64,000 bases of DNA, from positions 25,992 to 89,991 of the forward strand of contig MEVX01000008.1 of NCBI GenBank assembly GCA_001773135.1. The letters run 5' to 3'. Position 1 is the first letter of the stretch; the number at the start of each line of letters is the position of its first letter. This document shows positions 1-64,000 of this stretch, piece after piece. The DNA comes from a candidate division WWE3 bacterium RIFOXYB1_FULL_43_24 (lineage in GTDB: Bacteria > Patescibacteriota > WWE3 > UBA101185 > UBA10185). The notes below the pieces were generated by a model. It was not told where the DNA came from, searched no databases, and saw only the letters and a list, made by a program, of their open reading frames with translations. A program made the position numbers and the translations under genes.

Positions 1-3
1 TTT

Positions 4-558
4 GTGATTATTTTTATAGAGACGGGGTTGGTTTTTACTCCATTTCTTCCCGGAGACTCCTTACTTTTTGCCGCCGGTGCTTTTGCCGCGCTGGGTTCCT
101 TCAATGTGGTTTTCCTTTTTTTCCTTTTATGGGCAGCAGCTTTCCTCGGGGACACAGCAAATTATTGGATAGGTCATTTTTTTGGCGAAAAAATTATCAG
201 TAACCCCAGACTCCCTATTAAGAAAGAACACATAGATAAGACGCAGGCTTTTTATGATAAACACGGTGGTAAAACTATATTTTTAGCCCGTTTTATTCCG
301 ATTGTAAGAACATTCGCCCCGTTTGTCGCCGGTATCGGGAAAATGAGCTACAGGCATTTCATAATGTATAACATTCTGGGGGGTTTTGTGTGGGTTGCCT
401 CCTTTATTTTTGCGGGGTACTTTTTTGGTAACATACCTCAGGTAAAAGAAAACTTTTCTCTGGTCGTTTTCGCCATCATCTTTTTGTCAGTGGTGCCGAT
501 GATACTTGAGTTTATAAAAAGCAGATCACGTTCGGGCCACAAAGACGCTAATTCTTAA
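4..558 (+). CDS. DedA/SNARE-associated family inner-membrane protein; the 5' end probably continues upstream of the window
   Basis: ORF runs from the window edge. The multi-TM protein carries the DedA-type motif region ([22 protein letters not shown] ... IFLARFIP). Convergent 11-bp overlap with lexA. Confidence 0.7.
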
Positions 559-1180
559 ATCTTCTGATTACTCCTGTGACAACTCCCTGAATACTTAAAC
601 TTTTAGGTTCTACAAATATCGGATCCATCATTTTATTTGCCGGTTGCAGTCTAATCTGTCCATTTTTTTCATGGTAAAGGGTTTTTAGCGTGGCAAATTC
701 ATTGTCTATTAATGCCACGATTATTTGTCCGTCCCTTGCTGTGTCTTGCTGTTGAATTACCACGTGGTCCCCGTCAAATATTCCCATGTCTATCATGGAG
801 TCTCCTTTAACCTGAAGAACAAAGCATCTTTTTGTTTTGGAGACGATGTCAGCGCTTACGGTTACGGTTGCTAAAGAGTTTTCTATAGCCTCAATAGGCT
901 CACCGGCCGCAATATAACCTACAAGAGGCAGCTCAACGGCTGAAAGAGAGGTGTTAAAGGTCCTGTCGAGTATTTCTATGCCCCTTACTGACCCATCATA
1001 CTTCTTAATGACTCCTTTTTTCTCTAACGCCTGAATATGCTCGTGTACCGTGGCTAAAGATGAAAGATCCATGGAGTCAGCTATTTCCTGCAAGGTGGGA
1101 GAATGGCCGTTTACCTGAATATACTGGGAAATATAGTCTAAAATTTGTTTCTGTCTTTTATAAAGGGTTACGGGGCTCAT
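548..1180 (-). CDS. lexA: LexA transcriptional repressor (N-terminal wHTH plus C-terminal S24 autopeptidase)
   Basis: 210 aa. N-terminus [23 protein letters not shown] is LexA-like. C-terminal S24 motifs GDSM (Ser nucleophile) and a downstream Lys. Strong SD AGGAGG 8 nt upstream of the ATG at 1180. Confidence 0.85.
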
Positions 1181-1227
1181 TAAGAATCCTCCTGTTTAAA
1201 TAGTTACGGTTTTTCTTTGGTATTTTT

Positions 1228-1257
1228 ATACTACCGAACATTATACGAAGATGTCAA
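1228..1257 (-). promoter_or_regulatory. Putative lexA promoter (minus strand: -35 TTGACA at 1257-1252, 18-bp spacer, -10 TAGTAT at 1233-1228) with the dyad-like element CGAACATTATACGAAG (1235-1250) inside the spacer
   Basis: Read directly from the sequence. A perfect -35 hexamer abuts the U-tract of the upstream terminator. The spacer element resembles a Cheo-type half site (CGAAC) and a GTTC-N7-GTTC-like direct repeat (cTTC-N7-GTTC on the minus strand). Operator identity is speculative. Confidence 0.35.
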
Positions 1258-1299
1258 GAAGAAAAAATGCCGTGAAGCTTTAAAAGGTTTCACGGCATG
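1256..1299 (-). terminator. Rho-independent terminator on the minus strand: 10-bp perfect stem ATGCCGTGAA/TTCACGGCAT (1267-1276 / 1289-1298), 12-nt loop, then a U6 tract (complement of 1261-1266)
   Basis: Perfect inverted repeat followed by a T-run in minus-strand orientation. It sits about 60 nt downstream of the small ORF 1360-1518 and immediately upstream of the lexA promoter. Confidence 0.5.
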
Positions 1300-1359
1300 T
1301 GTTACCGGGCGGGGTCGCATGGGTGTGGATCCTTAAAAACGCCCGGCCGCTGTGGTCTA

Positions 1360-1518
1360 TCAGAATATTTTCGTCAGCCCCCAAATTATCAGTGCCGCAA
1401 CGTAAGTCACCCAGGAAGTTAATAGAGTTCCGAGAATCTTAAAAACTTCTCCCCAGAAAACCATTACCGCCGCCCTACGTGCTTCGGCCTCGTAACGCGC
1501 CCACCGCGTCTCGTCCAT
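1360..1518 (-). CDS. Small single-TM membrane protein (52 aa: MDETRWARYEAEARRAAVMVFWGEVFKILGTLLTSWVTYVAALIIWGLTKIF); not in the supplied ORF track because it is under 60 aa
   Basis: Hand-translated from the minus strand. ATG at 1518 is preceded by a strong SD (AAGGAGGGG, 5-nt spacing). Stop TGA at 1360-1362. It is followed by the terminator at 1256-1299. The locus is more GC-rich than its flanks. Confidence 0.45.
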   Translation of the reverse strand: MDETRWARYEAEARRAAVMVFWGEVFKILGTLLTSWVTYVAALIIWGLTKIF

Positions 1519-1616
1519 TTACCCCTCCTTTGGGATTAAGACCAGCAATCAGTATATTACGCTTCGTTTTTAAATGCAAATATTAACCAAATAAAACCCA
1601 AAAGTGTGATAAAATT

Positions 1617-3620
1617 TTGAAGATGTTTAAACTGGCATCTCCATTTCAGCCGACGGGCGATCAGCCCGCTGCAATAGAGCAGCTCACAAAAAAACTTGAT
1701 TCCGGAATAAAAGATCAGGTTCTGTTGGGTGTTACAGGGAGCGGAAAAACTTTTGCCATCGCTAACGTTATAAAAAATGTTCAAAAACCGACCTTAATAA
1801 TTTCACACAACAAAACTTTGGCTGCCCAACTTTATCAGGAATTCAGAGAATTCTTTCCCGGGAACGCCGTGGAATATTTTGTCAGTTACTATGACTACTA
1901 CCAACCAGAAAGTTACATACCTTCAACCGACACGTATATAGAAAAAGATTCAGACATAAATGAAAAAATTGATAAGTTAAGGCTTTCTGCAACCACTTCG
2001 TTAATGACCAGAAAGGACGTCATAGTTGTTTCTTCGGTCTCGTGCATTTACAACCTGGGTAGTCCCGCAGAATATTCTAAAGTAGCTTTGGAATTAAGGA
2101 CGGGAATGAAAATACGCAAGATTGATTTATTAAAAAGACTTTCACAGATTTATTACGACCGGTCTGAGTACGATTTTTACAGAGGTACGTACCGCGTAAC
2201 AGGGGACGTAATAGATGTTTACCTGGCTTACCAGGACCACGCACTCAGACTTGAATTATCTGACGACACTCTGATCAGTATAAATTATATGGATCCTTTA
2301 ACCGGCCAGTACGTGCAGCAGCAGTACCAGGACATGGCAGTTGTTTATCCTGCAAAACACTACGTTGCTCCCGAGGAAACCCGTCAGGCTGCTTTGGCGC
2401 AGATAAAAGAAGACCTGGCGCTAAGGCTGGAATTTTTAAGAAAAGAGGGAAAACAACTTGAAGCTTATCGTCTTGAGCAGAGAACCAACTACGATCTGGA
2501 GATGATTCAGGAGGTCGGGTATTGCAAAGGAATCGAAAATTACTCCCGCTACTTTGACGGAAGAAATCCCGGCGATGCCCCACACTCGCTGATGGAATAT
2601 TTCCCAAAGGATTATTTGCTGGTCATAGATGAATCTCACATTACGGTTCCTCAAATCAGAGGAATGCATAACGGAGACCGCTCGAGAAAACAGGTTCTCG
2701 TTGATTACGGTTTCAGACTTCCCTCAGCCATGGACAACAGACCATTGAACTTTGACGAGTTCGAACAAAGAGTTAACCAGGTTATATATGTAAGTGCTAC
2801 ACCAGACGAATGGGAACTGGAAAAATCGAATAATAACGTCGCCGAAATTCTTATCAGACCTACCGGGATTACTGACCCGAAGGTTACGATATTACCGACA
2901 AAAGGACAGATCGAAGACCTGCTGCAAAAAGTAAAAGAACGTGTCGCGAAAAAAGAAAGGGTATTAATTACAACACTCACAAAGAGAATGGCCGAAGAGA
3001 TGGCTGAGTACATGACGGAAAAAGGTATAAAAGTAACTTATCTTCACTCCGACATCGATACTTTGGAAAGAACCGATATTTTAGACAATTTAAGAAGCGG
3101 GAAATATGATGTGCTGGTCGGAATCAACTTACTAAGAGAGGGTTTGGACCTGCCCGAAGTTTCTTTGGTGGCCATACTCGACGCGGATAAAGAAGGATTT
3201 CTGAGATCGGAAACTTCCTTAATACAAACTATGGGAAGGGCAGCGAGACATATTTCAGGAGAGGTAGTAATGTACGCGGACAACATGACGGGGAGTATGA
3301 CGAGAGCTATTGCGGAAGTAGACAGACGGCGCGCCATTCAGGTTAAATACAACCTTGAGCACGGTCTCGAGCCTCAAAACATTTCAAAACCCAGGCGCGA
3401 AAAATTGATAGACGAAGAATTAGAGGAAGTACTCGAAGAACAAAGAGGAAAAAGACACGGCCGTGAGGATATTGATTACCGCCAATTGCCCCCTAACGAA
3501 TTGAAAAAAGAAATTAAGAATTTAGAAAAGGAAATGATATACGAAGCAGAGGTTTTGAATTTCGAAAAGGCAGCAACGCTGAGGGACAGGGTTAGGGATT
3601 TAAAGAAGTTGTTAAATTAA
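1617..3620 (+). CDS. uvrB: Excinuclease ABC subunit B (UvrB)
   Basis: 667 aa. Walker A GVTGSGKT, helicase motifs, and a C-terminal UvrB/UvrC interaction (UVR) domain: EAEVLNFEKAATLRDRVRDLKK. Confidence 0.95.
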   Translation: MKMFKLASPFQPTGDQPAAIEQLTKKLDSGIKDQVLLGVTGSGKTFAIANVIKNVQKPTLIISHNKTLAAQLYQEFREFFPGNAVEYFVSYYDYYQPESYIPSTDTYIEKDSDINEKIDKLRLSATTSLMTRKDVIVVSSVSCIYNLGSPAEYSKVALELRTGMKIRKIDLLKRLSQIYYDRSEYDFYRGTYRVTGDVIDVYLAYQDHALRLELSDDTLISINYMDPLTGQYVQQQYQDMAVVYPAKHYVAPEETRQAALAQIKEDLALRLEFLRKEGKQLEAYRLEQRTNYDLEMIQEVGYCKGIENYSRYFDGRNPGDAPHSLMEYFPKDYLLVIDESHITVPQIRGMHNGDRSRKQVLVDYGFRLPSAMDNRPLNFDEFEQRVNQVIYVSATPDEWELEKSNNNVAEILIRPTGITDPKVTILPTKGQIEDLLQKVKERVAKKERVLITTLTKRMAEEMAEYMTEKGIKVTYLHSDIDTLERTDILDNLRSGKYDVLVGINLLREGLDLPEVSLVAILDADKEGFLRSETSLIQTMGRAARHISGEVVMYADNMTGSMTRAIAEVDRRRAIQVKYNLEHGLEPQNISKPRREKLIDEELEEVLEEQRGKRHGREDIDYRQLPPNELKKEIKNLEKEMIYEAEVLNFEKAATLRDRVRDLKKLLN

Positions 3621-3658
3621 CATTTGTAACGTAACCTCCAAAATAGTAGAGTTTTAAT

Positions 3659-4399
3659 ATGAGTGCAAATCCATTTATTTATGACGCTGAGTCTCCGGAA
3701 TCTAAATTTGAGCTGGGAGAGCAGACGGCAGAACTTTGCCGGTCTTTGGCAAAGATAGGAAGTTCTGCGGAAGAAATCAAAATTATGGACAGGCGTTATC
3801 AAGATCGGATTCTTGAAGGTCTTAAGCCCGTTATAAGCGCCGATAGGGAGGGACAGGGCAAGTATAAAGCATTTACGGAAATGCATGAAATCACACAAGT
3901 TTTACAGGCAGGAGTTAAGCGCAATATTGATGCAATGGCTTTAGAGTCGGCCAGGCGTATCCCCGGTTCAGAAGAGTCTGAAATTAGGAAGCTGCTGGAA
4001 GACGTTTCGGTGGAAAATGCGGAAGAAAAATTCGCATCCCTTATAAAAATCCAGGACGATATCGGTCAGTATTACCACGCATTTATGAAAAACAGATATG
4101 AAACTTTTCATGCGCGGGGCCGTATAAAAAATACTGCGGACGAGATTGCAGAAAAAAGCGGTTTTTTAACTAGAAGGGCAGCCGGTGAAGAGGGTGCTTT
4201 AGGCATCGGGGACGAAAGAATATCAGACGTGTTAAAAAAATTCGGTGTCCGTAGTAAATCCTTCGCTGAAACTGTGTCAGTTCTTAACTCCAAAGCAAAA
4301 CATTTTGAAGCGGAGAATCTTGGACAGATGGAAGAAAACTTCAAAAATTTTAACAGGGTTGTGGTTGTAGTTAAAAATACCTTAGGGGTAGAGAAATAG
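3659..4399 (+). CDS. Hypothetical soluble protein (246 aa) between uvrB and the PBP gene
   Basis: Long ORF, same strand, tightly packed with its neighbours. No recognisable motif. Confidence 0.5.
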   Translation: MSANPFIYDAESPESKFELGEQTAELCRSLAKIGSSAEEIKIMDRRYQDRILEGLKPVISADREGQGKYKAFTEMHEITQVLQAGVKRNIDAMALESARRIPGSEESEIRKLLEDVSVENAEEKFASLIKIQDDIGQYYHAFMKNRYETFHARGRIKNTADEIAEKSGFLTRRAAGEEGALGIGDERISDVLKKFGVRSKSFAETVSVLNSKAKHFEAENLGQMEENFKNFNRVVVVVKNTLGVEK

Positions 4400-4476
4400 G
4401 CGTAATTACAACATTTCTATTACACAAACTACCTGTTGACTCGGTCAATTTCATAAACTAAAATCTGCTCAGATAG

Positions 4477-6630
4477 ATGCTAAATACTCCAATAAAAATT
4501 GGTGCATTATTACTTAAACTCACTAAAAACATCGGCTACTTTTTTCTCAGCATTCCCGACAGAATTTATAAGTTAATAAAAAAATTTCCTAAACTAAAGA
4601 TCCGTAAATTTCGAACTCCGAAGTTTCTGAAAAAAATCAGAAACGTACCGACGCACATACTTTCCCATACCGGAAAAGTTTTTAAAAACATACGGCTTTT
4701 TATTTTAGGTTTTGCGGCGTCGCTTCTCCTTATTTTTATTCCGTATGTCGTTCAATCGTGGTTTAAAGAACTACCGAATCCCGAAATGCTGACTGTTGCT
4801 CAGAAATACGGCCCCACACAAATTTTGGATAGAAACGGAGTTTTACTCTACGAAATATATTCTGATAAAAAATATGAACCTGTAAAACTTGACCGTATAT
4901 CGGAAGATGCTGTAAACGCGACAATTGCTGTTGAGGATTCTCTTTTTTACATACATAGAGGATTGAGGCCCGACAGTATAATAAGAGCTTTCAGAAAAAC
5001 ATTTGTGGATGGAGAAAAACAAGGTGGATCTACTATAACTCAACAGCTCGTGAAAAACGTACTTTTAACCCCCGAAAGAACTTTCTCAAGAAAACTAAAG
5101 GAAGCTGTCCTGTCCCTGATGGTGGAAGCAACGTACTCCAAACAACAAATTCTTGAAATGTATTTAAACAACATTGCTTACGGCGGTAACGCGTGGGGAA
5201 TTCAGTCAGCGGCCCAAAAATATTTTGCCAAAAATGCGTGGGAATTAAATCTGGCTGAGTCCGCAATGTTAGCAGGACTCCCCTCATCGCCTTCGCTTTA
5301 CTCTCCTTTGAACGACATGGGGGTTGCAAAAGAACGCCAGAAATATGTTTTGGACCGGATGGTCTCGTTAGGATATATCAATAGCGACGAGGCTAATGCA
5401 GCTCTGGAGCAAGAATTGAATATTGTTCCGCAAAAAGATTTTATAGGGGCGCCCCACTTTGTGAACTATGTCAGGAAAGTTCTGGAAGATATGTACGGCA
5501 GCAATTTTGTTAACCGCGGTGGTCTGAGGGTTACCACGACTTTGGATTATGGTCTTCAGCAAAAAGCCGAAGCTATAGTGTTTGACGAAGTACAAAAGGG
5601 AGGTAAATACGGTTTCTCAAACGGAGCGGCCGTAGTTCTGGATGTTAAAAATGCCGAGATATTAACTTATGTGGGATCTTACGATTACTTCGCACCGGGA
5701 TGGGGCGCTTTCGACGTTGTAACTTCTTACAGACAACCCGGGTCTTCGATAAAACCCGTGACGTACTCTTTAGCTTTGGCCGATACCTACACACCGGCGA
5801 CGATTATAAAAGACTCCCCTGTTGTATATAAATTCGAAGGATCCGAACCATATAGACCTGTTAACTACGATGGAAAGTACCACGGAAACGTTACTTTAAG
5901 GGCTGCTTTGGCTAATTCCTACAATATTCCAGCCGTTAAAGTTGCAAAAGCGGTTGGACCGGACAATATTGTTTCTTTGGGAAAGGACATGGGATTAACA
6001 AATTGGAAAGTCGATGGCTCCTACGGACTGTCCGTAACTCTCGGAGGAAAAGAAGTCAGACTAATTGATCTTGCCAATGTTTACACGACTTTAGCCAGAA
6101 AAGGATCTTATGCCGAACTGTCCCCTATTATTTCCATACGGGACGGCAGGGGATATGAAATATATTCGAAAAAGCAGGTTTATCCGCGGCAGGTCATTTC
6201 AGAAGAGGTGTCCTATTTAATGTGGAGTATTTTATCGGATAGTCAGGCACGTCTTCCGGCCTTTGGAACGCGTAACTTTCTTACTGTTGAGGGCAAACAA
6301 ATTGCGGCAAAAACCGGCACAACGGATTTGATAAAGGACAATTGGACCTTTGGTTTTACACCGAGCTACACAGTAGGAGTGTGGGTTGGGAACAACGATA
6401 ACAAGCCGATGAATAAATACATGGCTTCCGGATTAACAGGGGCTGCGCCAATTTGGAACAGGATAATGTCGGAGGTGCTGGCAGGAAAAACCAACGAGGT
6501 TTTTGACATGCCACTAGGCGTGTTTGTTAAAAAAGAAGAGGGTTGCAACAGGAGCGAGGTGTTCATAAAGGGATCGAATGTTCCGAAGAGTTTGTGTCCG
6601 GCTACGGAGAGGGCGGAGAAGGCGGACTAA
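4477..6630 (+). CDS. Class A penicillin-binding protein (GT51 transglycosylase plus transpeptidase), N-terminal membrane anchor
   Basis: GT51 motifs (AVEDSLFYIHRGL, GGSTITQQL). Transpeptidase motifs SSIKP (SxxK), SYN (SxN) and KTGTT (KTG). The true start may lie downstream of 4477. Confidence 0.85.
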   Translation: MLNTPIKIGALLLKLTKNIGYFFLSIPDRIYKLIKKFPKLKIRKFRTPKFLKKIRNVPTHILSHTGKVFKNIRLFILGFAASLLLIFIPYVVQSWFKELPNPEMLTVAQKYGPTQILDRNGVLLYEIYSDKKYEPVKLDRISEDAVNATIAVEDSLFYIHRGLRPDSIIRAFRKTFVDGEKQGGSTITQQLVKNVLLTPERTFSRKLKEAVLSLMVEATYSKQQILEMYLNNIAYGGNAWGIQSAAQKYFAKNAWELNLAESAMLAGLPSSPSLYSPLNDMGVAKERQKYVLDRMVSLGYINSDEANAALEQELNIVPQKDFIGAPHFVNYVRKVLEDMYGSNFVNRGGLRVTTTLDYGLQQKAEAIVFDEVQKGGKYGFSNGAAVVLDVKNAEILTYVGSYDYFAPGWGAFDVVTSYRQPGSSIKPVTYSLALADTYTPATIIKDSPVVYKFEGSEPYRPVNYDGKYHGNVTLRAALANSYNIPAVKVAKAVGPDNIVSLGKDMGLTNWKVDGSYGLSVTLGGKEVRLIDLANVYTTLARKGSYAELSPIISIRDGRGYEIYSKKQVYPRQVISEEVSYLMWSILSDSQARLPAFGTRNFLTVEGKQIAAKTGTTDLIKDNWTFGFTPSYTVGVWVGNNDNKPMNKYMASGLTGAAPIWNRIMSEVLAGKTNEVFDMPLGVFVKKEEGCNRSEVFIKGSNVPKSLCPATERAEKAD

Positions 6631-6667
6631 GTATCTTCACAAACCCGAACTTTTACCGTAAAATCAT

Positions 6668-9600
6668 TTGGTTATGGAAAACACCTCACTCTCGCACATT
6701 CTAATTAGAGGCGCGCGTCAGCATAATCTAAAAAACATAGACCTCGACATTCCGAAGAACAAGATGGTTGTCCTTACAGGTGTTTCAGGCTCCGGAAAGT
6801 CATCTCTGGCTATGGACACCATTTACGCTGAGGGTCAGCGTAGATACGTTGAAAGTCTCTCATCTTATGCCCGTCAGTTCTTGGGAGTTATGGATAAACC
6901 TGATGTCGACAAAATCGACGGGCTATCGCCCGCCATCGCCATCGACCAGAAAACCACGTCGAAAAATCCCAGATCTACTGTGGGAACTATTACTGAAATT
7001 TATGATTATATGAGACTGCTGTTCGCAAGAGTCGGGCACCCACATTGTCCGAACTGTGGAAGGGAAATTCAAAGACAGAGTTCTACGGAGATTGTCCAAT
7101 CAATTCTCAAAATTATTTCCGAATTTAAAGATTTTAAATCAGAAAAAGGAGTGAGATTTTTCTTATTTTCTCCGATAGTGAAAGACAGAAAAGGAGAATA
7201 TTCGGCGCTGTTCGATAATTTGAAAAAGCAGGGAATAGTCAGAGCAAGAGTCGATGGTGATATTGTGAGCTTAAAAGAACGCTTCGATTTAATAAAAACA
7301 AACAAGCACACAATTGACGGATTAATTTCGAGACACTCGGTAAATCACAAAAGGGTCGGGGACTCAGCGGAAGCTAAAAATACTTTTTCCGACATTTTTG
7401 CCTCGGTAGAAACTGCCTTACGTTTAAGTAACGGAACGGTAATCCTTACGATAGTAAAAGATTCTTCTTTTGATTTTCCGGAAAATCCAAGAGACACCGA
7501 AGACCACATGCTATCCGAAAACTTTGCGTGCCCTGTTTGTAATATTTCATTACCGGAAATCGAGCCTCGCACTTTTTCCTTTAACACGCCGCACGGAGCT
7601 TGCCCCGCGTGTGACGGTCTCGGCATGCAGTTAAGAGTAAATGAAGACTCGGTTGTTAACCCTAGATTATCAATATCCGAGGGCGGTATTTTGCCCTGGC
7701 AGAGATTATTTGAGCACCAGACCTGGACACAAAATGTAGTTAAAAAAGTTGCTCAGGTATATGGATTTTCTCTCGACACACCTATTAAAGACCTTTCGAA
7801 AGAAGCGCTAAAAATAATTATGTACGGCGTGGGTGACAGGAGATTTAAGATTACTTACAGGGGGCAAACAGGGCACGAACATACTTACGAAGCAGGTTTT
7901 GAAGGTGTAATACCAAATTTAGTAAGACGCCACCGCGAGACCGAATCAGATTATATTAGAAACGAGATAGCGAAATTTATGATAGATGAGGAATGTCCGG
8001 TTTGTAACGGTTCAAGATTAAAAAAAGAATCTTTATCTGTTGTGGTCGATTCGAAAAACATAACGGAAATTAGCAGCCTCTCTATAAAGGACAGCATAGA
8101 GTGGGCAAGAAAGCTTGATAAGGTATTGACTGAAAGAGAGCATAAAATTTCCGACGCGATACTTAAAGAAATTAACTACAGACTTAACTTTTTGAAAGAC
8201 GTGGGGTTGGACTATTTAACGCTCGCCCGGTCTTCATCTCAATTGTCGGGGGGAGAGGCACAAAGAATCCGTCTGGCCTCCCAAATAGGTTCTGGCTTGT
8301 CCGGTGTTTTATACGTTTTGGACGAACCTTCGGTTGGGTTACACCAAAAAGATCAGGGAAAACTTATCCGCACACTTCACCAGTTAAGAGATCTTGGTAA
8401 TACGGTTTTAGTTGTGGAGCACGACGCCGAAACAATGATGGAAAGTGACTACATTTTCGATTTTGGCCCGGGAGCCGGCTCGGAAGGCGGAAAAGTTGTA
8501 GCAGAAGGAACACCGCCCGAAATAATTAAAAACCCAAACTCGCTAACAGGCAAATACTTGTCCGGAAAAATAATAGTGGGTAAAAACGACCGTAAGGGAA
8601 AGATGAAAGGCGAGATGTTTATGGATTTGGACCCACTTCCTAAAGTAATGAAGTCCATCGAAGGTAAAAAATTAGTTTTAAAAGGGTCGACCGGCAGAAA
8701 TTTGAAAAACATCGACCTTTCTATTCCGTTAGGCAAGTTTGTTTGTATCACCGGCGTCTCGGGCTCCGGGAAGTCTACATTGATTATGGATACTTTGTAT
8801 CAAGGATTGAGGCAAAGTTTCGGAATGAAGCTGGATCAGAAACCCGAGCCGTTTAAATCTCTCGAGGGTGCGGATAATTTAACTAACATTATCGCTATAG
8901 ATCAAAGTCCGATAGGAAGAACTCCTAAGTCTAATCCCGCAACTTATACAAAAGTATTCGACCACATCAGAGATCTCTTTTCTCAAACTCAGGAAGCGCG
9001 TGTAAGAGGTTACGGACCCGGGCGTTTTAGTTTCAACGTTAAAGGCGGAAGGTGTGAAGCTTGCAGGGGTGAGGGTCAGATAAAGATAGAAATGCAGTTT
9101 ATGCCGGACGTTTATGTTAATTGTGAGGTGTGTCAGGGAAAAAGATATAACAGGGAGGCTTTGGAAATAAATTACAAAGGTAAAAATATCGCTGATGTTT
9201 TAGATATGACCGTCGAAGAAGGCCTGGTATTTTTTGAAAATATTCCGCAGATACGAAGAAGAATCGAAACATTATTTGATGTCGGGTTGGGATATATTAA
9301 ATTGGGACAGCCGGCGCCCACACTATCCGGAGGCGAGGCTCAGAGGGTTAAATTATCTTTGGAGCTTTCCAAGAGAGCAACGGGAAGTACGTTCTATATT
9401 CTCGATGAGCCGACAACCGGTCTTCACTTCGCGGACCTGGAAAATCTTATAACAATATTTAAACGTCTCACAGCTAAAGGAAATACCGTGGTAGTTATCG
9501 AGCACAATTTGGACGTAATTGATAACTGCGACTACGTTGTAGATCTTGGCCCTGACGGCGGAGATATGGGAGGAAAACTAATATTTTCCGGAACTCTGAA

Positions 9601-9673
9601 AGAACTTAAAACACACAAAACTTCGTATACTGCAGAAGCATTGAGGATGTTGGATCGTGCTAGAGGATCATAA
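6668..9673 (+). CDS. uvrA: Excinuclease ABC subunit A (UvrA)
   Basis: 1001 aa. Two ABC ATPase modules ([10 protein letters not shown] and [10 protein letters not shown]; two LSGGE signatures) and zinc-finger cysteine clusters (CPNCG, CPVCN...CPACDG, CEAC...CEVCQG). Confidence 0.95.
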
Positions 9674-11389
9674 GATTTTTATCGAATAACTTTTGTCCCG
9701 GAAATCTTTTAACTGAATACTATCTTCTCCTTTTTTAAGGTACACGTTCATTTTTTGTCCCGGCACCAGTGTTTTTCCCTGGAGATCGTAAATAAAATAT
9801 CCGCTTGTGTTTTCTACAACATGCCTGATATTACCCCGCACAATTTGTATGGGATTAATATTTACGGCACGGGTTATCGAAAGTACCGGAGAAAAATCTT
9901 TCTCGGAGTTGGCAGTTCCTGAAAAATCAACATCAACCAGTTTTTCGTTATCTGAAAAACTGTACGCGCCCGCGGGATAAGGGTACTCGGAACTTTTTCC
10001 TTTTATTACGAAGGCGAAATGGTTTGTGTCCAACTTAGTGAAGTAGTCAGTTCCGGAAGTGGTTCCCCAAGTTGGATCTATCTGTACCCAGCCGTAAAAA
10101 GGATCGTAGTATTCCGCCCAGGAATGCAGTGTGTCGCCGCCCTTCAAACTAATCGAAATAGGCTTCTCCACATTGTCGTTTGTAAAAGCATACCCATTTA
10201 TTTCTCTTGCAGGTATTCCCATCGCTCTTGCGGTAGCTACAAAAAGATCGGTAAACTCCATGCAAGTGAAAGAACCGCGTTGTGTTAATGCCGCTACGGC
10301 CCCTTTCCTGGTTACCAGATTTTGGTTTGCCGCTGCTTGGTCGTACGTAAGATTGGAAGAAATATAGTCGTAAATCCTTCTTGTATTTTGTGAAACATTT
10401 AAGTTGGGGTCTAAAATGGATGAGGCAAAGTTCTTAATCTCATCATTATCGGATTCCCAGTACTTTTGATTCTTTGTGTATTCTCTTACCAGTTCCTTAG
10501 GTAAATCCTGTATTTTTCCACCAAAATCCGGGTTTATCTGTCTTCCCATGATTTTTGCCGAGCCTGTAAGAGTTATTTCAAGCTTACTTTTTGGCCCTAC
10601 CCAAAAAAGTGCTAAAGCATTCCCATCTTTATCGAGTCTTATTTTTCTCGGTTTGGGATCTATTGAGTCATATTTTACTTGCTGGATATTTTTGATGTCC
10701 GGAGGGAGAGCAACTTCGTACACCGAACCTAAAATTCTGTTATTTTTAAGCTGGTACTTAATGCGAAAGTTGAGGGATTGGTATTTTCCAAATGCCGCGG
10801 TTACCCCCTTAGATGAAAAACTTTCTTTTGTAAAATAATAATTATATTTACCGTTTTCAAACTTTTCGTTAGCCGGTGCCGGTGAAACGAATATCCTGGG
10901 TCCCATAGACGGAGGAACTGAGAGGACAATATTATATACGATCGTGGTATCCGGAGTATCTATACCTTGTATGTAAATATTCCACACATCTCCAATTCTG
11001 GAAGCAATTCCCTTAGTTTTGTAAGTCATTGTCACTATATTCTGTTTACCTTCCCCGATGGAGTAAGTGGAAAACGGAACTGTAATAACAATTTCATTTT
11101 TTCCCGGTGTTTCTTTACGGGCTTCGGTTTTTTTCCCGTTAGTTTGTGCAGCTATATCGTAAACATCGAGATATTTTGTTTTGAAAGAATAGGTAGTCGG
11201 CACAACATCGTTTTTTAAACTGGTAATTGTGGTGGTTTGTGATACAAAAGTTTCTCCTGAGTCCTGCACATCGTACCTGATATCGTAATTAATAATGAAA
11301 TTTTCTTCGGTCTGCGCCCCCGCTATAGGAGACAATATTACGGTCAATGTAATGACCGCCAGGAATTTTTTAAGAGCATTACCAAGCAT
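9668..11389 (-). CDS. Secreted transglutaminase-like protein (signal peptide plus transglutaminase core Cys/His/Asp)
   Basis: N-terminal signal peptide MLGNALKKFLAVITLTVILSPIAGAQ. Core motifs SFTCMEFTDLF (Cys), HSWAEYYD (His) and WVQIDPTW (Asp). It overlaps the uvrA 3' end by 6 bp; its start codon overlaps the uvrC start (CATG at 11387-11390). Confidence 0.75.
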   Translation of the reverse strand: MLGNALKKFLAVITLTVILSPIAGAQTEENFIINYDIRYDVQDSGETFVSQTTTITSLKNDVVPTTYSFKTKYLDVYDIAAQTNGKKTEARKETPGKNEIVITVPFSTYSIGEGKQNIVTMTYKTKGIASRIGDVWNIYIQGIDTPDTTIVYNIVLSVPPSMGPRIFVSPAPANEKFENGKYNYYFTKESFSSKGVTAAFGKYQSLNFRIKYQLKNNRILGSVYEVALPPDIKNIQQVKYDSIDPKPRKIRLDKDGNALALFWVGPKSKLEITLTGSAKIMGRQINPDFGGKIQDLPKELVREYTKNQKYWESDNDEIKNFASSILDPNLNVSQNTRRIYDYISSNLTYDQAAANQNLVTRKGAVAALTQRGSFTCMEFTDLFVATARAMGIPAREINGYAFTNDNVEKPISISLKGGDTLHSWAEYYDPFYGWVQIDPTWGTTSGTDYFTKLDTNHFAFVIKGKSSEYPYPAGAYSFSDNEKLVDVDFSGTANSEKDFSPVLSITRAVNINPIQIVRGNIRHVVENTSGYFIYDLQGKTLVPGQKMNVYLKKGEDSIQLKDFRDKSYSIKIL

Positions 11390-12767
11390 GGGTAAATGCT
11401 ACAATAACTTCGTGGTTTCCTCAAATCTAAAAGAAAAACTCAAGAGATTGCCTACAACACCGGGGGTCTATATTTATGAAGACTCCGGAGGCGAAATTAT
11501 ATACGTCGGTAAGGCTAAAAACCTTAAGTCACGGGTATCTTCCTACTTTGGTCTGAACCTAAATAAAAATTCTAAAACCTTCGCGCTTGTGGAGAACATC
11601 CACGATTTGAGAACTATAGAAGTAGAAAGTGAGTTGGAGGCCTTAATACTGGAAGCCGAACTAATAAAAAAACATTTGCCCCAGTTTAACATCAGTCTAA
11701 AAGACGATAAGTCCTATTTATACGTTGGGATCAGGCCGGAAAAAGTTGATGTAGATGGAAAGCCTATCAATGTTCCAAAGGTTGAAACGTTCAGAAAACC
11801 CGACACCCGAAAGTTTCAGTACCACTACGGCCCTTTTCCGGATGGAGGCACAGTGCGGCAGTTAGTAAGAACGCTCCGTAAAATATTTCCTTTCAGGGAT
11901 TGTAGCGTCAATAAATACGAGAAGTATAAAAAGTTGAAAGCGCCGTGCTTGTACGGTCATCTTGGCTTATGCCCGGCTCCCTGTGTAAACGGTATGGCCG
12001 TCTTACCGGCATATCGAAGTAATATTAGAACAATAAATAGCATCTTATCAGGAAAAACATCCAAATTAATCAAAGCTTTGGAGAAGCAGATGAAAAACTT
12101 TGCTTCTGTAGAGAACTTTGAAAAAGCAGCAGAAATTCGAAACACGCTTCAAAAATTTAAATATGTTAGACAGAGCTTCCGACTTCCGGGAGAGTATATA
12201 GAAAACCCCTACTTGCTGGATGATCTGGCAAGATCGGCGCTGGAAGATTTGGTCAAAATAATACCGGTACTTAAACAAATACCTTCAAGAATAGAGTGCT
12301 ACGACATCTCAAATATTTCCGGAAAAGAAGCAGTCGGATCGATGGTAACAGCCGTTAACGGAAGAATCGAAAAAAGGGAGTACAAAAGATTTAAGATACG
12401 AACAAAAAATACTCCCGACGATTTTTATATGATTTTTGAAGTTTTATACAGAAGACTTTCACACGAGACCGATAAAAAGAAAACCAGTTGGGGTCTTCCT
12501 TCACTCATTGTTCTCGACGGCGGAAAAGGGCAGTTATCTTCGGCCATGGCTGCGATGACCAAATTAAACTTGAATATTCCGATGATTGGGTTAGCCAAAA
12601 AGGAAGAAACGGTTGTATATTACGACGGAGTTTTTCATGAGATTGTTCCCGGAGTCAATAACCCCGGCATGAGACTCTTGATAAATCTCAGGGACGAAAG
12701 CCATAGGTTTGCTCAGAGATACCACCATATGCTAAGAAGCAGGAAAATCTTTGGTTCGGCTGAATAA
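11388..12767 (+). CDS. uvrC: Excinuclease ABC subunit C (UvrC, GIY-YIG nuclease)
   Basis: GIY-YIG region PGVYIYEDSGGEIIYVGKAKNLKSRVSSYF sits about 20 aa after the in-frame ATG at 11388. The track ORF begins at 11295, but that reading would add about 30 atypical residues. The C-terminal RNase H-like/HhH region is present. Confidence 0.9.
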   Translation: MGKCYNNFVVSSNLKEKLKRLPTTPGVYIYEDSGGEIIYVGKAKNLKSRVSSYFGLNLNKNSKTFALVENIHDLRTIEVESELEALILEAELIKKHLPQFNISLKDDKSYLYVGIRPEKVDVDGKPINVPKVETFRKPDTRKFQYHYGPFPDGGTVRQLVRTLRKIFPFRDCSVNKYEKYKKLKAPCLYGHLGLCPAPCVNGMAVLPAYRSNIRTINSILSGKTSKLIKALEKQMKNFASVENFEKAAEIRNTLQKFKYVRQSFRLPGEYIENPYLLDDLARSALEDLVKIIPVLKQIPSRIECYDISNISGKEAVGSMVTAVNGRIEKREYKRFKIRTKNTPDDFYMIFEVLYRRLSHETDKKKTSWGLPSLIVLDGGKGQLSSAMAAMTKLNLNIPMIGLAKKEETVVYYDGVFHEIVPGVNNPGMRLLINLRDESHRFAQRYHHMLRSRKIFGSAE

Positions 12768-12785
12768 CACGCTATAATTTAAAAT

Positions 12786-13196
12786 ATGAGGGGCGTAATA
12801 AAGAACCTAACGTATATTTTGATTTCACTTTTTTCCGCCAACTATGTTTTATCGTCCTTGTTTTATGGTGACGATCCGAAGACGTTTATAATAGTAGCTT
12901 TTGCGTTGAGCGTTTTGTTTTATTTGGGTAAACCCCTATTGGCCACTTTTGGGTTACCCACAAAAGGCATCGGATTTTTGTTTATCGCGACAATATTAAC
13001 AACGCTAACTCTTTATGTTCTCACTATTTTTTTGCCGGATTTTACATTAAGAGAGACGACTTTGTCGGATTTGATTATTTTTGGCTTTATGCTACCATCG
13101 AAAAGCCTTACAGCCTTTTGGTCTGCCCTATTTTCTGCTTTTATTATCTCAATGGTATATACTTTCTTCGAGTGGCTAAGCGGCTCTAAAAAATAA
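12786..13196 (+). CDS. Hypothetical 4-TM membrane protein
   Basis: 136 aa, four hydrophobic helices, no recognisable motif. Confidence 0.5.
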   Translation: MRGVIKNLTYILISLFSANYVLSSLFYGDDPKTFIIVAFALSVLFYLGKPLLATFGLPTKGIGFLFIATILTTLTLYVLTIFLPDFTLRETTLSDLIIFGFMLPSKSLTAFWSALFSAFIISMVYTFFEWLSGSKK

Positions 13197-13197
13197 T

Positions 13198-13416
13198 ATG
13201 ATGTCGATACTTAAAATAACACAGGTAATAATTTCTATAATTCTGGTACTTCTGATCCTGGTTCAAACGAAAAATGCCGGACTTTCTTCCGGTCTTAAAA
13301 ATTCGTTTACTGCCTACAGGTCATTAAGAGGTGCGGAAAAGGCAGTATTTATCTTAACTGCCGCATTAGGAGTTCTTCTTGTAGCAAATTCGTTTTTGCT
13401 AATCAAACTATCCTGA
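13198..13416 (+). CDS. secG: Preprotein translocase subunit SecG-like
   Basis: 72 aa, two TM helices, SecG-like central NAGLSSGL segment. It sits directly upstream of murA. Confidence 0.6.
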   Translation: MMSILKITQVIISIILVLLILVQTKNAGLSSGLKNSFTAYRSLRGAEKAVFILTAALGVLLVANSFLLIKLS

Positions 13417-13417
13417 C

Positions 13418-14749
13418 ATGAGCACAGCTATAATTGAAGGTGGCTCTCCTTTACTGGGCACCGTTCAGGTTTCAGGTACAAGGAATTCGGCATTAAAATT
13501 GATGGCCGCGGCAATGTTTTCAAATGACGACGTAATTCTCCAGAATGTTCCTAAAATTGACGCAGTAGAGGATGATATACAAATGATTCGTGCTCTCGGC
13601 GGGAAAGCCGATTGGGCCGGCGCCGGCAGGCTTATTCTCAACGGGTCCGGAATCACTTCTTATGAAATCCCTCTTGATCTGGGATCTAAGTACAGAACCT
13701 CTTTACTTATGGCACCCCCCTTACTTTTTAGGTTTGGTAAGGCTTCCGTTCCTAAATATAAGACAGGCTTAACCGTACCCAGACCTGTAAACAGAATTTT
13801 GGAGGTGTGGAAAACATTAGGTGTGACAATTGACGAAGACGAGAATTATTATTTTATTTCTTCTGCAAACGCTATTTCCGGGCATGTTAATTTTAAAATT
13901 CCCAGTCACATGTCAACAGACGCACTTATTATGACAGCAGCATTTCTTCCCGGAGAAACTGAAATAAATAACGCTTCGGAAGAATGCGAAATAGACGATC
14001 TTATAGAACTAATGAATGCTATGGGAGGTGCTGTGGTGCGCTCGGAGCCGCGTGTAATAAAAGTGAACGGGGTAAATGTGTTTAAAGGGGCATCCTTGGA
14101 AGTGCAGCCTGACAAAACTGAAGCTGTTATTTTCTCTATCGCGGCTTTAATTACTAAGGGAAATGTCGTTATCAAGAACATCAACAGGAATGTAATGGTT
14201 CCGCTGGTTAATTTTTTAACAAAAGTAGGAGCCAGGTACGAATTTGAGCAGAATTCAATTAAGATATGGCGGCATGACGAAGAACTCCAAGCTACGAACC
14301 TTACTATTGCGCCCACACCGGGCTTTGTTCCCGATTGGCAATCGTCCGCAACGCTCCTTTTGACGCAGTGTAGTGGTACATCTTATATACACGACACTGT
14401 ATACACAGATAGGTTTGGTTACGTGAAAGATCTAAATAGGATGGGAGCAAAAATTGAACTGTTGAAACCCTCCGAAGCAGGTATAATCTCAGTCGTTAGT
14501 GATGATACGTACGATACCGAAAGGTTAGGAGAACCATACACAGTTGCAAAAACTGTAGGTCCTGTAAAATTAAAGGGAGAGAAGCTAAACATAACAGATT
14601 TCAGGTACGGTGCGGTACACGTTTTAGCCGCACTTATCGCCGAGGGCAGAAGTGAAATTGAAGGCACAGACGTACTTGATTGTTACATAGAAAATTTTAC
14701 GTCAAAGCTTAAAAATTTAGGAGCAAAAATATGGGATCAGCGGGAATAA
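13418..14749 (+). CDS. murA: UDP-N-acetylglucosamine 1-carboxyvinyltransferase (MurA)
   Basis: 443 aa. EPSP-synthase-fold repeats with a MurA-like N-terminus (LKLMAAAMFSNDDVILQNVP). Confidence 0.9.
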   Translation: MSTAIIEGGSPLLGTVQVSGTRNSALKLMAAAMFSNDDVILQNVPKIDAVEDDIQMIRALGGKADWAGAGRLILNGSGITSYEIPLDLGSKYRTSLLMAPPLLFRFGKASVPKYKTGLTVPRPVNRILEVWKTLGVTIDEDENYYFISSANAISGHVNFKIPSHMSTDALIMTAAFLPGETEINNASEECEIDDLIELMNAMGGAVVRSEPRVIKVNGVNVFKGASLEVQPDKTEAVIFSIAALITKGNVVIKNINRNVMVPLVNFLTKVGARYEFEQNSIKIWRHDEELQATNLTIAPTPGFVPDWQSSATLLLTQCSGTSYIHDTVYTDRFGYVKDLNRMGAKIELLKPSEAGIISVVSDDTYDTERLGEPYTVAKTVGPVKLKGEKLNITDFRYGAVHVLAALIAEGRSEIEGTDVLDCYIENFTSKLKNLGAKIWDQRE

Positions 14750-15834
14750 TGTTGGATTTATTATTTTTATTTGCTGCGGGGTTGTTATCTTTCATTTTGT
14801 ATCCTATATGGATAAATTTTGTGTATAAATTTCAAATGGGAGAAGAAGTACGTGTAGATGCCCCCAGGACACACTTAATGAAGATGGGTACGCCTACAAT
14901 GGGGGGTTTAGTGCTGGTTTCTGTTGTTGCAGTTTTGACATTATTATTTAACCGCTCCCGCACACAAACCCTATTACCGATCTTTGTTGCTCTCATAGCA
15001 GGATTACTCGGGCTTTTCGAAGATTTCACAAAGGTTTACAGAAGGTCAGGACTCCCCGGTTTTTTTGAGTATCATTTACGGGGTTTATTTAAGAAAAAGA
15101 ATAGTCGACCCAAAGGATTGCTCGGCGTAGTTCTAAAACCGTGGCAATATTTTAAGGAATTCTGGCGTGTTGTGGGGAGTACAGACGCCAGCGGTATGCA
15201 GACTTACAAGAAATTTATAGTTCAGGGTCTAATCGGCGGTTTTGTAGCTTACTGGGTCTATTTTAAGCTTGGGTGGGATTATCTCTGGTTTCCTCTCGTT
15301 GGCGATGTTCATATAGGTTTTTTATACCCCATCGTTGTTTTTTTACTTTTTATCGTAATTTTGAACGCGGTTGCCTTTTCTGACGGGCTGGATGGCCTCG
15401 CAGGAGGATTATCTCTTTTCGCTTTCCTGTCCTTTTGGGCAGTGTCCAGAGTGCTTGAATACAACTCTATTGCTATTTTCTGTGCCACTTTTGTGGGAGC
15501 TCTTTTGCCCTTTCTATACTTTAATGTTTACCCCGCGAGGATATTTATGGGAAACGTAGGTTCGCATGTTCTGGGGGGCACCTTAGCTTTGTTGGCGGTT
15601 TTTCTTCACCGCGAAGTAGCATTTATTGTAATCGGCGCCGTGTTTTTATTTGACGGAATAAGCAGCCCCTTACAGCAGCTTTCGGTAAAAATTACCGGAA
15701 AAAGATTATTCCGCTATGCCCCGGTGCATCACCATTTTGAGTTGCTCGGTTGGCCGGAAACAAAGGTTACATTGAGATTTTGGTTATTCGGCGCCTTTTT
15801 TGCTTTTGCCGGTATTTTCATTGCCCTAATGTAA
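14731..15834 (+). CDS. mraY: Phospho-N-acetylmuramoyl-pentapeptide transferase (MraY)
   Basis: 367-aa polytopic membrane protein. MraY family motifs (MGTPTMGG, FSDGLDGLAGG, VHHHFE). Confidence 0.85.
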   Translation: MGSAGIMLDLLFLFAAGLLSFILYPIWINFVYKFQMGEEVRVDAPRTHLMKMGTPTMGGLVLVSVVAVLTLLFNRSRTQTLLPIFVALIAGLLGLFEDFTKVYRRSGLPGFFEYHLRGLFKKKNSRPKGLLGVVLKPWQYFKEFWRVVGSTDASGMQTYKKFIVQGLIGGFVAYWVYFKLGWDYLWFPLVGDVHIGFLYPIVVFLLFIVILNAVAFSDGLDGLAGGLSLFAFLSFWAVSRVLEYNSIAIFCATFVGALLPFLYFNVYPARIFMGNVGSHVLGGTLALLAVFLHREVAFIVIGAVFLFDGISSPLQQLSVKITGKRLFRYAPVHHHFELLGWPETKVTLRFWLFGAFFAFAGIFIALM

Positions 15835-15838
15835 CGCT

Positions 15839-17005
15839 ATGAAATCAAAAACTGTTCCCACAATGAGTAAAAAAGATAGGTCTTTCGTATTGCTAATACT
15901 GGGTTTTTTACTCTTCGGCATAATTATTATCGCTGATTCCACAATTATTCACTCTGACAGTCTTTACAACGATCCATATAGATTTGTTTTTTTACAAATC
16001 GGGTGGGTGTTAATGGGCCTGGCAGGATTCTTTTTTTTCTACAACCAGGATTACAAAAAAATTGACAAAATTACGGCATTTATGTTTGGAGCAAACATAC
16101 TGTTTCTCCTGTTACTTGCTTTCGTTGCGCTGCTTCCGTGCTCATCGGATATATTTTTTGCTCCTTGTATAAACGGGGCTAATAGATGGTTTTATCTAAA
16201 CGCTCCTCCCTTACCGAAATTACCCTTACTTGGTGTTGCGGGCTTTCAGCCCGGTGAGTTGGCAAAACTAACGCTAATAATGTACCTAAGTGTAATGTTG
16301 CCTAAAAAAATTCAGGAAAACCAAAACGTCTTTAGTTTGTACGCAGTAGCTACAGGACTGCTCTTTCTACTTATAATAGCTCAGCCCAACATGTCCACAG
16401 CTGTCATGGTTGCGGCTATAGGAACCGTCGTGTATTTTTCCTCCGGAGCCTCGATAAAACCTTTGTTATTAGCTTCTCCGGCGTTGGTGTTATTAGTTGT
16501 TTTACTGATATTAAGCTCCCCATATAGAAGAGAAAGATGGCTCACTCAATTGAAAGGTTTCGACACTACCGACAGGGCCGAAGGATACCATATAAAACAG
16601 GTTCAAATAGCACTTGGTTCAGGCGGACTTTTTGGAGTTGGGTTTGGGCAATCACGGCAAAAATATTATTACCTTCCGGAAGTTGCCTCCGATTCAATAT
16701 TTGCAATTATCGGTGAGGAATTCGGATTCTTAGGCACGGCCTTAGTAATAATAGCTTTCTCTTATCTAATCTACAGGGGTTTTGAGATAGCCAAGAACGC
16801 AAAGACACAAAGAGGAAGACTGTTAGCCTCCGGCATTACTTCCTGGATTGGCCTTCAATTTTTCGTAAATATAGGGGCAATGACCCAACTGTTGCCTTTG
16901 ACAGGTGTCCCGATACCGTTAATTTCGTACGGAGGCTCAAGCATGGTTTTTAGTTTGATGGGACTCGGTATTTTAGCTAATATTGGTAAGGATAACTCAA
17001 AATGA
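15839..17005 (+). CDS. ftsW: Lipid II flippase / peptidoglycan polymerase FtsW (SEDS family)
   Basis: 388-aa polytopic protein. SEDS motifs (PGELAKL, SDSIFAIIGEEFGF, PLISYGGSS). Positioned between mraY and murG. Confidence 0.85.
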   Translation: MKSKTVPTMSKKDRSFVLLILGFLLFGIIIIADSTIIHSDSLYNDPYRFVFLQIGWVLMGLAGFFFFYNQDYKKIDKITAFMFGANILFLLLLAFVALLPCSSDIFFAPCINGANRWFYLNAPPLPKLPLLGVAGFQPGELAKLTLIMYLSVMLPKKIQENQNVFSLYAVATGLLFLLIIAQPNMSTAVMVAAIGTVVYFSSGASIKPLLLASPALVLLVVLLILSSPYRRERWLTQLKGFDTTDRAEGYHIKQVQIALGSGGLFGVGFGQSRQKYYYLPEVASDSIFAIIGEEFGFLGTALVIIAFSYLIYRGFEIAKNAKTQRGRLLASGITSWIGLQFFVNIGAMTQLLPLTGVPIPLISYGGSSMVFSLMGLGILANIGKDNSK

Positions 17006-18129
17006 AAATTGTAATTACCGGAGGACATCATAGCTCGGCTCTGCCTGTTATTGAGGAATTTAGATCGAAATACCCCGGTACGGAAATCCACTGGTTTGGT
17101 CACAGGCGCTCTGCAGCCAGTGATAAGCATGATTCCTTGGAATTTAAAGAAATTACTAGTCTTAACATTCCCTTTTACGATCTTAAAGCGGGAAAAGTGT
17201 ATAAAACATTTAATATTATACGGTTGCTTAGGGTTCCGCTAGGTTTTCTACAAGCATGTAAGTGGTTATTAAAAATAAAACCGGATGTAATTCTTTCTTT
17301 TGGGGGTTATCTTGCGGTGCCTACTGTTATCTCGGGGTGGTTTCTCGGTATTCCCTCTATTACACACGAGCAAACCGTGGTAGTAGGTTACGCTAATAAA
17401 CTTCTCTCTAAATTTGTTAAAAAAATATGTATTGGCTGGAAGGATTCGGAGAAGTTTTTTCCCGCAAGTAAGGTAATATACTCCGGGGTACCTCTCAGAA
17501 AATCGGTGTTTGAAATAGGCTCCGATTCGTTTAATTCCGATAACAACCTTCCGACTATCTATATAACTGCCGGTAAAGCTGGCTCACATACAATAAATGA
17601 AGTTGTTAAAGAAGCACTCCCCGAGCTTTTGTCTATATGCAATGTAATACACCAAAGCGGAGATCACTCAAAATTTAATGACTACGATCAGTTGGAAATG
17701 ATTTATAAGGAGGTGGGTGGTTTGGCTAACGGTAAATTATATCTAAGGAAGTTTGTTATGGATGATGAAATCGGAGAAGCGTTCAACAAAGCATCCGTAG
17801 TAGTATCAAGATCGGGAGCGCACACCATAACCGAGCTTTTGGCTTTAGAAAAACCCTGTGTTTTAATTCCTATACCGTGGGTCAGTCATAACGAACAAAA
17901 AGAAAATGCTTTAATACTTCAAAAATATGGGTTGGCTGAGATACTGGAGGAAAAGGACTTGAACGAAGGTAGTTTATTTGCGTCGGTCACAAAAGTATTG
18001 GGGCACCTTCAGAATTACAAACTTAACGATGGGGGAGCAGCAAGTGCGGTGAATCTTAAAGCGCCGGAAATAATTGCATATGAAACCTATGAACTCGCGG
18101 ATAAACTCGCACAAAGTAATACCAAGTAG
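17002..18129 (+). CDS. murG: UDP-GlcNAc:lipid I N-acetylglucosaminyltransferase (MurG, GT28)
   Basis: 375 aa. N-terminal GGHHSSALP (G-loop variant) and a C-terminal GT-B domain. Context is ftsW-murG-ftsQ. Confidence 0.85.
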   Translation: MKIVITGGHHSSALPVIEEFRSKYPGTEIHWFGHRRSAASDKHDSLEFKEITSLNIPFYDLKAGKVYKTFNIIRLLRVPLGFLQACKWLLKIKPDVILSFGGYLAVPTVISGWFLGIPSITHEQTVVVGYANKLLSKFVKKICIGWKDSEKFFPASKVIYSGVPLRKSVFEIGSDSFNSDNNLPTIYITAGKAGSHTINEVVKEALPELLSICNVIHQSGDHSKFNDYDQLEMIYKEVGGLANGKLYLRKFVMDDEIGEAFNKASVVVSRSGAHTITELLALEKPCVLIPIPWVSHNEQKENALILQKYGLAEILEEKDLNEGSLFASVTKVLGHLQNYKLNDGGAASAVNLKAPEIIAYETYELADKLAQSNTK

Positions 18130-18943
18130 GCGCCCGATTTCTAAACAGACCAGCGGGAACCAGCTACTACTTAACAAAATAAAAAATCGTCATAGAGGAG
18201 TAAAAAGTCCGCGGGTAATAGCGAGAAAGTATAGAGCGCCCATCAATATCCTTCTGATTTTACTTATCTTAGGCTCATTTAGTTACCTGTCCTATAAATA
18301 TGTATATCTTAACCCCAGGTTTACAGTTAAGAGGGTTTCTATTGTCGGGGGTGGGAAGTTCGTTAACCTGGAGGATTTTAGAACAATTACGGAACAAAAA
18401 GTTGTAGGGCAGAGTATATTTTCAGTTGACGCAAAGGAGTTAGAGCGGACGTTGAAGAGCAATTTTCTTGGGGCAAAAAGTGTAGATGCATCTTTGGATT
18501 ACCCCGACGCCTTGGTAGTAAAAATAGAAGAACGGTTACCTGTTGCCGTAATAACTTCGGGAGAAAAAACAGCAAATCACTATCTAATAGACACCGATGG
18601 GTATATCCTGGGCGAGGTATCAGATGAATTTATGGGTCTTCCGGAAATAATATACGAAGGAGAGATACGGGTTGGGGATTTTCTGGAAGCCGGGATTGTC
18701 CCTGTAAGTATCGAGATACTGTCGGAGATAGGTAAAGCGGGATTGAACATCAGTAGCATAAGTTTCCGGGAAAGGTACTCACGGCTGCAACTGGGTTCTA
18801 CCGATGTCTATTTAAGCAATACCAAGGACGTGGGGAGCTCTGTTCAAAAACTCGAAAAACTATATAAAAATCTTACTCTTGAGGGAAAAAAGGTAATAAA
18901 AATTGATTTACGTTATGATAAAGTAATAGTATTATATGAGTAG
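18074..18943 (+). CDS. ftsQ: FtsQ/DivIB-like cell-division protein; start uncertain because the track ORF overlaps murG by 56 bp
   Basis: Basic N-terminus, single TM (INILLILLILGSFSYLSY), then a POTRA-like periplasmic domain. Sits between murG and ftsA as in dcw clusters. Confidence 0.55.
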   Translation: MHMKPMNSRINSHKVIPSRRPISKQTSGNQLLLNKIKNRHRGVKSPRVIARKYRAPINILLILLILGSFSYLSYKYVYLNPRFTVKRVSIVGGGKFVNLEDFRTITEQKVVGQSIFSVDAKELERTLKSNFLGAKSVDASLDYPDALVVKIEERLPVAVITSGEKTANHYLIDTDGYILGEVSDEFMGLPEIIYEGEIRVGDFLEAGIVPVSIEILSEIGKAGLNISSISFRERYSRLQLGSTDVYLSNTKDVGSSVQKLEKLYKNLTLEGKKVIKIDLRYDKVIVLYE

Positions 18944-18957
18944 CTTTTAACCACATT

Positions 18958-20214
18958 ATGCCCAAAGAAAAGATAATAACAGGAATAGACGTAGGTTCCA
19001 CCAAAGTAGGTACTACTATTGCTTCGGTGTCCGAATCCAGAGTTTCGGTAATTGGCGTATCGGGGGAGGTCCCGTCTAAAGGCGTAAATAAGGGAAATGT
19101 TGTCGACATAGACAGCGCCGTAGAAGCAATCGCCGCCAGTATTGAGAAAGCGGAGCGTATGGCGGGAGTTTCCGTATCCAGCGCCTTTGTTACCATAAAC
19201 GGAAGCCATGTTGAAACTTTAAATTCGCACGGTGTTGTTGCCGTTTCCCCCAATCAGACCGATGAAATTAGCAAGGAAGATGTTTCCCGCGTTATAGAGG
19301 CTGCCCAGGCAGTATCTTTGCCGTCCACGCGCCAGGTTATACACGTAATACCGCGTGATTTTTCAATTGATTCCCAGGAAGGTATAAAAGATCCTGTCGG
19401 CATGTCGGGAGTACGTTTAGAGGTGGAAACTAACATAATACACGGTGCTTCTATAGCGTTAAGAAATATTGCCCGGTGTGTAAACCAAGTAGGTGTAAAC
19501 GTTGAAGAGATGGTTTACGCGGGGCTCGCGTCCGCCGAGGCAGTTTTAACCGATACCGAAAAGGAATTGGGAACTTTGCTGGTAGATATTGGCGGGGGCA
19601 CTACTTCAATGATTGCTTTTTTGGACGGAAGCCCGGTGCATTCGGCGGTTTTGCCTATTGGGGGCAAACTCATCACCAGCGATTTGGCAATAGGGTTGAG
19701 GTCCCGTTTGGAGGACGCCGAAAGAATAAAAATAAGATTGAGTAACGAAGCTGTTCTATCAAGAAATAGTGATAACGTAAGGAAAGACGAGGATTTTGAT
19801 GTTTCTGAGTTCGGTCTTGAGATAGACAGATTACCCCGACAAATGCTTTATAAGATATTAGACGCCCGTCTTGAAGAAATATTCCGTCTCATCGCCCTTG
19901 AAATAACTAAAGTGAATTTAAACGGCAAACTTCCTGCAGGAGTGGTCGTAACGGGCGGCGGTGCTTTAACTGCAAATGTCGAAAGAAGTGCAAAAGTTAA
20001 TTTGAAAATGCCCGTAAGACTTGGAATTCCGAGAGGAGTGACCGGATTAATTGATGAAATTCAGGGTCCTTCATCTGCCGCCGGAGTCGGTGCTGTATTG
20101 TATGGTGTAAAGCTTTTCAGAGGTAGCCAGCTGTTGTCATTTGATGACAGACGGGGTAATATGAATAAAAGCTTTTCGAAGTTTGTTGACAAATTAAAAT
20201 CTTTCCTGCCCTAA
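18958..20214 (+). CDS. ftsA: Cell-division protein FtsA (actin-like ATPase)
   Basis: 418 aa. GIDVGSTKV phosphate-1 motif, VDIGGGTTS phosphate-2 motif and the VVTGGGA adenosine motif. Confidence 0.9.
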   Translation: MPKEKIITGIDVGSTKVGTTIASVSESRVSVIGVSGEVPSKGVNKGNVVDIDSAVEAIAASIEKAERMAGVSVSSAFVTINGSHVETLNSHGVVAVSPNQTDEISKEDVSRVIEAAQAVSLPSTRQVIHVIPRDFSIDSQEGIKDPVGMSGVRLEVETNIIHGASIALRNIARCVNQVGVNVEEMVYAGLASAEAVLTDTEKELGTLLVDIGGGTTSMIAFLDGSPVHSAVLPIGGKLITSDLAIGLRSRLEDAERIKIRLSNEAVLSRNSDNVRKDEDFDVSEFGLEIDRLPRQMLYKILDARLEEIFRLIALEITKVNLNGKLPAGVVVTGGGALTANVERSAKVNLKMPVRLGIPRGVTGLIDEIQGPSSAAGVGAVLYGVKLFRGSQLLSFDDRRGNMNKSFSKFVDKLKSFLP

Positions 20215-20255
20215 AAAAATTTAAATACCGAAAGTAAATTTGGTATAGTGTTGCA

Positions 20256-21443
20256 ATGCAAGTTAAACCTGAGATAGAACGCTTTGCAAAAATTCGAGTT
20301 GTCGGAGTCGGAGGTGCCGGCGGTAATGTAATAAACTCCATGATCGAGTCAAATCAGATCAGAGGTGTTGAATTCATTTCAATAAACACCGACGCTCAAG
20401 ATCTTTCAATAAATAAAGCAGTAATAAAGATACCCATTGGTCAGGAATTAACCCAAGGCTTAGGTGCGGGCTCAAATCCCGAAATTGGAAGAAAAGCAGC
20501 CGAAGAATCACTCGACCTTATAAAAAGCAACCTCGAGGGAGCTAATATGGTGTTCATTACTGCCGGTTTAGGCGGCGGAACAGGCACGGGAGCTTCCCCT
20601 ACCGTTGCGAGGATTGCCAAGGAGTCGGGTGCCCTTACTATTGGTGTTGTTACTAAACCGTTCAATTTTGAAGGAATACAAAGAATGAGGGCAGCAGACA
20701 GAGGGATGATGGAGCTAAGAAAAGAAGTTGACGCCTTAATCACCATACCCAACCAAAAACTATTAGAAGTTGCGGACGAAGACATGTCTATTATTGAAGC
20801 GTTTAGGCTATCGGACAGTGTTTTAAACCAGGGTGTGCAGGGAATTTCGGACCTTATCGTTATGCCCGGTTTGATCAACGTCGATTTCGCCGACGTTAAG
20901 ACAATTATGAAAGATGCCGGTACTGCTTTAATGGGCATAGGGATAGGTACAGGAGAAAATAGAGCCGAAGTTGCAGCCAAAGCAGCGATTTCCTCACCTT
21001 TGCTTGAACAATCGGTTGAAGGTGCCAAAGGCATACTTTTCAATATATCGGGTGGCCCGGATCTCACTATGAGGGAAGTAGATAGGGCAGCGAATATTAT
21101 CAGGGGAATAGCCGGAGAAGAGGCCGATATAATATTCGGAACTTCGATCGATGATGAACTGGCGGGGCAGCTAAAGATAACAGTAATTGCTACGGGATTT
21201 GAAGTTCCCGAAGAGGACGATTCGATGGCAGGATACGTGGAGAAGCACTACGGGCAGCCTTTGAGAAAAGACAAAACAGAAGTGCCGTTTCAACAAAACA
21301 TCCCCCAGACACCACAGGCTGAAACTCCCCCTGAAGATAAAAAACAGCCTAAGCTTCCTTCCGAAATGTGGAAACCCGATGACGCAGAAGACGAAGATTA
21401 CGGCACAGGTTTTGATATCCCCACTTTTTTAAGACAAAAGTGA
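20256..21443 (+). CDS. ftsZ: Cell-division GTPase FtsZ
   Basis: Tubulin signature GGGTGTG. The conserved C-terminal peptide DIPTFLR precedes the stop. Confidence 0.95.
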   Translation: MQVKPEIERFAKIRVVGVGGAGGNVINSMIESNQIRGVEFISINTDAQDLSINKAVIKIPIGQELTQGLGAGSNPEIGRKAAEESLDLIKSNLEGANMVFITAGLGGGTGTGASPTVARIAKESGALTIGVVTKPFNFEGIQRMRAADRGMMELRKEVDALITIPNQKLLEVADEDMSIIEAFRLSDSVLNQGVQGISDLIVMPGLINVDFADVKTIMKDAGTALMGIGIGTGENRAEVAAKAAISSPLLEQSVEGAKGILFNISGGPDLTMREVDRAANIIRGIAGEEADIIFGTSIDDELAGQLKITVIATGFEVPEEDDSMAGYVEKHYGQPLRKDKTEVPFQQNIPQTPQAETPPEDKKQPKLPSEMWKPDDAEDEDYGTGFDIPTFLRQK

Positions 21444-21509
21444 TTACGCATCTGATTACAGAAGTGATTACGCATCTGAATACAGAAGTGATTACGCATC
21501 TGATTACAG
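21438..21509. repeat. Three tandem copies of a 24-bp unit (AAGTGATTACGCATCTGATTACAG). Each unit holds two TGATTAC heptamers, giving six heptamers at 12-bp spacing. Copy 2 has one mismatch.
   Basis: Read directly. It starts inside the ftsZ stop codon and lies about 280 bp upstream of nrdJ. Confidence 0.8.
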
Positions 21510-21725
21510 AGGTAGTTCATTTGTACAAAAGGCAGGATGCTTTTGAGTACAAAAGTGCTTTTTTAGTAAAGAAATAGTGGATGTTCCGCAGCTACAACAA
21601 ATTAAAAAAACGTTCCCGCATAATAACAATCAAATATTGAGATACTACAACGTGCGTTTCCTTGTATCCTGAGTGATTTTTTGTTTTGATTTATATACTT
21701 AGTATTTATTTAGAATAGTCTTCTC

Positions 21726-24305
21726 GTGTTTCGGCAATCTTTGGATATGGGCAGTGAGAGATTGCCGGCTCGTGAGATAAAAAATAAACTTATGAGCAGT
21801 TTTCTCTATCGTGAGGATGGGTCGGTTTTTTCAAAGAATACGTCAATAGATTTTTCGGAGAACGCAAAAAAGATTTTGGAGAAGAGATATTTACGAAGGG
21901 ACTCAAACGGAGAGGTATTTGAGTCTCCTGAAGGGATGTTTGAGCGTATCGCAAATGTAGTAGCTGCGCCCGATGCTTCGTATACTGATATCGAGAAATC
22001 ACGTATAGAGTTTTATAATCTTTTATCTTCCAAAAAATTTTTCCCCAACTCGCCGACGTTTACAGGCGCAGGTACTCCGTTAGGTCAGTTGGCCGCCTGT
22101 TTTGTTTTACCCATCTCGGATGACTTGGGCAAGGAAAAAGATGGAATATTTTCTACACTGCGTGTTGCATCCCTCATACAGCAAAGTGGGGGAGGAAATG
22201 GTTTTTCGTTTTCGCGCCTGAGACCAAAAGGTTCCAGAGTTGCTGCAAGTAACGGGATAGCTACAGGACCTGTAGGATTTTTGAAGGTATACGACGCAGC
22301 TTTTGGTGAAATAGCTCAGGGTGGAGTAAGACGTGGTGCTAATATGGGAGTTTTGCGCGTGGACCACCCGGATATACGTGAGTTTATAGCGTGTAAGTCT
22401 GAAGAAGGGGCAGTTCAGAATTTTAATTTGTCCGTTGCTATCACCGACAAGTTTATGGAGGCTGTAAAAGACGACTCGACCTATGACTTGATAGACCCCC
22501 ATTCATTAAAGATAACCGAATCACCCAGAGCAAGAGAGATATTCGATTTGATTGTGGAGTGTGCACATAAAAATGGTGAACCGGGGGTTTTATTTATTGA
22601 TACCGCTAACAAGGAAAATCCTGTCCCCCATCTGTACCAGTTAGAGGCAACCAATCCCTGCGGAGAGCAGTGGTTAGGGCCTTATGAAAACTGTTGTTTG
22701 GGTTCAATAAACCTGGCAGAACACTTAAACGCAGACGGGAAGTTGGATTGGGAAGAACTGAAAAAAACGACAATATCAGCTACCCGTTTCCTTGAGAATG
22801 TTGTTGAGGTTAATAAGTACATTCCTGCAGTGCCTGAAATAAAAGAAGCGGCAATGGATGTGAGAAGGATCGGATTAGGATTTATGGCTTTGGCGGACGC
22901 GATGTACTCCATGGGTATCAGGTATGGCAGTGAAGAAGGACAGGAATTTGCAGCCCAAGTCTCCGAATTCATAAGGTACTACTCTATGAAGGCATCTATT
23001 GAGTTAGCAAAAGAAAGAGGTCCTTTTAGAAAAATACATGGGAGTATTTATGATCCTGAAAATCTAAAATGGGAACCCCCGAAGCCTATTAAAGAATATA
23101 AAAGAAATTTCGGCAGACCGTGGATCGATTGGGCTTCGGTTGTCGAAGGAATAAAATTGTACGGTATAAGAAACGGGGCACAGGCCACAATAGCTCCAAC
23201 AGGAACGATTTCTACGGTTGCGGGGGTCGAGGGGTACGGATGTGAACCGGTTTTTGCTCTTGCGTACTATAGAAATGTTTATCAGTCGGCGGGAAATGAA
23301 GGAAAGATGACTTTAGCATACGTTAGCCGGTTTTTTCAGAAAGCCTTAGACAGTTTAAATTTGTCTGACGAGTCGAGAAAATCAATAATAGATAAAGTAA
23401 TCGAGTCAGGAACTTGCAAAAATATATTGGAGTTGCCGGAGGCAGTAAGAAATACATTCGTTGTTTCAGCCGAAGTTACTCCTGAAGAACACATAATGAC
23501 GCAGGCTGCCATTCAGGCCTTTGTAGACAACTCAATCTCTAAAACCTGCAATTTTCCCGAAGGGGCGACGAAAGAGGATGTAGCAAAAGTATACGTTCTG
23601 GGTTGGGAAACCGGCTGTAAAGGTCTTACCGTTTACGTTACGGGGAGCAGACAAGAGGTAGTATTAGAAACGAAGTCTACGAAGGATCAGAAAGAAAACA
23701 AGGAAACAGCTGATCCGGTCAATAAAGAAATCTTACTGACCGATAAAGATAGACCGTCAGAAGAGATAACTATAAGGCGTGGATACAAATTGAGTGGAAC
23801 TACCTACAAAATGATTACCCCTCAGGGCAAAGCTTTTATAACAATAAATAAAAATACGGAAGGAAGGCCTTTGGAGGTGTTCCTTAACGTGGGGAAGGCG
23901 GGTAGTGATGTTTCGGCATTGGCCGAAGGACTAGGCAGGTTATTGTCGGGTTGGCTCCGTATGCCCCAATATAGCCTGGAGGTCGTGAGGGAGATTATAG
24001 TTCAGCTTGCAGGTATTGGAGGCTCAAAATCCATCGGTTTTGGTAAAAATAGGGTTAGTTCGTTGCCCGATGCTGTAGCTAAAGTGCTGGCGGAGGAATT
24101 TGGTTTCACCGTAAAAGAAAATGGAACTAAAGGATCTGAAGAAGGGCCCGAGTCCACCGAAGTGACGAATACCCGGGAAGAAGAGAAATTGGCACTTCCC
24201 CACTCGTTTACCAATACCGACATGTGTCCGGAGTGCGGGAATTACACTCTTGTGCTGGAAGAGGGGTGTGCAAAGTGTTACGAATGCGGCTATAGCAGGT
24301 GTTAG
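21726..24305 (+). CDS. nrdJ: Class II adenosylcobalamin-dependent ribonucleotide reductase (NrdJ)
   Basis: 859 aa. RNR active-site region (NPCGEQWL, a radical Cys finger) and the C-terminal zinc ribbon CPECG...CAKCYECG typical of monomeric class II enzymes. The start may be the downstream Met at about 21792. Confidence 0.9.
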
Positions 24306-24320
24306 TGGTATTATCTTTCT

Positions 24321-24860
24321 ATGAAGCTTTATACAAAGGAAGGTGACGCCGGCACGTCCGCGCTTTTCGGCTCCAAAAAACGCTTACTTAAATCAAGACC
24401 GGTGTTTGAGATTTTGGGTCTTTCGGACGAGGTGAATGCTACACTAGGCTGCGCTTTGGTAACTCTGAAAAAATCCCGTGAAAGCGACATATTGCAGTCA
24501 GTTCAAGAAGATCTGTTTCTAATCGGTTCGTACGTGGCCGGGCTTAAGGTATCTCACCGGGATAGAGCTGATTGGGGTTTAAAAGTGAAGAATCTGGAAA
24601 GTGTGATAGACGAGTATTCCGCCAAGTTGCCCCCTTTAAAAGCTTTTATTATCCCGGGCGGCTCCGAAGCTTCTTCTCAGATACACTTAGCACGGGCAAA
24701 AGTCAGGTCTTTAGAAAGAAGCCTTGTATCCTACAAGGGCAGCCAGTCTTTAAAATTTCTTTTACCTTATGTAAACAGACTGTCGGACCTATTGTTTGTT
24801 TTGGCGCGGTATGTGAATATAAAACTTGGTAAGAAAGAGAAAATATGGAAGATAAAATAA
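24321..24860 (+). CDS. PduO-type ATP:cob(I)alamin adenosyltransferase
   Basis: 179 aa. The N-terminus TKEGDAGTSALFG matches the PduO/MMAB ATP-binding motif (T-K-x-G-D-x-G-x-T/S). It sits immediately downstream of the B12-dependent nrdJ. Confidence 0.8.
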   Translation: MKLYTKEGDAGTSALFGSKKRLLKSRPVFEILGLSDEVNATLGCALVTLKKSRESDILQSVQEDLFLIGSYVAGLKVSHRDRADWGLKVKNLESVIDEYSAKLPPLKAFIIPGGSEASSQIHLARAKVRSLERSLVSYKGSQSLKFLLPYVNRLSDLLFVLARYVNIKLGKKEKIWKIK

Positions 24861-25014
24861 TGAATAAAACCTACATATTTTTACTTATATTGCTCGTATT
24901 TATTATGACAGCCTTGGTGGGTCTTTTAGTTTACAGGGCCTACACTAACGATAGATTCTTTTCGGAGCAAGAATCTTTGGAAATGTCTGAAATCTGATAA
25001 AATTCTACTGTTCT

Positions 25015-27888
25015 ATGGATAAAAAGGAAAACTCACAACAAAATATTTCAATTCCCGAAATGGAGGAGGAAACTTTACAGTATTGGCTTCAGAACAAGAT
25101 TTTTGAAAAGTCAGTAGAAAATAAATCTAAAGAAAATTTGTATGTGTTTTACGACGGTCCCCCTTTTATTTCCGGGCTCCCGCATTATGGCCATCTTCTA
25201 GGTTCAATTGCCAAAGACATCATACCCAGGTACTGGACAATGAAAGGCAAAAGAGTCGAGAGAGTTTGGGGATGGGACGCTCACGGTTTAACCGTAGAAA
25301 ATAAAGTACAAAAAAAGCTGGGGATAAAAAATAGACGCGATTTCGAAGCATTCGGTTTAGAAAAATTTGCAGAAGAATGCTACAACTATACCCGCGAAGT
25401 TTCTGAAGAATGGGAATGGTACGTTAATAAAATCGGACGTTGGGTAGATTTAAAGAATGCATACAGAACTACCGATACAAACTATATGGAATCGGTAATG
25501 TGGACTTTTAAGCAACTGTACGACAAGGGACTGATATACGAAGGTATTCGTACATCTTTATATTGTACGAAGTGCGGAACCCCGGTTTCGAATTTCGAAA
25601 TAGCGATGGACAATTCATACAGAGATGTTGAGGATCCCGCTATCACAGTTAAATTTAAGATAACCACTGACGGTGAGTTTAAAGATGCCTTTGCTTTAGC
25701 CTGGACTACCACTCCTTGGACCATACCTTCAAACCGGGCTTTAGTAGTCGATAAGAACGCTGATTATAACGTTGTAGAAAGCGGTGGTACTAGTTATATT
25801 ATTGCGGAAGCCCGTAATGACAGCGTTTTATCGGGGTCTGATTACAGGGTACTTAAAAAAATAAAAGGCGCTGAATTAATGGGTTTGAAGTATGAGCCCC
25901 CTTTTAGGTACTACATTTCAAAGGAGGGTGAGTTCGAAATATATCATTACGACGGAATGGTGAGCATGGAAGAGGGCACAGGCATAGTTCACAGTGCTCC
26001 GGGATTTGGTGAAATCGATTCAGAGATGGGGAAGCACTTTGGTCTTACTTTAATGCTTACAATAGATAATGATGGAAAGTTTTTGCCGGGCACGGAAAAA
26101 GAAAATCCATACACAGGAGTTTTTTACAAAGATGCTGATTCATCGTTAATAAACGATTTACTTGAATCAGGCCTATTATTTAAAAACGAAAAAGTTACTC
26201 ACAGATTTCCTTATCACGATAGGTGTGACACCTTATTGATTCAAAGAGCTCAGCAAAGTTGGTTTATAGATGTTGAGTCTCTTAAACCCAGGATGTCGGA
26301 GTTAAACGAGAAAATAAACTGGATACCCGAGCATTTAAAATACGGAAGGTTCGGACAAAATATTAATCAACAGCCGGACTGGTGTATTTCCAGAAATAGA
26401 TATTGGGCAACTCCCATGCCTGTGTGGGAATCTGAAGATGGTGATAGGATAGTAGCCTCTTCTGTTAAAGAAATCGAAGAATTGTCCGGGCAAAAAGTTG
26501 AAAATTTACACCGTCCCTACATCGACAAAATAGTAATCAAAAAGAACGGTAAAGAATACAAACGACGCGTGGAAGTTCTTGATTCCTGGCTTGACGCGGG
26601 ATCGATGCCGTGGGCGCAGATACACTATCCTTTCGATAATAAACAGAAGTTTGAATCCAACTATCCCGGAGATTACATAGTCGAGTATATTGCTCAAGTC
26701 AGGGCTTGGTTTAACGTGATGCACATACTCTCGACAGCTGTATTCGACTCAAATTCATTTACAAACGCTATATCTACCGGGATTATGGCCGGCTCTGATG
26801 GGAGAAAGATGAGCAAGACGTTTAACAATTATGCAGACCCGCGGCAGGTTCTTCAGGACTACGGAGGAGACGCATTACGACTATATTTAATGGGGTCTCC
26901 TTTAATGATGGGGGAAAATGCAAATTTCGAAGAGTCCGAATTAAGGACAAAATTAAGAAATGTACTAAACCCCCTTTGGAATTCAGCAAAATATTTTCAA
27001 ACGTATGCAACACCATCCAAATGGAGAGAGTCCGAGATTGTAAAATCAGACAACATATTGGATATTTGGGTCATGACCCGTCTCAACGAGGTAACTAAAG
27101 AAACTGCAATGAACATGGAACAGTATCACGTTCCTGCTGCGGTAAGGGTGCTCGAAGAATTCGTAGATGATCTCTCAAGATGGTACGTTCGAAGATCGCG
27201 GGAAAGAATATCGTCCGGAGACCAAGAGGCGTTAAGTACTTTATACACAGTTCTATTAAGCTTTTCTAAAGTATCTGCCCCGGCAATCCCGTTTATGTCA
27301 GAAAATATTTATAGAACACTTAACAAATTTTCTGCAGGAAATGCCCAAGAATCTGTTCATCTTGAAGATTTCCCCGAATACGACAACGACTTTATAGCGC
27401 TAAATCAAGGTTTACTGGAAGATATGAGAAAAGTTAGGGAGCTGGTTTCGTGCGGACTCTCGATTAGAAGTGATAGGAAAATTTCTGTTCGCCAACCGTT
27501 AGGAACCGTTGCAGTCTCAGGAATGGAAAAACTCCCCGAAGATTTATCTGCCCTTGTTTTGGACGAACTTAATGTTAAAGAGGTTCAGTACGTTAGTGAG
27601 GTGCCGTCAGCTTACGCTTCGGCGTCTTTCAACAGTATTGTTGTCGGTTTGGATACAAATATCACGGATGATTTGAAATACGAGGGTCTCTCGAGAGATT
27701 TTGTGAGAAAAGTACAGGAGTTAAGAAAAGAGGCGGGTTTAAAAGTCGGAGATATAATTGAAATTACGTATCCTTCTGATCCCGAAACGGTAAAAGTTAT
27801 AGAGCTGTACGGTCAGGAGATTGTTAAGAAAATACAGGCTTCAAAACTTGTAGTAGGCCCGGAGTTTTCAATCCGAAAAGTTAACTAA
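25015..27888 (+). CDS. ileS: Isoleucyl-tRNA synthetase, type 2 (eukaryote/archaea-like)
   Basis: 957 aa. The PPFISGLPHYGH form of the HIGH motif, KMSKT (KMSKS), and a large editing (CP1) insertion. Confidence 0.9.
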   Translation: MDKKENSQQNISIPEMEEETLQYWLQNKIFEKSVENKSKENLYVFYDGPPFISGLPHYGHLLGSIAKDIIPRYWTMKGKRVERVWGWDAHGLTVENKVQKKLGIKNRRDFEAFGLEKFAEECYNYTREVSEEWEWYVNKIGRWVDLKNAYRTTDTNYMESVMWTFKQLYDKGLIYEGIRTSLYCTKCGTPVSNFEIAMDNSYRDVEDPAITVKFKITTDGEFKDAFALAWTTTPWTIPSNRALVVDKNADYNVVESGGTSYIIAEARNDSVLSGSDYRVLKKIKGAELMGLKYEPPFRYYISKEGEFEIYHYDGMVSMEEGTGIVHSAPGFGEIDSEMGKHFGLTLMLTIDNDGKFLPGTEKENPYTGVFYKDADSSLINDLLESGLLFKNEKVTHRFPYHDRCDTLLIQRAQQSWFIDVESLKPRMSELNEKINWIPEHLKYGRFGQNINQQPDWCISRNRYWATPMPVWESEDGDRIVASSVKEIEELSGQKVENLHRPYIDKIVIKKNGKEYKRRVEVLDSWLDAGSMPWAQIHYPFDNKQKFESNYPGDYIVEYIAQVRAWFNVMHILSTAVFDSNSFTNAISTGIMAGSDGRKMSKTFNNYADPRQVLQDYGGDALRLYLMGSPLMMGENANFEESELRTKLRNVLNPLWNSAKYFQTYATPSKWRESEIVKSDNILDIWVMTRLNEVTKETAMNMEQYHVPAAVRVLEEFVDDLSRWYVRRSRERISSGDQEALSTLYTVLLSFSKVSAPAIPFMSENIYRTLNKFSAGNAQESVHLEDFPEYDNDFIALNQGLLEDMRKVRELVSCGLSIRSDRKISVRQPLGTVAVSGMEKLPEDLSALVLDELNVKEVQYVSEVPSAYASASFNSIVVGLDTNITDDLKYEGLSRDFVRKVQELRKEAGLKVGDIIEITYPSDPETVKVIELYGQEIVKKIQASKLVVGPEFSIRKVN

Positions 27889-27907
27889 TTGTGCTATAGT
27901 TATAGAT

Positions 27908-29239
27908 ATGAAAGATGTATACCTGTCACTTAATAACAATATTCTTAGGCTTACTCACATCGGTAAAGAAGGTTTAAAAACTTATTCCACACAGTTAGCT
28001 GAGGACATTGTTTCCGATACCAAGATATCCGATATTCAGCGTTACGCCGACGAAATTAAAAAAGGCATTTCTCAGATTACCAAAACCCTTCCTTCTAAAT
28101 TGAATCTTATTGTAATCACAGAACCCGAAGACACGATCCTAAGATTTATAATGGTAAATAAACGTGATGGGGACAAGCAGGAGCAGTTACTGAATGATAT
28201 GAAAGCTAAAATTACGGAAGCTCCTCTCGAGGATCTGTACTTTTCATATCAAAAAATAGCTCCGTTTCTATACCAGTTCATCGGTGTAAGAAAACCCTAC
28301 ATGGACAATTTATTGGAAGTGGCTTTTGCAGTAGGTATTTCACTTAAAAACGTCGTTCCCTGGTTATTGCTAATGCCTAAGTATGTGGGTACCAACGACC
28401 CCGCCGTTTTTATATGCAGGGTGGATGGAAGCCACGTAATGGCTTTGTCGGAACTAAATGGAATTTTCTACAGCGGAGTAAGTGATAAAGAAATTACCGC
28501 AGAACAGCTCGAGGGTTTCGTATCAGACCTATCGTTGTACAAGAAAAAAACACCGGTCAAAAAAGTGTACACCCTGAATTATCAGGACCTTGATGTTAAA
28601 GGTTTTGAGGTATCAGAAATAGGCATACCGCCTGTCAACAGCGAGTTCGAGGATGAATTTAAGGTCAACATGCTTGTGAACTACATGCTGGATACTGAGC
28701 CGGACATATCTTTCTGCCAGATGAACCTTCTAAACTTAATGCCCCTTCCTGTAGTTGTAAAAAGCAATAAAAGTTTGGTTTATGCCGGCGCGGCTTCGGT
28801 ACTTGTGGTAACAGGATTGCTTTCTTTCTTCCTTTTTTTCAATAAGGACGGCGGCTCTCAGGTCGCATCGAATAACCAGGATAACGTTTTGAGTGAGCAG
28901 ACCTCCCAGGAAGTTAACCAGGCTGCTGAACAACCCACTCCGGTGTTGGATAAAGCTGACTTAAAAATAAAAATATTAAACGGTTCGGGATTGAACGGGT
29001 TGGCCGCCAGAACAAAGACGCTCTTAGAGGAAAAAGGTTACACAATCGTCGATATCGACACAGCAGACGAAACCCGCGACGCAACGTTATTTAGGTTCAA
29101 AAAGGACAAACTGCCCTATAAAGACCTCATGCAGGGTGACACCGAGGATGCCTTCCCTGAAATTGTGGTGGAAGACACCTTACCGGATACCGAAGAGTTC
29201 GATGTGCTTATAGTAGCGGGTTCTACAAGCGAATTATAG
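27908..29239 (+). CDS. Membrane protein with a C-terminal LytR_C (LytR cell-envelope-related attenuator C-terminal) domain
   Basis: 443 aa: cytoplasmic N-domain, one TM (LVYAGAASVLVVTGLLSFFLFF), then C-terminal KIKILNGSGLNGLAARTKTLLEEKGYTIVDIDTAD, typical of LytR_C. Confidence 0.6.
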   Translation: MKDVYLSLNNNILRLTHIGKEGLKTYSTQLAEDIVSDTKISDIQRYADEIKKGISQITKTLPSKLNLIVITEPEDTILRFIMVNKRDGDKQEQLLNDMKAKITEAPLEDLYFSYQKIAPFLYQFIGVRKPYMDNLLEVAFAVGISLKNVVPWLLLMPKYVGTNDPAVFICRVDGSHVMALSELNGIFYSGVSDKEITAEQLEGFVSDLSLYKKKTPVKKVYTLNYQDLDVKGFEVSEIGIPPVNSEFEDEFKVNMLVNYMLDTEPDISFCQMNLLNLMPLPVVVKSNKSLVYAGAASVLVVTGLLSFFLFFNKDGGSQVASNNQDNVLSEQTSQEVNQAAEQPTPVLDKADLKIKILNGSGLNGLAARTKTLLEEKGYTIVDIDTADETRDATLFRFKKDKLPYKDLMQGDTEDAFPEIVVEDTLPDTEEFDVLIVAGSTSEL

Positions 29240-29312
29240 GTATCCCCAAAGCGGCGATATGGCTGTTTGAAGGGAATTCTTGCCCAAACTTCAAAATTAG
29301 TGTAAGATTCCA

Positions 29313-29765
29313 ATGTTTTCTATGGATAAATACGCGATAATTAAAATAGGCTCAGCCCAATATAAAGTACATGAAGGGGAAACCCTGATTGTAGACAATC
29401 AAAACGGTAAAGTAGATTCCGAAGTTCTCCTTTTTTCCGACGGAAAAACCACAATTTTGGGCGATCCTATCGTAAAAGACGCTCACGTGAAACTCAAAAT
29501 TTCAGGAGCCTTAAGAGGCGACAAAATCGTTGTAGGTAGGTTTAAATCTAAGTCAAGATACAGAAAAAACAGAGGATATAGAGATACTTTGACCGAGCTT
29601 TTAGTTGAAAAAATTGAGCTGGGTGGAAAAAAGGATGAAGAGGAAAAGAAAGTAGTTGAAACTCCAAAAAAGGTAGTGCACACCAAGCCCGCGAAAGTAG
29701 AGAAGAAAGTAGCTACCAAAAAGTCCGTAAAGACTAAAAAAGTGACAAAGAAAGAGACTAAATAA
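29313..29765 (+). CDS. rplU: 50S ribosomal protein L21 with a lysine-rich C-terminal extension
   Basis: YAIIKIGSAQYKVHEGETLIVD is an L21 N-terminus. The likely start is the second Met (MDKYAII at 29322). Confidence 0.9.
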   Translation: MFSMDKYAIIKIGSAQYKVHEGETLIVDNQNGKVDSEVLLFSDGKTTILGDPIVKDAHVKLKISGALRGDKIVVGRFKSKSRYRKNRGYRDTLTELLVEKIELGGKKDEEEKKVVETPKKVVHTKPAKVEKKVATKKSVKTKKVTKKETK

Positions 29766-29768
29766 ACT

Positions 29769-30029
29769 ATGGCACATAAAAAAGCAGGTGGATCAAAAGC
29801 AAGACAGGGCGGAAATGTATCGGGTAAAAGGCTCGGTGTTAAAGTATTCGGTGGCTCCAAAGTAAAAGCCGGAGGAATTATTATTAGACAGCGCGGAAGA
29901 ACTTTTGCTCCCGGCAAAAATACCGCTATGGCAAAAGACTTTTCAATTTTCAGCAAGGTATCCGGAGTTGTTAAATTTTCATGGCTTACGAAAAAGAAAA
30001 AGAAAATCGAAGTTGTCGCGTCTGAGTAA
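29769..30029 (+). CDS. rpmA: 50S ribosomal protein L27
   Basis: MAHKKAGGSKARQGGNVSGKRLGVK...QRG is a canonical L27. Confidence 0.95.
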   Translation: MAHKKAGGSKARQGGNVSGKRLGVKVFGGSKVKAGGIIIRQRGRTFAPGKNTAMAKDFSIFSKVSGVVKFSWLTKKKKKIEVVASE

Positions 30030-30034
30030 TTACC

Positions 30035-30589
30035 TTATTTCCCACCATTCAATAGTCTTATATTTTCAAACGGGTAAAACACTAGCAACGCGCGCCCTAT
30101 TATTGTCTCTTTTTGGATAGGGCCCCAATATCTTGAGTCTGTGCTTTCAGATCTGTTGTCTCCCATAACAATGTAATAATCCTCCGCAATTTTGTGTTCC
30201 TGTCCTTCCGTCAAAAAATCAGTTGCTCGGGTTACCACAGCTTCTGATAGATAAGGTTCCTCAAGTTTTTTACCGTTTATAAACACGAAACCGTTCTGAA
30301 TTTTTATTATTTCTCCCGGGAGACCGATGACACGTTTAACAAGCAGATCTGATTTGGTTTTCGGGTGCCAGAATATTATTACCTCTCCGCGTTTGACAGG
30401 GTCAAACTTTATAGATAGTTTCTCAGCTATTATCTGTTCTCTGTCGTGTAGGTACGGATACATTGAACTTCCCGATACTTCAAGAAACTGCCCTACGAGT
30501 ATGTAAACGAGTATAAACACGGTCGTTCCTATCAGGAACAACTCTATGATGTCGGCGATTGTATTTTTTATGCTGGATTTCCGAACCAT
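30035..30589 (-). CDS. lepB: Signal peptidase I (LepB)
   Basis: 184 aa, N-terminal TM. S26 motifs include the Ser box (GSSMYP), the Lys box (VKRVIGLPGE) and GDNRSESTDSRYWGPI. Confidence 0.85.
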   Translation of the reverse strand: MVRKSSIKNTIADIIELFLIGTTVFILVYILVGQFLEVSGSSMYPYLHDREQIIAEKLSIKFDPVKRGEVIIFWHPKTKSDLLVKRVIGLPGEIIKIQNGFVFINGKKLEEPYLSEAVVTRATDFLTEGQEHKIAEDYYIVMGDNRSESTDSRYWGPIQKETIIGRALLVFYPFENIRLLNGGK

Positions 30590-30661
30590 AAAGAAATTTT
30601 ATAACAGCGCTGGCCAAATAACTAGGACGTAAAGAAAAAATGCTGTAAAATAGGTGCGCAC

Positions 30662-30737
30662 GGGTCCGTGGCTCAGTGGTTAGAGCGCTCGGTTCACATC
30701 CGAGAGGTCCCTGGTTCGATCCCAGGCGGGCCCACCA
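30662..30737 (+). tRNA. tRNA-Val (anticodon CAC), CCA encoded
   Basis: Manual cloverleaf. Acceptor GGGTCCG/CGGGCCC, D-stem GCTC/GAGC, anticodon stem CTCGG/CCGAG, loop TTCACAT, T-arm CCTGG-TTCGATC-CCAGG. Confidence 0.9.
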
Positions 30738-30857
30738 TTTATCAAACTTGTGTACTTGATTGGTTGTATTCTAATACCCCGCTCACTTGAAATTATTTAT
30801 TATTGACTATAGAAAATATTTAGCAAAGAATTATTAGATAGTAAAAAAGTAGTACTC

Positions 30858-30975
30858 ATTTTGGAGAGTACTCCAAAAAGTAGCATCATTCTGGAGAGTA
30901 CTCCAAAAAGTAGCATCATTCTGGAGAGTACTCCAAAAAGTAGCATCATTCTGGAGAGTACTCCAAAAAGTAAAA
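30858..30975. repeat. About 3.9 perfect tandem copies of a 30-bp unit (ATTCTGGAGAGTACTCCAAAAAGTAGCATC), each containing the palindrome GAGTACTC (GGAG-AGTA-CTCC)
   Basis: Read directly. The array ends 1 bp before the ATG at 30977. A degenerate partial copy (AAAAAGTAGTACTCATTTTGGAGAGTACTCC) precedes it. Confidence 0.85.
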
Positions 30976-30976
30976 A

Positions 30977-32528
30977 AATGAAGAACAAAGAACCGTCGAA
31001 TTTTAATAACTCAGATAACGACCCCGGAGGCCAGCCCTCAGATTTTTCAGATCCCATATCAATGCCGGAAGTAGACAACATGGAGTTTTTTCGAACTCCT
31101 GCAATGCTGAACAAAAACTCCAAGGCTTGGCACGAAAAAGAAATACCCATAAGAATAAATTCGTACAACCGACCAGAAGGTATAGAAATAAATATTGAAT
31201 CTAAGCTGATTAACGAACATAACTTAATGAAGTACCCCAACGGTATCTGGCAGAATTATCCGGAAGACAATAAAGCAAAGCTGCTTGATAACATCGCATA
31301 TATTTTTACAGCCCATCTACCTATGTTGCTAAAAGGAAATATAAGACTCGAATACAATACCGGATATCCTCAGTGCTTTTCCTGGTCCCAGCAGTCGTTT
31401 ATGAGGCACCTGCCACTATATTGGTATTACTATAAAAAGCGGGGCATGAGCGTAATGCCTATGCTCAAAACGCTGCTTAATTCCAGGGCGTACTTTCGCG
31501 ACACCACCGATGTTCCCCCGGAGTTCCCGATCAGCGTCGACGAGAACGTTATACTACCTTTTACATTCGGTAAGGACAGCTTTTTAACTTACCATGTTTG
31601 CAAAGAACTTAAATTAAACACAATTCTGGTTTTCTTCAATGACCCAACTTTTTTGGGTTACGAGGGGGCGCATAAAAAAGTCTTATTTGAAGAGTTCTTA
31701 AAAAAGAACAAAAATGATCTTTATTTTCTGGAAAATCCTATGGAAGGTCTGAGAGATAACGGAGATGGCTGGTTTGGGTGGGAATTAAGTCTGACATCCT
31801 GGGCGTTGATGTGTCTGCCGCTTGCTTACAAATATAAGGCAGGGTACATTTTATTCAGTAATGAAAAGAGTGTTAACGCTTTTTACTACGACGACCAGGG
31901 ATTTAAAGTAGTACCGGAATATGAACAGGCATACCAGGCAACAGAAGAAATGTCATTACTCACACAGGCTATGTCGGAGGGCGAGTTGTATACATCAACA
32001 TTTTTACAAGGGCTAAATGATTTGGCTATAGTTGCGGTGTTGAACGAAAATTATGCCAAAGAAACTTTTCCCTATCTAATGTCATGCTGGGACGGAAGTG
32101 AGGAGAAGCGCTGGTGCGGTAAATGCACAAAGTGTGCCAGACTTTATTTGTACCTGTCTGCAATGGGTATCAATCCAATAGAAGTGGCGGGCTTTGAGGA
32201 TGATATGTTTAGTGAGGATAAGATAGACCTTTATAATGCTTTTGGAGAAAAAGCCTCCGGTCTGGGTTGGGACTCTTTCGGCTTGAATAAAGATGAACAA
32301 GAACTGTCCTTTTATATATGCGCTAAGCTTGGTAACCAGGCTCCGCTCGTTCAGATCTTCAAGAATTCGGAAGCTTACCAAAGAGTAGAACAAAACCTTA
32401 ACGTGCTTGTCGATGAATATTTAGGTCTTCATGAGGAACACTCCTCCCCACTAATTTGGAGAACTCAGATAAATGAGATCTTTAATACAGCACTAAAAAA
32501 AGTAAGAGAAAGAGTTTTCAGTTTATAA
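30977..32528 (+). CDS. PP-loop ATP-pyrophosphatase superfamily protein, QueC/ExsB-like or N-acetyl-sugar-amidotransferase-like. If the N-terminus instead includes the repeat-encoded ESTPKSSIIL x3, the ORF starts at 30861.
   Basis: C-terminal SCWDGSEEKRWCGKCTKCARLY matches the QueC-type zinc motif SC[YW]xG-x7-CGxCxxCxxR. A degenerate PP-loop-like ILPFTFGKDSFLT is present. There is an N-terminal domain of about 150 aa with no match. Confidence 0.45.
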
Positions 32529-33756
32529 ATTCGTCGTAAAGTAAGTTCCAAAGTTCAGTATAACCGCCGTCATATCCGAGTGCCCAAATGCCCACACCCA
32601 TCAATCCGTTATTTTTAATAAGTTTATATTTAACTGCCAAAGACTTTTGATCTTCGTAGAAGACCTGTCTTAGTTGTCCGGTTTCTTCACTGATGTAACT
32701 AAAGTAGGGCACCTGACCGAGATCGTCCCATAAAATTCTGGGTTTTATATTAATAATTACGTCCATAATAGCTTCGTAAGATTGGGATTGGGAGTATCCG
32801 ATCGCGTCATTTCCATTTATTCTTTCTGCGTATTTTTCGTCTTTTCCGACTACCCAGTTGTAGCCGTAATAGGGTACACCCAGCAGCAGTTTATTTGGCG
32901 GTACGACAGCCAAATAGTCTTTCAGCATTGTTTCTATGTCGTATTCTGCGTGGACTCCTTTACCGCCGATCGGGGCAACAGGCCCGGCATTATCCGAGGA
33001 GGGCCTGTGAAAGTCATATCCCATTATAAAGATGCCGTCGCTGTATTTAGCCAAATTTTCCAAATCAGAACTTACACGATCCTTAACCGATGAATCTGCA
33101 AAAGCGGACACAACGACATTAGAATTTCCGTATCTTTTGTCGAGTTCCTGATTTGCGTATTTTGTAAACTCGGAGAATTTTACAGCCATGTCTTTTCCCG
33201 TATATTCGGCGTATTCAAAATTTAAGTTAACGTCAGTTATATTTTTTTCATCAAGTTCTGTGTAAATATTTTTTAGTAAATTATCCCAGCATTCTCTGCA
33301 GTCCAGAAAAGCATCGTTATCTTCGTCGTTGTGAGCTACTACCGTCAGCGCAAAATTTACCCCGAATTTTTTGCATGCGTCAGCAAGTTGCGTGACTTTC
33401 TCGTTTTCCTTCCAGTTTCTATACCCGGGCTCTGCAATCCATATACCCTCCGCGTCTTGCACGGTTTTTACAAAGTTACCTTCGCCGTCTATGTAAATAC
33501 CGAAGTAGGCAACATCAGTTAATCTGTCAAGCTCAATAAATTCCAGTTTCTCCAAGGTCCAGTAGGGAAGGTATCCATAAATCCTGTAAGCAGGTTTTTT
33601 GCGTTCTTTGAAAAGAGAGAGAATGTCGAAAGAGCTCGAATAAGGGGTCAGGGGGTGATTTTTATAGCTAAGTTTGCTTATATGCAGGCTTACCCCTCCC
33701 AATATCGTAACAATAAGAAATAGTACTAAAATTGTTTTTATCTCTGCTCTCACCAA
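32518..33756 (-). CDS. Membrane-anchored GH18-like glycoside hydrolase / chitinase-like protein
   Basis: N-terminal TM anchor. The GH18 catalytic motif has Asp replaced by Asn but the Glu is retained: TDVNLNFEY versus the DGxDxDWEY consensus. Aromatic-rich barrel segments. Confidence 0.55.
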   Translation of the reverse strand: MVRAEIKTILVLFLIVTILGGVSLHISKLSYKNHPLTPYSSSFDILSLFKERKKPAYRIYGYLPYWTLEKLEFIELDRLTDVAYFGIYIDGEGNFVKTVQDAEGIWIAEPGYRNWKENEKVTQLADACKKFGVNFALTVVAHNDEDNDAFLDCRECWDNLLKNIYTELDEKNITDVNLNFEYAEYTGKDMAVKFSEFTKYANQELDKRYGNSNVVVSAFADSSVKDRVSSDLENLAKYSDGIFIMGYDFHRPSSDNAGPVAPIGGKGVHAEYDIETMLKDYLAVVPPNKLLLGVPYYGYNWVVGKDEKYAERINGNDAIGYSQSQSYEAIMDVIINIKPRILWDDLGQVPYFSYISEETGQLRQVFYEDQKSLAVKYKLIKNNGLMGVGIWALGYDGGYTELWNLLYDEFIN

Positions 33757-33833
33757 GTAATTTTAAGCATAAAATCTCAATAAATACAGCCGATGTTTTC
33801 GGTATAAAATCCCATAAATGATAGAATTGGTTT

Positions 33834-35051
33834 GTGGCTATTCTAAATATCCGTAGATATAAATTTTGGACAATTCTCCTTTTTTTGGTTTTGAGCACGC
33901 TGCTGGTATCGGCTTTTGTCTTTCTAAAAGAGTATAAAAGCTATCTTGCTGAAAAAAAGCAAATTGAAGAGATGCAGAGACAGGTATACACGGACAGGCT
34001 GAGGGCAGCCGAGGCTTCGGCCAATTGTGCCGAAGTTCAGGAGGTTGAATACTTCACGTACTCGGGTAATGACCCCCTTTGGAATGAAAATAATAAATTC
34101 GGAATCTATATTTATGCTGAAATTGACGAATTTTTTGACCGGGCCGCAGAACTTGTAAATTCCGGTAAGGGCGATTGGGGTTATGTGTTGATCCCTTATA
34201 ACGTAAAAGATAAAAATTTCGAAAAATGGAAAAACGTTTTCAAGAAGCTCAATGAAAAGCATCTGATTCCGGTCATTCAGTTACATGATGTAGATCCGGA
34301 TGACTACAAAGATCAAACCAGGGAGTCCGCCGCCTTTTTAAACAGATTTGTTTGGCCCGTACGGTATAGGTATGTCAGTGTTTACAATGAACCGAATGAC
34401 CGTAAGTTTTGGTACGATCGGGTGAGTCCGAAAGAGTACGCGGAGATATTGGATTATACGATCGACGTTTACAAGGAAGAAAATCCCGATTTTTTTATGC
34501 TGAACGGTGCCTTTAACGTTACTGCTCCTTCCGATGATAATCACATGGATTCTTTGGAATATATGAGACGTATGGAAGTTGCCGAACCGGGAATTTTTAA
34601 AAAACTGGACGGTTGGGCGTCGCATTCTTACCCCCAGCCGAACTTTTCGGGCAACCCTTACGACGAAGGAAGGTGGAGCATAAAAGCCTACGAGACCGAA
34701 TTAAGTTATCTTAAAAAAGTACTTAAGGTAGAAAAGGATTTACCGGTGTTTATCACTGAAACCGGTTGGGCCCATGCTGAAGGATCGGAATATAACAGCA
34801 GCTATTTACCTGTAGATACGATTTCCGAATATTTTGAAAAAGCATTTAAAGATGTTTGGCTTAAAGATAAGAGGGTGAGGGCAGTTATGCCGTTTACAAT
34901 AAGATACGATCCTCCTTTTGATCACTTTTCATGGCTTAACCAAGATAACGACCCTTACAAACATTTCGATGTTGTCAGGGATATGAAAAAAGAAGAAGGG
35001 AAGCCCCCGGTACTTGTAGTTAACAAAATAAAAGTCGGGGGTTGCGAGTAA
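33834..35051 (+). CDS. Membrane-anchored glycoside hydrolase of clan GH-A (GH5-like TIM barrel)
   Basis: N-terminal TM. Clan GH-A acid/base motif YNEPN and the nucleophile motif FITETGW. Confidence 0.55.
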   Translation: MAILNIRRYKFWTILLFLVLSTLLVSAFVFLKEYKSYLAEKKQIEEMQRQVYTDRLRAAEASANCAEVQEVEYFTYSGNDPLWNENNKFGIYIYAEIDEFFDRAAELVNSGKGDWGYVLIPYNVKDKNFEKWKNVFKKLNEKHLIPVIQLHDVDPDDYKDQTRESAAFLNRFVWPVRYRYVSVYNEPNDRKFWYDRVSPKEYAEILDYTIDVYKEENPDFFMLNGAFNVTAPSDDNHMDSLEYMRRMEVAEPGIFKKLDGWASHSYPQPNFSGNPYDEGRWSIKAYETELSYLKKVLKVEKDLPVFITETGWAHAEGSEYNSSYLPVDTISEYFEKAFKDVWLKDKRVRAVMPFTIRYDPPFDHFSWLNQDNDPYKHFDVVRDMKKEEGKPPVLVVNKIKVGGCE

Positions 35052-36328
35052 TGAGCTTTTCTCCGGCAAGTAAAAAAATAGCTGCCAACACGATTTATCA
35101 GTTAGTAGGGAAAGTCGTAAGTTTAGGCATAACGGTACTAGCCACCATTATTATCACCAGAACATACGGAAGAGAAATCTATGGTCAGTTTAGTTTGATG
35201 CAGGCATGGCCAGCTTTGTTTTTTGTGATAGTAGACTTTGGTATCAACGCTATCGCTACACGTGAGATCTCCAAGGACTGGAGTAAGGCCGGAAAATACT
35301 TTGGAAATATTTTACTCATTAGAATAATATTTTCTGTTATTTTGATGGCTGTTTTGTTTGTAGCTTCGAGGTTTTTTCCTTACTCTCAGGCACTTAAAGC
35401 AGGTATCACTCTGAGCCTTCTTCTTGTTCTTACTCAGGCACTTTTTACGTCAACCAATATAATATTTCAGGCAAAACTAAGGTATGACCTCTCTACAATA
35501 GGGTACCTGTCAGGCTACGCCATTATTTTGATTTTAGTTTTCTTTTTATCTCAGGCAAAAGTTGATGTAATGTGGATTAGCTTCAGTTACGTTATAGGTG
35601 GTTTTATTACGTTTGCAATAAACTATTTTTTTGTAAAATCGCTCGGTGTAAAACCTGAATTTGTACTTGATAAGAAGGTTTGGGGGTATCTTTTATCCAG
35701 CTCCCTGCCTTTGGGCTTGATGTTTGTGTTCAGCCAGATAAATTTCAAGGCTGACTCATTGTTACTATCCGTTCTTCCCGTTCCGGCCTTTTTAAATGTG
35801 TCCAATAACGAAGCAGTAGGATTATACGCACTTCCTTATAAAATTTTTGAAGTTGCTTTAGTGATGCCGACATTTTTTATGAATTCCGTTTATCCCGTAA
35901 TGATAATCCGCATGTCCGAAGGCAAGGAAAAATTACAAAAAACATTAAAGCAATCTCTCAAATTCTTAATTGTCATCGCTATTGTATTTTCACTTGTAGG
36001 CTATGTATTTTCCCCTTTGGCAATTAATGTTTTAGGCGGCGCAGAATTTTCTGCTTCAGTTCCCGTACTAAGGATATTATTATCAGGACTCGTCCTTTAC
36101 AGCGTCACACAGCCTTTGGCGTGGGTAATCGTAACACTGGGATACCAGAAGTATCTTCCGGGTATTTATCTAATCAGCGGTGTTTTTAACGTAGTACTGA
36201 ATCTTATATTTATTCCTGTTTATTCTTTCTATGTTTCGGCTCTTATAACCCATTTATCCGAGCTTTTGATACTAGTTCTTTTGATTGTTACTGTCCGGAA
36301 AGTGTGGCGTAAAACCTATGCTGCTTAA
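35042..36328 (+). CDS. Polysaccharide biosynthesis protein / Wzx-like MOP-family flippase
   Basis: 428 aa with about 12-14 TM helices. The N-terminus KKIAANTIYQLVGKVVSLGITVLATIIITR is typical of the family. Confidence 0.65.
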   Translation: MRVMSFSPASKKIAANTIYQLVGKVVSLGITVLATIIITRTYGREIYGQFSLMQAWPALFFVIVDFGINAIATREISKDWSKAGKYFGNILLIRIIFSVILMAVLFVASRFFPYSQALKAGITLSLLLVLTQALFTSTNIIFQAKLRYDLSTIGYLSGYAIILILVFFLSQAKVDVMWISFSYVIGGFITFAINYFFVKSLGVKPEFVLDKKVWGYLLSSSLPLGLMFVFSQINFKADSLLLSVLPVPAFLNVSNNEAVGLYALPYKIFEVALVMPTFFMNSVYPVMIIRMSEGKEKLQKTLKQSLKFLIVIAIVFSLVGYVFSPLAINVLGGAEFSASVPVLRILLSGLVLYSVTQPLAWVIVTLGYQKYLPGIYLISGVFNVVLNLIFIPVYSFYVSALITHLSELLILVLLIVTVRKVWRKTYAA

Positions 36329-37484
36329 ATACTTTTTATACTTACTACTCGCGACATTATCGCTCGGTCAGTTGTCGCGGGTCGGAGACCTCTACACTTT
36401 TGATTTAGCCGCGGTAGTTTTTGTATTTTATGGAATAATTTATTTTTTATTTAAGCGAAATTTAAAGGTTCCACGTTATTCGGTTCTCTTTTTCATTTTT
36501 TCGTTATTGGCAGGGGCGTCGTTACTTATAAATTTTTACCGGTACGGAGAAGCCGAAGCTATAACGGCGGCATTCTATTTAGTAAGGTATGTCACCTATT
36601 TGTTAGCAGGCTTAGTTGTTTACAACATGCTCGTTGATAAGTACATCACACGTGACCAGCTAGAAAGATACTTTTATATCTCGGCTCTTTTTCTATGCGC
36701 TGCGGGTTTGGTTCAACTCTCGGTATTACCTGACTTTAGTATTTTAGACGCCTCGCTAGGCTGGGATCCGCACAAAAATAGGGTAGCTTCGACTTTTTTC
36801 GACCCTAACTTTCTCGGAGCCTACTTGGTTGCTGTACTGACTTTAATTTTAGGAAGTATCTTTGAAGGTAAAAAAGACAGATTTAGGGTGATTTCAGCAG
36901 TCACACTTCTAGTTTTCATCTTTCTTACCTTCTCAAGAAGTGCTTGGGTAATGCTGGCTGTTGTAATTTTCGTATTCGGTCTATTAAAGAAACGCAAACT
37001 CCTGCTTTTAGGCTTGTTATTGGCTTTTTTGGCTTACTTTTTGGTGCCCCGGGTTCAGACCAGGTTGTCGGGAATTACTGATCCGGCAGATTCTGCGCGA
37101 TTTAGGCTCGTTTCATGGAAAAATGCTTTACAAATATCGCGGGACAATTTATTCACGGGAATTGGATTTAATGCGTATAGATATGCTCAGAAAGATTACG
37201 GCTTTCTCACAATAGATAATATTTCGACGCGCTCGGGCGCCGGTGCCGACTCCAGCATTCTATTTGTTTTAGCTACCACAGGAATATTCGGTATGTTAAT
37301 TTACGTTTCTGCCCTCGCGTTTCCGTTTATCGACAGCATTTTTTCAAAAAGAAAATATAGGTTGGTGATAATAACCTTGCTTCCCGCACTTATGCTGGAA
37401 TCACTTTTTATAAACTCGCTTTTTTATCCACAGATAATGTTTATTATGTACGCGGTAATCTTTAGCTCGTCTCTTGATATTTAA
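36285..37484 (+). CDS. O-antigen ligase / Wzy-like polytopic membrane protein
   Basis: 399 aa with about 10 TM helices and a periplasmic-loop region (SRSAWV ... NAYRYAQ) similar to the Wzy_C family. The likely start is the Met at 36318. Confidence 0.55.
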   Translation: MLLSGKCGVKPMLLKYFLYLLLATLSLGQLSRVGDLYTFDLAAVVFVFYGIIYFLFKRNLKVPRYSVLFFIFSLLAGASLLINFYRYGEAEAITAAFYLVRYVTYLLAGLVVYNMLVDKYITRDQLERYFYISALFLCAAGLVQLSVLPDFSILDASLGWDPHKNRVASTFFDPNFLGAYLVAVLTLILGSIFEGKKDRFRVISAVTLLVFIFLTFSRSAWVMLAVVIFVFGLLKKRKLLLLGLLLAFLAYFLVPRVQTRLSGITDPADSARFRLVSWKNALQISRDNLFTGIGFNAYRYAQKDYGFLTIDNISTRSGAGADSSILFVLATTGIFGMLIYVSALAFPFIDSIFSKRKYRLVIITLLPALMLESLFINSLFYPQIMFIMYAVIFSSSLDI

Positions 37485-38193
37485 CGTTTATGGTTTCCTC
37501 GCTTTTGTTTCCGGCTTCGTCTGTTGCTTCAATCTTTATTTCCACGTCTCCGGATTTAACACCCAGAATATATTCGAACGTAAGATCCGGTTTTTGAATA
37601 ACCATCCTGCCGTTTATTTTTAAGGTAGATTTTTCGCTGACCTTGCCCACGATAGTGATTCTTTTATCCAAATTCCTTACAGTTGAGTCGTTCTTTGGTG
37701 AATCTACCTCAATTTTAGGTGCTTCGGTATCCAGTATTATCGTAAAAGTTTCACCGGCCTCGCTTTCTTCGTTTTTTGCGTTCACGGCTTTAGCGAAAAC
37801 AGTATTCCGGCCTTTTATAAGTTCTATTGAGATGAAGTTAAATATACCGTCGGCGCCAGTGGTTGTCTGAGCAACTTCCGGACCGTTCACGAAAAGTTTT
37901 ATGGTCTCGCCCTCATTTGCATATCCGGCCAGATTTATTTTCGTTTCCTTAGTTGCTGTAGGGACGTTCGTGAGAGTTGGTGGCCTGATTCTTACAGTTA
38001 CAACCTCCTCTTTAGCGTTTCTATTTTTGGATAAAAGCCCGAATGCCGAACCGAAAGTTGGGGCGAACACAAACAAGGCTAGAATAACGAACACAATCAA
38101 ACCGATTATTCCCAATAACTTTTTAATAAGCTTCTTTGAAAGCTCTTGTTCGCTCATACCGTATTGTTTGCTTCTGTATTTTTTTGTTACCAT
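37462..38193 (-). CDS. Membrane-anchored protein with bacterial Ig-like (Big) domain repeats
   Basis: N-terminal TM (LIGIIGLIVFVILALFVFA), then two all-beta repeats of about 80 aa (…TATKETKINLAGYANEGETIKLFVNG… and …ITIVGKVSEKSTLKINGRMV…). Confidence 0.5.
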   Translation of the reverse strand: MVTKKYRSKQYGMSEQELSKKLIKKLLGIIGLIVFVILALFVFAPTFGSAFGLLSKNRNAKEEVVTVRIRPPTLTNVPTATKETKINLAGYANEGETIKLFVNGPEVAQTTTGADGIFNFISIELIKGRNTVFAKAVNAKNEESEAGETFTIILDTEAPKIEVDSPKNDSTVRNLDKRITIVGKVSEKSTLKINGRMVIQKPDLTFEYILGVKSGDVEIKIEATDEAGNKSEETINVKYQETS

Positions 38194-38194
38194 C

Positions 38195-39094
38195 CTATTT
38201 TATTATCTCATCTTTTATAAAAGTTTTAAGTTCGTCTTTCAAGTCGTCTCTTTGCATAGCAAATTTCAAGGTCGTTTTCAGATATCTTAGAGGGTCACCG
38301 GTCGTCAGCCACTCTCCTTCAATCGGTTGCGCAATTACGGTTTTTCCTGCGTCCACGAGTCCGTTAAGGATGTCGATGAGCCAAAGTTCGCCGTCCTTAC
38401 CCGTTGCAGTATTTACAGCTGCCTCAATAACATCGTAGGAAAAGACAAAACGCCCGAACTGCACTTTATTTGAGGGTGCCTGATCTTTTGGAAGTTTCTC
38501 GTAGCCTCTCTCCATGGTGTATTTGTAGGGGGCATTTTCTTTATATTTTACGGATCCGTATCTTTCTACCTCAGACCACGGTACTTCCTGAACTGCCAGT
38601 ACTGCTGCCGGATGCTGCTCGTGATAAACGTCTATTAATTGCTTCGTGACGGGTACGTCAGAAAGGGTTAAGTCGTCGCCGAACATATATACAAAAGCTT
38701 CGTCGTTATCAATTAATTCTTTAACTGTAAGTAGGGGAGAGCCGTTACCGTAGGGAAGGTGATTTTTCTGGCGTACATAAACGAAATTAGCCATCTGGGG
38801 TATGGACTGGACGATTTCAAGGTATTTAAGTTTGCCGTCTTTTTCCAGGGAGTTTTCCAAATCCGACCTGTTATCGAAATAGTCTTCCATAATATGGTTT
38901 CCCGCTCTTGTGACCAGGATTATTTCTTCAATACCAGAATTAACTGCCTCTTCAACAAGGTAGTGAACAATAGGTTTATCTATGATTGGTAGCATTTCTT
39001 TGGGTTGATTTTTTGTTGCGGGAAGAAATCTCGTTCCGTATCCGGCGGCTGCTATAACAGCCTTCGTTACTTTGGAATATTGCTTCATAGTCAT
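38195..39094 (-). CDS. galU: UTP--glucose-1-phosphate uridylyltransferase (GalU)
   Basis: KAVIAAAGYGTRFLPATKNQPKEMLPIIDKPIVHYLVEEA matches the GalU nucleotide-binding signature. 299 aa. Confidence 0.85.
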   Translation of the reverse strand: MTMKQYSKVTKAVIAAAGYGTRFLPATKNQPKEMLPIIDKPIVHYLVEEAVNSGIEEIILVTRAGNHIMEDYFDNRSDLENSLEKDGKLKYLEIVQSIPQMANFVYVRQKNHLPYGNGSPLLTVKELIDNDEAFVYMFGDDLTLSDVPVTKQLIDVYHEQHPAAVLAVQEVPWSEVERYGSVKYKENAPYKYTMERGYEKLPKDQAPSNKVQFGRFVFSYDVIEAAVNTATGKDGELWLIDILNGLVDAGKTVIAQPIEGEWLTTGDPLRYLKTTLKFAMQRDDLKDELKTFIKDEIIK

Positions 39095-39177
39095 TCAATT
39101 TTATCACAAAAAAAGAGCAGACAGTGATCCTACCGGTGAGGGTTGGGGTCTTTGTCTGCTCGGTGGTTAACCCGTTT

Positions 39178-39384
39178 TTACTTGCGAGGTTTTCGGGCCA
39201 TTGTTTGGGTGCTATCGTCTTTTTCTGGCTTTCCTGGAATCCATAGTCCGACTATGCCCAAAAGCAGGAACGCGAATACAAAAGCAGTTGCGAAAATTCC
39301 TGCTAAACTCTCTAAATTGGACGTGTAACGGTAAGCAAAATATCCAAGTAAAAGCAGTACGATAGTAACAATCATCTTAGCCAT
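39178..39384 (-). CDS. Small 2-TM membrane protein (68 aa)
   Basis: Two hydrophobic helices and a basic C-terminus. Lies between tRNA-Thr and galU on the same strand. Confidence 0.4.
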   Translation of the reverse strand: MAKMIVTIVLLLLGYFAYRYTSNLESLAGIFATAFVFAFLLLGIVGLWIPGKPEKDDSTQTMARKPRK

Positions 39385-39491
39385 TTTTATGCTCCTTATT
39401 TTGGAATGAATGGATTAATTGCGTTTAATTTTAACCTGATAATTATACCCCATAGTGTGTATTTTGTCTAGTTGGGGGTTTCGAGGCTAAA

Positions 39492-39567
39492 TGGAGCCGA
39501 TAACAGGAGTCGAACCTGTGACCTTTCCCTTACGAAGGGACTGCTCTACCAACTGAGCTATACCGGC
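39492..39567 (-). tRNA. tRNA-Thr (anticodon CGT), CCA encoded
   Basis: Manual fold of the reverse complement: GCCGGTA-TA-GCTC-AGTTGGTA-GAGC-A-GTCCC-TTCGTAA-GGGAA-AGGTC-ACAGG-TTCGACT-CCTGT-TATCGGC-T-CCA. Confidence 0.9.
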
Positions 39568-39639
39568 CAACGTCATAATTTTACCAGAATAAAAGAAACG
39601 CTGAGATAGTTTTTGTGTTATCTCAGCGTTAATGGCAGA

Positions 39640-39954
39640 TCACTCTAAAAGTTTTTTCCCTTCTTCCACAGAGATAATTTCTTCGTGAGTTGTCAATTGT
39701 TCAAAACCGAGGTAATAACAAACGAAGGCGACTTCCTCGTTTTTATAATAAGCGCGGTAGATTTTCAATGTTGCTACTTTGTCTTGAAACTCCACCTCCC
39801 TGACTCCCAGGGGCTCCTGGTCAATAAACAATGTCCCCACAGGTATTTGTTTATAGAACGTGACTGCTTTAAGATTTCCGCGTGCACTTTTTTGGAAGTG
39901 TTTGATCGTGCAAACTTGTGTTACCATGCGGTACGTGCCATTAGTGTTGTTCAT
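39640..39954 (-). CDS. Hypothetical protein (104 aa) lying between tRNA genes
   Basis: ORF only. No motif recognised. Confidence 0.35.
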   Translation of the reverse strand: MNNTNGTYRMVTQVCTIKHFQKSARGNLKAVTFYKQIPVGTLFIDQEPLGVREVEFQDKVATLKIYRAYYKNEEVAFVCYYLGFEQLTTHEEIISVEEGKKLLE

Positions 39955-40180
39955 TTTCTCCCTCTCTTTATGCAGTTCGAATTAGTGGGGTTATCGGTTT
40001 TGCTCTAGCGCGTCTATATAAATTTATCTCTCCTTCAATCAGATTTTTTGCAGTATATCACAGAATATAACTGCGTTCTTTTAGCCCGACACGTGCAAAA
40101 AAAAAACACTTAACCGCGCGAATTGTATTGTAGGTTTGGAATATTGTTGGAAAGGCGGGGTGGATTGAATTTCAATCATT

Positions 40181-40420
40181 TGGAGCGGGTGACGGGATTC
40201 GGTCACCGGTTCGTGTCTGCTGACACGCCCGTCGACCCCGCCTCGCTCACCTACGTTCGCTGCGGCATTCTCATCCCGTCAGACTAAAAAGCTTGTCAGG
40301 AGATAAACTCCCGCCAACCTTTTTGGAGCGGGTGACGGGATTCGGTCACCGGTTCGTGTCTGCTGACACGCCCGTCGACCCCGCCTCACTCACCTTCGTT
40401 CGCTGCGGCATTCTCATCCC
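40181..40420 (-). repeat. Two tandem 97-bp GC-rich repeats (40181-40277 and 40324-40420; period 143 bp; 2 mismatches). Each ends on the minus strand with the last 21 nt of tRNA-Gly (CGAATCCCGTCACCCGCTCCA).
   Basis: Read directly. The copies lie immediately 3' of the intact tRNA-Gly on the minus strand. Each unit has internal hairpins (GGTGAC/GTCACC, GTGTC-AGCA-GACAC). Confidence 0.8.
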
Positions 40421-40471
40421 TTACACCCTATAAATTTGCCCACCAACCCTGCGGGCTGTTGGTCAAATTTC

Positions 40472-40546
40472 TGGAGCGGGTGACGGGATTCGAACCCGCG
40501 ACCTTTTCCTTGGGAAGGAAACGCCATACCACTAGGCCACACCCGC
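40472..40546 (-). tRNA. tRNA-Gly (anticodon CCC), CCA encoded
   Basis: Reverse complement folds as GCGGGTG-TG-GCC..GGC-G-TTTCC-TTCCCAA-GGAAA-AGGTC-GCGGG-TTCGAAT-CCCGT-CACCCGC-T-CCA. Confidence 0.9.
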
Positions 40547-40628
40547 GTATCAAAGAGATTATAACAACAGAGCACAACAAAAAACACCCTCAGCTATAAG
40601 GGTGTTCTTAAGTTCGAAAGTAAAAAAA

Positions 40629-41123
40629 TTAGGGAAGAACCAAAACCTGACCGGGAATAATCAAAGCCTGCTGCCCGTTAACTAAAAATCCCACATCACC
40701 TTTATTTGCTTCCAATATCTTTGTCCATTGAGAGCCGTCGCCGTAAGCTCCTTCAGCTATTTCCCACAGAGTGTCGCCGGATTTAACTGTGTATGTTGCC
40801 CCTTGAATATCACCTTTTTGGTAGTTGTTGGCTACCCACTCGGCTTTAACAAGACCACTCACATCAGCTTTCGAAATAGTCCCCGCGACTGTAGGCGGTA
40901 AATTTTTATCTGCCGCTGCGTTTCCGTTTATATCTCCCTCTACCTCCTCGAAATCGCCGTTTTCCTCTTGAAATACTGCTTGTTCCTGAGTTTTACTTAT
41001 CTCTTCCGAGCTTTTGTTGAAATAATTGTATGCAGCGAAAACCAAAGCAACTATAAATAACCCGCCGATTATCAAAGCCAAACCGTCTCTCTCGTTACCT
41101 TTTTCTTTTACGTCTGTGGACAT
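40629..41123 (-). CDS. LysM-domain protein with N-terminal TM anchor
   Basis: C-terminal YTVKSGDTLWEIAEGAYGDGSQWTKILEANKGDV is a LysM motif. N-terminal TM LALIIGGLFIVALVFAAY. Confidence 0.7.
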   Translation of the reverse strand: MSTDVKEKGNERDGLALIIGGLFIVALVFAAYNYFNKSSEEISKTQEQAVFQEENGDFEEVEGDINGNAAADKNLPPTVAGTISKADVSGLVKAEWVANNYQKGDIQGATYTVKSGDTLWEIAEGAYGDGSQWTKILEANKGDVGFLVNGQQALIIPGQVLVLP

Positions 41124-41167
41124 TTACGAACCTCCTTCATATGAGGGCAGAAATAAGATTAATACTA

Positions 41168-41244
41168 TGGCGGGATCGACGGGACTCGAACCCGCGGCCT
41201 CCGCAGTGACAGTGCGGCGCTCTAACCGACTGAGCTACGACCCC
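41168..41244 (-). tRNA. tRNA-Asp (anticodon GTC), CCA encoded
   Basis: Reverse complement: GGGGTCG-TA-GCTC-AGTCGGTTA-GAGC-G-CCGCA-CTGTCAC-TGCGG-AGGCC-GCGGG-TTCGAGT-CCCGT-CGATCCC-G-CCA. Confidence 0.9.
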
Positions 41245-41733
41245 TTAATGCTGGTGTTATACTAGCAATTTGTTGTTATATGGTCAATAAATTAGATAAC
41301 TATCCGGCTTTTATTACATTTTGCGTTGGTGTTTTTTCTGGTAAAATGACAAAAAATCAGGTCTGAGGAGGGGTAAAATGTTTGAAGCTTTTTCGTTTCG
41401 CAGTTTGTTAAGGGCGCAGGGGATACGTTTGCTGTCAATACAGTACACGGAAACACACGCGCCGGGAGCCAACCATGTGTGCTGTAAGCCGATTGAGTAC
41501 TCGGTAGCGGATGGAAGCTTTAAGCAGATTCCGGAGGAGACAATGCATGAGATTTCAGAAAGTCTTCGGTTTCGTCCGAGCAAAGCTGAAGTTAGTAGGC
41601 TTAGCAGTACGTTGTACGTAAGAGTTCCACGTTAGCGTTTTGTTTCAATGCGGTTTTCTGTTCTTGTTTTTATAAACAACAGAGACCGCATTTTTTTGTC
41701 ACCGTCTTCTTATAACTTTGCTATTATTTACAT

Positions 41734-43491
41734 ATGAACGCCAATCGTATTTCCAACAAAGAAGTCATTTCAGCTATGAAAGAAGTTTTAGCTGCGATGG
41801 ATGTGAAGAATTTCAACGTTTTTAGGGTGAGGGCTTATCAGAACGCTATAGCGATACTCGACAACCTGACAGTTTCAATATACGACTTGTGGGAAAACGG
41901 CAGGCTGAAAGAAATTCCGGGTGTGGGGGCAAGTATTTACGGCCATCTAAATGAGCTTTTTTCCACAGGGAAAGTTAAAGAATTCGAAGCAATTAAAAAG
42001 GATCTACCTGAAGGGATGTTTGCGCTAATCGGTATCCGCGGTATCGGAGCAAGAAAAGCTTTTAAACTTGCTAATGCTTTCAAAATAAAAACAAGGGAGG
42101 GGGCAGTTGAACGAGTTAAAGAACACGCAGAAAAAGGTGAGATAAGAGAGCTTGAAGGTTTCGGCGAAAAATCGGAAAAAGACATACTGGAGTCTATCGG
42201 TCAGTTCAAGATGACCAAGAACGAGAAACAACGCGTGCTCTACTCAAGAGCGGAGGAAACGGTGGGGAGAATTTACGATTACATGAAGGAGTTGGATGCA
42301 CTCGGTCACATTGAAGCCGCCGGATCATTCCGCAGGAAGAACGCCACAATCGGGGATCTGGATATACCTGTTGCTACTACCGACCCTGACAAAACAATCA
42401 AGCACTTTTTACAATTTCCTGAAATTGCCGAGACTTTAGTAAAAGGTGACAAAAAATGCAGCGTTGTCCTTAAAAATGATTTACAGGTGGACCTGAGAGT
42501 TTCAACCCCCGAAGCGTACGGTGCCATGCTCCAGTATTTTACAGGTTCCAAACAACATAACATTCTCCTCCGCAACTTTGCCCTTTCCAGAAATATGTCT
42601 TTATCCGAGTACGGGATTAAAAAAGGAAGCGACATTTACGAGTTTGCAGATGAGCCGTCTTTTTATAAATTTTTAGGGCTGCCTTATATAGAGCCTGAAC
42701 TGAGGAACGGTTCTAACGAAATTGAAGCGGCTATTGAAAATAAACTACCTGATTTGATTGAGCTAAAGGATATTAAAGGAGAAGTTCATACCCACACTAC
42801 TGATTCGGACGGAGTAAGCACTTTGGAAGAAATGGTAGATGCGGCCATCGCGTTAGGTTACGAATATTTAGGAATTTCAGACCACGCACCGAGCGTTACA
42901 TCACGCGGCTACAAAGAAGTATCGGATATTATAAAAAAGAAACGGGCGGCGATAAATAAAATAAACGAAAAACAAAATTTTATTAAAGTTTTCTTCGGCT
43001 ATGAAGTTAATATTCTAGCTGACGCGGCATTAGGTTTACCCGACGAAGTGCTTTCTGAGCTGGACTATGTTGTAGCTTCTATCCACACTTCTTTTAATCA
43101 GGACAGGGAGCAGATAACGGATAGACTTCTGGCCGCAATAGAAAATCCTTACGTGAATATAATCGGTCACCCATCGGGGAGGTTGCTAAATCAACGAGAT
43201 CCGGTAGACCCCGCGTGGGATAAAATATTTTTAGCTGCCCGTGATAACAACAAAATTCTTGAAATAAATTCTCAACCCGACCGTTTAGACCTTACCGACG
43301 ATTTGGTAAAGGAAGCAATCGGCTGGAAAGTGAAAATGGTGATAAGTAGTGATGCACACGCTACAGATCAGTTTTCACACATGAAGTACGGAATTTATAA
43401 CGCACGCCGGGGTTGGGCGGAAAAGAAAAATATTTTAAATACGCTCGGTTTTACTGACTTTGTGAGAGAAGCCGGGATACGTTTGAAGTGA
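41734..43491 (+). CDS. polX: Family X DNA polymerase with a C-terminal PHP phosphoesterase domain (PolX)
   Basis: 585 aa. N-terminal Pol-beta-like HhH (IPGVGASIYGHL; GIRGIGARKAFKL) and nucleotidyltransferase (GSFRRKNATIGDLDI). C-terminal PHP with HTHTTDSDG ... SDHA. Confidence 0.85.
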   Translation: MNANRISNKEVISAMKEVLAAMDVKNFNVFRVRAYQNAIAILDNLTVSIYDLWENGRLKEIPGVGASIYGHLNELFSTGKVKEFEAIKKDLPEGMFALIGIRGIGARKAFKLANAFKIKTREGAVERVKEHAEKGEIRELEGFGEKSEKDILESIGQFKMTKNEKQRVLYSRAEETVGRIYDYMKELDALGHIEAAGSFRRKNATIGDLDIPVATTDPDKTIKHFLQFPEIAETLVKGDKKCSVVLKNDLQVDLRVSTPEAYGAMLQYFTGSKQHNILLRNFALSRNMSLSEYGIKKGSDIYEFADEPSFYKFLGLPYIEPELRNGSNEIEAAIENKLPDLIELKDIKGEVHTHTTDSDGVSTLEEMVDAAIALGYEYLGISDHAPSVTSRGYKEVSDIIKKKRAAINKINEKQNFIKVFFGYEVNILADAALGLPDEVLSELDYVVASIHTSFNQDREQITDRLLAAIENPYVNIIGHPSGRLLNQRDPVDPAWDKIFLAARDNNKILEINSQPDRLDLTDDLVKEAIGWKVKMVISSDAHATDQFSHMKYGIYNARRGWAEKKNILNTLGFTDFVREAGIRLK

Positions 43492-43550
43492 ATTCCTCAG
43501 AAAAAGATATATAATAGCTTTAGTAATTTTGTTAACTAAGGAGGTGCATT

Positions 43551-44093
43551 ATGGAGATACTATTAGTTGTCATTGCGTTAGCCGCAGTATTCTTGATTTC
43601 AATTTATAACTCTCTCGCAACACTGAAAGTTAAGATCAAAGAAGCCTGGAGTCAGATAGATGTACAGCTTAAAAGAAGGATTGACCTTATACCTAATTTG
43701 GTAGAGTCGGTTAAAGGCTATGCTGCTCATGAAAAGGAAGTGTTCGAGAATGTTACCAAAGCCCGTGCGGCTTTGATGACCGCAGGAGATCCTAAAGCTG
43801 CCGGTGAAGCTGATATGCAGTTAACTTCAGCTTTAAAGAGTCTTTTTGCCGTTGCTGAGGCCTATCCAGAACTGAAAGCTCAGGAAGGTTTTATTAACTT
43901 GCAGAAAGAACTTTCCGATACGGAAGACAAGGTCGCTTATTCCAGACAATTCTTTAACAGCGTTGTAAGACAATACAACGAGAAGATTGTTGCTTTCCCT
44001 TCAAACCTGATTGCCGGAATGTTCGGATTCAAGCAGGAAGCATTCTTTGAAGCAGAAGCCCAGGACAGAGAAGCAGTTAAAGTTGAGTTCTAA
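43551..44093 (+). CDS. lemA: LemA family protein
   Basis: 180 aa. N-terminal TM then the LemA core (YNSLATLKVKIKEAWSQIDVQLKRRIDLIPNLVESVKGYAAHE). A strong SD AAGGAGGTG lies upstream. Confidence 0.8.
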   Translation: MEILLVVIALAAVFLISIYNSLATLKVKIKEAWSQIDVQLKRRIDLIPNLVESVKGYAAHEKEVFENVTKARAALMTAGDPKAAGEADMQLTSALKSLFAVAEAYPELKAQEGFINLQKELSDTEDKVAYSRQFFNSVVRQYNEKIVAFPSNLIAGMFGFKQEAFFEAEAQDREAVKVEF

Positions 44094-44099
44094 GCTTAG

Positions 44100-44567
44100 A
44101 TGGACAAGCACATTTTAAAGATAAAGATTGCTGTCTTGGCCTATTTTGAGAAAGACGGAGAAGTTCTTTTGCAAAAACGAAAGAACACCGGTTGGCGGGA
44201 CGGTTGGTATGGATTAGTAGCAGGGCACGTCGACGAAGGAGAATCTTACAAGTTGGCATTATGCCGCGAAATTAAAGAGGAAACCGGAGTTGACGTTCTC
44301 GAGGAAGATTTGGAGTTCAGTCACTTTTTATCGATACCTGCAAAGATCTCAGACTGCAGCAGGCAGTATTTTTACTTTATTGTTAAAAAGTGGAACGGAA
44401 CTCCGGAAAATACCGAACCTGAAAAATGTGACGGGATTGAGTGGTTCGATAAGTCGTCTCTTCCTGACAACCTGATACCCGTCGTGAAGTCCGGAATGGA
44501 AAAAATGCTCGTCGGAGAAAAATACAGCGAGTTTGGTTGGGAAGAAGGATACACAGAACTATCATGA
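44100..44567 (+). CDS. NUDIX hydrolase
   Basis: Nudix box GHVDEGESYKLALCREIKEETGV fits the GX5EX7REUXEEXGU pattern. Confidence 0.8.
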   Translation: MDKHILKIKIAVLAYFEKDGEVLLQKRKNTGWRDGWYGLVAGHVDEGESYKLALCREIKEETGVDVLEEDLEFSHFLSIPAKISDCSRQYFYFIVKKWNGTPENTEPEKCDGIEWFDKSSLPDNLIPVVKSGMEKMLVGEKYSEFGWEEGYTELS

Positions 44568-45463
44568 ACATGTACCAGCATATAAATCAAAATAAACGGG
44601 ACACAATGATAATCATCGCCTTGTTTATTGCTGTGGTATCAGCAATAGGCTGGTTTGTAGGTGAATATTTTTACGATGGGTCAGGCATGACTTTTTTAGG
44701 GGGTGCCCTTATTTTCTCCGGAATCTCAGGATTTATTTCTTATTACAACTCAGACAAAATAGTTTTAGGAATATCGGGAGCAAAAGAAGTTAAGTTTGAA
44801 GACGGCCCGGATCTTCACAAATTAGTAGAGAATATGAGTATAGCTTCGGGTATACCCAAGCCAAGGATTTACGTTATTCAGGATTCATCTATGAATGCAT
44901 TTGCTACCGGCCGCGATCCCAACCACTCGGTAATCTGTTTTACAACAGGAATTATCCAACGCTTAGAAAAAAGAGAGCTTGAAGGAGTTATCGCGCATGA
45001 AATGTCTCATATCGGAAATTATGATATACGCCTTATGTCTATTGTGAGCATATTAGTAGGGACAGTCATGCTTTTATCAGATTGGTTCACGAGAGGAGCG
45101 TTTTTCGGAGGTTCGAGGAAACGAAGTTCCAATTCGGATTCGGGAGGTAGCATATTTTTTCTCATCGGAATGGTTTTACTTATACTAAGTCCTATAATTG
45201 CCACCTTGATAAAACTTGCCATTAGCAGAAACAGGGAATTTTTAGCGGACGCCACAGCGGTATCCATAACAAGACACCCGAAAGGATTAGCCGATGCTTT
45301 AACGAAATTGGGGTCCGATAAGGAAGTTTTAGAAGCAGCCAACGGTGCTACAGCCCATCTTTATATCGTAAGCCCGGTGAAAAACCTGGGAAAAGCAGCA
45401 AGCAACCTATTTTCTACACACCCTCCGATAGAAGAACGCGTAAATCGTCTCCTGCAAATGTAA
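44564..45463 (+). CDS. htpX: Zn-dependent membrane protease HtpX (M48)
   Basis: HEMSHIGNYD contains the HExxH motif. Multiple TM helices. The start ATG overlaps the NUDIX stop (ATGA at 44564-44567). The track ORF starts earlier, at 44537. Confidence 0.8.
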   Translation: MNMYQHINQNKRDTMIIIALFIAVVSAIGWFVGEYFYDGSGMTFLGGALIFSGISGFISYYNSDKIVLGISGAKEVKFEDGPDLHKLVENMSIASGIPKPRIYVIQDSSMNAFATGRDPNHSVICFTTGIIQRLEKRELEGVIAHEMSHIGNYDIRLMSIVSILVGTVMLLSDWFTRGAFFGGSRKRSSNSDSGGSIFFLIGMVLLILSPIIATLIKLAISRNREFLADATAVSITRHPKGLADALTKLGSDKEVLEAANGATAHLYIVSPVKNLGKAASNLFSTHPPIEERVNRLLQM

Positions 45464-45503
45464 ACGCCCAAAAACCTTTTAATATCCACGAAAATGCTTT
45501 AAT

Positions 45504-45812
45504 ATGAACACTATGGACAGCAGGAAAATAACAATCGAAGAGGTCAAAAAGATTGCTCAGATGTCCAAACTTAACATTGAGGGCGACGAAGAAAAATTTT
45601 CCCAATTATTATCACAAACTCTAGATTACATAAAAATATTGGATGAGCTAGATACTTCTAAAGTTAGTGAAACATTTCAGGTTACGGGTTTAACAAATGT
45701 TTATCAGGACGGTTCACAAAAAGTAACTCTTCCCCGCGAAGACGCGTTAAAAAATGTGAAGGAGACTGCGCGAAACCTTGTGGTTACTAAAGGAGTTTTC
45801 GACCGTGAGTAA
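45504..45812 (+). CDS. gatC: Asp/Glu-tRNA(Asn/Gln) amidotransferase subunit C
   Basis: 102 aa. ITIEEVKKIAQMSKLNIEGDEEKFSQLLSQTLDYIKILDELDT is GatC-like. Sits directly upstream of gatA. Confidence 0.8.
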   Translation: MNTMDSRKITIEEVKKIAQMSKLNIEGDEEKFSQLLSQTLDYIKILDELDTSKVSETFQVTGLTNVYQDGSQKVTLPREDALKNVKETARNLVVTKGVFDRE

Positions 45813-47244
45813 ACTTAATGAGCTTACAGTATTAGAGGCGATCGAAGGTTTAAAAAAGAAGGAATTTACTTCGGTAGAACTGGTAAGAGCTTGTTTAACC
45901 CAAATTGAAAAATATGACTCTAAGGTTAAGGCTTTTTTGAGAGTTACTGCGGATAGCGCGTTAAAAAAAGCGGAGGAGGCCGACAAAGAAATTTCAGCTA
46001 AAGGTGCTGAGGCTTTCATAAACAAACCACTATTAGGCATACCGTACGCGGCAAAAGATAATTACTCAACAAAAGATGTGGAAACTACCGCGTCCTCAAA
46101 AGTTTTGGAAGGTTATGTTCCACCGTTTGACGCCACAGCGATTAAAAGGCTGAACGAGGCGGGAGCGATTTTGCTGGGAAAAACGAACTTGGACGCATTT
46201 GCTCATGGTTCTTCCACCGAAACTTCGGACTTCGGAGCAACCTTTAATCCGTGGGACCTAACTAAGGTTCCGGGCGGTTCCTCGGGAGGCTCAGCGGCCG
46301 CTGTAGCGTCCCACATGGTGTTATTTGCAACCGGAAGTGAAACAGGAGGAAGTACACGGGGACCTGCGTCCTGGTGCGGTGTTACGGGCGTAAAACCCTC
46401 TTACGGCAGAGTAAGCAGATATGGAATTGTAGCCATGGCTTCTTCTACTGATTCTCCTGGTCCGCTAACTAAAACAGCCGAAGACGCGGCTGTGATTCTG
46501 AGAGTTATGGCAGGAAAAGATTCGCTCGACGCAACATCCTTACAAACCGAGGTACCCGATTACTTATCCGAAGGGAAATCTTTTAGTATGCAGGGGGTCA
46601 AAATCGGAAGGCCGGTGTCCTACTTTGAAATGGAACTTGAAGAGGGAACGCGAAAAAAGATTGATGAAGCAATCGAGGTTTTCAGATCTTTGGGAGCGGA
46701 AATTATTGACGTCGATATGTTAAGTCCGAAATATTCAATTGCCGTTTACACAATTTTACAAAGATCAGAAGTTTCTTCGAATTTGGCGAGACTCGACGGG
46801 ATAAGATATGGTCACGACCGCAACTCTTTCGGGTTTGAAGCTAAGAAAAGAATTATGTTGGGAGCTTACACTTTAAGCTCTGGATATTACGATGCTTACT
46901 ACGCGAAAGCGCAAAAAGTACGCACATTAATTAAACAAAGTTTTGATTCAGCATTTGAAAAAGTCGATTTGTTGATTGCCCCTTCTATGCCGTGCGTTGC
47001 TTTGAATGTCGGCGAAAGTTCTAACTCGCCGATGTTCGGAGAAATGATGGATGTTTTGAACGAGCCGAGTTGTATCGCGGGAGTCCCGGGAATAAGTGTA
47101 CCGTGCGGGTTTTACAATGGGTTGCCAGTGGGTGTCCAAATAATGAGCAAAATAAACGAAGAGTCGAAAATATTCGGGGCGTTATTTAATTATCAGGGGG
47201 CGACGGGCTTTCATCTCGAAAAACCGGCGTTAATTAAGGAATAA
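45778..47244 (+). CDS. gatA: Asp/Glu-tRNA amidotransferase subunit A (amidase signature family)
   Basis: Amidase signature GGSSGGSAAAVA and a Ser-cisSer-Lys triad region. The true start is probably GTG 45805, overlapping the gatC stop. Confidence 0.9.
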   Translation: MWLLKEFSTVSKLNELTVLEAIEGLKKKEFTSVELVRACLTQIEKYDSKVKAFLRVTADSALKKAEEADKEISAKGAEAFINKPLLGIPYAAKDNYSTKDVETTASSKVLEGYVPPFDATAIKRLNEAGAILLGKTNLDAFAHGSSTETSDFGATFNPWDLTKVPGGSSGGSAAAVASHMVLFATGSETGGSTRGPASWCGVTGVKPSYGRVSRYGIVAMASSTDSPGPLTKTAEDAAVILRVMAGKDSLDATSLQTEVPDYLSEGKSFSMQGVKIGRPVSYFEMELEEGTRKKIDEAIEVFRSLGAEIIDVDMLSPKYSIAVYTILQRSEVSSNLARLDGIRYGHDRNSFGFEAKKRIMLGAYTLSSGYYDAYYAKAQKVRTLIKQSFDSAFEKVDLLIAPSMPCVALNVGESSNSPMFGEMMDVLNEPSCIAGVPGISVPCGFYNGLPVGVQIMSKINEESKIFGALFNYQGATGFHLEKPALIKE

Positions 47245-47245
47245 A

Positions 47246-47638
47246 ATGGGATTTTTTGATTTTATATTCGGGTCAGGAACGGGAACATCTTACGGAAGCG
47301 TGAGCCAGGAAACTGTGAGAAAAATAACCTCTGACTGGGAAAATATAAGCGTGTTACTTAAACAAAAAGGTCCTTCGCAATTAAAACAGGCGTTGATTAT
47401 GGCTGACAAATCATTGGACGCGGTATTAAAAGAGATTGTTCCGGGCGAGACAATGGGAGAACGTTTAAAAAACGCCGTTGATAAATTCGACAGGCCGACT
47501 TACAACAGAATTTGGGATGCGCACAAATTAAGAAATAGTTTGGTACATGAAGCAGGTTTTGAGCCGGCATATTTTATGGTTACCGAAGCAGTCGCAAATT
47601 TAAAAGAAGCTTTATATAAATTAGGAGTTAACGTTTAA
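47246..47638 (+). CDS. Hypothetical protein with a HEPN-like Rx4H motif (AHKLRNSLVHEAGF), inserted between gatA and gatB
   Basis: 130 aa, predicted all-alpha. R-N-x3-H near the C-terminus sits where the HEPN catalytic motif lies. No other recognisable motifs. Confidence 0.4.
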   Translation: MGFFDFIFGSGTGTSYGSVSQETVRKITSDWENISVLLKQKGPSQLKQALIMADKSLDAVLKEIVPGETMGERLKNAVDKFDRPTYNRIWDAHKLRNSLVHEAGFEPAYFMVTEAVANLKEALYKLGVNV

Positions 47639-47641
47639 AAA

Positions 47642-48964
47642 ATGACCGAAGAATTATTAGGAAAATACAAACTGGTCGTGGGAATGGAAGTTCACGTCCA
47701 ACCAAAAACGGAACAAAAAATGTTCTGCGGATGCGACGCTAATATATGGGGCGCCGAGCCTAATACACACACTTGCCCAACCTGTCTGGGATTACCGGGT
47801 GCTTTACCCGTTCCTAATTTAGAAGGAGTTAAAAAAGCGCAGCTACTGGGTTTAGCCCTAAACTGCAACTTAAACACCGATGCAAGATTTGACAGAAAAC
47901 ATTACTTTTACCCCGATCTTCCGAAGGGTTACCAAATTAGTCAGTACAAACAACCTTTGTGTGAAAACGGTTCGTTGCTTTTGGAAAGCGGGGATACAGC
48001 CGACATCGAACGAGTTCACTTAGAAGAAGACGTGGCAAAGTCTTTTCACGAAGCTGGTAAAACTTTAGTTGATTTCAATAAATCAGGACTTCCACTCATC
48101 GAAGTAGTAACAAGGCCGTGTTTCCGTTCCATTGAAGACGCCGTCGACTATTGTAAAAAACTCCAGGTAATTTGCAGGTATTTAGGAATAAGCGAAGCCG
48201 ATATGGAAAAAGGACAGATGAGACTGGAAGCTAATATCTCACTACGAACAGCCGAGATGGAGAAAAAAGACGAACTGTCCCCCTATAAAGTAGAAGTTAA
48301 GAATATTAACTCGTTTAAATATATGGAAAAAGCTGTACGAGCGGAAATTGTAAGACAGCGGGAAATTTTGGAAAAAGGCGAAATGCCGAAACAGGAAAAC
48401 AGGGGATACGACGAATTTAAAAATATTACTGTCGCACAACGTGATAAAGAGGAAGCTTCTGATTACAGATACTTTCCGGAACCTGATATTCCGCCTATGG
48501 TTTTTGATGACAAGTATATAAACGAGTTAAGGGCGGTTGAAGGTAGCTTGCCCCGGTCACTAAGAAGAGAAATGGAAGAAAAGGGTGTCACAAAAGAGCA
48601 GAGTAGGATTTTGGTGGAAGTGATGGGACTTCCGGTTGTGGAAAAATTCGGGAAGTTGGTGGACGGGGGTCTGGATGCATCAAAAGCGGCCACAGTGCTG
48701 ATAAACAGGAAGGATCTTTTTGAACTGGATGCCAGCGAAATATCGGAAAAATTAAAAGGCGAAGATGACAAAGTTTCAGATGCGCGGGAAATAAATAAGG
48801 TTATAGAGTCAGTTTTGGAAAAGAACCAGTCCGCTGTTTCTGATTTTAAAAACGGAAAAGAAAGCGCTTTGCAGTTTTTATTGGGTAGCGTTATGAGGGA
48901 GATGAAGGGTAAAGCAGACCCGGTTATTGCCTTAGATTTGATAAAGGAATTTCTAAGTAAATAA
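47642..48964 (+). CDS. gatB: Asp/Glu-tRNA amidotransferase subunit B
   Basis: 440 aa. N-terminal YKLVVGMEVHVQ...KMFCGC is a GatB signature. C-terminal YqeY-like domain. Confidence 0.9.
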   Translation: MTEELLGKYKLVVGMEVHVQPKTEQKMFCGCDANIWGAEPNTHTCPTCLGLPGALPVPNLEGVKKAQLLGLALNCNLNTDARFDRKHYFYPDLPKGYQISQYKQPLCENGSLLLESGDTADIERVHLEEDVAKSFHEAGKTLVDFNKSGLPLIEVVTRPCFRSIEDAVDYCKKLQVICRYLGISEADMEKGQMRLEANISLRTAEMEKKDELSPYKVEVKNINSFKYMEKAVRAEIVRQREILEKGEMPKQENRGYDEFKNITVAQRDKEEASDYRYFPEPDIPPMVFDDKYINELRAVEGSLPRSLRREMEEKGVTKEQSRILVEVMGLPVVEKFGKLVDGGLDASKAATVLINRKDLFELDASEISEKLKGEDDKVSDAREINKVIESVLEKNQSAVSDFKNGKESALQFLLGSVMREMKGKADPVIALDLIKEFLSK

Positions 48965-48971
48965 TAACGAT

Positions 48972-49023
48972 AAAAAAAGCCACAAGTAGATTATATGTTT
49001 CTACATTGTGGCTTGTTCGTGTT
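48972..49023. terminator. Bidirectional rho-independent terminator: A7, stem GCCACAAGTAGA / TCTACATTGTGGC with a 1-nt bulge, 9-nt loop, then a T-rich tract
   Basis: Read directly. It lies between the convergent genes gatB (+) and ORF 49022-49315 (-). Confidence 0.55.
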
Positions 49024-49315
49024 ACAGCGCTCGGTAAAGTAGTTCCCACATGCCCATCATCAAGATGATAGTCCCAATGACATCATCCGTTTTCTCTTTT
49101 GAAACTTTAATAATCACCGCGCCGGTAATCATTTGAAGAATCAGGAAAATAGTGTAGACCCATCCGGGGATAGCTGTTGCGACTATGGTGATTAAATCAT
49201 AGCCAATGAGTAAGGCAACAACTACGCAAACAAAGAAAATGACGCCAACAACACTATTGCTACTGTCATTCATTTTTCCTCTCCTTTTTACATCGAATTT
49301 TTCGAAGAATATCAC
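49022..49315 (-). CDS. Small membrane protein (2-3 TM)
   Basis: 97-aa hydrophobic ORF. The start may be the internal Met (MNDSSNS). Confidence 0.4.
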   Translation of the reverse strand: MIFFEKFDVKRRGKMNDSSNSVVGVIFFVCVVVALLIGYDLITIVATAIPGWVYTIFLILQMITGAVIIKVSKEKTDDVIGTIILMMGMWELLYRAL

Positions 49316-49366
49316 ACTATAGGTTTTTGGTCAACACTGGTTTGGAAACTAAAAATATTACGATCG

Positions 49367-51253
49367 TTGATAAATATGAAAAATACAAGTGGTATCATAT
49401 ACAGGATGGAATTAAAATTTGATCCGGCAAATCCCTCATACGACTACATCACAAAAATAGATCAGGCAAACGAAGCTCTGGAAATTTTAGAGAAAGTGAA
49501 GGTAGTGGGGGTGGACATTGAAAGTACCGGTCTTGATCCTTACACCTCAAATTTGCTTTTGGTGCAAATAGGCACAGAAGATAAAAGCTACATCTTCGAC
49601 GCCCGCGCTCTAGAATTAAGGAACTTCTGCCGTTTTAAAGAATTTCTTGAAAACCCAAAAATACTTAAAATATTTCATAACGGAAAATTCGACTACAAGC
49701 ACATTAAAATCCATACCGGTGCGGCGCCCACTAACTTATATGACACAATGCTTGCGGAAGTTATTTTAAATGCAGGACTTGGGCGCGGTTATTACTCCTT
49801 AAAGGACCTTACAAAAAAATATACGGGGTTGGATTTAAAGAAGGATGTACGGGAAACATTTGAGGGCGTGACGAACAAAACAAAAATTAACGTCGAACAA
49901 TTGAGGTATTCCGCGCTGGATACATTAATACTCTTTCCTATCTTCAACGAACAGCTAGTTAAAATAAAAAGTGAGAACTTACTAAATGTCGCTAAGCTTG
50001 AATTTGCCGCGACTAGAGCAGTGGGCGAAATGGAGCTGAAAGGCATCTACATAGATGAGAAAAAGTGGCGGGACATAATGGTGCATTTATCAGAAAGAAG
50101 GAATGCTTTGGCCAAAGAATTTCAGGAAGCCATAAGACCTTATTACTCCAACAACATGATAGATCTTTTCGGAAACCACGCGGACACTATAAATATGAAT
50201 AGTCAACAGCAGTTGATGGACTTATTTAATAACAAACTAAATTTAAATTTACCGTCTACCGGGGATGCCATCCTGGCTTTGCACAGCGAACCGATTGTTA
50301 AGTTATTAAGAAACTACAGAGGATACGAAAAATTATTGTCGGCATTTGGTGACTCATTGTTATCAAAAATTAACCCCGTTACAAAAAGACTGCATCCGGA
50401 ATTCAACCAGCTTGGTACTGCAACAGGAAGATTTTCCTGTAACAATCCTAACCTTCAGCAAATTCCGCGAAATTCCGAAGAGGCTCCTTTTAGAACCTGT
50501 TTTAACCCCGAACCCGGTTACAAATTAGTGACGGCAGACTACTCTTCGTTTGAGATGAGAATTCTGGCCGAGCTCTCCGGAGATGCGAAAATGATCAAAG
50601 CCTTAAATGATGGATTAGATATTCACTCGTACACTGCGTCACTTATGTTTAATGTACCTTACACCGATGATTTCAAAAAGAAGTACCCAAGCTATAGACA
50701 AATTGCCAAACCTATAGGTTTTGGATTGATGTACGGCATGGGATCGATGGGGTTGGCCGCAAGAATTGAGAATGAAACCGGAGCTCCCGTAACCCGGGAA
50801 CAGGGAGAAGATTACATGAATAGATATTTCGCGAGTTACCCCAGTGTTAAGGACTACCTAAATAAAACGGCAAAGAAAGCTGTAAGGGACGGTTTCAGTA
50901 CAACCCCGCTCGGCAGAAAACGCTGGTACGAAAAGCCTTTAAAGGACGATCCCGATTTCAGGAAAAAAGAATCGCGTATTGAAAGAGAGGCAAAAAACCA
51001 CCCAATTCAGGGAACAAACGCCGACGCGGTTAAGTATGCCCTAATTTTTTTAAACGACAGGATGAAAAAAGAGGGTATAGATGGTGGGCTGACCCTTACG
51101 GTTCACGACGAAATCGTATCGGAAATCAGGGACGACCAGGCGGAGTATTGGGCAAAAGTGCAATCCGACGAAATGGTGCGGGCAGCCGCTTTGTTTATTA
51201 AAAAGGTAAAGGTTCAAAGTGATCCATTTGTAGGCGATGTTTGGGAACATTAA
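49367..51253 (+). CDS. polA: Short family A DNA polymerase (3'-5' exonuclease plus polymerase domains; no 5' nuclease domain)
   Basis: 628 aa. Exo motif VVGVDIESTGLDPY. Pol motif A DYSSFEMRILAELSGD, motif B RQIAKPIGFGLMYGMG, motif C TVHDEIVSE. Confidence 0.85.
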   Translation: MINMKNTSGIIYRMELKFDPANPSYDYITKIDQANEALEILEKVKVVGVDIESTGLDPYTSNLLLVQIGTEDKSYIFDARALELRNFCRFKEFLENPKILKIFHNGKFDYKHIKIHTGAAPTNLYDTMLAEVILNAGLGRGYYSLKDLTKKYTGLDLKKDVRETFEGVTNKTKINVEQLRYSALDTLILFPIFNEQLVKIKSENLLNVAKLEFAATRAVGEMELKGIYIDEKKWRDIMVHLSERRNALAKEFQEAIRPYYSNNMIDLFGNHADTINMNSQQQLMDLFNNKLNLNLPSTGDAILALHSEPIVKLLRNYRGYEKLLSAFGDSLLSKINPVTKRLHPEFNQLGTATGRFSCNNPNLQQIPRNSEEAPFRTCFNPEPGYKLVTADYSSFEMRILAELSGDAKMIKALNDGLDIHSYTASLMFNVPYTDDFKKKYPSYRQIAKPIGFGLMYGMGSMGLAARIENETGAPVTREQGEDYMNRYFASYPSVKDYLNKTAKKAVRDGFSTTPLGRKRWYEKPLKDDPDFRKKESRIEREAKNHPIQGTNADAVKYALIFLNDRMKKEGIDGGLTLTVHDEIVSEIRDDQAEYWAKVQSDEMVRAAALFIKKVKVQSDPFVGDVWEH

Positions 51254-51265
51254 TGAAGAAAACTC

Positions 51266-51294
51266 TTGCACTCGAAAGCTCTGAGTGCTAATAT
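51266..51294 (+). promoter_or_regulatory. Sigma70-like promoter for the Clp ATPase gene: -35 TTGCAC (51266-51271), 17-bp spacer, -10 TAATAT (51289-51294). The predicted TSS is about 1 nt before the ATG, so the mRNA would be leaderless or nearly so.
   Basis: Read directly. The track ORF starts at TTG 51266, but the zinc-finger N-terminus MVLCHRCG begins at ATG 51302. Confidence 0.4.
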
Positions 51295-51301
51295 CTTACT
51301 C

Positions 51302-53413
51302 ATGGTACTCTGCCACAGATGCGGACAGCGTCCCGCAAAATACCCAATAAATCAGATAGTAGACGGTAAGCAAGTCTACATGGCTCTCTGCGAAGTCTGC
51401 TACGAGGAAGTTGTAAAAGAGACGTCTCAATCCGCTTCAAAACTAGATAAATACGGCCGCGATCTTACCCAATTAGCACGTGAGGGTAAACTTGACCCTG
51501 TTATAGGGAGAAAAAACGAGATCGAACGTGTTATTCACATCCTTTCAAGAAGGACAAAGAATAACCCCGTGTTAATCGGAGACCCCGGCGTGGGTAAAAC
51601 AGCTATAGTTGAGGGTTTGGCACAAAAAATCGTTAACGGACAGGTTCCGGAGCCTTTAAGGGGTAAGCGCGTGTTTATGCTGGATTTAGCTTCAATAATC
51701 GCAGGAACTTCCCATAGAGGAATGTTCGAAGGTCGCCTGAAAGACATAATCACTGAGGTCATCTCCGCGAGCGGTCAAATAATCTTATTTGTAGACGAGC
51801 TGCATACGGTTATCGGAGCAGGAAGTGCAGAAGGATCGATGGATGCCGCAAATATCCTTAAACCGGCCCTGGCAAGAGGTGAATTACAAATGGTAGGTGC
51901 TACAACAATCGACGAGTACAGAAAATATGTTGAAAGGGATGCCGCACTTGAACGCCGCTTCCAGCCTATTATGGTTAACGAACCTACCGCGGAAGATACC
52001 GTCGAAATTCTCAGAGGACTGAGGGAGCGCTACGAATCTCACCACAATGTGAAAATCACAGATGATGCTATTACAGCTGCTGTTAAAATGAGCGACCGTT
52101 ATGTTTCTGATCGCTTTTTACCCGATAAGGCAATTGATTTGATAGACGAAGCCTGCGCGATGGTCCGCTTGTCCCAGGTGAAAGAGCCGGAGAATTTAAG
52201 AACCGTCGAAGAAGAAATTTCAAAATTAAAAAATGATGCGAGGAAAAATAAATTAAGTGACGAAGATAAGGAAACGTTGAAGAAAAAGACAGAAGAGCTT
52301 GAAAAAATAAAATCAGAGCTCGTTGAGATCTGGACAAAAACCAAACTTGAAGAAATTCCCGATGTTACCGAAGACGCTGTTATAAAAGTTGTTTCACGCG
52401 CAACCGGAATACCGCTTGAGAAATTAAATGTTGTAGAACGTGAAAGGCTCTTAAACCTTGAGCGTACTATTAAGAACAGAGTTGTCGGTCAGGACAAGGC
52501 AATCGGTGTTTTGTCGGAAGCGATAAGAAGAGCCAGAGCAGGTTTGAAAGACCCGAAAAGACCTATCGGATCGTTTTTGTTTCTTGGTCCGACAGGTGTA
52601 GGTAAAACCGAATTAGCCAAAACTTTAGCCGAGGCTTTATATGGCGACGAAGATATGATCGTCCGTTTGGACATGAGTGAATATATGGAAAAGCATTCGG
52701 TAAGTAAATTGATAGGGGCGCCCCCCGGATACGTCGGGTATGAACAGGGTGGCCAGTTAACCGACATTGTGAGAAGAAAGCCCTTTTCCGTAATATTGCT
52801 GGATGAAATAGAGAAAGCTCACCCCGATACATTTAACGCTTTGTTGCAGATAATGGAAGACGGGCGTCTAACTGACAGCAAGGGAAGAACGGTTGATTTT
52901 AAAAATACTATACTGATTCTTACTTCAAATGTGGGTTCTGATCTCTTAAGAAGAAAAGACATAGGCTTTGTCGAAGATAAGAAAAAGTCCCACGATGAGG
53001 TAGCAATAGCCGCGGACAGAAGAATATTCAGCATATTAAAAGACTCTTTCAAACCGGAGTTTTTAAATAGGATTGATGAAATAGTCTTATTTACAAGTCT
53101 CGGAAAAGAGGATATTAAGGAGATAACCCTGAGGATGTTGGATAAAACCAGGAAAATGTTGGCCGAGCAACAGATCACCCTTGAAGTTTCGGATAAGGCG
53201 GTAGATTATCTTGTTGAGAACGGATACAGCGAGGAGTACGGGGCAAGACCTCTTAGAAGATTAATTCAGACTGAGGTGGAGAATGCAATTTCAAGCAAAA
53301 TAATAGGAGCTGAAACGTCGGAAGGAGACCTGGTAGAAATCGGCGTATTTCCGGGGGGTGGCTTATCGGTGGAGGTTAAAAAACCCGCGAAGGTGACCTC
53401 GAAAAAGAAATAA
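51302..53413 (+). CDS. Clp/Hsp100 ATPase with two AAA+ modules and an N-terminal zinc ribbon (ClpE-like)
   Basis: N-terminus MVLCHRCG...LCEVCY has the C-x2-C...C-x2-C pattern, as in ClpE. Walker A GDPGVGKT and GPTGVGKT. Short coiled-coil middle domain. No N-terminal Clp_N repeats. Confidence 0.8.
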
Positions 53414-53452
53414 TTGATATTGAAGGTATAATTTGCTATCCTAGCACAGTCT

Positions 53453-53986
53453 ATGGCCGATAAAGATCAAGATACAACTAAACAAGACGACACAACTCAA
53501 CAGGACGCACCTGTAGAAGAAAGCATTGTCGAAGCGCCTGCGCAGGAAGAGGAAGCAGCCGAAGCTCCTGCGGTAGAAATTGAAGAAGAAAAACTTGAGG
53601 AAGCCATTGAAGAAAAGGCCGAGGAAGAGTCCAAAGCAGCTGAAGAGGAACTCCAAAAAGCTTCTAAAGAAGAGCCCAGGATCCCGGAATTTAGGGTCGG
53701 TGACACTATAAAAGTTTTCTATAAAATAATCGAAGGTGAGAAAATGAGAATTCAACCATTCGAGGGTATTGTGATTTCTTTTAGAGGCTCTGACGTTTCG
53801 AAGACTTTCACTGTAAGGAGAATTGGAGCCAATCAGATAGGAGTTGAAAGAATTTTACCTTTGCATTCCCCCAACATAGAGAAAATAAAAGTAGTTAAAC
53901 ACGGAAACGTAAGAAGAGCTAAACTATTTTACTTAAGAGATAAAGTCGGTAGAGAAGCTATGAGAGTCAGAGAAGCGAAGAAATAA
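53453..53986 (+). CDS. rplS: 50S ribosomal protein L19 with an acidic N-terminal extension of about 45-65 aa
   Basis: [34 protein letters not shown]...KLFYLRDK is canonical L19. Upstream in frame is a poly-E/A/Q low-complexity extension with no alternative ATG. Confidence 0.85.
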
Positions 53987-54045
53987 CCCCGTATAAATTA
54001 AAATATTATAATTATCTACGTTAGTACGCTGTTGTTTTAATTTTT

Positions 54046-54090
54046 AAAAAAACCCGGCGCTTTCAGTTTATTAAAACTTGATTGCGCCGG
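54046..54090 (-). terminator. Putative minus-strand terminator: stem CCGGCGC/GCGCCGG with a 23-nt loop, followed on the minus strand by U7
   Basis: Read directly. It lies just downstream of the stop of ORF 54100-54450 (-). The long loop lowers confidence. Confidence 0.35.
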
Positions 54091-54099
54091 TTGGTAATT

Positions 54100-54450
54100 C
54101 TAGTAGTAGTTCCTGGCCCGGTAAGACGTTCCACCCAATGCCGTTTGGATGTCAAGAAAAACTACCTGTTCGATTTTTGTCCAATCCCTCCCCCGTTTTT
54201 TAGAAAGACCTACGTATTCGTGAGTTAAATAGATAAAATCGAGTTCTTCGATCTTGTTTAACATAGTGAGGAGGGATGCTCCGATTGGCCCGATCTCATC
54301 ATTAAGTTTTTCATTTGTATCGGCACCGATCGGCAGTGTATAGATTTTGTGAGGAGCAATAGAGATCTGTTGGTCAGTGTAGTATTCTCTGTATTGGACA
54401 TTTGCCGAATCTTTCCTTACCCTGATTTCGATAGTACCTGGTTTGGCCAT
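54100..54450 (-). CDS. Hypothetical protein (116 aa) with a strong SD; apparently a monocistronic unit flanked by terminators
   Basis: SD AGGAGA 5 nt upstream of ATG 54450. No motif recognised. Confidence 0.45.
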   Translation of the reverse strand: MAKPGTIEIRVRKDSANVQYREYYTDQQISIAPHKIYTLPIGADTNEKLNDEIGPIGASLLTMLNKIEELDFIYLTHEYVGLSKKRGRDWTKIEQVVFLDIQTALGGTSYRARNYY

Positions 54451-54532
54451 TTTCTCTCCTTATTTAATGTCTTAATTTTAGACGTTGTTTTATATGTGAG
54501 TGCAGGTATTTTAGCATAGTGACGGAGAATTT

Positions 54533-54569
54533 AAAAAAAGAGGAGACTGGTTTTTGGCCGAATCTCCTC
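54533..54569 (-). terminator. Minus-strand rho-independent terminator: stem GAGGAGA/TCTCCTC, 16-nt loop, U7
   Basis: Read directly. It lies downstream of the stop of the secreted-protein gene 54607-55236 (-). Confidence 0.45.
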
Positions 54570-54606
54570 AGAGTTCAATGCTTGGTCAGTTATTTACACG
54601 TAGTGC

Positions 54607-55236
54607 TTAATGCTGTGTAAAAAATCCCAAACCAGGATCTGCGTAGATTGTTACGCCATGAGCGCCTACTGCAGGATCGTTGTACACCTCTTCAAGCACA
54701 TCATAGGATCCCCAAAGGGGGCTATCAGGACCAAAGTATCCAATCTTGACGAAGTACGTGTAGTGTTGCAGACCGTTGGCGTCGATGTAATCACCGTTGA
54801 CGTGGTTTGTTAACCAGCCGGCACTGATATTGGTAGGAACGCCATTTATAAGACCTCTATCAAGCTTATGGTCGCCGTTGCAATCAACGTTTGACAACCA
54901 CTCGTCCGACCATTTCATCTGCAACTTATCGTCGACAAAGTCGCCGGTTTGTCCCCAGTACATGCCGTCCAACTTCCTGTCAGCTGAGTCGTAGGTACCG
55001 TCGAAAAGATGCGCCTGGTAGTTGTATCCGTAAATATCGAAACCGGTTTCAAGGGGATTCCCCGCAGAATCTAAAATTGTTCCGCTCTGGATTTTAGCGC
55101 AATCGCTGGTTGACCACGCAGTTTCTGCCCCGGTTACCGGGTCAAACCCAACAGGCTTGTCTGCCAAGACAGGTGAGACGATCGTTAAGACCACCACGAG
55201 TGCAAGTATTACCGAAAACAGTCTCTTCGCTTTCAT
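54607..55236 (-). CDS. Secreted hypothetical protein (signal peptide)
   Basis: N-terminal signal peptide MKAKRLFSVILALVVVLTIVSPVLA. Mature part is rich in Gly, Asp, Tyr and Trp. No motif recognised. Confidence 0.5.
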   Translation of the reverse strand: MKAKRLFSVILALVVVLTIVSPVLADKPVGFDPVTGAETAWSTSDCAKIQSGTILDSAGNPLETGFDIYGYNYQAHLFDGTYDSADRKLDGMYWGQTGDFVDDKLQMKWSDEWLSNVDCNGDHKLDRGLINGVPTNISAGWLTNHVNGDYIDANGLQHYTYFVKIGYFGPDSPLWGSYDVLEEVYNDPAVGAHGVTIYADPGLGFFTQH

Positions 55237-55438
55237 TTTCTCTCCGTTTCAACTAAAAGAATTGGTGAATCTGCGACCAAGCAGACGCATACTATATCAC
55301 TGTTATGTATATTTGGAAAGGCGGGTAGAGACGATTTCGTAAGGTGTGAGATGTGAGGTAACTAAACTAGTTGAACAATAAAAAAGGGTAACCCCGAGAC
55401 CAAAAATTTCTGGTTTCAAGATTACCCTTCGCGAGCAG

Positions 55439-56194
55439 TTAATTTCTTTTATTCAGGAGGTATTTTTTCAGACCCAAATAAAAGATTAACACACACAAAA
55501 TACCCATACTCAAACCGGCGAGAATTTCTCCCCCATAGAATCTGGTAACGGTTACCGCAAGATTTTCTCCATAGCCACTTGTGGGGACAGGTGGGGGTGT
55601 GCGGGTTGGTTGAGGGGGCCCCGGCGTTGCAGTAGCTGGCGGTACCCAAGTATTTGTAGGTGTCGGCGGTACTTCGGTTGGCGGTACTTCGGTTGGCGGG
55701 ATTTCTGTCGGCGGTACCTCTGTCGGTGTTGTTGTAGGTGTCTCCGTGGGTGTCGATGTTGGTGTTGCCGTGGGCGTAGATGTAGGTGTCTCCGTGGGCG
55801 TCGATGTAGGTGTTGCCGTGGGCGTAGATGTAGGTGTGCTGGTTTTCGTTGGAGTAGGTTCCGGTGTCTTTAACACGTCGTAAGGAACCAACTCTTGTAC
55901 TGTGTCTCCGCACCAGAAGCGATTTACGCTGGGTATATAACTGCACACAGTTCCTACCGTGGGATTTGGCAACGCGGGATTGTTGCAGTACGCGTTTACA
56001 ACGTAGCCACCTGCTCCACCGAGCTCAAACCTAAATTGCGAGCCCGACACTCCCGGTACCGGACCATAGCCCAGATCGTCAATTACGCGCCAACCCTCTT
56101 TCGGTAGATCAAAACCTGCGCTAGCAGCGGTGTTCAACATAGCCGCCAGAAAAACAAAAACAAATAGTATAGTCACAATTTTGAGCTTATTCAT
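55439..56194 (-). CDS. Secreted protein with a Cys-containing N-domain, a long Pro/Thr-rich linker (TPTSTPTATPTSTPTETP... then EVPPTEIPPTEVPP) and a C-terminal TM plus basic tail
   Basis: Signal peptide MNKLKIVTILFVFVFLAAMLNTAASA. C-terminus ILAGLSMGILCVLIFYLGLKKYLLNKRN is a hydrophobic helix plus KR tail with no LPXTG. Confidence 0.55.
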   Translation of the reverse strand: MNKLKIVTILFVFVFLAAMLNTAASAGFDLPKEGWRVIDDLGYGPVPGVSGSQFRFELGGAGGYVVNAYCNNPALPNPTVGTVCSYIPSVNRFWCGDTVQELVPYDVLKTPEPTPTKTSTPTSTPTATPTSTPTETPTSTPTATPTSTPTETPTTTPTEVPPTEIPPTEVPPTEVPPTPTNTWVPPATATPGPPQPTRTPPPVPTSGYGENLAVTVTRFYGGEILAGLSMGILCVLIFYLGLKKYLLNKRN

Positions 56195-57052
56195 TTACTG
56201 CCTCCTATATTCAAGGATTACAATTAGGCGCTCGCTCGAATACCACGGTTCGTGGAATATATCCCTGGCGCTGGTAATAATGACGATACTTCTGTCATTC
56301 AGGGAGACGCCGATGAGTTGGGATAGTTCTGTCGGATCCATAGACCTTACAGAGCTGAGATTTTCGTATTTGATTATCCCGGCTCCGATCAACAGTAATT
56401 CAACAGAAACATCCTTTTGTTTTAATACGACCGGAGATTTTTTCAGCTCTTCGATTGCCGTGCTCATCCGGCTTTCCGAAAGATCTGTTAGTGCGTCGTC
56501 ACACCCTCCCCCTTCAAAATGACGTCTGAGGTACTCACCTTCAAGTTCGGTCCAACCGGACTTTCCGCGGTACTTAAAACATCCTGAGTGAGGATTTACA
56601 GTGACATTGCCCCAATCATCTGCCCAGACCCCTGATTTGTAAATTCCCGGCTTATAATCGTCAGGACCGTTTACAGGGATAACCGGGGTGAATGAGACGG
56701 AAAAGGGATCACCCGGAGTTGGGAAAAACCATATTTCTATCGTATCAAAACTGTCGAATCTTATTCCCTTAAAATCATACGGATTTACTTGTAAGGTCGG
56801 TTCCGGTGTCGTTTCAGGCGCGGCGACCGTCATAGATAGCACAGGCTGGTCCACAGACACGGGAGTACTCCGGAAAGGTTGAAATGGAGTTGGTGTTGCT
56901 GTGTAATCAGGTGCTTTAGCCGATACGAACTGTTCTCTTGACATGGGTGCCCCGCGCAATAATTCCTGAGCAATGGGTGCCATCACCTTAAAGTCAAGGA
57001 ACAACAGCAGGACAAAAATAAAGAGCAAGACTTCCATAACAGTTTTTTTCAT
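56195..57052 (-). CDS. Secreted hypothetical protein (signal peptide); start taken at the Met of MKKTV. The track ORF extends to 57097.
   Basis: MKKTVMEVLLFIFVLLLFLDFKVMA is signal-like. The start codon of 55439-56194 abuts this gene's stop, so the three co-directional secreted-protein genes are probably co-transcribed. Confidence 0.5.
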   Translation of the reverse strand: MKKTVMEVLLFIFVLLLFLDFKVMAPIAQELLRGAPMSREQFVSAKAPDYTATPTPFQPFRSTPVSVDQPVLSMTVAAPETTPEPTLQVNPYDFKGIRFDSFDTIEIWFFPTPGDPFSVSFTPVIPVNGPDDYKPGIYKSGVWADDWGNVTVNPHSGCFKYRGKSGWTELEGEYLRRHFEGGGCDDALTDLSESRMSTAIEELKKSPVVLKQKDVSVELLLIGAGIIKYENLSSVRSMDPTELSQLIGVSLNDRSIVIITSARDIFHEPWYSSERLIVILEYRRQ

Positions 57053-57305
57053 CGACCCTCCTAGGTCATTGATAATAGTCAAATTTTCAAAGTACACACG
57101 TTCCCTTTGTTTAGAGTGTGAATACCCGATAGTTTAGCACGAAACTATAGGTTTGGAAAATTGGTAAGGAGCTAAAAAAATCCCGTTCGTTGCCTTTGTC
57201 CAAGCATAGAACGGGGAGAAATTTACTTGGGGACCGGTACTTTAAATACATTTTCCCCGAAAAGTGTCACGGCGACGATTTTTGAGTATTTTTCCCATCT
57301 CCCTC

Positions 57306-57521
57306 CTAGAAAACATAAGAGATAATCGCTGTCCAGCAATATATTGCCCCAATAAAAACTATAGAAGATGCTACAATAAGCAGTACGATCGAAAATGATG
57401 AGAGCTGGTGTTTTTTTACCTCTTTCCTCGCTAAAACGAAACCGCGGATTATAAAAAATATCGTCACACAAACACCCGACACAACATAGATTTGGGATAA
57501 TATTTCTCCAAGCGTTTCCAT
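57306..57521 (-). CDS. Possible small 2-TM membrane protein (71 aa) at the head of the secreted-protein operon
   Basis: ORF only. Confidence 0.3.
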   Translation of the reverse strand: METLGEILSQIYVVSGVCVTIFFIIRGFVLARKEVKKHQLSSFSIVLLIVASSIVFIGAIYCWTAIISYVF

Positions 57522-57616
57522 TCTCCTACTCCTTTACTTGATTTGTCCCCATCTTACGGTTCGGGAAGCGGGTAGTCAAGGACACAGGTGGCATTAACCA
57601 AAATTCTTGTTAAACT

Positions 57617-58489
57617 GTGAGAGTGCCCGATCTATCGATATCTCAAAACTTTTTAACGGACGCTAAGTTGATTCGTCGATTGGCTATAAAAGCGGGCATA
57701 TCAAAAGACGACGTGGTCTTGGATATTGGATCGGGAAAGGGGATCATCACCGAAGTTCTAGCAAGTATCGCCGATTCAGTTATTTCTTTGGAATTGGACC
57801 CCAAGTTACATGCTCAAGTCAGGGAAAAATTTTCGGGTGATTCTCATGTGCATGTTTTAAACGAAAATTTTTTACTTTATTCGTTACCTTTAAAACCATA
57901 CAAAGTTTTTTCTAACATCCCTTTTAGTATTACCTCTCTGATTGTTAATAAACTTTTATTTACAGGTCGTGTTCCCGAAGATACTTTTCTGGTAGTTCAA
58001 AAGGAAGCAGCTGATAGATTTATGGGAAAAGGTGAGGGTTATCTATTTTCTTTGTTAACTCAACCATTTTTCGACTTTAGCGTGTTTTATAAATTTAAAA
58101 GGGAAGATTTTACACCCCGGCCTTTAGTTAACGTTGTGATGTTAAGAATGCGTAAAAAGAAAGAACCTTTGATTGCACTTAATCTCCGTGAGCAGTATTT
58201 AGATTTCGTATGCTACGTAGTGAATCAACAAAAACCCACTCTAAAACTCAGACTTAACAGACTCTTTACCGCCTTACAGTATTACCGTATTTCAGACGAG
58301 CTGAATTTTTCAGTAACGTCGAAAGTAAAAGATCTTACCCTTCCTCAGTGGATTTCATTATTCGAAAGGTATGTTTCTTTTGTTGATAGTGAGAAAAAAT
58401 CTATTACAGGTGGTTCGTATTCTAAATATAGAAAAGTTACGTCAGGCTTAGGTAAGGTCACAAGAACAAAAGCTAGGCGCCCGCTATGA
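57617..58489 (+). CDS. rRNA adenine N6-dimethyltransferase family protein (KsgA/Erm family)
   Basis: SQNFL near the N-terminus, SAM-binding LDIGSGKGIIT, and the catalytic-region motif SNIPFSITS (N-I/L-P-Y/F). Confidence 0.75.
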   Translation: MRVPDLSISQNFLTDAKLIRRLAIKAGISKDDVVLDIGSGKGIITEVLASIADSVISLELDPKLHAQVREKFSGDSHVHVLNENFLLYSLPLKPYKVFSNIPFSITSLIVNKLLFTGRVPEDTFLVVQKEAADRFMGKGEGYLFSLLTQPFFDFSVFYKFKREDFTPRPLVNVVMLRMRKKKEPLIALNLREQYLDFVCYVVNQQKPTLKLRLNRLFTALQYYRISDELNFSVTSKVKDLTLPQWISLFERYVSFVDSEKKSITGGSYSKYRKVTSGLGKVTRTKARRPL

Positions 58490-59956
58490 TTATTTGTCCT
58501 CTTCTATTGTCAGTGCCACACTAACGCTTACCATCTTATCTTCTAGAAGAATTCCCTCGGGTAACAACAACTTTACCGGTAGAACTGTAGACTCGTTTTT
58601 GTCAGATAGATCTATCGGTTCTGTGGATATTTCAGTTGAAGCTTCTATTCCTTCCGGAACCCAAACTTTCAAAGATTTAGGTTCAGCTTCTGCTCCTTTC
58701 AGGGCAAGATCAGCTTTAAGTTTTCCTGCCGTTTTCACGGAAATGGGTATTTCTGCGGGATAATATTTTTGCGCAGTCAGGAGTAGTGTGGATGGTTCGA
58801 ACGAAATGATAGAAAAATTTGCCGGCCCCGTAATAAGATTTTTTGATATTTGCAGTTTATTTATGCCGCTCTGTAAGTTGGATAAGTCAAGATTAATTTT
58901 AAAATCCTTAACCGCTATATCTTTAAAAGAATCTTCTCCTCTTGTTGAAACCTTTATTTTTAATTCTTTAGGACTATATTCCTGAATGATGATGTTTTTA
59001 GGTACCTTTAAATTGTCAAAGGGCACGTTGTAAGTTTTCTCAACGATACCTGCCTGGTAGGCAGCAAAAAACCATATTATGCCTGCAACTGTCAGAGAAC
59101 CCAGGCGCAGCAAAAAGTCCTCTTTAATTATCTTTTTCAGTTTGCTCTCTTTAACATTTTTTGAAAATTTAGCTTTAATATACTTTTCGAATTCTTTTTC
59201 AAGGTCGGTGAATTCCTGTAGCGTTTTTAATTTACCGTCTTTGGATATAGAGATTTTCCCGTTTTCTTCGGATACTACTATGGCAAATGCGTCCGTTAGT
59301 TCGGTAATTCCTAATGCAGCACTGTGACGTGTACCGTGTTTTCCTATTTCTTTAAAGTTTGTAGATAACGGTAGGTGAGTAGCGAATTTTGAAACTCTGT
59401 TGTTGCTAATAATCAAGGCCCCGTCGTGTCCGTAAGAGCGGGGTTCAAAAATACTTGAAATCAACTCTTCAGAAATTACCCCATCCAAAGGGACACCGCC
59501 GTCAACAAACTGGTCCAGACTGTCTTTTCCCTGCACTACTATTAATACACCGATTTTTGCCTGCGCCATTTTTACACACGCCTGAATAATTTCTGAGGTG
59601 GTCGGAGACCTTGTTGCTAAAGGAAGTACCTTCAGCTGCCTCGAACCAATAAGACCCAGAAACTCGAAGTACCTTCTTATTTCATTTTGGAAAATAATGA
59701 CAAATATCAGAACCGACACACCTATAAAATATTTCAAGGCTAATAATGTGACATAAAGGTTAAAACTCTTTGCAAAAAGATACAACGTCGCTGCAATCGC
59801 CAGGCCCAAAAACACCATTAAAGTTTTGGTGTTGCGGAGGAAAAGAAACAACGAGTATATGAGGAGAGCTACTATCAGGATGTCGAAAAAGTCTGTAATA
59901 TAAAGGTTTCCTTTAAGTTTCACAAGGTTGTTGAGAACGCTGAACATACTGAACAT
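58490..59956 (-). CDS. cdaA: Diadenylate cyclase CdaA fused to a YbbR/CdaR-like C-terminal region
   Basis: 3 N-terminal TM helices. DAC domain motifs DGALIISNN and GTRHSAALG (RHR variant). These are followed by about 230 aa of beta-rich repeats resembling YbbR. Confidence 0.75.
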   Translation of the reverse strand: MFSMFSVLNNLVKLKGNLYITDFFDILIVALLIYSLFLFLRNTKTLMVFLGLAIAATLYLFAKSFNLYVTLLALKYFIGVSVLIFVIIFQNEIRRYFEFLGLIGSRQLKVLPLATRSPTTSEIIQACVKMAQAKIGVLIVVQGKDSLDQFVDGGVPLDGVISEELISSIFEPRSYGHDGALIISNNRVSKFATHLPLSTNFKEIGKHGTRHSAALGITELTDAFAIVVSEENGKISISKDGKLKTLQEFTDLEKEFEKYIKAKFSKNVKESKLKKIIKEDFLLRLGSLTVAGIIWFFAAYQAGIVEKTYNVPFDNLKVPKNIIIQEYSPKELKIKVSTRGEDSFKDIAVKDFKINLDLSNLQSGINKLQISKNLITGPANFSIISFEPSTLLLTAQKYYPAEIPISVKTAGKLKADLALKGAEAEPKSLKVWVPEGIEASTEISTEPIDLSDKNESTVLPVKLLLPEGILLEDKMVSVSVALTIEEDK

Positions 59957-60059
59957 GGCTTGATTTTAACAGTAATTAGTCGATCGTGGCTAGGTGTAAT
60001 AGTGTTTGACAGATTTTCGTTTATTGACAATGTAGGGGCTACTAAATACCATTATATTT

Positions 60060-60371
60060 ATGGCAGAAAGATTTAACTCTGACAGCACCGAAACGTTTAC
60101 GGCCACTGATGGAACTGAAGGTTGGCTAGGCCGCGCTCCCACGCAGGAAGAACTCGCAAAAGATAGCAGAAAACAAGCCGAGGCTAACGAAAGTATGAGA
60201 AATCAAATAGCAGCTAGGGAGGAAAAACTCGGTATTGCACAGCCCCCAACTAAAGAATTGATTGATAGTTTGCAGTCCGAATTCGATGTAATAGAGCCTG
60301 AGACACACGAAGAGAAAAAACCTGATACGGATGAGGTTATCGCAGAGTTAAGAGAACTTTTCAAAAATTAA
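60060..60371 (+). CDS. Hypothetical acidic protein (103 aa)
   Basis: ORF only. Divergent from cdaA. Confidence 0.4.
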   Translation: MAERFNSDSTETFTATDGTEGWLGRAPTQEELAKDSRKQAEANESMRNQIAAREEKLGIAQPPTKELIDSLQSEFDVIEPETHEEKKPDTDEVIAELRELFKN

Positions 60372-60842
60372 GCTTTATTATCTACAGGAGTTCGTGTTTT
60401 CTAGCGTTTTTTATTCAACTTTCGAATGTTCGGTTATATATTCTTTATTCATCCGGGAGCTTTTTAAAAGCACTTTTTTTGGGTCGTCGTATGTTTTTTT
60501 AAGACGTTTTTTCGGCTGTCAGGACGCCTCAAACGAAGACCTATAGCATTAGTAATCGTGAATTTGACATCGGCCTCTAGTAATGGCAATATCCTAACCA
60601 AGTGTCAATCCTGTCGCTTAACACTATAGAATTTTTATAACTGCCGCCTTGCCTGTTTGTACATCTCAGCACGTGACCTCTAGGGTTGAAGATGAAGCTG
60701 AGATGGGCACTTTGAAAATTAATGATAGTAGACAGTGAGTACTAGACTAGAGGTTTCTTGTTACGGTAGCTTTTACAATGCTGTAATTCAAGAAATATAA
60801 TTCAGCTTTGTCATAATCACGAATCATACGAAAGGAGATGAT

Positions 60843-61841
60843 ATGGAGGACAGTGAGATTGTTTGGGATAAGCTTCCAAGAGCTCTCAGACCGGGTGTCG
60901 GTGAGGTCCTATTTTGGAAGTTCGCCACTTTTGTTGTGACCGGCGTCACTACAACTATTTTAAGTTGGGCAATCCGGTCAGCCGTACTAAGCATTCTACG
61001 CGGTAGTTTTGGAGTTGCAGGGCAGAGCCTAATCAATGCAGGAAATGTGATGCTTTTCGTGTTTTGGGTGTTTATCTTGGTTTGTTCTTTTGTTGTCATG
61101 TCAGGCGCAACTATTATTCCGTACAACACCGCTTTGGTAACACTTACCTTCGGTAAGTTCAGAAAAGTTCACAAAGCAGGTTATGCATGGACTTTGCCCG
61201 TACTCGAACGTTGGGTAAAATTCGTAGATTTGCGTACTAAGACGCGGGGAGTGACTGCAAACCAGGCACTAACCTCAGACAACATCCCGGTAGACGCTTC
61301 AGCAAACATCTTTTTCCGTGTCTTCGACCCGCTTAAGTCAGTATTTTTGACTGACGATATCGAAGCTTTGCTTCTAGCGCAGGCCGAGATTGCAACGAAA
61401 GACCTACTTTCAGGCTGGTCCGTAATGGCTTTGAATGACCAGCAGGTGAGACAGGAGGCATCTGTAACTTTGCTCGATAAACTTAGCTCGAAAATGGAAC
61501 CTTTTGGGGTTCAAGTGAGCGACGCCCGCTTTTCAGATATTGTTGTGACCGATGAAAAGGTTCAGGACAGTATCATCCGGCAACTTAGGGCGGAGCTTGA
61601 AAAAAGCGCAAGGGTTACTGAGGCTGAGGCCGATACATCAGTAAACAAAACGCTTATAGATTTGATTGAGAGATACCTTCCGGATCTGACCCCTCAGGAG
61701 AAGGCATCTATGATGCTTTCTCTGAGAAAGGAACAAACGAAACAATCGTTTTCCGGATCCTCGAATGTGTTGCCGGTGTTAAACCTGTCGCAAGATGAAA
61801 ACAACCCATCTTTGGGAATCAATCCGATATTAGGAGAATAG
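60843..61841 (+). CDS. SPFH/band-7 (stomatin/prohibitin/HflK-C family) membrane protein
   Basis: Two N-terminal TMs, then the SPFH core (YNTALVTLTFGKFRKVHKAGYAWTLPVLERWVKFVDLRTKT ... NIPVDASANIFFRV) and a C-terminal coiled coil. Confidence 0.8.
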   Translation: MEDSEIVWDKLPRALRPGVGEVLFWKFATFVVTGVTTTILSWAIRSAVLSILRGSFGVAGQSLINAGNVMLFVFWVFILVCSFVVMSGATIIPYNTALVTLTFGKFRKVHKAGYAWTLPVLERWVKFVDLRTKTRGVTANQALTSDNIPVDASANIFFRVFDPLKSVFLTDDIEALLLAQAEIATKDLLSGWSVMALNDQQVRQEASVTLLDKLSSKMEPFGVQVSDARFSDIVVTDEKVQDSIIRQLRAELEKSARVTEAEADTSVNKTLIDLIERYLPDLTPQEKASMMLSLRKEQTKQSFSGSSNVLPVLNLSQDENNPSLGINPILGE

Positions 61842-61850
61842 GAGACTGAA

Positions 61851-62183
61851 ATGGATCAGCTTAACGCGATTAAGGAAGGGCTCGGTGTTTTGGCGGCATT
61901 TTTAATATCGGCCGCCGTGCTAGTGGGTGTGGTTCTTATGGCTTTTAATTTGATTAAGGGCGGCGTCCACAGCACAAAGAAAATTTCTGAAATGCAGGAA
62001 TCTGATGAGGACCAAGGAAGGACCATAAAGTACGGTCTTTTATCTGTACTTGTATTTCTTATCGGGATTCTGTTCATCGGGATTGTTTTCGTGCTCCCCA
62101 GCTTTCAGACTTTCACGACTGCGGGAACTTCCGGCTCCAAATTTCTTGATATGATCTTTAGCATCCTTTCGCTTGGAGCTTAA
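61851..62183 (+). CDS. Small 2-TM membrane protein (110 aa)
   Basis: Two long hydrophobic helices separated by an acidic loop. Starts 10 bp after the SPFH stop. Confidence 0.5.
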   Translation: MDQLNAIKEGLGVLAAFLISAAVLVGVVLMAFNLIKGGVHSTKKISEMQESDEDQGRTIKYGLLSVLVFLIGILFIGIVFVLPSFQTFTTAGTSGSKFLDMIFSILSLGA

Positions 62184-62206
62184 CATGTGTTTGGAAGGGA
62201 GCTGAC

Positions 62207-63709
62207 ATGAAGATAATTCTATTGTCGCTCTTGTTACTTGACACAGGCCCGATCGGCTTATTAATACGTTTCGTAAAGGCGTTTTTTGAGGTCGCCGGTA
62301 ATTGGCCTTCTGGACAACCGTTCAGTATGGATACCATGTTACTGGAAGCTTTCAAAGTCATGGCTTTCCAGGAAGTAGGGATAGCTATCGATGACTTTGT
62401 AATAAACCTTACAAAAACGCCTCAGATTTACGGCACACCTATAGGAGAACTTTTGGGTGTGGGGGTGGCAGTTGTCGCAGCTCCCGTATTAATATTTGCC
62501 GCGGTAAGATTCTGGCGAACTAATGCGGAGACAATAAAGTCGGCTCCTATCGGAGACATGCCCCCGGTCGTAGATACGGCGCGTATGTACGTAAAGTTCG
62601 GTATCCTGTTTTCTATAGCAGGAACCTGCGTATATATAAGTCAGTGGGTTCTGGATCTGTCGTATACCCTGGTTTATGAGTTAGTTCAGGCTTTGTATGG
62701 CGGACAAGGAACATCAGCAGAAACCTGGAGTATTATCGTAGAACGTGTGCTCGAGAAACCTACGATAGAAATGCTCCTAGCTTTGTGGGGTGTAACTGTC
62801 ATTTTAGGGTTGGGTATCGTCGTCGTTCTGTTTTGGAGATTCATAAGATTTCTCTGGGCCAACATAGAGTTTTTTATGTTGGCGGCAAGAACCGTAGACG
62901 ATCCGAACTATAGCCTATGGATACCCATCCTCAGCTACTTAAAATGGCTAACTCTACTAATCCTAACGGTCTTGATTATTCTAATCGGACCAAGATTCAT
63001 AGTCGTATTCACCGGTTTGAATGGTTTTTTCATGGTCTTGGCATTGGGTGTTGTCCTTTACGCCGGGATTAAAATTCCGACGTTGTGCGGTGACTTCATA
63101 GATGTCGAAATTGCACGTATCGAAGGCAACGAAGATATCTCTGTCGATTTCCTGAAACGGGAACGTATCCTGACTTCCAGGATTATCTCCGTGGGGAAAA
63201 AAGCCGTTCAAATAGCATCACCTCAGGCCGGGGTCACTATCGCTACCGCTGAAGAAGTATTACGTGAAGTGAAGAGCGGAAATGTTGAAGAAGCTTACAA
63301 TTCATTCTCACGTAATTTTTCGAAGCACGATGTGGCTACAGAAAACTCAAACCGTGATATTAGCAATGCAGACGAAGGTGTCTCTATCTCCGTTAATACG
63401 GATACTGTAGAAACATCTGAAGCTAGCATCAGTAATTCCGAACCGATACAAGTAAACATAAAGAAATCTACGTCCCCGTTACCGGAGTCGTATATTTCTA
63501 AGATGCTAGAGTTGGATTCCTCGTTACCTAAAAATCAAGCTTTGATAGGTTTGGTTACCGCAAAATACGAAGGTGGGAACGTGGGATCATACGAAAATCT
63601 TCTAGAAGATGCCAGATTCCGCATAGAAAGTCTTTCTTCGGATGACCCTGAGTTTTTAGCTTGGGCGAGTAAAGGAAGAGATGTGGTGTCCAGGATCAAA
63701 GGAGAGTAG
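62207..63709 (+). CDS. Large polytopic membrane protein (about 7 TM in the first 290 aa) with a hydrophilic Ser/Glu-rich C-terminal domain
   Basis: 500 aa. Topology only; no motif recognised. Confidence 0.5.
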   Translation: MKIILLSLLLLDTGPIGLLIRFVKAFFEVAGNWPSGQPFSMDTMLLEAFKVMAFQEVGIAIDDFVINLTKTPQIYGTPIGELLGVGVAVVAAPVLIFAAVRFWRTNAETIKSAPIGDMPPVVDTARMYVKFGILFSIAGTCVYISQWVLDLSYTLVYELVQALYGGQGTSAETWSIIVERVLEKPTIEMLLALWGVTVILGLGIVVVLFWRFIRFLWANIEFFMLAARTVDDPNYSLWIPILSYLKWLTLLILTVLIILIGPRFIVVFTGLNGFFMVLALGVVLYAGIKIPTLCGDFIDVEIARIEGNEDISVDFLKRERILTSRIISVGKKAVQIASPQAGVTIATAEEVLREVKSGNVEEAYNSFSRNFSKHDVATENSNRDISNADEGVSISVNTDTVETSEASISNSEPIQVNIKKSTSPLPESYISKMLELDSSLPKNQALIGLVTAKYEGGNVGSYENLLEDARFRIESLSSDDPEFLAWASKGRDVVSRIKGE

Positions 63710-63711
63710 CC

Positions 63712-64000
63712 ATGCATGTTAAAGAGAAAAAAGGAGTCAGATTTTTTGGTAAAACTTCAAATCTGACTCCTGACGACAATCCGTCGGTTCCGAGACAGCA
63801 GATGATGACTTACAGCCGTAGAAACTACGGAAAATTAGGTCACCTGCTTAGTTACAGGAAAGAACTGCCGGGTGGATATAGTTTCGCAGTTCTTCCTGCA
63901 GTAATTTACCTTTCGGCTTTTGTACTTTGGGTGGCAATTTTAAAACCCTTAGTTACAAGATTGTCGGGAGTTGACGCAACGGTATTCACGCCGTACGTTC
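63712..64000 (+). CDS. Partial ORF (continues beyond the window) encoding a protein with an N-terminal hydrophilic region and a TM helix
   Basis: SD GGAGAG 6 nt upstream of ATG 63712. Starts 3 bp after the stop of the previous gene. Confidence 0.35.
   Translation, partial: MHVKEKKGVRFFGKTSNLTPDDNPSVPRQQMMTYSRRNYGKLGHLLSYRKELPGGYSFAVLPAVIYLSAFVLWVAILKPLVTRLSGVDATVFTPYV

What the first reader, a model, noticed from the sequence alone, without database searches (positions are those of the whole stretch)
30858..32528. QueC-like PP-loop protein preceded by four perfect 30-bp palindrome-containing tandem repeats
The C-terminus SCWDGSEEKRWCGKCTKCARLY reproduces the zinc-binding signature of QueC/ExsB-type PP-loop ATPases. 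The same architecture occurs in N-acetyl-sugar amidotransferases (WbpG-like) encoded in glycan clusters, which fits this gene's position at the head of a GH/flippase/ligase/galU cluster. The first 150 aa or so are unrecognisable and the PP-loop itself is degenerate (FGKDS).

Immediately 5' are 3.9 identical copies of a 30-bp unit, each with the palindrome GAGTACTC at three-helical-turn spacing. One reading is an operator or iteron-like array for a dimeric regulator. The other is an N-terminal decapeptide repeat (ESTPKSSIIL)n if translation starts at 30861. Perfect nucleotide identity of the copies suggests recent expansion or contraction, so this could be a phase- or length-variable element.
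Basis: partly seen in the sequence, partly recalled or inferred. Interest (0 to 1): 0.55.

Follow-up and report, generated by a model that had tools for sequence, protein, structure and literature searches.

The report
Hairpin repeat inserted before PP-loop gene
A short repeated DNA hairpin element that is scattered through genomes of the uncultured WWE3 bacteria has inserted, and varies in copy number, just upstream of a gene for an uncharacterised ATP-using enzyme distantly related to QueC and the peptidoglycan epimerase MurL; both are moderately interesting, and neither is a new kind of system.

The parts
30662..30737 (+). tRNA-Val (CAC), upstream neighbour. It is conserved in the relatives that lack the repeat.
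   Evidence: ARAGORN; Rfam tRNA 68 bits; invariant block in alignment A1.
30803..30838 (+). Promoter-like block conserved among strains: TTGACT (30803-30808), 17 nt, AAGAAT (30826-30831), then TATTAG. In relatives the ATG follows 16 nt after AAGAAT. In the window the repeat array lies in between.
   Evidence: Consensus scan, 9 of 12 matches. TATTGACT and TTTAGCAAAGAATTATTA are invariant in four strains although the surrounding intergenic DNA has diverged. Promoter function is inferred, not shown.
30844..30874 (+). Unit 1 of the array (31 nt, diverged): AAAAAGTAGTACTCA + hairpin TTTTGGAG-AGTA-CTCCAAAA. It is the unit closest to the family consensus seen in other WWE3 genomes.
   Evidence: Covariance model R1 gives 62 bits, E 2e-13. 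The single unit folds at -9.6 kcal/mol, z -3.1.
30875..30964 (+). Three perfect 30-nt units, AAAAAGTAGCATCATTCTGGAGAGTACTCC. There are only two in assemblies L021 and L032.
   Evidence: The single unit folds at -5.9 kcal/mol; a T-to-C change weakens the base of the stem.
30965..30972 (+). Partial unit AAAAAGTA. Together with 30841-30848 it forms the direct repeat GTAAAAAA flanking the insertion. This could be a target-site duplication or simply a partial unit.
   Evidence: Read from the sequence and alignment A1. Which of the two it is remains unresolved.
30861..30977 (+). In-frame upstream extension from a TTG, encoding (ESTPKSSIIL)n. Judged not to be part of the protein.
   Evidence: No homolog has it, and relatives with 93% and 87% identity start at the ATG. 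No Shine-Dalgarno sequence precedes the TTG. Only one of the three + strand frames of the unit contains a stop codon, so an open frame here is expected by chance.
30978..32528 (+). Coding sequence of a 516-aa protein, MurL-like with a QueC-fold PP-loop. Residues 1-48 are disordered and not conserved. About 50-185 form an N-terminal domain with no recognisable relative. About 187-400 form the PP-loop domain with its Cys cluster. About 400-516 are helical.
31557..31580 (+). PP-loop variant P-F-T-F-G-K-D-S (residues 194-201).
   Evidence: Invariant or nearly so in A2. Aligned with vSGGKDS of TtuA by the profile search.
32085..32135 (+). Cys cluster C370-x9-C380-x2-C383-x2-C386, the QueC-type metal site.
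   Evidence: All four Cys are invariant in 42 sequences. Weak Pfam QueC and DUF6395 hits fall on this stretch.
21434..21560 (+). Second array of the same repeat family: three 24-nt units with a shortened stem, plus two degenerate hairpin units. It starts at the ftsZ stop codon (TGA, 21441-21443).
   Evidence: TRF; weak R1 hits of 19 and 17 bits; fold z -4.65; identical in six other assemblies.

Best explanation
There are two separate things here.

**1. The repeat.** The 129-nt repeat is an array of a small hairpin element that is dispersed in WWE3 (Katanobacteria) genomes. Each unit of about 31 nt is an A-rich linker (AAAAAGTAGTAnGCA) followed by an 8-bp stem with a 4-6-nt loop, UUUUGGAG-AGUA-CUCCAAAA. 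In this strain an array of at least two units was inserted into the very short leader between a conserved promoter-like block and the start codon. One unit was then amplified, most likely by slippage or unequal recombination, giving three (or in some assemblies two) identical copies.

The array is probably transcribed as a roughly 135-nt 5' leader made of tandem RNA hairpins. It behaves like REP/BIME-type extragenic repeats. At most it would modulate mRNA stability or translation of the downstream gene. It is not a regulator-binding operator and it is not coding.

**2. The gene.** The gene starts at the ATG at 30978 and encodes a 516-aa enzyme. Its core is a QueC-type PP-loop ATP pyrophosphatase domain with a four-Cys metal site. 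It belongs to an uncurated family from Patescibacteria and DPANN that is distantly related to MurL.

By analogy with QueC and MurL it most likely adenylates a carboxylate (ATP to AMP + PPi). From the gene neighbourhoods of its homologs, that carboxylate probably belongs to a peptide made by ATP-grasp ligases.

**Shown versus inferred.** Shown: the anatomy, the insertion, the copy-number difference between assemblies, the dispersal to other loci, the stem covariation, the fold and the conserved motifs. Inferred: transcription of the array, any effect on expression, how the element spreads, and the enzyme's chemistry and substrate.
For: **The repeat is an insertion.** L001/L002 (93% protein identity) and L003 (87%) keep the order signal peptidase, tRNA-Val, gene, GH18. 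They go straight from the conserved TTGACT..AAGAATTATTAG block to the ATG.

**Copy number.** The distance from the promoter block to the ATG context is 150 nt in the window, L018/L031, L019, L033 and L036. It is 120 nt in L021 and L032, which come from two different projects.

**Dispersal.** The junction 21-mer is found in two WWE3 genomes and four metagenome contigs. There it lies in tandem arrays between rpsM and rpsK, between rpsB and tsf, and as a single unit after gatB. A related array follows ftsZ in the window.

**Hairpin.** 96.6% of cells are paired. Three of 8 stem pairs change on both sides (GGAG/CUCC, GAGG/CCUC, GGGG/CCCC). No shuffle reaches the observed covariation score, and slid registers drop to 74% paired or less. 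Single units fold at -9 to -14 kcal/mol.

**Orientation and position.** All five arrays are on the sense strand of their flanking genes. In 4 of 4 cases with an upstream ORF, the stop codon lies in the unit's AAGT[AG][GA] motif.

**No known RNA family.** Rfam finds nothing.

**Protein.** ATP-grasp neighbours occur in 5 of 8 distinct contexts, with further ATP-grasp-like genes and paralogs nearby. MurL chemistry (needs ATP and Mg, forms AMP, partners the ligase MurD2) is taken from PMC5808125 and PMC8788868.
Against: - No transcript data exist, so the start site is inferred only from a consensus match and sequence conservation.
- The copy-number difference comes from short-read assemblies. These can collapse perfect tandem repeats, and several contigs break in or near this region (L020).
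- The census is small: 2 arrays in 64 kb and 3 other loci. All were found through a single exact 21-mer, so 'dispersed genome-wide' is an extrapolation.
- The units are head-to-tail and all on the sense strand, unlike classical BIMEs. No RAYT-type transposase was looked for.
- The regular overlap with stop codons hints at a function or a target preference that the neutral REP-like picture does not explain.
- For the protein, the MurL match is weak (24 bits against a cutoff of 700).
- The window has no ATP-grasp partner of that kind.
- The N-terminal domain has no recognisable relative.
Confidence: 0.62

Rival explanations
1. The array is an operator or iteron: each GAGTACTC palindrome, spaced three helical turns apart, binds a dimeric DNA-binding regulator of the downstream gene.
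For: There is a perfect 8-bp palindrome at exact 30-bp spacing between a promoter-like block and the start codon.
Against: The closest strains have the same gene and the same promoter block without any repeat. The same unit family sits at rpsM-rpsK, rpsB-tsf, gatB and ftsZ. In those units GAGTACTC is replaced by GAGGACAAAGCCTC, GGGGGTTACCCC or GGGGATTACCCC. What stays conserved is base pairing in a different register, the 8-bp stem, not the sequence. No regulator gene is adjacent.
Confidence: 0.06
2. The repeat is translated: the protein starts at the TTG at 30861 and carries an N-terminal (ESTPKSSIIL)n extension of variable length.
For: The frame is open from 30861, the unit is 30 nt (10 codons), and it is in frame with the ATG. 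One gene caller chose the TTG start in L032, giving 545 aa. The first 48 residues after the ATG are disordered, so an extension could be tolerated.
Against: None of the 141 homologs has the extension. The 93% and 87% relatives have only an A-rich, SD-less stretch directly before the ATG, and the window keeps the same stretch before it. The TTG has no Shine-Dalgarno sequence. Two of the three + strand frames of the unit are open, so an open frame is expected by chance. Units of the same family elsewhere are 31 or 24 nt and lie after stop codons.
Confidence: 0.08
3. The array is a classical phase-variation switch that turns the gene on and off through changes in copy number.
For: The units are perfectly identical, and assemblies encoding an identical protein carry 4 or 3 hairpins.
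Against: The array lies downstream of the -35/-10-like block and upstream of the ATG. Steps of 30 nt therefore alter neither promoter spacing nor reading frame. The ftsZ array of the same family does not vary across seven assemblies.
Confidence: 0.05
4. The protein is an N-acetyl-sugar amidotransferase (WbpG/WbuX/PseA-like) acting in the neighbouring glycan cluster.
For: It is a PP-loop protein near GH18, flippase-like, Wzy_C and nucleotidyl transferase genes. TIGR03573 WbuX weakly matches 3 of 42 family members.
Confidence: 0.1
5. The repeat is an assembly artefact.
For: Perfect tandem repeats are error-prone in short-read assemblies, and contigs break here (L020).
Against: The same array with identical flanks is recovered in at least seven contigs from different projects and assemblers. 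Only the exact copy number is uncertain.
Confidence: 0.02

Closest known systems
REP/BIME (repetitive extragenic palindromic) elements of Enterobacteria and Pseudomonas. This comparison is from general knowledge and was not tested here.
   Same: Short (20-40 nt) imperfect palindromes that form stem-loops. They are extragenic but lie inside transcription units, often right after stop codons or between cistrons. They cluster into arrays, occur at many unrelated loci, and are polymorphic for presence or absence between strains.
   Different: Units here are strictly head-to-tail and all on the sense strand, whereas BIMEs alternate in orientation. The stem is only 8 bp and its base is A/U-rich. The first unit repeatedly supplies the upstream gene's stop codon. 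The host is a ~0.9-Mb candidate-phylum genome. Any link to a RAYT transposase was not examined.
QueC (7-cyano-7-deazaguanine synthase) and the QueC-like proteins Cap9 and QatC of anti-phage systems
   Different: 13-16% identity. The Pfam QueC score is 12.6 bits against a cutoff of 22. The protein is 516 aa rather than about 200-430. It has an extra ~135-residue N-terminal domain and a ~115-residue C-terminal helical domain. The loop reads TFGKDS instead of SGGxDS. No queuosine or defence genes are nearby, and PADLOC gives no hit.
[quoted passage not shown]
   Same: It is the only curated family that matches every member (42 of 42, best E 1.3e-11). For a more distant relative, P0182, the match is collinear over almost the full length (42-431 against 66-438 of 447). 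The size class is similar. Both occur next to an amide-bond ligase: MurD2 for MurL, Ddl-like and other ATP-grasp proteins here.
   Different: Scores are 21-35 bits against an equivalog cutoff of 700. The partner is an ATP-grasp ligase, not a Mur ligase. The family also occurs in DPANN archaea. In this window it has no ligase partner at all.

Membership tests
QueC (PF06508 / preQ0 pathway) | Passes the Pfam gathering score | tested here: not met
   12.4-12.6 bits against a cutoff of 22, over residues 332-387 only.
QueC (PF06508 / preQ0 pathway) | PP-loop SGGxDS | tested here: inconclusive
   The variant T-F-G-K-D-S is invariant in the family and is aligned with SGGKDS of TtuA at E about 0.5. 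ATP binding was not tested.
QueC (PF06508 / preQ0 pathway) | Four-Cys metal site after the PP-loop domain | tested here: met
   C370, C380, C383 and C386 are invariant in 42 sequences. The region superposes with QueC and Cap9.
QueC (PF06508 / preQ0 pathway) | Single-domain protein of about 220 aa with queD/queE/queF in the genomic context | tested here: not met
   The protein is 516 aa with three structured regions. None of the neighbour genes examined here is a que gene.
MurL (NF041275) | Reaches the equivalog cutoff | tested here: not met
   23.8 bits against 700.
MurL (NF041275) | Adjacent murD2-type Mur ligase | tested here: not met
   The window neighbours are tRNA-Val and GH18. Homologs have ATP-grasp partners, not Mur ligases.
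MurL (NF041275) | ATP/Mg-dependent, AMP-forming epimerisation of a C-terminal residue | not testable with these tools
   Needs biochemistry.
N-acetyl sugar amidotransferase (TIGR03573 WbuX/WbpG) | Profile match and closest fold | tested here: not met
REP/BIME-like extragenic repeats | Short imperfect palindrome able to form a stem-loop, with the stem maintained by compensatory change | tested here: met
   8-bp stem, 96.6% paired, 3 pairs with changes on both sides, 0 of 500 shuffles reach the observed score. Folds shown.
REP/BIME-like extragenic repeats | Many copies at unrelated extragenic sites in one genome | tested here: inconclusive
   2 arrays in the 64-kb window and 3 other loci in three other WWE3 lineages. 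No whole genome could be scanned.
REP/BIME-like extragenic repeats | Associated RAYT (IS200/IS605-like) transposase | not tested
   The window ORFs were not all scanned, and whole genomes were not available.
Rfam RNA families | Any curated covariance model matching the array | tested here: not met
   Only the tRNA passes. The best hit on the array is E of about 1.5 or worse.

The most novel reading that the evidence does not exclude
The protein family may be an ATP-dependent peptide epimerase that acts like MurL. Working with the Ddl-like and other ATP-grasp ligases encoded next to it in Patescibacteria and DPANN archaea, it would give these reduced organisms a way to make D-amino-acid-containing cell-envelope or other peptides without racemases.

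Separately, the hairpin units, whose 5' motif repeatedly supplies the stop codon of the upstream gene, could be a functional RNA element acting at translation termination or protecting mRNA 3' ends, rather than selfish DNA.
Probability: 0.2. Interest if true: 0.7.

Novelty: new variant of a known kind. Interest (0 to 1): 0.4.

Why it matters
Candidate-phyla bacteria such as WWE3 have genomes of about 0.9 Mb and are usually described as streamlined. A dispersed hairpin repeat that amplifies in tandem, differs between near-identical strains and sits at stop codons and in leaders of core genes (ftsZ, rpsK, tsf) is a handle on genome dynamics and post-transcriptional control in organisms that cannot be grown. 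It also causes annotation errors: 545/555-aa gene calls here and a 45-aa ORF after ftsZ.

The protein family has about 140 clusters at 90% identity and 1,410 representatives in the wider superfamily. It has no Pfam or NCBIfam model of its own. It links the enzyme MurL, described in the reviews read here (2018, 2021) as lacking known conserved domains, to the QueC branch of PP-loop ATPases. Its pairing with ATP-grasp ligases suggests a testable peptide pathway in Patescibacteria and DPANN.

Tried and rejected
- Single-sequence phmmer against PDB gave only noise.
- The profile against PDB gave only a marginal TtuA PP-loop match, E 0.5.
- PADLOC gave no defence-system match despite the structural similarity to QatC and Cap9.
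- A profile search of the 5.8-billion-protein collection returned the same ~142 proteins and did not reach named MurL proteins.
- The exhaustive HMMER search enlarged the superfamily to 1,410 representatives, but the ten sampled are also only weak MurL matches or none.
- The afdb50 fold library was unavailable.
- Rfam found nothing for the array.
- The viral contig scan for the unit junction found 0 matches.
- L017 (Motiliproteus) holds a chance 21-mer match with no repeat structure.
- Folding the whole array gives a degenerate ensemble with an empty centroid, because every unit can pair with every other. Only single-unit folds are informative.
- The terminator reading was rejected: the stem is followed by A's on both strands, with no U-run.
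- Units acting as promoters were considered. AAAAGT lies 6 nt before the ATG, but no credible -35 was found, so this was not pursued.
- Three literature searches, for a WWE3 or candidate-phyla repeat element and for a QueC-like/ATP-grasp pair in Patescibacteria, found nothing relevant.
Full report

Yes. Tandem Repeats Finder reports a period-30 array at 30844-30972, with 4.3 copies and 96% matches. The 30-mer AAAAAGTAGCATCATTCTGGAGAGTACTCC occurs three times without mismatch, at 30875, 30905 and 30935 (0 expected). The core GGAGAGTACTCC occurs four times at exactly 30-nt spacing.

The first unit (30844-30874) is 31 nt and diverged. After the third perfect unit comes an 8-nt partial unit. So the array is three perfect units plus one diverged unit, not four perfect ones.

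The ORF 30861-32528 (TTG start, 555 aa) exists and reads M(ESTPKSSIIL)x3... through the repeat. A tRNA-Val(CAC) lies at 30662-30737.

**2. The repeat is an insertion that close relatives lack.**

The protein has 141 homologs, all unnamed, mostly from Patescibacteria with some DPANN archaea. They are 470-530 aa and align from the ATG at 30978, not from the TTG.

The two closest relatives, P0001 (93% identity) and P0002 (87%), lie on contigs with the same gene order: signal peptidase, tRNA-Val, this gene, convergent GH18. In the intergenic alignment the tRNA and a block TATTGACT...TTTAGCAAAGAATTATTAG are invariant, while the rest has diverged. In all three relative contigs the ATG follows that block within 16 nt. 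The window instead has about 121 extra bases there, which is the array.

The block scores as a sigma-70-like promoter: TTGACT, 17 nt, AAGAAT. That it is a promoter is an inference. The insertion is flanked by the direct repeat GTAAAAAA. This may be a target duplication or just a partial unit.

**3. Copy number differs between assemblies.**

Thirteen contigs encode exactly this protein and 23 encode exactly the neighbouring signal peptidase. Among contigs that span the array:
- Five (window, L018/L031, L019, L033, L036) have 150 nt between the promoter block and the ATG context, with 4 hairpin cores.
- Two, from different projects (L021 and L032), have 120 nt, with 3 hairpin cores.

L020 starts inside the array. 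This fits gain or loss of a unit. Because these are short-read assemblies of a perfect repeat, read-level confirmation is still needed.

**4. The unit belongs to a family found at unrelated loci.**

The junction 21-mer TGGAGAGTACTCCAAAAAGTA occurs in two WWE3 genomes (CP006914.1 RAAC2_WWE3_1 and MEWJ01000031.1) and in four metagenome contigs. It is absent from viral contigs. One further hit, in a Motiliproteus genome, is a chance match with no repeat.

In the WWE3 loci it is part of head-to-tail arrays of units about 31 nt long:
- five units between rpsM and rpsK (L015, L012);
- four units between rpsB and tsf (L016, L013, L014);
- one unit after gatB (L011).

All units share AAAAAGTAGTAnGCA followed by a hairpin, but the stems differ: UUUUGGAG-AGUA-CUCCAAAA, UUUUGAGG-ACAAAG-CCUCAAAA, UUUCGGGG-AUUA-CCCCGAAA.

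On 11 distinct units the 8-bp stem is 96.6% paired. Three pairs change on both sides. No shuffle of 500 reaches the observed covariation score, and sliding the register lowers pairing to 74% or less. Single units fold at -9 to -14 kcal/mol, and the amplified window unit at -5.9.

Conservation of pairing rather than sequence argues for a single-strand structure (RNA, or ssDNA during transposition). It argues against a duplex site read by a dimeric protein.

**5. Census in the window.**

A covariance model of the unit (R1) finds only the array at 30843-30972 at high score. It also gives weaker hits at 21435-21557 (19 and 17 bits). Those hits fall on the window's other notable tandem repeat. It has three 24-nt units, AGAAGTGATTACGCATCTGATTAC, which have the same linker but a stem shortened to 4 bp. 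Two further hairpin units follow, directly after ftsZ. This second array is identical in six other assemblies.

All five arrays are on the sense strand of their neighbouring genes. In all four cases with an upstream ORF (ftsZ, rpsM, rpsB, gatB), the ORF's stop codon is the TAG or TGA inside the first unit's AAGT[AG][GA] motif.

Rfam has no matching family. Literature searches found no description of such an element in WWE3 or other candidate-phyla bacteria.

**6. What the array most likely is and does.**

The best fit is a REP/BIME-like dispersed hairpin repeat that inserts into transcribed extragenic DNA and grows or shrinks in tandem. Here it lies in what was a very short leader, so it would be transcribed as a roughly 135-nt leader of four hairpins. 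The A-rich 9 nt directly before the ATG are preserved by the flanking duplication.

It is not a terminator, because the stem is followed by A's on both strands. It is not a classical phase switch, because 30-nt steps change neither promoter spacing nor reading frame.

Many genes in this window have a TATAAT-like hexamer 4-11 nt before the start codon and no Shine-Dalgarno sequence (judged by eye only). A long structured leader would therefore be unusual in this organism and might well affect expression. That is speculation.

The coding reading is unlikely for several reasons. There is no Shine-Dalgarno sequence at the TTG. Two of the three frames of the unit are open anyway. No homolog has the extension. 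Related units elsewhere are 31 or 24 nt long and lie after stop codons.

**7. The protein.**

*Conserved motifs and model.* Alignment of 42 homologs shows invariant P-F-T-F-G-K-D-S and invariant C370, C380, C383 and C386. AlphaFold2 gives a confident model with pLDDT 85.5 and pTM 0.84; residues 1-48 are disordered.

*Family assignment.* Pfam gives only sub-threshold DUF6395 and QueC hits on the Cys region. PADLOC gives nothing. The one curated family that matches all 42 members is MurL (best E 1.3e-11; 24 bits for this protein against a cutoff of 700).

*Wider superfamily.* An exhaustive HMMER search finds 1,410 representatives at E of 1e-3 or better, and 160 at 1e-30 or better. Many are about 445-460 aa. 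For one of them, P0182, the MurL match is collinear over almost the full length.

*MurL chemistry.* MurL needs ATP and Mg, forms AMP, and is thought to adenylate the alpha-carboxylate of the terminal Glu. It works with the ligase MurD2 and was described as lacking known domains (PMC5808125, PMC8788868).

The 'QueC-like PP-loop' reading is therefore right at the level of fold. Membership of QueC, MurL or WbpG/WbuX is not met.

**8. Genomic context of the family.**

Within WWE3 the gene stands alone between tRNA-Val and a convergent GH18. The + strand glycan genes (a 405-aa protein of unknown function, a flippase-like protein, Wzy_C) start only at 33834.

Elsewhere, five of eight distinct contexts place the gene directly beside a Ddl-like ATP-grasp gene that scores below the Ddl cutoffs. 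This holds in three bacterial contigs and in both archaeal contigs, Micrarchaeota and Aenigmatarchaeota. L004 and L023 add one or two further ATP-grasp-like genes, with weak similarity to the L-amino-acid ligases LdmS and BesA and to the PGM1 C-terminal domain. L024 and L009 have a paralog of the PP-loop protein next door. No such ATP-grasp gene lies in the 64-kb window.

The most economical inference is an adenylating enzyme that acts on a peptide carboxylate made by ATP-grasp ligases, either epimerising it like MurL or amidating it. I put this at about 50%, and the epimerase version specifically at about 20%.

**9. Verdict.**

The fold assignment and the idea that the array varies in length are supported. 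The operator, decapeptide, phase-switch and glycan-amidotransferase readings are not.

Both components are new variants of known kinds: a REP-like hairpin repeat family in a candidate-phylum genome, and an uncurated MurL-related branch of QueC-fold PP-loop enzymes. They are of moderate interest. The regular overlap of the repeat with stop codons and the ligase pairing of the enzyme family are the two leads worth following.

Noticed in passing
window 21434-21560 (+): A second tandem array, directly after ftsZ. It has three 24-nt units, AGAAGTGATTACGCATCTGATTAC, followed by two degenerate hairpin units, and is related to the units at 30844-30972. The ftsZ stop codon lies inside unit 1. Other assemblies call a 45-aa ORF over the array, which is probably spurious.
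   Followed up: partly
L015 about 5784-5955 (-), L016 about 6290-6417 (+), L011 2219-2258 (+), window 21441-21443: In all four arrays that have an upstream same-strand ORF (rpsM, rpsB, gatB, ftsZ), the ORF ends ...K-stop using the TAG or TGA of the unit's AAGT[AG][GA] motif. This points to a target preference or a termination-linked role.
   Followed up: partly
window, start-codon contexts of about 20 genes (for example 20256, 24321, 25015, 27908, 41734; minus strand 30589, 39094): Most genes show a TATAAT-like hexamer 4-11 nt upstream of the start codon and no Shine-Dalgarno sequence. Only a few (43551, 41123) have AGGAGG. Leaderless or very short-leader mRNAs may be the norm in this organism. 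This was judged by eye and has no statistics behind it.
   Followed up: no
L004 5179-10557; L023 4540-8438; L024 4862-8671; L009 8001-10817: Homologs elsewhere sit in clusters of one to three ATP-grasp or ATP-grasp-like genes together with the PP-loop gene. In L024 and L009 a paralogous second PP-loop gene lies next door (27% identity to the window protein).
   Followed up: partly
window 55661-55837 (-): The period 15/24/48 repeats encode a Thr/Pro-rich linker (TPTSTPTATPTSTPTE..., EVPPTE...) in a 251-aa protein with an N-terminal signal-like segment and a C-terminal hydrophobic segment (55439-56194). This is an ordinary low-complexity linker.
   Followed up: partly
window 32518-32528: The PP-loop gene and the convergent GH18 gene overlap by 11 nt at their 3' ends. 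The same overlap is seen in the relatives L001, L003 and L018.
   Followed up: no
L011 2262-2310: A canonical intrinsic terminator (GC-rich stem followed by a T-run) for the convergent minus-strand gene lies right after the hairpin unit. Ordinary terminators therefore exist in these genomes and look different from the repeat units.
   Followed up: no
window 39492-41244 (-): Three further tRNA genes lie here: Thr-CGT, Gly-CCC and Asp-GTC. A family X DNA polymerase with a PHP domain follows at 41734-43491.
   Followed up: no

What the first reader, a model, noticed from the sequence alone, without database searches (positions are those of the whole stretch)
40181..40546. Tandem GC-rich 97-bp repeats, each ending in the 3' 21 nt of the adjacent tRNA-Gly(CCC)
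On the minus strand an intact tRNA-Gly (40472-40546) is followed, at 143-bp period, by two near-identical (2 mismatches) 97-bp units. Each terminates with CGAATCCCGTCACCCGCTCCA, identical to the T-arm and acceptor 3' end of the tRNA. Upstream of that the units diverge into a GC-rich segment (about 60% GC in a roughly 40% GC genome) with its own hairpins. These hairpins are GGTGAC/GTCACC, which reuses the pseudo-acceptor bases, and GTGTC-AGCA-GACAC.

The units do not fold as a tRNA, since no 5' acceptor partner exists. tRNA 3'-end direct repeats are the classic scars (attL/attR) left by integrase-mediated insertion into tRNA genes. Two tandem copies with only about 46 bp between them would then be remnants of serial integration and excision, although no integrase is in the window.

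Alternatively, the GC-rich, hairpin-rich, recently duplicated unit could be a small structured RNA that borrowed a tRNA 3' end for processing or stability, such as a tRNA-like 3' tag for RNase P/Z or CCA addition.
Basis: seen in the sequence. Interest (0 to 1): 0.65.

Follow-up and report, generated by a model that had tools for sequence, protein, structure and literature searches.

The report
Structured element capped with tRNA tail
The two repeats are copies of a widespread, apparently undescribed, folded ~100-nt element of candidate-phyla-radiation bacteria that sits just after tRNA genes and always ends in an exact copy of that tRNA's last 21 bases, so it is neither an inert integration scar nor any catalogued RNA family.

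Summary
On the minus strand, tRNA-Gly(CCC) is followed by two 97-100-nt units (2 mismatches, period 143), each ending in the tRNA's last 21 nt.

The units are not private to this genome (candidate division WWE3). A motif scan and a covariance model recovered more than 100 homologues in metagenome contigs. They lie 0-68 nt downstream of tRNAs for 14 amino acids. In 48 of 51 pairs the element ends in exactly the last 21 nt (C56 to A76) of its own upstream tRNA.

All copies share a three-way junction with strong covariation. Its 5' strand pairs with nt 59-66 of the tRNA copy.

In at least four species the element lies between tRNA-Ala and 23S rRNA, so it is transcribed there. No recombinase is consistently nearby, and nothing matches in viral contigs, phage records, Rfam or the papers searched.

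Copy number is polymorphic: one or two units in this species. Accessory-gene cassettes accumulate between the tRNA and units, or between units. A serine-recombinase island inserts exactly at the CCA|hairpin junction.

Best reading: a structured RNA module with a tRNA-identical 3' end, whose gene is duplicated and lost by recombination at the 21-nt repeats. Its function is unknown. The main rival is a folded single-strand DNA recombination site.

The parts
40472..40546 (-). tRNA-Gly(CCC). Its last 21 nt (C56-A76, CGAATCCCGTCACCCGCTCCA) are the sequence copied at the end of each unit.
   Evidence: ARAGORN; Rfam tRNA, 71.3 bits.
40421..40471 (-). Hairpin spacer type i (51 nt), starting immediately after the tRNA CCA. 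It is conserved in shape and partly in sequence in relatives.
   Evidence: RNAfold -18.7 kcal/mol. The same hairpin with compensatory changes occurs in L008, L024 and L137. It belongs to a family of spacer hairpins.
40324..40423 (-). Unit 1, a full match to the covariance model. P1 5' strand 40416-40423; J1/2 GAGAAU 40410-40415; P2 and hairpin A 40383-40409; J2/3 GG 40381-40382; P3 and hairpin B 40344-40380; tRNA-tail copy 40324-40344; P1 3' strand 40334-40341.
   Evidence: cmsearch 109.2 bits, E=4e-30; coordinates; structure.
40278..40323 (-). Hairpin spacer type ii (46 nt; A-tract, stem, U-tract; terminator-like). It starts immediately after the CCA of unit 1.
   Evidence: RNAfold -17.1 kcal/mol. 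Homologous spacer with covarying stem in L094 and L137.
40181..40280 (-). Unit 2. P1 5' strand 40273-40280; J1/2 40267-40272; P2 and hairpin A 40240-40266; J2/3 40238-40239; P3 and hairpin B 40201-40237; tRNA-tail copy 40181-40201; P1 3' strand 40191-40198. The two differences from unit 1 lie in the hairpin A loop and in a G-U/G-C pair.
   Evidence: cmsearch 106 bits, E=4e-29.
40181..40323 (-). 143-nt segment (spacer ii plus unit 2) that is present or absent among strains of this species. The frame is arbitrary within the repeat.
   Evidence: L001, L004, L005 and L025 carry two units. L002/L006 and L003 carry one unit, followed directly by the same downstream flank.

Best explanation
The two units are tandem copies of a conserved structured module of about 100 nt that Patescibacteria carry directly 3' of tRNA genes, in the tRNA's orientation.

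Each module has three parts. The first, usually present, is a hairpin that starts right after the tRNA CCA. The second is a three-way-junction scaffold: J1/2 GAGAAU, helix P2 with hairpin A, GG, helix P3 with variable hairpin B. The third is an exact copy of the tRNA's last 21 nt. The scaffold's 5' strand clamps nt 59-66 of that copy (helix P1). The acceptor strand plus CCA is left single-stranded.

I think the selected object is an RNA. It would be transcribed as part of tRNA or rRNA precursors and end, like a tRNA, at CCA. It would then be a mimic or competitor of the tRNA 3' end. Whether it serves the host or only itself is open.

At the DNA level, the 21-nt direct repeats (tRNA end and unit tails) drive duplication, loss and homogenisation of modules by recombination. 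This produces the one-unit and two-unit alleles seen here.

Each 'tail|hairpin' junction also recreates the 'tRNA end|hairpin' site into which recombinase-borne islands and cassettes insert. Units therefore end up bounding accessory-gene islets.

Shown here: family membership, fold, covariation, tail identity, polymorphism, position inside transcription units, and the island insertion point. Inferred: that the RNA accumulates, what it does, and how new tRNA loci are colonised.
For: Family and tail:
- The motif scan hit more than 119 metagenome contigs.
- The covariance model found 109 hits in 100 loci.
- The tail equals the upstream tRNA's last 21 nt for tRNAs of 14 amino acids, including non-CGA T loops.
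- The identity block is exactly 21 nt in 48 of 51 pairs.

Fold:
- RNAalifold predicts a three-way junction.
- On 89 distinct sequences, 94.9% of cells are paired against 75.9% in shuffles. There are 388 double-sided changes against 117. Slid controls give 33-43%.
- P2 GCC/GGC is replaced by GUC/GAC in variant units.
- A G-U pair at the base of P3 is near-invariant, 87 of 89.
- P1 matches its own tail: 317 of 376 cells paired, against 247 +/- 6 when tails are shuffled. It is not a copy of tRNA positions 48-55.

Transcription context:
- The element lies between tRNA-Ala and 23S rRNA in L038, L105, L107 and L141.
- In L127 a unit's CCA directly abuts G1 of the next tRNA, and a terminator follows the last unit.
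- GC is 63-66% in a 41% GC genome.

No mobile-element machinery:
- No protein family is enriched within 4 kb.
- Only 2-3 serine recombinases appear among the 143 (of 292) ORF-cluster representatives that were scanned.
- Viral contigs gave 0 hits and phage records gave no match.

DNA dynamics:
- One-unit and two-unit alleles exist in this species.
- L099 is a unit-to-unit deletion derivative of L088.
- Truncated second copies occur in L035, L038 and L074.
- The serine-recombinase island in L112 is inserted between the tRNA-Lys CCA and the hairpin plus unit that are present in the empty site L039.
Against: - No expression data were available.
- Many stand-alone tRNA loci have a terminator-like hairpin between tRNA and unit (19 of 64 spacers). 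That would limit read-through.
- The element is dispensable at this tRNA. It is absent in L021 and L023 and truncated in the complete RAAC2 genome (L019).
- Decayed tails and truncated copies are common (L034, L044, L119, L136), as expected for selfish DNA.
- Scaffolds 97-100% identical sit on different tRNA tails. This points to recent spread between loci by an unknown mechanism.
- In P1, A-C mismatches (21) are not rarer than G-U pairs (14). P1 alone therefore gives no strand asymmetry.
- An exact T-loop boundary (U55|C56) is what tRNA-targeting integrases produce (established knowledge, Williams 2002, recalled not read).
Confidence: 0.45

Rival explanations
1. The fold is used as single-stranded DNA. 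The unit would be the structured attachment site of a non-autonomous integrative module, comparable to an integron attC site or the folded attP of CTX phage. P1 would rebuild a duplex copy of the tRNA gene's T-stem half-site next to the crossover point. A recombinase or HUH enzyme encoded elsewhere would insert modules and cassettes at tRNA 3' ends.
For: - The duplication boundary is exact at U55|C56 in 48 of 51 pairs, and the tail lacks CCA when the gene lacks it.
- P1's 5' strand is mostly the Watson-Crick complement of nt 59-66 rather than the tRNA's own wobble-containing T-stem strand.
- Copy number is polymorphic, and tandem and truncated copies occur.
- Cassettes without recombinases lie between units.
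- Near-identical scaffolds sit on different tRNAs.
Against: - No recombinase or transposase is associated with about 100 loci.
- The one recombinase island resolved uses the CCA|hairpin junction, not the unit.
- The units are absent from viral contigs and phage records.
- A 143-148-bp module is very small for double-strand excision (inference).
- Units are embedded seamlessly in rRNA and tRNA operons.
Confidence: 0.25
2. The unit is a guide RNA whose 3' 21 nt direct an RNA-guided nuclease or transposase to tRNA genes, as the delocalized crRNA of CRISPR-associated transposons or a TnpB omega RNA would. The tRNA copy is preceded by TT, which is PAM-like. The unit's own copy is preceded by AC, which would avoid self-targeting.
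For: - Scaffold followed by a 3' spacer-like segment that matches a tRNA gene.
- The context is GTT|C in the tRNA and GAC|C in the unit in 48 of 51 pairs.
- CRISPR-associated transposons are known to home next to tRNA genes through delocalized crRNAs (PMC11656645, read).
Against: - No Cas12, TnpB or Tns-like family is enriched near about 100 loci.
- The distance from tRNA to unit varies from 0 to 68 nt.
- The PAM-proximal part of the would-be guide is locked in helix P1.
- There are several units per contig at different tRNAs without transposon ends.
Confidence: 0.07
3. The units are inert attL/attR scars left by serial integration and excision of elements at the tRNA gene.
For: Direct repeats of a tRNA 3' segment. 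Islands do occur at this tRNA in relatives.
Against: - A conserved scaffold with compensatory changes is found across about 27 tRNA species and many organisms.
- Scars would not keep a three-way junction, a near-invariant G-U pair and 63-66% GC in a 41% GC genome.
Confidence: 0.04
4. The scaffold is a small self-cleaving or processing-directing RNA. It would release the 21-nt tRNA 3' fragment, or supply a replacement 3' part for tRNAs cut in the T loop. That would make it a tRNA decoy or repair device.
For: - The three-way junction has an open P1 and conserved junction nucleotides, topologically like a type I hammerhead. The scaffold/tail junction sits where such ribozymes cleave (analogy only).
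- Each unit is specific to one tRNA.
Against: - No hammerhead, twister, pistol or hatchet match in Rfam.
- The core sequences differ from all known ribozyme cores.
- There is no biochemical evidence.
- A nicked tRNA can be religated without spare parts (established knowledge).
Confidence: 0.05

Closest known systems
attL/attR repeats of tRNA-targeting integrative elements (T-loop sublocation class; established knowledge, not read here)
   Same: Direct repeat of the tRNA gene from the T loop to the 3' end. Variable accessory genes lie next to it. Arrays of repeats follow one tRNA.
   Different: The DNA next to the repeat is a conserved, covarying three-way junction shared by units behind about 27 different tRNAs. 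No integrase is associated. Many copies enclose nothing but a hairpin. Units sit inside rRNA and tRNA operons.
Folded single-strand recombination sites (integron attC; CTX phage attP)
   Same: Structure is conserved more than sequence. One strand folds. The sites separate promoter-containing or promoterless cassettes in arrays and work with a recombinase encoded elsewhere.
   Different: No R/L boxes or GTTRRRY core, and no integron integrase nearby. The fold is a three-way junction rather than a bulged hairpin. The site carries a copy of a tRNA end.
Delocalized (homing) crRNAs of CRISPR-associated transposons, and TnpB omega RNAs (PMC11656645)
   Same: A structured scaffold followed by a 3' segment that matches sequence at a tRNA gene. 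The scaffold's own copy lacks the flanking dinucleotide of the target.
   Different: No Cas12k, TnpB or Tns genes, no transposon ends, variable distance to the tRNA, and the 'guide' is partly base-paired within the scaffold.
tRNA-like 3' ends of RNA replicons and retroplasmids (plant virus TLS; Neurospora Mauriceville plasmid; recalled, not read)
   Same: A non-tRNA RNA that ends in a tRNA-type T-arm/acceptor sequence with CCA.
   Different: Here the 3' end is an exact copy of the neighbouring tRNA gene, not a mimic. There is no acceptor helix, because the 5' partner is missing. The element is chromosomal and about 100 nt long.

Membership tests
tRNA / tmRNA / tRNA-like genes | Cloverleaf, or acceptor plus T-arm with a 5' acceptor strand, detectable by ARAGORN or the Rfam tRNA and tmRNA models | tested here: not met
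   ARAGORN finds only the four true tRNAs. Rfam at E<=10 gives nothing on the units.
Any Rfam 15 family (including LOOT, hammerhead, twister, pistol, hatchet, HEARO) | Covariance-model match | tested here: not met
   cmscan with permissive E-values on the window and 8 loci. The only hit, BSnc120, aligns to a downstream terminator.
Integrase att-site scar | Direct repeat of the tRNA 3' segment | tested here: met
   The 21-nt repeat is present three times in the window and is exactly 21 nt in 48 of 51 pairs.
Integrase att-site scar | The repeats bound an element that encodes, or once encoded, an integrase; sequence beside the repeat is element-specific and not under structural constraint | tested here: not met
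   In the window the repeats enclose only 46-51-nt hairpins plus the scaffold. No recombinase is enriched near about 100 loci. The scaffold shows strong covariation.
Integron attC array | R''/L''...L'/R' boxes with a GTTRRRY core, and an intI gene next to attI | tested here: not met
   The sequence shows no such boxes. No tyrosine recombinase appears among the commonest families in the neighbouring ORFs.
IS200/IS605-derived miniature elements (PATE) | Subterminal hairpins at both ends, insertion 3' of a fixed tetra- or pentanucleotide, and TnpA (Y1) in the genome | tested here: inconclusive
   Units in rRNA operons have a 22-30-nt AT-rich spacer without a left-end hairpin. Genome-wide presence of TnpA could not be tested.
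RNA-guided transposon or nuclease guide RNA (CAST crRNA, TnpB omega RNA) | Effector gene (Cas12k, TnpB, IscB) and transposon ends in the same element | tested here: not met
   ORF clustering and Pfam scans of neighbours show none.
Expressed small RNA | A discrete transcript with defined ends | not testable with these tools
   There is only indirect support: location inside rRNA operon spacers and tRNA operons.

The most novel reading that the evidence does not exclude
Patescibacteria carry a family of 'tRNA-tail' RNAs, one per tRNA gene. A conserved three-way-junction scaffold is programmed by base pairing (P1) to hold an exact copy of that tRNA's last 21 nt. In this reading the scaffold is an active RNA. 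For example, it could cleave or direct cleavage at the scaffold/tail junction, or present the tail as a substitute or decoy 3' half for tRNAs attacked in the T loop or acceptor end. It would spread between tRNA loci without an element-encoded recombinase.
Probability: 0.12. Interest if true: 0.95.

Novelty: categorically new. Interest (0 to 1): 0.82.

Why it matters
If this is an RNA, it is a new, abundant class of structured RNA tied one-to-one to tRNAs. It occurs in a huge, poorly understood bacterial radiation, including inside their rRNA operons. It would bear on tRNA maturation, decoying or repair in reduced genomes.

If it is a folded DNA site, it defines a recombinase-independent or trans-mobilised cassette system. 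That system would explain how streamlined CPR genomes gain and lose accessory genes at tRNA loci. The cargo seen here includes a reverse transcriptase, a nucleotidyltransferase, thymidylate genes and proteases.

Either way, the pairing rule (P1 tracks the tRNA) is a programmable recognition principle. The family is absent from Rfam, so it is currently invisible to annotation.

Tried and rejected
- An exact 55-mer of the unit found nothing in representative genomes. The nearest species turned out to have a 1-nt deletion in that stretch.
- Two viral-contig scans found nothing. blastn against phage records found nothing.
- I considered tRNA pseudogene, tmRNA piece and split tRNA. These were rejected on the ARAGORN and Rfam negatives and because the spacer shows no similarity to the tRNA 5' part.
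- I considered that P1's 5' strand is simply a copy of the T-stem 5' strand. This was rejected: it pairs with positions 59-60 and replaces wobble pairs by Watson-Crick pairs.
- I considered a retro-copy of mature tRNA. This was rejected: tails lack CCA where the gene lacks it, and identity can run 11 nt past the discriminator.
- I considered a hammerhead or other known ribozyme. The topology is similar but no core motifs or Rfam hit exist.
- The BSnc120 Rfam hit in L127 is a terminator artefact.
- I looked for a partner protein by all-against-all clustering and Pfam scans of neighbouring ORFs. Only housekeeping genes and 2-3 large serine recombinases turned up.
- Only one of the two batches of ORF-cluster representatives (143 of 292) was scanned against Pfam.
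- The small hypothetical proteins next to the units (104 aa in the window; 120 and 121 aa in L008; 165 aa in L137) have no Pfam match.
- Six literature searches found no description of the element.
- Not done: a systematic recombinase screen of the 64-kb window.

Full report
**1. Observation**

On the minus strand, ARAGORN and Rfam place tRNA-Gly(CCC) at 40546-40472. Downstream lie two near-identical copies, 40420-40322 and 40277-40179: 99 nt, 98% identity, spacing 143. The tRNA's last 21 nt, CGAATCCCGTCACCCGCTCCA, occur three times: in the tRNA and at the end of each copy. The 76-nt non-tRNA part occurs nowhere else in the window and is not expected by chance. The units are 63-66% GC in a window of about 41% GC. 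No tRNA finder or Rfam model recognises them. Only the proposed GGTGAC/GTCACC hairpin does not survive comparison with homologues (section 4).

**2. Organism and population**

A neighbouring 104-aa protein is identical to one from candidate division WWE3 bacterium RIFOXYB1_FULL_43_24. PolX-based synteny retrieves other WWE3 genomes. Independent assemblies of the same species carry either two units (L001, L004, L005, L025) or one unit (L002/L006, L003). The difference is a clean 143-nt indel that removes one spacer plus one unit.

In sister species the arrangement varies:
- L008/L020 has one unit. Its 5' G is changed to U and one C is deleted in the tail, so a G-C pair of helix P1 becomes U-G.
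- L024 has a longer homologous unit whose tail matches that species' different T loop (CGAGCCCC...).
- RAAC2 (L019) keeps only the hairpin and the first 22 nt of the unit.
- L021 and L023 have no unit.

**3. The units belong to a large family**

A covariance model built from 27 short units (A1, R1) finds only the two units in the window but 109 copies in 100 loci.

Combining a profile search with ARAGORN gives three results:
- Units lie 0-68 nt downstream of tRNAs for Gly, Pro, Ala, Gln, Lys, Arg, Ile, Ser, His, Leu, Asp, Val, Tyr and Trp, about 27 anticodons in all.
- The last 21 nt of the unit equal the last 21 nt of its own upstream tRNA. This holds even when the T loop is CAACU, CAAAU or CAAGU.
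- In 48 of 51 distinct pairs the identity block is exactly 21 nt. It is bounded by GTT|C in the tRNA and GAC|C in the unit.

Where tRNA genes lack encoded CCA (L100), the tails lack it too, and identity can extend 11 nt past the discriminator. The copy is therefore made from the gene, not from mature tRNA.

One Ala-type locus belongs to a different Patescibacteria lineage: its Obg protein is 62-64% identical to 'Patescibacteria group bacterium' proteins and 57% identical to a WWE3 protein.

**4. Structure**

RNAalifold predicts a three-way junction. In order along the strand:
- P1 5' strand (NNGGAY)
- J1/2, GAGAAU
- P2 (GCC/GGC), closing hairpin A
- J2/3, GG
- P3 (GGUCG/UGACC), closing a variable hairpin B of 25-90 nt
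- two junction nucleotides, which are T-loop positions 57-58
- P1 3' strand, which is tRNA positions 59-66
- the single-stranded acceptor strand plus NCCA

On 89 distinct sequences aligned to the model, 94.9% of cells are paired against 75.9% in shuffles. There are 388 double-sided changes against 117. Sliding the partners drops pairing to 33-43%. The alignment is fitted to the model, which inflates these numbers somewhat, but the margin is large.

Further structural details:
- Variant units use GAAAGU/GUC...GAC, a compensatory change in P2.
- A G-U pair at the base of P3 is present in 87 of 89 sequences. The folding strand is therefore the tRNA-sense strand.
- Hairpin A is either a GC stem or alternating Watson-Crick steps and tandem G-A pairs. 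It is always preceded by a conserved GNA/GA internal loop.
- P1 tracks the tRNA: 317 of 376 cells are paired, against 247 +/- 6 when tails are shuffled among units. Its 5' strand is not a copy of tRNA positions 48-55.
- The two differences between the window's units fall in the hairpin A loop and in a G-U/G-C pair.

**5. Context**

(a) Transcription. In L038, L105, L107 and L141 the unit lies between tRNA-Ala and the 23S rRNA. It is therefore part of the rRNA primary transcript. In L127 a unit's CCA abuts G1 of the next tRNA, and a strong terminator follows the last unit. In L088 a unit starts 0-5 nt after a tRNA.

(b) Spacers. At stand-alone tRNAs the spacer is a stable hairpin. It often has A and U tracts, and 19 of 64 spacers are terminator-like. 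Many share an inner motif, ATATCACC...GGTGGTAGC. The spacer is not derived from the tRNA 5' part. The window's spacers fold at -18.7 and -17.1 kcal/mol.

(c) Proteins. No family is enriched within 4 kb. One batch of 143 of the 292 ORF-cluster representatives was scanned against Pfam; it shows housekeeping genes plus 2-3 large serine recombinases.

(d) Islands. L112 carries a serine-recombinase island inserted exactly between the tRNA-Lys CCA and the hairpin plus unit that directly follow the tRNA in the empty site L039. The unit is thus resident, and the island uses the CCA|hairpin junction.

In other loci, cassettes lie between the tRNA and a unit or between two units:
- L094: thymidylate kinase, ThyX and a nucleotidyltransferase
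- L137: an unknown protein, then a reverse transcriptase plus an unknown protein
- L102: a ClpP-like protease
- L122: an S41 peptidase and a family 1 glycosyl hydrolase

Each cassette ends in a degenerate tRNA 3' part, followed by a hairpin and a unit. The window's arrangement, tRNA|hairpin i|unit|hairpin ii|unit, is the cassette-free version of the L137 arrangement.

(e) Dynamics:
- L099 is a unit-to-unit deletion derivative of L088.
- Partial second copies follow complete units in L035, L038 and L074.
- Tails have decayed in L034, L044 and L136.
- Scaffolds 97-100% identical sit on different tails: L031 Lys and L053 Pro at 100%; the two Arg units of L088 at 100%; L141 Ala, L120 Arg, L086 Lys and L028 Gln at 97-99%.
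- In L068 the P1 strand is of the Pro type although the tail is Gly.

**6. Interpretation**

The units are real, conserved and structured, so they are not inert scars. I favour an RNA-level explanation (confidence about 0.45) on four grounds:
- the sense-strand fold, with a near-invariant G-U pair and variable-length covarying hairpins
- high GC in an AT-rich genome
- obligatory co-orientation with tRNAs, and embedding in rRNA and tRNA transcription units
- the absence of any associated recombinase, phage or plasmid signal

In this reading the 21-nt repeats explain the DNA behaviour as a by-product. Recombination between the tRNA end and tails would account for duplication, loss and homogenisation. 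It would also explain why each tail|hairpin junction acts as an extra landing site for islands. P1 may be needed for function. It may also keep the duplicated T-stem strand from interfering with folding of the upstream tRNA (inference).

The main rival (about 0.25) is that the same fold acts as single-stranded DNA, as an attC-like or CTX-like attachment site of a trans-mobilised module. Its support is the exact T-loop boundary, the largely Watson-Crick P1, the many decayed copies and the recent spread of identical scaffolds to different tRNAs.

A guide-RNA reading is attractive because of the TT|C versus AC|C contexts and the precedent of tRNA-homing crRNAs (PMC11656645). It lacks any effector gene. 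A ribozyme or spare-part reading is untested speculation.

**7. Novelty**

Nothing matched the element in any resource searched:
- Rfam 15
- IMG/VR viral contigs
- phage records
- six full-text literature searches, including searches for the motif strings

I could not search plasmid records or all genomes with the model. Prior description under another name cannot be excluded.

Noticed in passing
window 30844-30972 (+), about 110 nt downstream of tRNA-Val (30662-30737): A 30-nt tandem repeat, 4.3 copies, 96% matches. Each unit contains the near-palindrome GGAGAGTACTCC. It lies just upstream of the likely ATG (30979) of a 555-aa ORF annotated mechanically from 30861. It looks like an operator or repeat array rather than coding sequence.
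   Followed up: partly
window 39640-39954 (-); L008 2983-4288: The 104-aa hypothetical protein just downstream of unit 2 belongs to a fast-evolving family with no Pfam match. It is only 60% identical in a sister species whose PolX is 94% identical. That species carries three tandem small genes (120, 121 and 95 aa): the 95-aa protein is the homologue, the 121-aa one looks related by eye, and none of this was tested by alignment.
   Followed up: partly
L112 152-2020 and 5900-5975, compared with L039 6440-6575; also L086 about 1000-1095 (reverse orientation): An island encoding a large serine recombinase (Resolvase, Recombinase and Zn-ribbon domains) is inserted exactly at the 3' end of tRNA-Lys. 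Its conserved right end...CTTCGGGGAACNNAATGTTATCCCACCA, is shared by two different organisms. Its cargo includes an ABC-2 transporter and an HD-domain protein.
   Followed up: partly
L137 (reverse orientation) about 4380-8600; L008 2480-3500; L021: WWE3 islets downstream of tRNA-Gly share a left-end motif GA(A/T)GTT(T/C)(G/A)AAGTTCCGA and a right-end motif GGTTTCCAGACTCGNC...GCTCCA. In L008 the two halves appear fused (GAAGTTCCAGACGACTCG), like an empty site. This suggests a second cassette system nested at this locus.
   Followed up: no
L137 (reverse orientation) 5604-6638: A 337-aa reverse transcriptase (RVT_1, E=3e-23) is carried as cargo between two units, next to a 200-aa protein of unknown function whose paralogue sits in the neighbouring cassette.
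   Followed up: partly
L100 about 1370-1720: A tRNA gene interrupted by an insertion of about 330 nt after the anticodon region (GCCGAGGTAGCTCAGTGGTAGAGCACATCGCTGAA...GATGGTGTCGACAGTTCGATTCTGTCCCTCGGCA). It is probably an intron-containing tRNA. It is also followed by its own unit.
   Followed up: no
Spacers of L052, L059, L065, L078, L091, L095, L102 and L120: The hairpin between tRNA and unit has a conserved inner motif, (G)ATATCACC-loop-GGTGGTAGC, flanked by a covarying outer stem and A/T tracts, across different tRNAs. It may be a second structured domain of the module rather than an ordinary terminator.
   Followed up: partly
L015 2170-2480: The L008-type unit appears in a contig whose upstream genes are an ABC transporter and MacB instead of LysM and tRNA-Gly. 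No tRNA is detected upstream. This is either a rearrangement or a chimeric assembly.
   Followed up: no

What the first reader, a model, noticed from the sequence alone, without database searches (positions are those of the whole stretch)
54607..57521. Operon of three signal-peptide proteins, including a Pro/Thr-linker protein with a non-LPXTG C-terminal membrane anchor
Three consecutive minus-strand genes, possibly preceded by a small 2-TM ORF, encode secreted proteins with no recognisable domains and end at a rho-independent terminator.

The middle protein has a Cys-containing globular head, a low-complexity TPTSTPTATP/EVPPTE stalk of about 90 aa, and the C-terminus TRFYGGE-ILAGLSMGILCVLIFYLGL-KKYLLNKRN. 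This tripartite sorting-signal architecture has a motif-like segment, a hydrophobic helix and a basic tail, but no LPXTG or PEP motif. It could be a substrate of a non-canonical sortase, exosortase or archaeosortase-like system, or simply a C-terminally anchored surface stalk protein.

Such surface proteins are candidates for host or partner attachment in small-genome, possibly episymbiotic, bacteria.
Basis: partly seen in the sequence, partly recalled or inferred. Interest (0 to 1): 0.5.

Follow-up and report, generated by a model that had tools for sequence, protein, structure and literature searches.

The report
Hidden sortase-like enzyme beside its surface-protein substrate
Two of the three "unknown secreted proteins" form a conserved pair: a very divergent sortase-fold enzyme, with serine where sortases have their catalytic cysteine, and a stalked surface protein carrying an overlooked LPXTG-like signal (VPTSG) in a candidate-phylum WWE3 bacterium.

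Summary
The genes are real and syntenic in WWE3 (Katanobacteria, CPR) genomes, but they are not one operon. Hairpin plus U-tract terminators separate four units: [2-TM ORF], [A-B], [C] and [116-aa ORF].

A has an N-terminal membrane anchor, an invariant His155 and Arg275. It has Ser261 where sortases have the TLxTC cysteine; about half of the wider family keeps Cys there ([TF]CGW).

B (56194..55439) is translationally coupled to A (TAAATG). B does carry a conserved LPXTG-like motif, [VL][PA]TSG, 16 residues before the TM helix and basic tail.

A-B adjacency held in every locus with enough DNA, in both gene orders, including a non-CPR-like clade with Cys-type A and P-x-M/P-GG-x-GN motifs.

C belongs to a separate orphan secreted family of more than 2000 members.

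Best reading: a dedicated sortase-like enzyme and its substrate. Whether the Ser enzyme is active is open.

The parts
56195..57052 (-). Gene A, 285 aa. It has an N-terminal membrane-anchor helix (aa ~2-32), a Pro/Thr linker containing TATPTPFQP (aa ~33-88) and a sortase-fold domain (aa ~90-285).
56588..56590 (-). Codon of His155 in the HSGC motif, the putative catalytic histidine.
   Evidence: It is the only residue invariant in all 36 family members. A global hhalign, not significant on its own, pairs it with SrtA His120.
56270..56272 (-). Codon AGC of Ser261 in IVIITS, at the position of the sortase TLxTC cysteine.
   Evidence: hhalign pairs IVIITS with SrtA LTLITC. The column is Ser in 17 family members and Cys in 19. 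Ser261 is one of only 6 positions invariant among the 17 Ser-type proteins, whose pairwise identity is 22-83%.
56228..56230 (-). Codon of Arg275 in ERLIVIL on the last strand, the putative counterpart of the sortase catalytic Arg.
   Evidence: Arg is present in 31 of 36 family members. The hhalign register is within one residue of SrtA Arg197.
55439..56194 (-). Gene B, 251 aa. It has a signal peptide (aa 1-26), a head domain with three invariant Cys (aa 27-108), a Pro/Thr stalk (aa ~109-200) and a C-terminal sorting signal.
   Evidence: TAAATG overlap with the A stop. Alignments. Tandem repeats. B is adjacent to an A-family gene in every locus with enough DNA.
55574..55588 (-). V203-P-T-S-G207, the LPXTG-like pentapeptide of B.
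   Evidence: T-S-G is invariant. The variants are VPTSG, LPTSG and VATSG across 7 distinct B homologues of 45-71% identity. It is the only such motif in the 64-kb window.
55442..55525 (-). Hydrophobic helix ILAGLSMGILCVLIFYLGL (aa 224-242) and basic tail KKYLLNKRN (aa 243-251) of B.
   Evidence: Direct reading of the sequence. The same layout is kept in all B homologues.
55377..55430 (-). Intrinsic-terminator-like hairpin plus U-tract ending the A-B unit.
   Evidence: dG -27.2 kcal/mol, z -5.46, 0 of 200 shuffles fold as well.
54607..55236 (-). Gene C, 209 aa, a secreted protein of a large orphan family. It is a separate transcription unit and not part of the A-B module.
   Evidence: It has its own RBS, a promoter-like site at 55319-55291 and its own hairpin plus U-tract at about 54533-54569. 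It has more than 2000 homologues at 55-65% identity in CPR, Chloroflexi and Actinomycetota. No Pfam or PDB hit. It is absent from L007 and L011, which keep A-B.
57306..57521 (-). 71-aa ORF with two TM helices, conserved upstream of A in WWE3 genomes only.
   Evidence: Homologous 67-72-aa ORFs are found in L001, L004, L007, L010 and L011. It is followed by a hairpin plus U-tract at about 57174-57215. It is absent from the more distant A-B loci.

Best explanation
A and B form a dedicated sortase-like enzyme and substrate pair.

B is exported by Sec and loses its signal peptide. Its C-terminal helix and basic tail hold it in the membrane, with the [VL][PA]TSG motif about 16 residues outside.

A is a membrane-anchored protein with a sortase-fold ectodomain on a Pro/Thr linker. 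It recognises that motif and, by analogy with sortases, cleaves within it (probably after Ser206). It then transfers the head-plus-stalk to an amine acceptor, most likely a peptidoglycan precursor. The small Cys-containing head is thereby displayed on a ~90-residue stalk.

In the WWE3 clade the nucleophile position is Ser261 instead of Cys. I take it to be an active serine variant working with His155 and Arg275.

Shown here:
- the fold of A
- the gene coupling
- the conserved adjacency of A and B
- the conserved motif in B
- the conserved His, Ser and Arg in A

Inferred:
- that cleavage happens at all
- the scissile bond
- the nucleophile
- the acceptor

For: Architecture: N-terminal anchor, linker and ectodomain, as in sortases.

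Active-site order: His, then nucleophile, then Arg, as in sortases. hhalign pairs IVIITS with LTLITC and H155 with H120. Nineteen family members keep a Cys at that column, as [TF]CGW.

Constraint in the Ser clade: H155 and S261 are among only 6 invariant positions in 17 proteins that have diverged to 22% identity.

Coupling: the A stop overlaps the B start, and a terminator follows B.

Adjacency:
- Searches seeded with A found a B-head homologue next door in all WWE3 loci and in L012, L021 and L023.
- A search seeded only with the B head found an A-family gene next door in 11 of 11 WWE3 loci with upstream DNA, and in 9 of 9 loci of a distant clade with the opposite gene order.

Signal: T-S-G is invariant in B. 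The distant clade has RPKMGGEGN or RPAPGGSGN. CPR relatives have PPITGGEG, APATGAGG or PPNTAGSG. All lie about 10-17 residues before a TM helix and a K/R tail.
Against: - The defining catalytic Cys is absent from the window's protein. In canonical sortases Cys-to-Ser is used as an inactive form, for example PDB 5yfk, the C232S mutant in the Foldseek list. That the Cys is essential in SrtA is from my own knowledge.
- No sequence method links A to sortases. hhalign gave E 0.025-0.06, and Pfam and NCBIfam gave nothing.
- I could not inspect model coordinates, so the spatial arrangement of H155, S261, R275 and C158 is untested.
- The motif-to-helix spacer (16 aa) is longer than in classic sorting signals, and position 4 is Ser, not Thr.
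- Canonical sortases are reported elsewhere in WWE3 genomes (PMC3812714). They might process B.
- The distant ETCGW clade appears to lack the last-strand Arg.
Confidence: 0.6

Rival explanations
1. A is a pseudo-sortase. Having lost the catalytic Cys, it no longer cleaves. Instead it binds the [VL][PA]TSG segment of B non-covalently, acting as a chaperone, retention factor or positioning factor. B stays anchored by its own TM helix.
For: Ser replaces the nucleophile Cys in all WWE3 proteins. Cys-to-Ser sortase mutants are used as inactive forms (5yfk). The long 16-residue spacer and the complete TM helix plus basic tail would allow a stable membrane anchor.
Against: A dead enzyme should relax its former active site. 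Yet H155, S261 and E173 are among only 6 invariant positions across 17 Ser-type proteins at a median 32% identity, and R275 is kept in most. The substrate motif T-S-G also remains invariant.
Confidence: 0.2
2. A is active, but the nucleophile has moved. Cys158, three residues after His155 in HSGC, does the chemistry in the Ser clade.
For: Cys at His+3 is invariant in all 17 Ser-type proteins. It is absent from 18 of the 19 Cys-type proteins, so the two are almost mutually exclusive. C158 is one of the 6 invariant positions.
Against: Cys158 always co-occurs with a second Cys near position 184 (GGxC), in 18 of 18 cases. P0012 and P0015 have this pair as well as the canonical Cys. That pattern fits a structural disulfide in a secreted domain better than a free thiol. 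It also leaves the invariance of Ser261 unexplained.
Confidence: 0.08
3. B is processed by a canonical housekeeping sortase encoded elsewhere in the genome. A has an unrelated or accessory role.
For: Sortases and LPXTG proteins are reported in the complete WWE3 RAAC2 genome (PMC3812714). One B homologue has LPTSG, which is close to LPXTG.
Against: No canonical TLxTC protein is present in the 64-kb window. The strict A-B adjacency across clades, in both gene orders and with motifs that change along with the clade, points to a dedicated pairing. Ser, Met or Pro at position 4 is atypical for housekeeping sortases (own knowledge).
Confidence: 0.07
4. This is simply a C-terminally TM-anchored stalk protein next to unrelated secreted proteins, with no processing system.
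For: No sequence-level domain hits. Within the 64-kb window, no other protein shares the C-terminal signature.
Against: The sortase fold of the translationally coupled neighbour, the conserved pentapeptide, and the invariable co-occurrence of the two families.
Confidence: 0.05

Closest known systems
Class B sortases with dedicated, adjacently encoded substrates, for example Clostridium perfringens SrtB (PDB 5b23) and S. aureus SrtB-IsdC with NPQTN (the SrtB-IsdC pairing is from own knowledge)
   Same: - N-terminal membrane anchor.
- His, nucleophile and Arg occur in the same order.
- Extra helices between the core strands.
- The enzyme gene lies next to a substrate that carries a non-LPXTG variant motif, a TM helix and a basic tail.
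   Different: - Only 10-17% identity, and no Pfam PF04203 or NCBIfam hit.
- Ser replaces the catalytic Cys in the window's protein.
- The family has its own HSG and LEAExLR signatures.
- The motif is [VL][PA]TSG, set 16 residues from the helix.
Class E sortases of Actinobacteria (SrtE1 5cuw, T. fusca SrtE 9iok), which use LAXTG signals
   Different: They have a canonical TLxTC Cys and are detectable by Pfam. They are housekeeping enzymes with many substrates rather than a one-to-one gene pair.
Pilin-specific class C sortases
   Different: They polymerise pilins through a pilin-motif lysine. B shows no sign of pilin domains, and A has no recognisable lid. Polymerisation is untested.
Exosortase/PEP-CTERM, archaeosortase/PGF-CTERM and rhombosortase/GlyGly-CTERM systems
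   Same: A tripartite C-terminal signal: motif, helix and basic cluster.
   Different: Their enzymes are polytopic membrane proteins, not sortase folds. Their motifs abut the helix. No NCBIfam model for any of them hits A, B or the relatives of A and B that were scanned.

Membership tests
Sortase (MEROPS C60 / Pfam PF04203) | Sortase beta-barrel fold | tested here: met
   [not shown]
Sortase (MEROPS C60 / Pfam PF04203) | Catalytic Cys in a TLxTC-type motif at the end of the penultimate strand | tested here: not met
   The window's protein has IVIITS (Ser261) at the column that hhalign pairs with LTLITC. Nineteen of 36 family members do have Cys there.
Sortase (MEROPS C60 / Pfam PF04203) | Catalytic His following a core strand, upstream of the nucleophile | tested here: met
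   His155 is the only invariant residue in the family. It follows strand 150-153 and pairs with SrtA His120 in a global hhalign. Residue-level 3D superposition could not be done.
Sortase (MEROPS C60 / Pfam PF04203) | Conserved Arg on the last strand | tested here: inconclusive
   Arg275 (ERLIV) is present in 31 of 36 members. It aligns within one residue of SrtA Arg197. It is apparently missing in the ETCGW clade. Geometry was not checked.
Sortase (MEROPS C60 / Pfam PF04203) | Detectable sequence homology to the family profile | tested here: not met
   No Pfam or NCBIfam hit at E<=1 for any of 30 members. PDB profile search found no sortase. hhalign against SrtA gave E 0.025-0.06.
Sortase (MEROPS C60 / Pfam PF04203) | Extracytoplasmic catalytic domain on an N-terminal membrane anchor | tested here: met
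   A hydrophobic N-terminal helix (aa 2-32) followed by a disordered Pro/Thr linker in the model.
Sortase (MEROPS C60 / Pfam PF04203) | Cleavage and transpeptidation of a sorting signal | not testable with these tools
   This needs biochemistry or mass spectrometry.
Sortase substrate (cell-wall sorting signal) | LPXTG-type pentapeptide, then a hydrophobic helix, then a positively charged tail at the C-terminus | tested here: met
   B has VPTSG (LPTSG or VATSG in homologues), a 16-aa spacer, a 19-aa helix and KKYLLNKRN. Deviations: Ser at position 4 and a long spacer. No NCBIfam sorting-signal model hits it.
Exosortase / archaeosortase / rhombosortase substrates | PEP, PGF or GlyGly motif immediately preceding the helix, plus a cognate polytopic enzyme | tested here: not met
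   B has no such motif and no NCBIfam hit. The conserved neighbour is a sortase fold, not a polytopic membrane protein. The rest of the genome was not searched.

The most novel reading that the evidence does not exclude
The WWE3-type A proteins are natural serine-nucleophile sortases. In this reading an ancient, sequence-invisible sortase family switched its catalytic Cys to Ser (TGC to AGC) yet still sorts its partner protein through a [VL]PTSG signal. This would be the first sortase-fold transpeptidase that works through an acyl-ester intermediate. It would also define a new sorting signal class (P-x-x-G-G/Y-x-G) shared by CPR and a non-CPR-like clade of unidentified taxonomy.
Probability: 0.35. 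Interest if true: 0.75.

Novelty: new variant of a known kind. Interest (0 to 1): 0.6.

Why it matters
CPR bacteria such as WWE3 are thought to live attached to other cells, yet most of their surface proteins are unannotated.

This work turns two "hypothetical proteins" into a testable enzyme-substrate module. It defines a sortase-fold family that standard annotation (Pfam, NCBIfam) cannot see, and a matching non-LPXTG sorting motif that LPXTG pattern scans miss.

Because of this, sortase-anchored surface proteins in CPR genomes, and in the non-CPR-like relatives found here, are probably under-counted.

The natural Cys/Ser dichotomy at the nucleophile position, within one family that keeps the same partner protein, offers a clean system for two questions: whether a sortase scaffold can run on serine, and how pseudo-enzymes arise. 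If the serine form is active, it could also interest protein engineers as an oxidation-insensitive ligase.

Tried and rejected
- Sequence-level annotation found nothing useful. Pfam, NCBIfam and PDB phmmer/hmmsearch were run on A, B, C, the 2-TM ORF and the 116-aa ORF, and on the 30-member A alignment and the 22-member C alignment.
- The first AF2 run, with only 7 WWE3 sequences, gave mean pLDDT 55 and was not used. It became usable only after the profile search added remote homologues.
- The afdb50 fold library was unavailable.
I used it only to see which columns pair. hhalign against the CPR 'LTIQTC' putative sortases gave no meaningful alignment.
- I first read the family as having a relocated catalytic Cys (HSGC versus TC). 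I downgraded this after seeing that Cys158 always co-occurs with Cys~184, which looks like a disulfide.
- The consensus terminator scanner missed the minus-strand terminators because their stems and loops exceed its limits. Folding showed them.
- A regex scan of the window found no canonical TLxTC sortase and no second protein with the motif.
A 7-sequence alignment worked.
- Literature searches found no description of this family.
- I noted a thioester-domain-like reading of the B head ([YF]C and hydrophobic-Q-x-hydrophobic-hydrophobic motifs).
Full report
**What is there**

On the minus strand between 57521 and 54100 lie five ORFs:
- a 71-aa ORF with two TM helices (57521..57306)
- A (285 aa from ATG 57052, preceded by GGAGGG; the ORF list shows a GTG at 57097, but homologues start at the MKK)
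- B (56194..55439, 251 aa)
- C (55236..54607, 209 aa)
- a 116-aa ORF (54450..54100)

The stop codon of A overlaps the start of B (TAAATG), so the two are translationally coupled. Folding the intergenic RNA shows hairpins followed by U-tracts at four places:

| Position | dG (kcal/mol) | z-score |
|---|---|---|
| after B | -27.2 | -5.5 (0 of 200 shuffles as good) |
| after C | -16.2 | -2.0 |
| after the 116-aa ORF | -19.9 | -4.3 |
| after the 2-TM ORF | -20.4 | -2.4 |

The simple scanner missed these because of its loop and stem limits. So the region is not one three-gene operon. It is a row of small units, of which A-B is one.

**Organism and conservation**

A has only seven close homologues among 5.8 billion clustered proteins; the two that carry a source name are from candidate division WWE3.

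The order CdaA, KsgA-like methyltransferase, 2-TM ORF, A, B, (a ~101-aa ORF absent from this window), C, 116-aa ORF, L19, Clp ATPase is kept in WWE3 contigs. These include the complete genome CP006914.1. The genes are therefore real. L007 and L011 keep A-B but lack C.

**A is a sortase-fold protein**

Nothing is found by sequence: Pfam, NCBIfam and PDB all give no hit.

A profile search over 1.84 billion representatives found 29 relatives down to about 20% identity. With the resulting 30-sequence alignment, AlphaFold2 gave mean pLDDT 86.7, and about 96 for residues 90-285. The 7-sequence alignment had given only 55.

- Foldseek returned only sortases in its top 50 (E 5e-5 to 1e-3, probability 1.0).

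The architecture is that of sortases: an N-terminal helix, a Pro/Thr linker and an ectodomain.

Profile-profile alignment to S. aureus SrtA is not significant by itself. It does place H155 on His120, IVIITS on LTLITC, and E274/R275 on Arg197/Lys198.

**The active site**

Across 36 family members His155 is the only invariant residue. S156, G157, E173 and R176 are nearly invariant, and Arg275 is present in 31 of 36.

At the nucleophile column, 19 proteins have Cys ([TF]CGW or TCAW). Seventeen have Ser (TSG[RW]), and these include every WWE3 protein.

The Ser-type proteins have diverged to 22-83% pairwise identity (median 32%). They share only six invariant positions: H155, G157, C158, E173, L175 and S261. 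That argues for a retained function at the former Cys position rather than decay.

All Ser-type proteins also have Cys158 (HSGC). It always co-occurs with a Cys near position 184, in 18 of 18 cases. P0012 and P0015 carry this pair as well as the canonical Cys. I therefore read C158-C184 as a disulfide, not a relocated nucleophile. I could not inspect coordinates to confirm this.

B has four parts:
- a signal peptide (..TAASA|G)
- an ~80-aa head with invariant G34, W35, C70, C84, C95 and Q100
- a Pro/Thr stalk encoded by tandem DNA repeats
- the C-terminal sequence PPVPTSG-YGENLAVTVTRFYGGE-ILAGLSMGILCVLIFYLGL-KKYLLNKRN

In seven distinct homologues (45-71% identity) T-S-G is invariant, and the pentapeptide reads VPTSG, LPTSG or VATSG.

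This is the LPXTG layout with Ser at position 4 and a 16-residue spacer. It is the only such signal in the 64-kb window, and the window has no canonical TLxTC sortase.

**The pair is conserved far beyond WWE3**

Starting from A, the neighbouring gene is a B-head homologue in three further cases:
- a Patescibacteria MAG (L012)
- next to the Cys-type P0012 (L021)
- next to the Ser-type P0018 (L023)

Starting from the B head alone, a metagenome scan gave 29 loci.
- All 11 WWE3-type loci with upstream DNA have A upstream.
- In a distant clade (GC 42-54%, non-CPR-like gene content) all 9 loci with enough downstream DNA have an A-family gene immediately downstream. These carry HSG and ETCGW, that is, a true Cys.
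- Their B proteins end in RPKMGGEGNL, RPPMGGDGNL, RPAMGGKGNV or RPAPGG[SK]GN, followed by a helix and a K/R tail.

Still more remote CPR relatives of A (FCGW type) lie next to unrelated-headed Pro/Thr stalk proteins. These end in PPITGGEG, APATGAGG or PPNTAGSG plus a helix and a basic tail. The clusters also encode a VirD4/TraG-like ATPase and a second putative sortase with LTIQTC, which scores 76 bits against NF053836, below its cutoff.

The common core of the signal is P-x-x-G-(G/Y)-x-G, about 10-17 residues before the helix.

**Mechanism proposed**

B is secreted and held by its C-terminal helix. A recognises the pentapeptide, cleaves it and transfers B to an amine acceptor, presumably a cell-wall precursor. 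This displays the head on a long stalk.

The fold, coupling, co-occurrence and conservation are shown here. Cleavage, the scissile bond, the nucleophile and the acceptor are inferred.

The main uncertainty is whether the Ser-type enzyme of this window is active. My estimates:
- about 0.35 that it is a serine-nucleophile sortase in the strict sense
- 0.2 that it is a pseudo-sortase that merely binds B
- less than 0.1 for each of the remaining three rivals: a relocated Cys nucleophile, processing by a canonical sortase, and a plain TM anchor with no processing

Canonical sortases exist elsewhere in WWE3 genomes (Kantor et al. 2013, PMC3812714) and remain a possible alternative processor.

**C is something else**

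C has more than 2000 homologues (90%-identity clusters) at 55-65% identity in WWE3, other CPR, Chloroflexi and Actinomycetota. All are unnamed. It has about 48 invariant positions, including GYNYQAH, MKW.D.W..NVDC..D..LDRG and LWG.Y.

It has no Pfam or PDB match. Its genomic contexts differ between lineages. It is a remarkable orphan family in its own right, but it is not part of the A-B module.

**Comparison with the known**

Functionally this looks like a dedicated sortase and substrate pair of the SrtB-IsdC kind. As a family, A fails two membership criteria for sortases, the catalytic Cys and detectable sequence homology. It meets the criteria of fold, topology, His and, for most members, Arg.

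I found no description of this family or its motif in the literature searched. A 2025 survey of Patescibacteria T4SS loci reported detecting no adhesins such as PrgB (PMC12102498).

I classify the finding as a new variant of a known kind, with interest 0.6.

Noticed in passing
window 54607-55236 (-): Protein C belongs to a very large orphan family of ~200-aa secreted proteins. It has more than 2000 clusters at 55-65% identity across WWE3, other CPR, Chloroflexi and Actinomycetota, about 48 invariant residues and no Pfam, NCBIfam or PDB match. It contains a DCNGDxKLD stretch that resembles a calcium-binding loop (own reading, untested).
   Followed up: partly
window 55237-55438; compare L001 7800-8111, L004 6600-6905, L008 5115-5420, L010 7814-8152: Other WWE3 genomes carry a conserved ~101-112-aa cytoplasmic-looking ORF between B and C. 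In this window the B-C spacer is only ~200 bp, and the ORF is absent.
   Followed up: no
window 54100-54450 (-); L004 7880-8227 and 8367-8738; L010 9116-9466 and 9618-9980: The 116-aa ORF downstream of C is conserved in WWE3. In some relatives it is present as two or three diverged tandem paralogues. It has no signal peptide and no family hit.
   Followed up: no
window ~56900-56930 (A residues 51-59); L013 5956-7071: The linker motif TATPTPFQP, just after the N-terminal membrane helix of A, recurs in most A-family members and in unrelated Chloroflexi membrane-anchored proteins (an LCP-like protein by my reading of its sequence, in L013-L016). It may be a common post-anchor linker or a processing or glycosylation site.
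   Followed up: no
L017 633-7137, L018 1449-6736, L019 720-5975: Remote Cys-type relatives of A in CPR contigs sit in a conserved cluster. The order is: a TAT-signal putative sortase (LTIQTC; NF053836-like, below cutoff), a VirD4/TraG-like ATPase, a Pro/Thr stalk protein with PPxTG-like signal, an A-like protein and, in L018, an M23 peptidase. This may be a sortase-anchored adhesin module linked to the Patescibacteria T4SS, for which a published survey detected no adhesins such as PrgB (PMC12102498).
   Followed up: partly
L012 3544-3906: In a Patescibacteria MAG, the gene after B encodes a 120-aa protein with an N-terminal TM helix, a Pro/Thr linker and the same FPVPTSGYGD motif near its C-terminus, but no C-terminal helix. 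It could be a second recognition target or a B fragment.
   Followed up: no
window 55871-56116 (B head, aa 27-108): The B head has an odd number (three) of invariant cysteines plus an invariant Gln100. The local patterns [YFH]-C-x and hydrophobic-Q-x-hydrophobic-hydrophobic are reminiscent of thioester-domain adhesin motifs (from memory). However, the domain is far smaller than known thioester domains, and Pfam shows no hit.
   Followed up: no
window 51266-53413 (+) and L053 4728-7343: A Clp-type AAA+ ATPase lies close to the C gene both in this WWE3 window and in a Chloroflexi contig, where the two genes are convergent neighbours. This may be coincidence.
   Followed up: no
window 57306-57521 (-): The 71-aa 2-TM ORF is conserved upstream of A in WWE3 genomes only. 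It has its own hairpin plus U-tract, so it is probably not co-transcribed with A-B.
   Followed up: partly
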